IMG/VR virus record: IMGVR_UViG_2698536571_000010
Direction: 5' to 3' (one strand)
Length of the DNA: 6,515 nucleotides
Origin: a virus
Lineage: Duplodnaviria; Heunggongvirae; Uroviricota; Caudoviricetes
The position numbers and the translations under genes are program-made. The notes under the pieces are model-generated. The model saw nothing but the letters and a program-made list of their open reading frames with translations, searched no databases and was not told the DNA's origin. This document shows, piece after piece, positions 1 through 6,515 of this stretch. Each line of letters starts with the position of its first letter. The first letter of the stretch is position 1.

Positions 1-98
1 GGGGAATATCTCCCCGGCAGCCTTCAGGGAAAAATATCATCAGATGGCTGCTTAAAAAAAGAACAAATGGTAGTGTCCGCTATTGCCAGTACACCTCA
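1..98. repeat. Left arm of a perfect 98-bp terminal inverted repeat (partner at 6418..6515)
   Basis: Positions 1-98 are the exact reverse complement of 6418-6515; identity breaks at position 99 versus 6417. The arm contains an ATG at 67-69 in a frame that is open from position 1. Confidence 0.9.
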
Positions 99-282
99 GG
101 ATAGCGGTCATGTGATGCCGGTTTCCCGGTAACTCAGCACCGGTATCTGAGTCAACGTTTTCTCTACTGGGTCATTTCCGATACGCCCTGCCTGCTGACA
201 GGCTTTCATCACATCTGAAAATATAGCACCCTGACTGATACTGTAGTACCTAAGGTTCCAGAAACTGTGATGTATCCGGCAC

Positions 283-305
283 AGAAAAGCCCCTCCGGAG
301 AGGGC
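283..305 (-). terminator. Possible weak intrinsic terminator (minus strand)
   Basis: Minus-strand hairpin CCCTC/GAGGG (5-bp stem, 4-nt loop; plus 291-304) followed by TTTTCT (plus 283-288). Stem is short. Confidence 0.3.
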
Positions 306-502
306 TGGAGAGTGGCGCTATGTGCCATTGCATGATGCCGGGTGCCTCCCGGTGAATTCAGTACCAGCACCTGAATCCGCGATTATCCCATATACCTACT
401 CGCTGATTGCCCCTCCGCACAGGGGGATTCACCATGCCAGTTTCTTTTAACAAACTCCCCGCAAAACAGACAACTGTCAACCGTCTGAATTGTGAGACAT
501 TT

Positions 503-528
503 AAAAAAAAGGCCCGCAAAAGCGAGCC
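503..528 (-). terminator. Intrinsic terminator just downstream of the tRNA cluster
   Basis: Minus-strand hairpin GGCTCGC-TTTT-GCGGGCC (7-bp stem with one G-U pair; plus 511-528) followed directly by T8 (plus 503-510), 15 nt after the tRNA-Arg 3' end. Confidence 0.6.
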
Positions 529-542
529 AGGGAAAATAAGTG

Positions 543-619
543 TGGCGCGTTGTACTGGATTCGAACCAGTGACCGATTGCTTAGAAGGCAATTGCTCTGT
601 CCGGCTGAGCTAACAACGC
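543..619 (-). tRNA. tRNA-Arg, anticodon UCU (reads AGA/AGG)
   Basis: 77-nt cloverleaf folded by hand: acceptor GCGTTGT/ACAACGC, D stem GCTC/GAGC, anticodon stem ATTGC/GCAAT with loop CTTCTAA, T arm ACTGG-TTCGAAT-CCAGT, discriminator G, encoded CCA. Confidence 0.88.
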
Positions 620-632
620 ATGATGCAGATAA

Positions 633-709
633 TGGACCGCCATCGGGGACTTGAACCCCGCGCAGCCAGCTTCGAAGGCTGGCGCTCTTTCCTGATGAGC
701 TAATGGCGG
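633..709 (-). tRNA. tRNA-Arg, anticodon UCG (reads CGA/CGG)
   Basis: 77-nt cloverleaf: acceptor CCGCCAT/ATGGCGG, D stem GCTC/GAGC, anticodon stem CCAGC/GCTGG with loop CTTCGAA, T arm CGGGG-TTCAAGT-CCCCG, encoded CCA. Confidence 0.8.
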
Positions 710-716
710 TATGTGA

Positions 717-792
717 TGGTGGCCCTTGCTGGATTTGAACCAGCGACCTGGCGATTATGAGTCGCTCGCTCTCACCACTGAGCTAAAGGGCC
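717..792 (-). tRNA. tRNA-Ile2-like, anticodon CAU (lysidine type; could formally be Met)
   Basis: 76-nt cloverleaf: acceptor GGCCCTT/AAGGGCC, anticodon loop CTCATAA, T arm GCTGG-TTCAAAT-CCAGC, encoded CCA. Closely resembles E. coli ileX as I recall it. The Ile(CAU)-Arg-Arg order matches the ileZ-argN-argO cluster of Stx-type lambdoid phages. Confidence 0.8.
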
Positions 793-801
793 GGGAGCCG
801 C

Positions 802-830
802 ATAATAACGACGCGTAATTAATTCTTCAA
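802..830 (-). promoter_or_regulatory. Candidate sigma70 promoter for the tRNA cluster
   Basis: Minus strand has -35 TTGAAG (plus 825-830), 17-nt spacer, -10 TATTAT (plus 802-807), placing the start a few nt upstream of the tRNA-Ile 5' end at 792. Motif match only. Confidence 0.3.
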
Positions 831-832
831 TA

Positions 833-1891
833 TCATCCGTTCTGGCTGACTAAATCCTGTACTTCCCGAACCGTCTGCTCAAAACGTTCAGTCTCCAGCT
901 CAACGCCAATTGCACGACGCCCGAGCGCCAGTGCCGCTTTCACTGTCGAACCCAACCCCATGAAAAAATCTGCAATCAGGTCACCCGGACGACTGCTAGC
1001 GCTGATTATCTGCTGCAGCATTTCTGCCGGTTTTTCGCACGGATGTTTCCCGGGATAGAACTGCACCGGTTTATGCGTCCACACATCGGTATACGGCACC
1101 TGCACCGTCACGCCAAAATACCGCCGCAGATGTTTATATTCACTCAGCAGCTCCGCATACTGCCGGTTCAGTGAGGTATACGTATCCACCAGCTGGTGGT
1201 GGAGCTTTTCCAGTTCACCACGCCGATGCTTCTCTTCTGCCACCCGGGCAAACAGCGCCTGTAATTTCAGATAATCGCTTTCATTCGGCAACTGCCACTG
1301 ACCGGCACTGAACCAGTGCGACACCATGTTTTTCTTTCCTGTGGCATCTGCAATCTGTTTTGCCGTTATCCCCAGGGCAGCTCGCGCATCACGAAAGTAA
1401 GAAATCAGCGGGGCCATCACATGCTGTTTCAGTGCACTGCCCTTCGCCGCATACCCGGCATCTTTCGGACGATACGGCCCCTGATAATGTTCCGCGAACA
1501 GAATGCGCTCTGTGGCGGGGAAATACGCCCGCAGGCTTTCCTTGTTGCATCCGTTCCAGCGTCCGGACGGCTTCGCCCAGATAATATGGTTCAGCACACT
1601 GAAGCGTTCACGCATCATGATTTCGATATCAGATGCCAGGCGATGACCACAGAACAGGTAAAGACTTCCGGCAGGTTTCAGCACCCGCCAGAACTGCGCC
1701 AGACACTGGTCCAGCCACTTCAGGTAATCATCGTCGCCCTTCCACTGGTTATCCCAGCCCTCAGGCTTCACTTTAAAGTACGGCGGGTCCGTGACTATCA
1801 GGTCAACAGAATTTTCGGGTAACGACCGGATAAATTCCAGGCAGTCGGCGTTGATTAACTCACAACTGGATATTTTTACAGTATTAAGCAT
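833..1891 (-). CDS. Orphan DNA amino-methyltransferase (N6-adenine or N4-cytosine), beta-class
   Basis: 352-aa ORF with N-terminal catalytic motif IV (LIVTDPPY) and C-terminal AdoMet motif I (DFFMGLGST), the permuted order typical of beta-class amino-MTases. No restriction endonuclease partner is in the window. Confidence 0.85.
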   Translation of the reverse strand: MLNTVKISSCELINADCLEFIRSLPENSVDLIVTDPPYFKVKPEGWDNQWKGDDDYLKWLDQCLAQFWRVLKPAGSLYLFCGHRLASDIEIMMRERFSVLNHIIWAKPSGRWNGCNKESLRAYFPATERILFAEHYQGPYRPKDAGYAAKGSALKQHVMAPLISYFRDARAALGITAKQIADATGKKNMVSHWFSAGQWQLPNESDYLKLQALFARVAEEKHRRGELEKLHHQLVDTYTSLNRQYAELLSEYKHLRRYFGVTVQVPYTDVWTHKPVQFYPGKHPCEKPAEMLQQIISASSRPGDLIADFFMGLGSTVKAALALGRRAIGVELETERFEQTVREVQDLVSQNG

Positions 1892-1983
1892 GGATCATTA
1901 AGCCTGTCTCTGATAGGCTCATTCTGCTTTTGCGCAAAGCAGTGGGCCTGAGGTTTGCTTGTGAACCCAACGCATGAGCAGAT

Positions 1984-2014
1984 GGCTGGTGGGTGCCCCT
2001 AACACCCACCAGCC
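1984..2014. other. Perfect palindrome: 12-bp arms, 7-nt spacer
   Basis: GGCTGGTGGGTG (1984-1995), spacer cccctaa, CACCCACCAGCC (2003-2014); arms are exact reverse complements. Not followed by a T-tract on either strand. Lies between the small HTH gene and the methyltransferase gene. Confidence 0.5.
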
Positions 2015-2027
2015 GCCCATTTACCAC

Positions 2028-2055
2028 AAATAAAAAAGCCTTCACTGCGGAAGGC
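2028..2055 (-). terminator. Intrinsic terminator after the 65-aa HTH ORF
   Basis: Minus-strand hairpin GCCTTC-cgcagt-GAAGGC (6-bp stem; plus 2038-2055) followed by TTTTTTATTT (plus 2028-2037). The ORF stop codon lies inside the stem. Confidence 0.65.
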
Positions 2056-2239
2056 GTCTGTAACAACCGAACTGATAGTCTGCCAGACCCGCCATAACCA
2101 GCTGGGTCAGTATTAACTGGCAGCGTTCGCGTGAAAGGTAAGTATTCTGCGCTATCTCCCCGACTGTCGCCGGTTCGGTAACGCTTAATTCATTAAACAC
2201 CACTCTGGCGGTTTCTGTCATATCCTGCTGTTTTAGCAT
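2042..2239 (-). CDS. Small (65 aa) predicted helix-turn-helix DNA-binding protein
   Basis: ATG at 2239 preceded by AAGGA at a 6-nt spacing. The segment TVGEIAQNTYLSRERCQLILTQL looks like an HTH. Family not recognised. Confidence 0.5.
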   Translation of the reverse strand: MLKQQDMTETARVVFNELSVTEPATVGEIAQNTYLSRERCQLILTQLVMAGLADYQFGCYRRLPQ

Positions 2240-2359
2240 GTCTTTTCCTTTTCCGGTTAACGTGACACACCAATAACTCTTGTCGAAAAAGCCAGCAAGC
2301 TGAAAGACAGGTATTCACCGCCACCAGCGCGTTTACTGTACTGACGCGATTTCAGTCAT

Positions 2360-2381
2360 AAAAAACCCGCTCGGCGGCGGG
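2360..2381 (-). terminator. tR'-like intrinsic terminator downstream of the Q gene
   Basis: Minus-strand hairpin CCCGC-cgccga-GCGGG (plus 2366-2381) followed by TTTTTT (plus 2360-2365), about 45-60 nt downstream of the predicted promoter. Confidence 0.55.
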
Positions 2382-2430
2382 TTGTAGAAACTCTTCTAAC
2401 GTCAGGCATAAAACGCCCATCGTTATGACG

Positions 2431-2458
2431 AATTTACCACAGATTCCGGAAAAATCAA
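2431..2458 (-). promoter_or_regulatory. pR'-like late promoter with extended -10 (probable qut region)
   Basis: Minus strand has -35 TTGATT (plus 2453-2458), 16-nt spacer, TGG-TAAATT extended -10 (plus 2431-2439), starting 6 nt after the Q stop codon at 2464. Position immediately downstream of Q matches lambdoid pR'/qut organisation. Confidence 0.4.
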
Positions 2459-2463
2459 CCTTG

Positions 2464-3285
2464 TTACCTAGTTACCTTTTTTAACTGCCGCTCAGCCCAT
2501 GCTTCTTCAATATCAAACCGGGTCACCAGCGCATCATAAAATTTCTTAACTGTTTTTTCCCATGACGCGCGTGTTATCTGGTTTGTCACCTCGCATATAG
2601 CATTAAATGCCTCCGTTGATGGTAGTCTTTCATAGCCACGACCACCACAACGCTGGCAGTCTCTGATAACAGGCATACCACGTTTTACCGACTCTTCACG
2701 ATGAATGGCGACACCACGCCCACGGCAATCCTTACAGGCGGTGGAAACCTCACCCTTTCCGCCACACTCCGGACAGGCAACTTTTACCACCTCCCTGACT
2801 TTTTTCCATTCTTCCCAGTAAGACGGATACACACCTTTCGTACACTTTGCCCATACCGGCGGCTTACCATCCGGATACTGGATCTTGTTTGTAAAAACCT
2901 CGCTTTCAATAAATTTTTTTCCGTGACAGCAGGGGCACTGTTTTTTGCTCGCCGCGCTACGGGCATAATCTTCAAACGCATACGAAGCCATAATACGCAT
3001 CACTGCCGGTTTTATTTCTGCCGGGAGTTTTCTTAACGCCGCCACGCGATCACACCGACTGAGTGCATATTCTGTCAGCAATTCTGTTGCCCGCTCTCTG
3101 TCATTCATACTAATGCCCATTTTCCCAAGGAACGCAGAAACCCCCATCTCAGCCCGATTCTGTGTCATGCCCTGCGCGGCCATCACATCAGTGATACTCA
3201 GCGCATCTTTCGACGTTGAGGCCGATGCATCAGTCAGGCCGGGGGATTTTGGGGAGTAGTATTTCGGTAAATCTTCCAGTTTCAT
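2464..3285 (-). CDS. Late-gene antiterminator Q-like protein (zinc-finger type)
   Basis: 273-aa ORF with repeated CxxC zinc-binding motifs (CPCCHGKK, CPECGGKG, CKDCRGRG, CQRCGGRG). Its ATG overlaps the rusA stop (ATGA), and it is followed by a promoter plus terminator. Family assignment is from memory of quuQ/YdfT-type Q proteins, not a search. Confidence 0.6.
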   Translation of the reverse strand: MKLEDLPKYYSPKSPGLTDASASTSKDALSITDVMAAQGMTQNRAEMGVSAFLGKMGISMNDRERATELLTEYALSRCDRVAALRKLPAEIKPAVMRIMASYAFEDYARSAASKKQCPCCHGKKFIESEVFTNKIQYPDGKPPVWAKCTKGVYPSYWEEWKKVREVVKVACPECGGKGEVSTACKDCRGRGVAIHREESVKRGMPVIRDCQRCGGRGYERLPSTEAFNAICEVTNQITRASWEKTVKKFYDALVTRFDIEEAWAERQLKKVTR

Positions 3286-3563
3286 TTTTTGACCTGCCCT
3301 TCAAGCATTATGGGATAAATCTTCACCCCCAGACGTCCACCAGATACTGGCTGAGCACGAACGATATTGATTTCATCAAACTGCTCATCGTCCATTAGCA
3401 ACCCCGCATGCGTCAGCGCATCCAGCGGCGCTTTCAGAATATTGTCCAGGTCACGGCGGCGCTTATCCGGTGGTTCTGCAATAATTTTTATTGCCAACCT
3501 TCCGGACAGGCTTAATTTCAGCCGCTGCTGGCGAACAATAAGCGCCACTGCCCGGCGATAACG
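3282..3563 (-). CDS. rusA: RusA Holliday-junction resolvase (partial; 5' end lost in the N-run)
   Basis: The frame reads ...PPDKRRRDLDNILKAPLDALTHAGLLMDDEQFDEI...GGRLGVKI, matching the RusA catalytic core (PDRRRRDLDN...DALTKAGFWLDDAQ...GGRLELTI). It stays open up to the gap edge at 3563. Confidence 0.8.
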   Translation of the reverse strand, partial: RYRRAVALIVRQQRLKLSLSGRLAIKIIAEPPDKRRRDLDNILKAPLDALTHAGLLMDDEQFDEINIVRAQPVSGGRLGVKIYPIMLEGQVKK

Positions 3564-3770
3564 NNNNNNNNNNNNNNNNNNNNNNNNNNNNNNNNNNNNN
3601 NNNNNNNNNNNNNNNNNNNNNNNNNNNNNNNNNNNNNNNNNNNNNNNNNNNNNNNNNNNNNNNNNNNNNNNNNNNNNNNNNNNNNNNNNNNNNNNNNNNN
3701 NNNNNNNNNNNNNNNNNNNNNNNNNNNNNNNNNNNNNNNNNNNNNNNNNNNNNNNNNNNNNNNNNNNNNN
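3564..3770. other. 207-nt run of N (assembly gap or masked sequence)
   Basis: Continuous n from 3564 to 3770. It removes the 3' end of the DUF968-like gene and the 5' end of rusA. Confidence 0.95.
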
Positions 3771-4675
3771 TCAGCCTTTGTTCCCATCCCTCCCAGTCCA
3801 TGACCAATGATGTGATGCGGATCATCTGCCTGATTGCCACACGTCATGCATTTCTGCGTTTTTACCCAGCGCGTGTATACAGGCATCTCTTCCCGTTGTG
3901 ATTTCTGGCGCTGGAGATACTGAGCCGGTGACTCCGGATCAACGGCAATGCTGACCACCGTCTTTTCCTGTGGTGGGTTCTGTTGCTGGTGGACGTGAGG
4001 CAGTAACGCAATATTTTTTGTGCGCTGCTTCAGTATGCTGGTGGCTGTCTGCTCTCCCGGTATGATGTCGCTTTCACTGTACACAGAGCGAATTTTTTCC
4101 GCACGCAACCCCAGCGAACGACGTAATACCGCTTCCGGTAGCGCGTCCGCCACCTGATTGCGGACCGCCCACCAGGATAATTCAGCCAGAGATAATTCAC
4201 GCTCCTGCGTACCGCTTATTGCGTGACCGATGACGTCAATCATCCATGCTGACAGGTTTTGATGAGCAAGTTGCTCGAGTGATTCGGATGTCTGGTCACG
4301 CAGCTGGTTGTCGCAGTGCCAGCACAACACCATTGCGCCGGTACCATAACGGTGAATGACGGTTTCGCTGTGATGATAATCGCCGTGTGGCCACTGGCAG
4401 GATTTAATATGGCGCAACAGCCAGTCAGACAATGCACCAGCACCACCAGCAGCACGAATCACCCGTGCGTTACTGAAAAACGGCAGCAATGTTTTGTCTT
4501 CCACCAGCGGCTGGCGAGCGGCAGGAACGACCCCGGACGGCAGATTACGCATGCTTTTTGGTTCCGGCTCCACCAGTATTCTGCCGTTATGGAATGCTGA
4601 CATTGATTCACGGCCTGGCTTAACGATAACCAGACCGAGTTCCGGTACCAGAACAGGTCGAAGTAATACCCGCAC
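3771..4675 (-). CDS. DUF968/YdfU-like protein with HNH-like Cys/His motif (partial; 3' end in the N-run)
   Basis: Long minus-strand frame from a GTG at 4675 (GGAGG just upstream; an ATG at 4603 is the alternative start) running into the gap. Ends with CMTCGNQADDPHHIIGHGLGG just before the gap. Position upstream of rusA and Q mirrors ydfU next to quuQ in the Qin prophage. Confidence 0.5.
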
Positions 4676-4750
4676 ATTACCTCCAGATCCGTTGCTGGAA
4701 TGTGCGGGACGGACGCGTTGGCCGTTCGGAGTAAGGGAGCCTGACGGAGA

Positions 4751-5032
4751 TTATCCAGTGACGGTAGTCGAGGCTAAGGGCTTTTTTAACCTCGCATCCG
4801 CGCCTGCGGTAACACTGAATGAGCCATTCGGCCTGTTCTTCAGTGCATGGGGGATGCTGGTACCAATCAGATTTAAATGCGTGAGAGCGCCGCCCGTGCC
4901 TGCTGGCAAAGACGGCTGAATTATCAGAATTGTGTAGTCTGGAAGGCAGTGGCTGACAATAGCGCCATTCTCAACGCGCACAGTATAGAGGCCATCTTCA
5001 CTAAAAATTTCACGTAATTCTTCGATTTTCAT
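4751..5032 (-). CDS. Hypothetical small protein (93 aa) in the rem-like position
   Basis: ATG at 5032 preceded by GGAAGGA at about 8-10 nt. The N-terminal 40 aa look protein-like; the C-terminal half is G/P/T/S-rich and low-complexity, so the 3' part may be non-coding or frameshifted. Confidence 0.35.
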   Translation of the reverse strand: MKIEELREIFSEDGLYTVRVENGAIVSHCLPDYTILIIQPSLPAGTGGALTHLNLIGTSIPHALKNRPNGSFSVTAGADARLKKPLASTTVTG

Positions 5033-5114
5033 CAACAGAATCCTTCCAGATAAATAGCACTCCCCTGTTCGGGGTCCATCCCTCTTCTCCCTGCGCGCTA
5101 CTTAAGTATTTTTG

Positions 5115-5144
5115 ATTCTATTCCGGCACCATCTAAAACTTCAA
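5115..5144 (-). promoter_or_regulatory. Candidate sigma70 promoter upstream of the 93-aa ORF and DUF968 genes
   Basis: Minus strand has -35 TTGAAG (plus 5139-5144), 18-nt spacer, -10 TAGAAT (plus 5115-5120). Motif match only. Confidence 0.25.
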
Positions 5145-5152
5145 ACGCGTTG

Positions 5153-5182
5153 AAAATAAAAACAAAAACCCGCCGAAGCGGG
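5153..5182 (-). terminator. Intrinsic terminator at the 3' end of the hok mRNA
   Basis: Minus-strand hairpin CCCGC-ttcg-GCGGG (plus 5169-5182) followed by TTTTTGTTTTTATTTT (plus 5153-5168). Confidence 0.7.
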
Positions 5183-5252
5183 TTAAGTGTGGGTGCATTG
5201 AGGATGCCTGACCCATCAGAGGTGGCGAGGGATTTCTCCCCCGCCTGGTCTC

Positions 5253-5408
5253 TTACTCCTCAGGTTCGTAAGCTGTGAAGACAGCGACCTCCGTCTGGCC
5301 GGTTCGAATTCGTACCTCGCAGAGGTCTTTCCTCGTTACCAGTGCCGTCACTATGACGGTTAAACAGATGACGATCAGGGCGATTAACATCGCCTTTTGC
5401 TGCTTCAT
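5253..5408 (-). CDS. hokD: Hok-family type I toxin (51 aa, membrane-active)
   Basis: Translation MKQQKAMLIALIVICLTVIVTALVTRKDLCEVRIRTGQTEVAVFTAYEPEE has the Hok/Gef signature (single TM helix then RKDLCEVRIR) and matches HokD (RelF) as I recall it. AAGGAG sits 9 nt upstream of the ATG at 5408. Confidence 0.88.
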   Translation of the reverse strand: MKQQKAMLIALIVICLTVIVTALVTRKDLCEVRIRTGQTEVAVFTAYEPEE

Positions 5409-5580
5409 AGCCTGCTTCTCCTTGCCTTTCGGCACGTAAGAGGCTAACCTAGATTTGCCGTTCATAGATTGAGCCTCAGATTAATGTTAAGCGTCTTGCC
5501 GGACGCGTAATGTTAACTGGGGCTTTTCTCTATCTGCCTTTTGGTGTTCATGCCTGAGACAGATAGCCTCAAGCACCCGC
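5409..5580 (-). promoter_or_regulatory. hok mRNA leader (tac-like 5' end, in-frame mok-like upstream start, sokT-like antisense target region)
   Basis: The leader is near-collinear with the plasmid R1 hok mRNA leader as I recall it: 5' GCGGGTGCTTGAGGCTATCTG..., then ...AGGTTAGCCTCTTACGTGCCGAAAGGCAAGGAGAAGCAGGCTATG. An upstream ATG at 5465 is in frame with hok. A 3' sequence CCTCAATGCACCC (plus 5191-5206) is complementary to the 5' end, consistent with an fbi-tac pairing. Confidence 0.6.
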
Positions 5581-5584
5581 TGCA

Positions 5585-5612
5585 ATTCTACTTAACTCTC
5601 CTTTTCCCGCAA
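5585..5612 (-). promoter_or_regulatory. Candidate hok promoter
   Basis: Minus strand has -35 TTGCGG (plus 5607-5612), 16-nt spacer, -10 TAGAAT (plus 5585-5590), placing the start at the GCGGGTGCTTGAGG tac-like 5' end. Confidence 0.4.
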
Positions 5613-5699
5613 ACCGTTTTTATCCCCAGCGGCAAATCGAATACACCACCAGCGCCACCGCCATCGCAATTCCTACCGTTGTTAATGCTTCAGGCCAGG

Positions 5700-6044
5700 T
5701 CATCGTAAAATATCCTCCACGCTTATCAGTCCGTTCCGCTCCAGATAACTCATCGCCTTATCCGGTAATTTGCAGTCTGGCTTCGCTTTCCTCAGTTGCC
5801 AGGTTAACTGCTTTACCAGCATGGTTAACTCATCGACCAGACGCTGATATCCCACTGGTTTGTATTCATGCAATTTACCGGCTGGCTCTGCTGCCAGCGA
5901 TACCAGTGCGATTTCCAGAACAGCAATATCCATCTTATATGTGCGGATGATGTCATGGTCGATTGTGCCCGGTATGCACAGTCTCTGTGCTTCAATAGTC
6001 TCCTCTGCGTGAGCTATTAACTGCTCTCTGGTAAAAGTCGTCAT
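5700..6044 (-). CDS. Hypothetical protein, 114 aa (third gene of the small-ORF cassette; paralogue of the 55-aa protein)
   Basis: Its ATG at 6044-6042 overlaps the upstream stop (ATGA), with AAGGGG 7 nt upstream. The N-terminus MTTFTREQ... and the motif [10 protein letters not shown] align with MTTITKER... and [10 protein letters not shown] in the 55-aa product. No family recognised. Confidence 0.6.
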
Positions 6045-6208
6045 GCCGTAGCCCCTTCTTGATATTTTTCAAACCAGAACACAACCGGCTCTGCTTCCAG
6101 CGATGCCAGCGCAATCCGTGCCAGTTCCATTTGTTCACCACGGGTAAGCCCGTTTTCAAGCGGGTTTTTAATGAACAATTCAATACGTTCTTTGGTAATA
6201 GTGGTCAT
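6041..6208 (-). CDS. Hypothetical protein, 55 aa (second gene of the cassette; absent from the supplied ORF track)
   Basis: Hand translation from the ATG at 6208: [55 protein letters not shown]. The SD TAAGGAG overlaps the upstream stop at a 6-nt spacing; its own stop overlaps the next ATG. Confidence 0.55.
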
Positions 6209-6218
6209 GTGTTACTCC

Positions 6219-6449
6219 TTAACCCGCAGTGCTTTCAACTGATGAGGGGAACAAAATCTTTTCATCAAACCCTGCATTCATATCATGAACAGCAACACAC
6301 CAATCCATCGACGAACGATTATCAAGAGCCTCCATGATTTCATCCATGCGGCGTAGGTCATACAGGTAAATGCTTTTATCGCCAATGGTGTAAAAGCCAA
6401 TTTTTTTCGGTGATGGATGAGGTGTACTGGCAATAGCGGACACTACCAT
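6219..6449 (-). CDS. Hypothetical protein, at least 76 aa (first gene of the cassette; start may lie beyond the window edge)
   Basis: ORF MVVSAIASTPHPSPKK...SSVESTAG. The ATG at 6449 lies inside the right inverted-repeat arm and has no SD. The frame stays open for 22 further sense codons to position 6515, so the true start may be outside the window. Confidence 0.5.
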   Translation of the reverse strand: MVVSAIASTPHPSPKKIGFYTIGDKSIYLYDLRRMDEIMEALDNRSSMDWCVAVHDMNAGFDEKILFPSSVESTAG

Positions 6450-6515
6450 TTGTTCTTTTTTTAAGCAGCCATCTGATGATATTTTTCCCTGAAGGCTGCC
6501 GGGGAGATATTCCCC

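Follow-up and report, generated by a model that had tools for sequence, protein, structure and literature searches.

The stretch of DNA analysed here (6,515 nucleotides, hereafter the window) begins and ends with the same 98 bp in inverted orientation, which raises the question of what this repeat is and why the sequence stops precisely at its outer edges. Our answer is that the window is very probably a Shigella sonnei short-read scaffold, in which a 6319-bp piece of prophage lies between two inverted, full-length copies of IS600 and the assembly broke inside both.

The inverted repeat at the window ends

Repeat finding over the 6515-base window gave two arms, 1-98 and 6418-6515, that are 100% complementary across 98 nt. 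Direct comparison of the window with its own reverse complement agreed, with exactly 98 bases matching and immediate divergence beyond them (positions 99-109 all differ), confirming the first-pass annotation of two exact reverse complements bounding the window. The number of perfect 98-nt inverted repeats expected by chance in 6.5 kb is (6515^2/2)/4^98, or about 2e-52. Moreover, the window is the complete source sequence (6515/6515 bases), and both of its ends coincide with the ends of the repeat.

Identity of the arms

The 98-mer matches 6104 places in 3433 E. coli records, annotated as 'IS3-like element IS600 family transposase'. In 2196 records the top match reaches 99% identity or more, and annotated IS600 copies match the arms at 100% across all 98 nt. 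At one such locus (L002) the 98-mer forms the final 98 nt of a 1264-bp element, whose frameshifted transposase CDS (1399-2555) stops 43 nt short of the IS end. The terminal repeats are imperfect and of the TG...CA type, with 19/27 positions matching between IRL (TGAGGTAGCCTGAGTTTAACGGACACT) and the reverse complement of IRR (TGAGGTGTACTGGCAATAGCGGACACT), and the terminal A of ...ACCTCA is window position 98. The orfA/orfB open frames are visible in the sequence and carry the RefSeq annotation of a 'programmed frameshift' CDS, whilst both 385-aa products flanking the segment match the Pfam families HTH_Tnp_1, HTH_21, rve, rve_3 and rve_2, that is, a DDE transposase.

Near-identity of sequence, TG/CA terminal repeats, a frameshifted orfA/orfB encoding a DDE transposase with rve domains, the full length of 1264 bp and, for copy B, a 3-bp target duplication were all found, and no evidence contradicting the IS600 identification was encountered. 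There is no difference in kind from IS600, although the window holds only the final 98 nt of each copy and copy A lacks a two-sided target duplication. Uninterrupted prophage relatives match the window from 98 to 6417 and then continue beyond both sides; therefore, neither arm is phage DNA. Judged by these identities, the 98-bp repeat is the 3'-terminal 98 nt of IS600 (IS3 family), comprising the IRR end and the last 17 transposase codons, and a phage feature is ruled out. The first-pass annotation had reasoned that, with no transposase present, this could not be a transposon terminal repeat. That reasoning is overturned, as the arms are the terminal inverted-repeat end of IS600, the transposase gene lies just beyond the window and positions 2-55 encode its C-terminus. 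The IS600 features are:

1..98, plus strand: last 98 nt of IS600 copy B (IRR end), assigned by identity to annotated IS600; the element extends to the left of the window (full copy at L003 16398-17661)
2..55, plus strand: last 17 codons and stop of the IS600 transposase (OrfB/OrfAB); the translation, GNISPAAFREKYHQMAA followed by a stop, is identical to the end of the orfB frame, and the position agrees with the CDS at L002 1399-2555
6418..6515, minus strand: last 98 nt of IS600 copy A (IRR end); the element extends beyond the right window end (full copy, L003 8769-10032)

Two inverted copies in complete chromosomes

Complete Shigella sonnei chromosomes are 100% identical to the window at every non-N base. 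On those encoding the fusion protein described below (L003, L005, L007, L008 and L010) the alignment is 100% over 1-3563 and 3771-6515, and two of these matching records, CP022457 and CP060117, are named S. sonnei. In L003 the arms extend to full 1264-bp IS600 copies at 8769-10032 (plus strand) and 16398-17661 (minus strand), which lie in opposite orientation with their IRR ends inward and share 99.76% identity over 1264 nt with the annotated IS600 of L002.

TCC stands on either side of copy B, forming a perfect 3-bp target duplication. The copy B junction in L003 reads ...GCTATCC, then IS600, then TCCTTCCAGG, and L004 and L009 carry the empty site with a single TCC (in L004, ...GCTATCCTTCCAGG). 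The sequences flanking copy B on its two sides align, with order and strand kept, to a single uninterrupted prophage. Copy B is a simple and more recent insertion, because its 3-bp duplication is perfect and two other S. sonnei genomes have the site empty. Copy A is present in both of those genomes.

The native site of copy A reads ...CGCTGTCC followed directly by ATCACC, and the displaced partner TCC is found inverted at L003 6543. Copy A is thus consistent with the 3-bp duplication rule, yet no longer shows the duplication directly. In L003 its native flank is found 2.2 kb away in inverted orientation, and in L011 its outer flank is entirely different. A copy without target duplication, an inverted native flank and one genome with another outer flank all resemble the IS-mediated rearrangement, through homologous IS recombination, that is known in Shigella (PMC7373316, PMC11708052). 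Here, however, it is DNA outside the window that is affected, and no rearrangement was seen of the 6.3 kb that separate the copies. The inner target duplications are:

99..101: GGA (TCC on the minus strand), inner copy of the copy B 3-bp target duplication, from the L003 junction compared with the L004 empty site
6415..6417: TCC on the minus strand, inner copy of the copy A 3-bp target duplication, whose partner is no longer adjacent

The GGA at both interior ends was considered as a meaningful match and rejected; it represents two independent target duplications read on one strand, which relative to each IS are TCC and GGA, and is treated as a coincidence.

A search of 5426 complete E. coli genomes for either junction returned 0 records covering at least 80% of the junction-spanning query. 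The insertions are confined to the Shigella lineage that the fusion-protein search recovered. A 36-mer spanning the left junction also gave no match in a collection of genome contigs, which may hold a single genome for each species.

The prophage segment between the copies

The first-pass annotation had described the segment as a late region. This does not hold, as the interior is a nin/Q (late-regulator) region with a tRNA cluster and the late structural genes are not there. The prophage is degraded, with a truncated integrase and the stretch between the integrase fragment and the DUF977 gene absent. The segment comprises:

99..6417, minus strand: degraded lambdoid prophage segment of 6319 bp (nin/Q region and tRNA cluster), collinear with uninterrupted E. 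coli prophages whose matches stop exactly at 98 and 6417
277..466, minus strand: STnc100 sRNA homologue (Rfam RF02076, 123.6 bits, gathering score 47)
543..792, minus strand: phage tRNA cluster with a CAT anticodon (Ile in a relative's annotation), Arg-TCG and Arg-TCT (ARAGORN, Rfam and the RefSeq annotation of L001)
833..1891, minus strand: DNA methyltransferase (N6_N4_Mtase; Pfam PF01555, E 7.9e-42)
2464..3285, minus strand: late-gene antiterminator Q (Pfam PF03589, E 1.6e-53)
3282..3563, minus strand: C-terminal part of a RusA Holliday-junction resolvase, with its start within the gap (PF05866 on L003 12834-13214; coordinates mapped and translated)
3564..3770, no strand: run of 207 N, a sized scaffold gap
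3771..4675, minus strand: N-terminal part of a DUF968/HNH-like protein, with its end within the gap (Pfam PF06147, E 2.6e-62, on the intact L003 copy)
5253..5578, minus strand: hok/sok type I toxin-antitoxin locus (Pfam HOK_GEF, E 3e-23; Rfam sok, 112.4 bits, 5403-5578)
5700..6208, minus strand: two small phage ORFs of 114 aa and 55 aa (from the ORF list), called in all related loci and with no Pfam match

The N run was rejected as a length-preserving mask, since 207 N stand against 253 real bases in each of ten S. sonnei loci (L003-L012). It replaces real sequence and the window is therefore a scaffold.

Chimeric ORFs created by the IS end

Each arm had also been described as carrying the same inward-reading gene start. 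The open frames and the left-hand stop are as described, but the shared start is devoid of biological meaning, the ATG lying 32 nt inside the IS end and the ORF at the right arm being chimeric. Reading outward from the IS, this ATG leads, at the right arm, into a truncated 87-aa phage gene and, at the left arm, into intergenic DNA and a stop. In translation, the ATG at 67-69 opens MVVSAIASTPQDSGHVMPVSR and ends at a stop at 130-132, whilst its mirror at 6447-6449 opens a 76-aa ORF (6449-6219). Aligned with the intact protein of L001, this ORF has identical residues 12-76, and MVVSAIASTPH replaces the first 22 native residues. What had been called a 76-aa cassette gene is thus an IS600/phage fusion, produced where copy A truncates an 87-aa phage gene. 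The two ORFs are:

67..132, plus strand: 21-codon chimeric ORF of 11 IS600-end codons followed by phage intergenic flank, a by-product of the outward-reading ATG
6219..6449, minus strand: chimeric 76-aa ORF, an IS-truncated pseudogene of 11 IS600-end codons and, by alignment, the last 65 codons of the native 87-aa phage gene

A sigma-70 consensus scan for an outward promoter, which might have lent the chimeric ORF some meaning, gave no site in either arm (5 sites in the whole window, against a shuffled expectation of 6.3), and no Shine-Dalgarno-like sequence was seen upstream of the ATG at 67.

Despite being an IS-truncated pseudogene, the fusion protein is listed in 795 blocks of a public gene-position index. 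The longest carrying contig is 2-5 kb in 274 of these blocks, 5-10 kb in 325 and more than 1 Mb in 83, a spread that would follow from short-read assemblies being routinely interrupted at both IS copies and at the internal gap.

Why the window ends where it does

As the window ends 98 nt into a multi-copy element, which in identical complete genomes runs on to its full 1264 bp, the length of the repeat and the window ends are products of assembly, and the underlying repeat is real. The technical explanation of the contig ends offered in the first-pass annotation therefore stands. The source is probably S. sonnei, given the 100% identity to chromosomes named as such.

IS600 belongs to a group of five IS that have expanded across all Shigella (PMC7373316) and averages ~45 copies per Shigella genome (PMC4539685). 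With tens of copies per genome, a de Bruijn assembler would collapse all of them into one repeat node, and the unique contig would then run into this IS600 node by a fixed overlap at both sides, yielding a perfect 98-bp terminal inverted repeat. In a node-centric assembler 98 nt would equal k-1 for k=99; the assembler k may have been 99, with which the arithmetic is consistent. Against this, the contig overlap in edge-centric graphs such as those of SPAdes would be k and not k-1.

Like other repeat-induced breaks of de Bruijn assemblies, the window terminates within a multi-copy element where there is no natural boundary, and by an equal length at both ends; for several hundred index blocks of the same locus, the longest carrying contig measures 2-10 kb. 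It differs in that both of its ends run into one and the same end of the repeat, which is only possible with true inverted copies bracketing the segment; behind the technical inverted repeat there is hence a real one.

Alternative explanations

Three other accounts of the repeat are each contradicted by the complete chromosomes. The 98-mer might be real in a single copy beside the segment, with the other arm a mis-join or chimera; the arm length does resemble a k-mer overlap, and an N gap marks the window as a scaffold. However, both junctions and both full IS600 copies occur in independent complete chromosomes 100% identical to the window, and by this comparison a pure assembly artefact, to which we attach almost no probability, is refuted for the lineage. 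Compound transposons such as Tn5 and Tn10 are bounded by inverted IS copies, and two inverted copies of one IS around a several-kb segment have the same layout, as if IS600 carried a 6.3-kb cargo. In contrast to those elements, the unit here is not surrounded by a target duplication, as its outer flanks (...AATTTT, ending in TTT, and TCCTTCC..., starting with TCC) share no 3-mer, and its outer ends would be IRL and IRL. An uninterrupted prophage has the interior and the flank beyond copy B in collinear order, so that the cargo is resident DNA and not a block moved to a foreign site, and the unit was not seen elsewhere. Moreover, L004 and L009 carry copy A with an empty copy B site, from which it follows that two separate events built the structure in place; a composite transposon is almost certainly not the explanation. 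The first-pass annotation had further proposed the footprint of an inversion between two different prophages sharing a duplicated gene start. Lambdoid prophages of E. coli and Shigella do share near-identical modules, and the window matches a median of 4 places per E. coli genome. Yet the repeat is IS600 and not a phage gene, and copy B is a clean insertion with a direct target duplication and an empty-site allele, both sides of which match a single uninterrupted prophage. The empty-site comparison refutes this proposal, and we give it practically no chance.

The remaining alternative accepts the IS600 pair as real and has it act as a flip-flop, in which the 6.3-kb Q/tRNA segment would be inverted appreciably often by RecA-dependent crossing-over of the 1264-bp arms, uncoupling Q from the downstream lysis genes. 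Two near-identical inverted repeats only 6.3 kb apart do exist, and to this extent the earlier suggestion of a recombination-prone inverted duplication is borne out. The different outer flank of copy A in L011 indicates that IS600 copies at the locus join rearrangements. In L003 the copies are fully identical, including a shared private SNP (551A), which could reflect gene conversion. Across ten genomes copy A mostly carries 126C/873C/980C and copy B mostly 873C alone, in an inconsistent pattern with IS indels in several assemblies, and L003 and L012 show the same three substitutions (551A/873C/980C) in both copies, in which polishing artefact and gene conversion are inseparable. SNP differences between IS copies in long-read assemblies may, however, be polishing artefacts, as indels occur in L012 and L007. 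Against flipping, all of the ~20 long contigs that carry both copies (place types L003, L005, L006, L007, L008, L010, L011 and L012 with their collapsed duplicates) have the segment in native orientation relative to the esterase/holin flank; at this level of assembly comparison no second orientation was found. A much longer true repeat, with 0 of ~20 long assemblies flipped, is also the outcome that the first-pass annotation had itself named as speaking against its reading. Moreover, the prophage is already degraded and a selectable switch function is not evident. For a programmed invertible segment of the Hin/Gin/Cin/Pin or fim type, no invertase or recombinase was found in the window, and the repeats are IS600 ends. 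We regard appreciable flipping as very unlikely. Slimmer still is the chance that the Q-antiterminator/tRNA/methylase module is a low-frequency, recombination-invertible cassette in S. sonnei populations, switching Q read-through into the esterase-holin-lysis genes on and off. Were it to flip, this would be invisible to short-read assemblies, and a minority isomer would be missed by the consensus long-read assemblies sampled.

Implications

Assembly breakage within a bracketing pair of IS600 copies remains our preferred reading. The 98-bp length and the apparent absence of a transposase are both products of the assembly break, and caution is needed whenever a perfect terminal inverted repeat of plausible k-1 length bounds a contig, for which IS ends should be tested first. 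The locus is a further example of IS600-driven prophage decay in Shigella sonnei, a biology that is already known and well documented.

The terminal inverted repeat

Positions 1-98 and 6418-6515 of the window were found by repeat search to be exact reverse complements, as the first-pass annotation had claimed, and a base by base comparison of the window with its own reverse complement gave exactly 98 matches followed by eleven consecutive mismatches. By calculation, ~2e-52 perfect inverted repeats of 98 nt would be expected by chance in 6.5 kb. The repeat does bound the window, which is the whole source sequence, and both arms do carry an ORF start: the ATG at 67-69 in the left arm opens a 21-codon frame with a stop at 130-132, and its mirror at 6447-6449 in the right arm opens a 76-aa ORF (6449-6219). 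This common ORF start is incidental.

The whole window was compared by megablast with 5426 complete E. coli genomes. Many lambdoid prophages matched, spanning 98-6417 and then stopping, with both arms left out. The prophage of E. coli E300010 is uninterrupted and runs on past both interior ends, into a SASA-family esterase and a holin past the tRNA cluster and into the remainder of a 264-nt gene and more nin-region genes past the opposite end. Because the prophage matches end at the arms and this prophage continues on both sides, the arms are not phage DNA.

The 98-mer alone occurs at 6104 places in 3433 E. coli records (at most 43 places per genome), where it is annotated as 'IS3-like element IS600 family transposase'. 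In L002, an E. coli locus with an annotated 1264-bp IS600, it is the final 98 nt of the element, whose frameshifted transposase CDS stops 43 nt short of the IS end. Translation of window 2-55 gives GNISPAAFREKYHQMAA and a stop, the C-terminal end of the orfB product. The terminal A of ...ACCTCA falls at position 98, and the IS600 ends form an imperfect TG...CA inverted repeat as expected, with 19/27 positions matching. By their identity to annotated IS600, the orfB C-terminus and the TG...CA ends, both arms are therefore the right terminal inverted-repeat end (IRR) of IS600.

Gene content of the interior

The interior genes lie on the minus strand. They are those of a lambdoid prophage's nin/Q regulatory region and not of its late structural region, so that the earlier description as a 'late-region segment' does not hold.

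Features of the window from its right end to its left, all minus strand
6449-6219, chimeric 76-aa ORF, first from the right end
After the chimeric ORF, a pair of small ORFs (55 and 114 aa)
sok at 5403-5578, hok/sok (Pfam HOK_GEF; Rfam sok 112.4 bits, well above the gathering score, paired with the hok toxin gene)
Between hok/sok and DUF968, small ORFs with function not assigned
Right of RusA, DUF968/HNH-like protein
Between the DUF968 protein and antiterminator Q, RusA
Left of RusA, antiterminator Q
Between antiterminator Q and the methyltransferase, 65-aa ORF
Between the 65-aa ORF and the tRNAs, N6/N4 DNA methyltransferase
Left of the methyltransferase, three tRNAs, with a CAT-anticodon tRNA at 717-792
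277-466, STnc100 sRNA homologue, just downstream of the tRNA cluster (Rfam 123.6 bits, well above the gathering score)

The CAT-anticodon tRNA is called 'Met' by ARAGORN and its E300010 homologue is tRNA-Ile in RefSeq; this gene probably specifies an Ile tRNA with a lysidine modification, like that in lambdoid phage clusters of the ileZ-argN-argO type. The 90-aa gene that gene callers put upstream of DUF968 would have CTG as its start codon in the window. Two S. sonnei loci (L004 and L009) have 250 additional bases at window 4944/4945, with a gene matching Pfam Rem (PF27490) within; this is a 250-bp deletion in the window's lineage.

The locus in complete Shigella sonnei chromosomes

The 76-aa protein, which is possible at this junction only, is listed in 795 blocks of a public gene-position index, complete chromosomes among them. 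Window 1-3563 and 3771-6515 align at 100% identity to five S. sonnei loci (L003, L005, L007, L008 and L010); among the records retrieved, two carry the name Shigella sonnei, CP022457, strain 2015C-3566 (PMC6456863), and CP060117, strain UKMCC1015 (bioRxiv 10.1101/2020.12.08.416974). Neither arm/interior junction was present in any complete E. coli genome searched. Both arms extend outward in these S. sonnei chromosomes to full 1264-bp IS600 copies.

IS600 copies flanking the interior in L003
8769-10032, plus strand, copy A, outward extension of the right arm
16398-17661, minus strand, copy B, outward extension of the left arm

The copies are mutually inverted with their IRR ends inward, and both encode an intact transposase product of 385 aa. 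The repeat is thus real as sequence and represents a true pair of inverted IS600 copies; pure mis-assembly is excluded by the complete genomes. In L003 the copies are identical across all 1264 nt, including a common 551A, whereas positions 126 and 980 distinguish them in L005, L006 and L008. The cause is either gene conversion from one inverted copy to the other or artefacts of repeat polishing in the assemblies.

Origin of the two copies

Copy B has TCC on either side, and L004 and L009 carry copy A with the copy-B site empty (...GCTATCCTTCCAGG, one TCC). Therefore, copy B is a simple, later insertion, located in the spacer that separates the tRNA cluster from the esterase gene. On both sides its flanks match the uninterrupted E. 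coli prophage in order and strand.

Copy A breaks an 87-aa phage gene, and the 76-aa ORF consists of MVVSAIASTPH from the IS end and residues identical to the final 65 of the native protein. A target duplication is absent at its current borders (TTT vs TCC; outer border at L003 8756-8768), in agreement with inter-copy recombination and adjacent deletions as known ways for IS3-family copies to lose their duplications (PMC11708052). Its native upstream flank (...CGCTGTCC, the second TCC) sits inverted at L003 6543-6829, ~2.2 kb away, joined in frame to a tyrosine integrase C-terminal fragment adjoining ompW to give a 128-aa chimeric ORF (region L003 6224-6830). The split TCC pair and inverted native flank therefore point to an older IS-associated inversion and deletion that reshaped the DNA outside the window, by a route only partly explained, as a second IS600 is absent from the displaced-flank breakpoint in L003. 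In L011 (CP045932) copy A has an entirely different flank on its outer, IRL side (8756-8768), with Dam- and resolvase-containing DNA in place of the DUF977 region, which indicates a larger rearrangement with its breakpoint at copy A. L005 and L008 likewise diverge farther upstream.

The two target sites, within window 85-112 and 6404-6431, are alike (TGATCGCTGTCC/ATC and TGACCGCTATCC/TTC) and similar also to CCGCTAT, a subterminal stretch of the IRR in IS600. TGACCGC is contained in a third site (L002 1321-1334). The resemblance may hint at an IS600 target preference, three sites being too few to judge.

Why the window ends inside IS600

IS600 belongs to the five IS that have expanded across all Shigella (PMC7373316), and a Shigella genome has ~45 copies of it on average (PMC4539685). 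A de Bruijn assembler would merge such copies into a single node, each unique unitig being cut off a fixed overlap length into it. A unitig between inverted copies would then acquire a perfect terminal inverted repeat as long as that overlap. Node-centric assemblers use an overlap of k-1, so 98 would correspond to k=99.

Three observations support such a technical cut. The cut lies within a transposase codon, 98 nt inside the 1264-nt element. The window has a 207-N run (3564-3770) at the DUF968/RusA boundary where 10/10 retrieved S. sonnei loci (L003-L012) have 253 real bases, encoding the DUF968 C-terminus and the RusA start. Lastly, the longest contig with the fusion protein is 2-5 kb in 274 index blocks, 5-10 kb in 325 and >1 Mb in 83, as expected from breaks at two IS copies and an internal gap. 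Because 207 N replace 253 real bases, the window is a scaffold; a length-preserving mask was rejected on the same mismatch, and the run is a size-estimated scaffold gap, probably placed at a module common to another prophage. The 98-bp repeat length and the window boundaries are therefore products of assembly.

Alternative explanations

Bracketed by 1264-bp inverted repeats, the 6.3-kb segment could physically flip by homologous recombination between the IS600 copies. However, all of ~20 contigs with both copies (L003, L005-L008, L010-L012 and collapsed duplicates) show the segment in its native orientation with respect to the esterase/holin flank. Inter-copy SNP patterns are inconsistent between assemblies, with indels in some copies, and thus give no usable signal on flipping. 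The empty copy-B site excludes the footprint of an inversion between two prophages, as had been proposed, and so does the collinear order shared with the uninterrupted prophage. A composite transposon is likewise excluded, the unit being without a flanking duplication and the copy-B site being empty in L004 and L009. The degradation of a cryptic S. sonnei prophage by IS600 insertions is well-known biology.

Follow-up and report, generated by a model that had tools for sequence, protein, structure and literature searches.

Results

An Intact hok/mok/sok Module in a Lambdoid Prophage

The 6,515-nt stretch of phage DNA analyzed here (IMG/VR virus record IMGVR_UViG_2698536571_000010, hereafter the window) very probably carries an intact type I toxin-antitoxin module, hok/mok/sok of the hokW/hokD subtype, comprising positions 5613-5157 of the minus strand and an antisense gene at 5422-5533 of the plus strand. 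A preceding sequence-only reading of the window had proposed a complete hok-type locus with its regulatory leader, and every element that it listed was found where it had been placed or within a few bases of it (Table 1). The element that hosts the module is a lambdoid prophage, and the module lies in its nin-like region. All genes around the hok locus are on the minus strand; past the locus they run, in order, as a 94-aa ORF, a DUF968/HNH-like gene that is the counterpart of K-12 ydfU, RusA, a Q-type antiterminator, a DNA methyltransferase and three tRNAs. The small ORFs on the upstream side gave no Pfam match and no RelB or RelE domain, and were assigned to phage families whose function is not known.

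Complete hok/mok/sok loci are already known. The window holds an ordinary copy of a full-length form that is common in E. coli, and the discovery value of the locus itself is small. Of 5426 complete E. coli genomes, 3908 contain 80% or more of the 481-nt locus, at a median of 2 and a maximum of 9 places per genome. It also occurs in 78 phage records, including those of the Stx phages 933W and VT2-Sakai, both of which annotate mokW, hokW and sokW, and one further IMG/VR contig is identical to the window across a 507-nt locus. None of the complete E. coli genomes contains the window intact, the best of them matching 95% of positions 3850-6515 at 97.5% identity. An enrichment of hok in prophages has been reported elsewhere (preprint 10.1101/2025.08.07.668861). 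We compared the window with two sets of relatives: 95 unique loci, 80-100% identical to the window locus, that came from a pattern scan of IMG/VR, and a cross-genus set from a protein-based scan with one genome per species, which reached Kluyvera, Photorhabdus, Pantoea and others. Because the transcript ends of the window copy are taken from homology, they are given as predicted ends, and its 3′ processing and activity are likewise proposed by analogy.

Table 1. Features of the hok/mok/sok locus and its upstream neighborhood in the window
Feature	Position	Strand	Basis or remark
Small phage ORFs, function unknown	6449-5700	minus	upstream of hok locus
Candidate hok −35, TTTGCG, 17-nt spacer	5608..5613	minus	putative, sequence reading
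Alternative hok −35, TTGCGG, 16-nt spacer	5612-5607	minus	putative, sequence reading
hok −10, TAGAAT	5585..5590	minus	six bases before first G of GGGUGC; conserved in 95-sequence set
Full-length hok mRNA, ~419 nt	5157..5578	minus	predicted; RF01794 model position 1 at 5578, 3′ end in T-run at ~5160-5157
tac, mRNA nt 1-12, GGGUGCUUGAGG	5567..5578	minus	folds; invariant in 95/95 relatives
ucb, mRNA nt 54-60, AAGCCCC	5519..5525	minus	predicted to pair with mok RBS region (full length) or tac (truncated)
mok Shine-Dalgarno, GAGG, mRNA nt 102-105	5474..5477	minus	8 nt upstream of mok AUG
mok frame, 70 aa, in frame with hok	5253..5465	minus	ORF list
dcb, mRNA nt 134-139, AGCCUC	5440..5445	minus	predicted to pair with GAGGCU (nt 102-107), closing antisense-target hairpin
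hok Shine-Dalgarno, AAGGAGAAG	5415..5423	minus	partly paired in full-length fold, unpaired in truncated fold
hok toxin gene, 51 aa	5253..5408	minus	PF01848 and PHROG 251
fbi, mRNA nt 376-388, CCUCAAUGCACCC	5191..5203	minus	pairing with tac; cross-genus compensatory changes
Intrinsic terminator, stem 5184-5167, then T-run	5157..5184	minus	terminator scan and minimum-energy fold
Sok −35, TTGCCT	5422..5427	plus	17-nt spacer to −10; collinear with R1-type antisense-strand TTGCGC
Sok −10, TAACCT	5445..5450	plus	identical in 933W and Sp5
Sok RNA, ~71-77 nt	5457..5533	plus	933W sokW alignment and fold; predicted ends

Toxin Gene, Mok Frame and hok mRNA

The toxin gene reported by the sequence-only reading as HokD-like matched PF01848 (HOK_GEF) with 81.6 bits, where 22 is the cut-off, and PHROG 251, "MokW-like host killing," at E = 7.7e-33. 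It differs from K-12 hokD at a single nucleotide (ATT/ATC), and since this difference is synonymous, the encoded protein is identical to K-12 HokD, the coding sequence of which is toxic upon expression (preprint 10.1101/2025.08.07.668861). The mok frame closes at the hok stop codon, and therefore Mok is here an N-terminally extended Hok. An intact 70-aa in-frame Mok is encoded by 94 of the 95 unique relatives, and the mok AUG is invariant in all 95 even though it lies inside a hypervariable stretch.

The leader of the hok mRNA is 170 nt long and was found by the Rfam covariance model RF01794 on the minus strand at 5578..5403, where the full model (positions 1-157) matched with 112.4 bits (gathering score, 59; E = 9.5e-26). 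As a control, we scanned an R1-type IncFII plasmid, in which RF01794 likewise matched the hok strand (87.2 bits) and ended at the hok AUG. Despite its name, "sok," RF01794 thus models the hok-sense leader, and strand calls built on it need care. RF01794 is the only Rfam family for Sok, and the plus strand gave no match to it; because the model is hok-sense, as in the R1-type control, the missing plus-strand match is not evidence against a Sok gene. Under the 3′ UTR, at 5163-5250, two further models fell below threshold, isrK with 25.7 bits where 50 are required and rsmX with 23.3 bits where 56 are required, and both were rejected, as they draw on the terminator and one hairpin. At the 3′ end of the mRNA, the terminator scan returned the intrinsic terminator that had been read from the letters.

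Both promoters of the locus were placed by homology. The generic sigma-70 scan missed both of them, since their −35 or −10 hexamers do not satisfy its 4-of-6 rule; its only match (5144..5115, minus strand) is unrelated and maps downstream of the hok terminator. The candidate hok −35 box is weak, agrees with the consensus at three of six positions and is poorly conserved among relatives. The −10 box has counterparts: at the matching site before GGGUGC or GGCGC, −10-like hexamers also occur in three other upstream contexts, where a P1-like element has TACAAT, strain E62 has TAGTAT and R1 has TATGAT, the last of which has been validated as the hok −10 box by mutation (PMC9841398). These equally placed hexamers favor the candidate promoter that had been suggested for the window.

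A Predicted Antisense sok Gene

An antisense Sok-like RNA had been expected on the plus strand at about 5440-5540. We could place a predicted cis-encoded antisense gene there, with a promoter at 5422-5450 and a terminator of its own, which overlaps the mok start and coincides with sokW of 933W: the annotated 71-nt sokW maps by alignment to window 5457-5527. The putative Sok RNA would start at G5457 with a 14-nt single-stranded 5′ tail, followed by a hairpin at 5471-5525 and a U-rich tail, GGGGCUUUUCUCU, and would end at about 5527-5533. Its fold has an energy of −32.9 kcal/mol (z = −5.51). The gene overlaps mok over the first 9 nt of mok, as sokC does with mokC in K-12, and the 5′ tail is complementary to mRNA nt 109-122, a segment that includes the mok AUG.

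The Sok −10 box is weak, with three of six consensus positions, and the conservation of the Sok promoter in the 95-sequence set was partly forced by the search pattern. In published work on prophage Sp5, a promoter-less sokW construct lost its antitoxin activity (PMC8621323), and comparison of primer YO-421 from that study with the wild type revealed that the altered hexamer is the TAACCT −10 box. The hokW probe of the same study, YO-597, matches window 5420-5449 exactly.

Predicted Folding Pathway

The predicted folds of the window hok mRNA reproduce the pathway of plasmid R1, for which the tac-fbi pairing and the mRNA folding pathway have been summarized (PMC9841398). In the nascent mRNA, the first 35 nt are predicted to form a metastable hairpin that holds tac, as they are in the R1-type control. 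The 419-nt RNA (5578 to 5160) folds with a minimum energy of −169.2 kcal/mol (z = −6.97), and this fold is closed by a helix of 12 bp with one bulged U between tac and fbi. The sequence-only reading had pointed to a tac-like 5′ end and a complementary fbi-like element near 5191-5206, and the complementarity thus held when the 5′ and 3′ ends were folded against each other. On its own, the tac-fbi duplex has an energy of −21.5 kcal/mol, which makes fbi the best tac partner on the minus strand of the window (the next reaches −18.2), and shuffled versions of the G+C-rich 3′ UTR attained −21.5 kcal/mol with tac in 23 of 2000 cases. The same folding procedure recovered the tac-fbi helix from the R1-type locus. 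Two further pairings are predicted for the full-length mRNA, one between ucb (nt 55-60) and the mok RBS region, which masks the GAGG Shine-Dalgarno, and one between CUCUU (nt 137-141) and the hok RBS.

Removal of the last 47 nt changes this picture in the predicted folds. In the truncated mRNA, tac pairs with ucb in a helix that is the outermost one in the RF01794 consensus, GAGGCU pairs with dcb so that the mok Shine-Dalgarno lies in the dcb stem of a target hairpin bearing the mok AUG, and the hok RBS is unpaired. These pairings of the truncated state come from an in silico fold of nt 1-372 and from folds of sub-fragments.

Conservation and Covariation of the Regulatory Elements

Nucleotide diversity in the leader and coding sequence is 0.02-0.04, compared with 0.17-0.32 in the flanks. 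Within the hokD/hokW clade represented by the 95 sequences, we found no covariation of tac-fbi or tac-ucb, both of which are invariant, and covariation of tac with fbi could therefore come only from more distant relatives. The cross-genus set provided two such compensatory changes: at tac position 4, U4-A is replaced by C4-G in Photorhabdus and Pantoea, and at tac position 12, G12-C is replaced by A12-U in Kluyvera and Photorhabdus. The distance of fbi from the stop codon is constant in this set, at 45-56 nt. Two of its members deviate, in that no fbi was found at hokC in a K-12-like genome (L143) and the tac-fbi pairing is weak in one Shigella copy. Other helices do vary in a compensatory manner among the 95 sequences, as seen in the 5′ hairpin, where A15-U47 is changed to G-C in 16 sequences, and in a 3′ UTR hairpin. 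Homology with P1-like phage-plasmids covers window 5580-5191, reaching from tac through fbi, and the 933W copy likewise aligns to a point just beyond fbi, while the promoters and terminators differ. This extent of homology delimits the functional unit.

The sole highly variable part of the locus is a 21-nt stretch, mRNA nt 107-127 (window 5472-5452), which comprises the Sok 5′ recognition tail, the target loop and mok codons 2-5. Its nucleotide diversity is 0.315, compared with 0.02-0.04 elsewhere in the leader and in the coding sequence, and it occurs in 18 variants that fall into about six major classes. Two genomes with three full-length copies were checked, and in each of them all three copies differ in class; this outcome is not significant, because with about six classes it has a probability of about 0.56 per genome by chance. 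We tentatively suggest, as a possibility that we consider rather unlikely, that the stretch serves as a specificity code that prevents Sok RNAs from cross-protecting where several prophage copies, up to 9, share a genome. If so, each prophage would retain private control of its toxin.

Proposed Mechanism and Biological Role

By analogy with R1 and on the basis of the predicted folds, we propose an R1-like mechanism for the window locus. Transcription from the hok promoter would yield an mRNA of ~419 nt, the 5′ end of which would be held by the metastable hairpin while transcription proceeds. In the finished mRNA, tac would pair with fbi, ucb would mask the mok RBS and CUCUU would mask the hok RBS; because both RBSs would be masked, the full-length mRNA is proposed to be neither translated nor bound by Sok. 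Slow 3′ trimming would then strip the terminator and fbi, allowing tac to pair with ucb, and the hairpin closed by dcb would take up the mok RBS and present the mok start. A short-lived Sok RNA of ~71 nt would pair through its 5′ tail with mRNA nt 109-122, including the mok AUG, which would block translation of mok and the mok-dependent translation of hok and mark the duplex for RNase III. Once Sok synthesis stops, the fused Mok-Hok protein and Hok would be made, and the inner membrane would be depolarized.

The closest relative with experimental evidence is hokW-sokW, which Takada et al. (2021) characterized as a functional type I toxin-antitoxin system: HokW is toxic, sokW neutralizes it, both the hokW mRNA and the sokW RNA were seen on northern blots, and the system depends in part on RNase III and Hfq (PMC8621323). 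In prophage Sp5, mitomycin C leads to a RecA-dependent loss of sokW and a rise of HokW, and deletion of the locus halves phage release (PMC8621323). A role in aiding host lysis upon prophage induction, of the kind that has been proposed for hokW-sokW of Sp5, rather than in stabilizing the prophage, is a serious candidate for the window locus, although we hold it to be somewhat short of probable. Judging from gene orientation, early phage transcription in the hok sense would run head-on into the Sok promoter, so that Sok would fall and Hok would rise after induction. In line with this, hok is co-oriented with the flanking nin-region genes (the DUF968/HNH-like gene, RusA and Q), and it is co-oriented in 933W too. 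On the other hand, the step of read-through or collision is deduced, the effect seen in Sp5 is twofold, and the window copy differs from that of 933W in its position within the prophage.

A role in prophage maintenance through the killing of cells that have lost the prophage, or in excluding superinfecting lytic phages, as demonstrated for plasmid-borne R1 hok/sok, is conceivable but rather doubtful. The 933W and VT2-Sakai records do label the locus with "prophage maintenance," but this label is an annotation by analogy, and no enrichment near defense systems was found (preprint 10.1101/2025.08.07.668861).

It seems improbable that the locus is sequence-intact yet physiologically inert, persisting by riding on prophages, with no killing after loss and no response to transcription arrest. 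The weak promoter hexamers would fit such a silent locus, as would reports of other chromosomal hok loci without post-segregational killing (summarized in preprint 10.1101/2025.08.07.668861). Against it stand the far stronger conservation of the regulatory elements than of the flanks, the maintenance of helices by compensatory changes together with the nearly universal Mok frame described above, and the activity of the closely related hokW-sokW in its native prophage (PMC8621323).

Comparison With Known hok/mok/sok Loci

The window module most closely resembles hokW-sokW of 933W and VT2-Sakai Sp5, to which it is 93% identical in nucleotide sequence between the promoter and a point just beyond fbi. 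In both 933W and the window, a 70-aa Mok is in frame with a 51-aa Hok, the Sok −35 and −10 boxes and the hok RBS are identical, and the carrier is a lambdoid prophage. They differ in mok codons 2-5 and the Sok 5′ tail (the encoded Mok begins with MNGKS in the window and MLNTC in 933W), in the Hok C-terminus (FTAYEPEE in the window and FVDYESEK in 933W) and in the sequence past fbi, where the window has a clear hairpin terminator that it has in common with K-12 hokD. The prophage positions also differ, between the replication genes and Q in the window and beside the Ant and Ea22-like genes in 933W. Because the Sok 5′ tail of the window differs at several positions, the SokW experiments are not transferable base for base.

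Plasmid R1 hok/mok/sok (parB) is a more distant relative with ~52% nucleotide identity to the window, and HokW, a close relative of the window Hok, shares 44% protein identity with R1 Hok (PMC8621323). The order of elements, the predicted folding pathway and the position of the Sok promoter opposite the hok RBS are nevertheless alike. Whereas R1 mok is out of frame with hok, with 58 nt between the start codons, mok of the window is in frame, with 57 nt. In addition, the Sok terminator hairpin of the window is longer, with 16 nt inserted when compared with the Rfam consensus, and the carrier is a prophage rather than a plasmid. K-12 mokB also differs in frame from its hok, unlike the window mok. 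By contrast, the hokC/mokC/sokC (gef) locus resembles the window in having Mok in frame with Hok and a common stop codon; the hokC protein of the K-12-like genome noted above (L143) is ~82% identical to that of the window. hokC is a core-chromosome locus, while that of the window belongs to a prophage, and in K-12 an IS186 lies ~20 nt past the hokC stop codon.

K-12 hokD (relF) of the Qin prophage shares 94-98% nucleotide identity with the window from the hok RBS (5422) through fbi and the terminator and into rem and ydfU. Qin is collinear with window 3774-5422 (ydfU, rem, hokD), and the collinearity breaks at 5422/5423, where relE begins; upstream of window 5422, nothing aligned with K-12. 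Because of this break, the K-12 copy keeps only the hok RBS, the ORF, an orphan fbi and the terminator, while the promoter, tac, ucb, mok, dcb and the whole of sok are missing and relB-relE stand in their place. RF01794 gave no match at the K-12 hokD locus. The sequence-only reading had regarded hokD of relBEF as lacking regulatory elements of its own, and the losses in K-12 agree with a published statement that a rearrangement inactivated hokD (PMC12214031). Although near-identical copies carry the PGAP name hokD, the chance that the window gene is itself a leaderless hokD of the relBEF type, or resembles hok by accident, is negligible, since no relB or relE lies upstream of it, a full leader is present (RF01794, E ~1e-25) and K-12 homology ends at 5422.

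Our findings support the reading of K-12 relBE-hokD as a truncated derivative of a full hok/mok/sok unit such as that of the window. A rearrangement at the equivalent of 5422/5423 would have cut away the promoter, the tac, ucb and dcb elements, mok and sok, leaving a leaderless hokD downstream of relBE. In most E. coli genomes, the gene that PGAP names hokD belongs to a complete hok/mok/sok module, with the Sok RNA and the Mok frame left unannotated, and is not the crippled gene of K-12. K-12 hokD is thus the exception among these loci rather than the type.

The hok-sense leader and the Sok target

In the locus under study, the Rfam family RF01794, named "sok antitoxin", matched the hok-sense strand (window 5403-5578, minus strand), as it also did in the R1-type plasmid control locus L003 (332-503, plus strand). 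Since in both loci the match lies on the hok-sense strand, starting at the 5′ end of the mRNA and reaching the AUG of hok, RF01794 models the hok leader and not the antisense RNA. Strand assignments based on this family would come out inverted.

Sequence variation among the 95 unique relatives was concentrated in one short stretch of the leader, whose nucleotide diversity was 0.315, versus 0.02-0.04 in the remaining leader and the hok coding sequence. We found 18 variants of this stretch, falling into about six major classes, although the mok AUG within it was invariant. The stretch may determine the specificity of Sok between co-resident copies of the locus.

Constraint and a possible editing site in hok

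In the hok coding sequence (window 5253-5408), diversity among the relatives was 0.032, 0.017, and 0.032 at the first, second, and third codon positions, respectively. Because third codon positions thus showed no excess of variation across this coding sequence, the comparison suggests constraint at the RNA level throughout the hok ORF. The coding sequence also contains the TadA editing motif UACG (window 5267-5270, minus strand), formed by the Tyr47 codon UAC and the following G. In K-12 hokD, A-to-I editing at the equivalent position is reported to convert Tyr to Cys at a level of about 6% (PMC12214031); the full-length copy of the window keeps this site.

Neighboring features

The hok promoter is closely preceded by the end of a small hydrophobic ORF, at whose position a near-identical copy of the locus has an annotated small hypothetical protein of 34 aa. 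The start of this ORF, ATGACCTGGCCTGAAGC, is also included in primer YO-432, with which hokW-sokW of the Stx2 phage VT2-Sakai was cloned (PMC8621323), and the ORF therefore travels with the hok locus. Elsewhere, a run of N leaves the DUF968/HNH-like and RusA-like ORFs not completely readable.

Positions of features in the window
Feature	Window position	Strand	Remarks
Hypervariable stretch	5452-5472		mRNA nt 107-127; spans Sok 5′ tail, target loop of the tail, and mok codons 2-5
27-aa hydrophobic ORF	5620-5703	minus	3′ end immediately upstream of hok promoter
sRNA family STnc100, strong match	277-466	minus	123.6 bits (cut-off 47); downstream of methyltransferase
Three tRNA genes	546-792	minus	Downstream of methyltransferase
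Second STnc100-like match, weak	50-238		21.8 bits
Run of N (masked or unresolved)	~3560-3800		Junction of DUF968/HNH-like and RusA-like genes

Copies in other hosts and replicons

A 96.5%-identical copy of the Escherichia-type hok locus was found in the phage record PP818812.1 (database match H71), whose recorded host is Actinobacillus pleuropneumoniae, an unexpected host given this degree of identity. The short contigs L145, assigned to Acinetobacter, and L150, assigned to Xanthomonas, likewise carried near-identical hok fragments; both may represent contamination.

More distant copies, 87-88% identical, were detected in a phage recorded as P1 (L128, MH445380.1) and in several plasmids of 96-100 kb (matches H32-H39). 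The homology of these copies with the window locus extends from tac, the 5′ element of the mRNA, to fbi, the 3′ element that pairs with it. The P1 record MH445380.1 differs from the window locus in its promoter, which carries TACAAT in the P1 record, and in its terminator.
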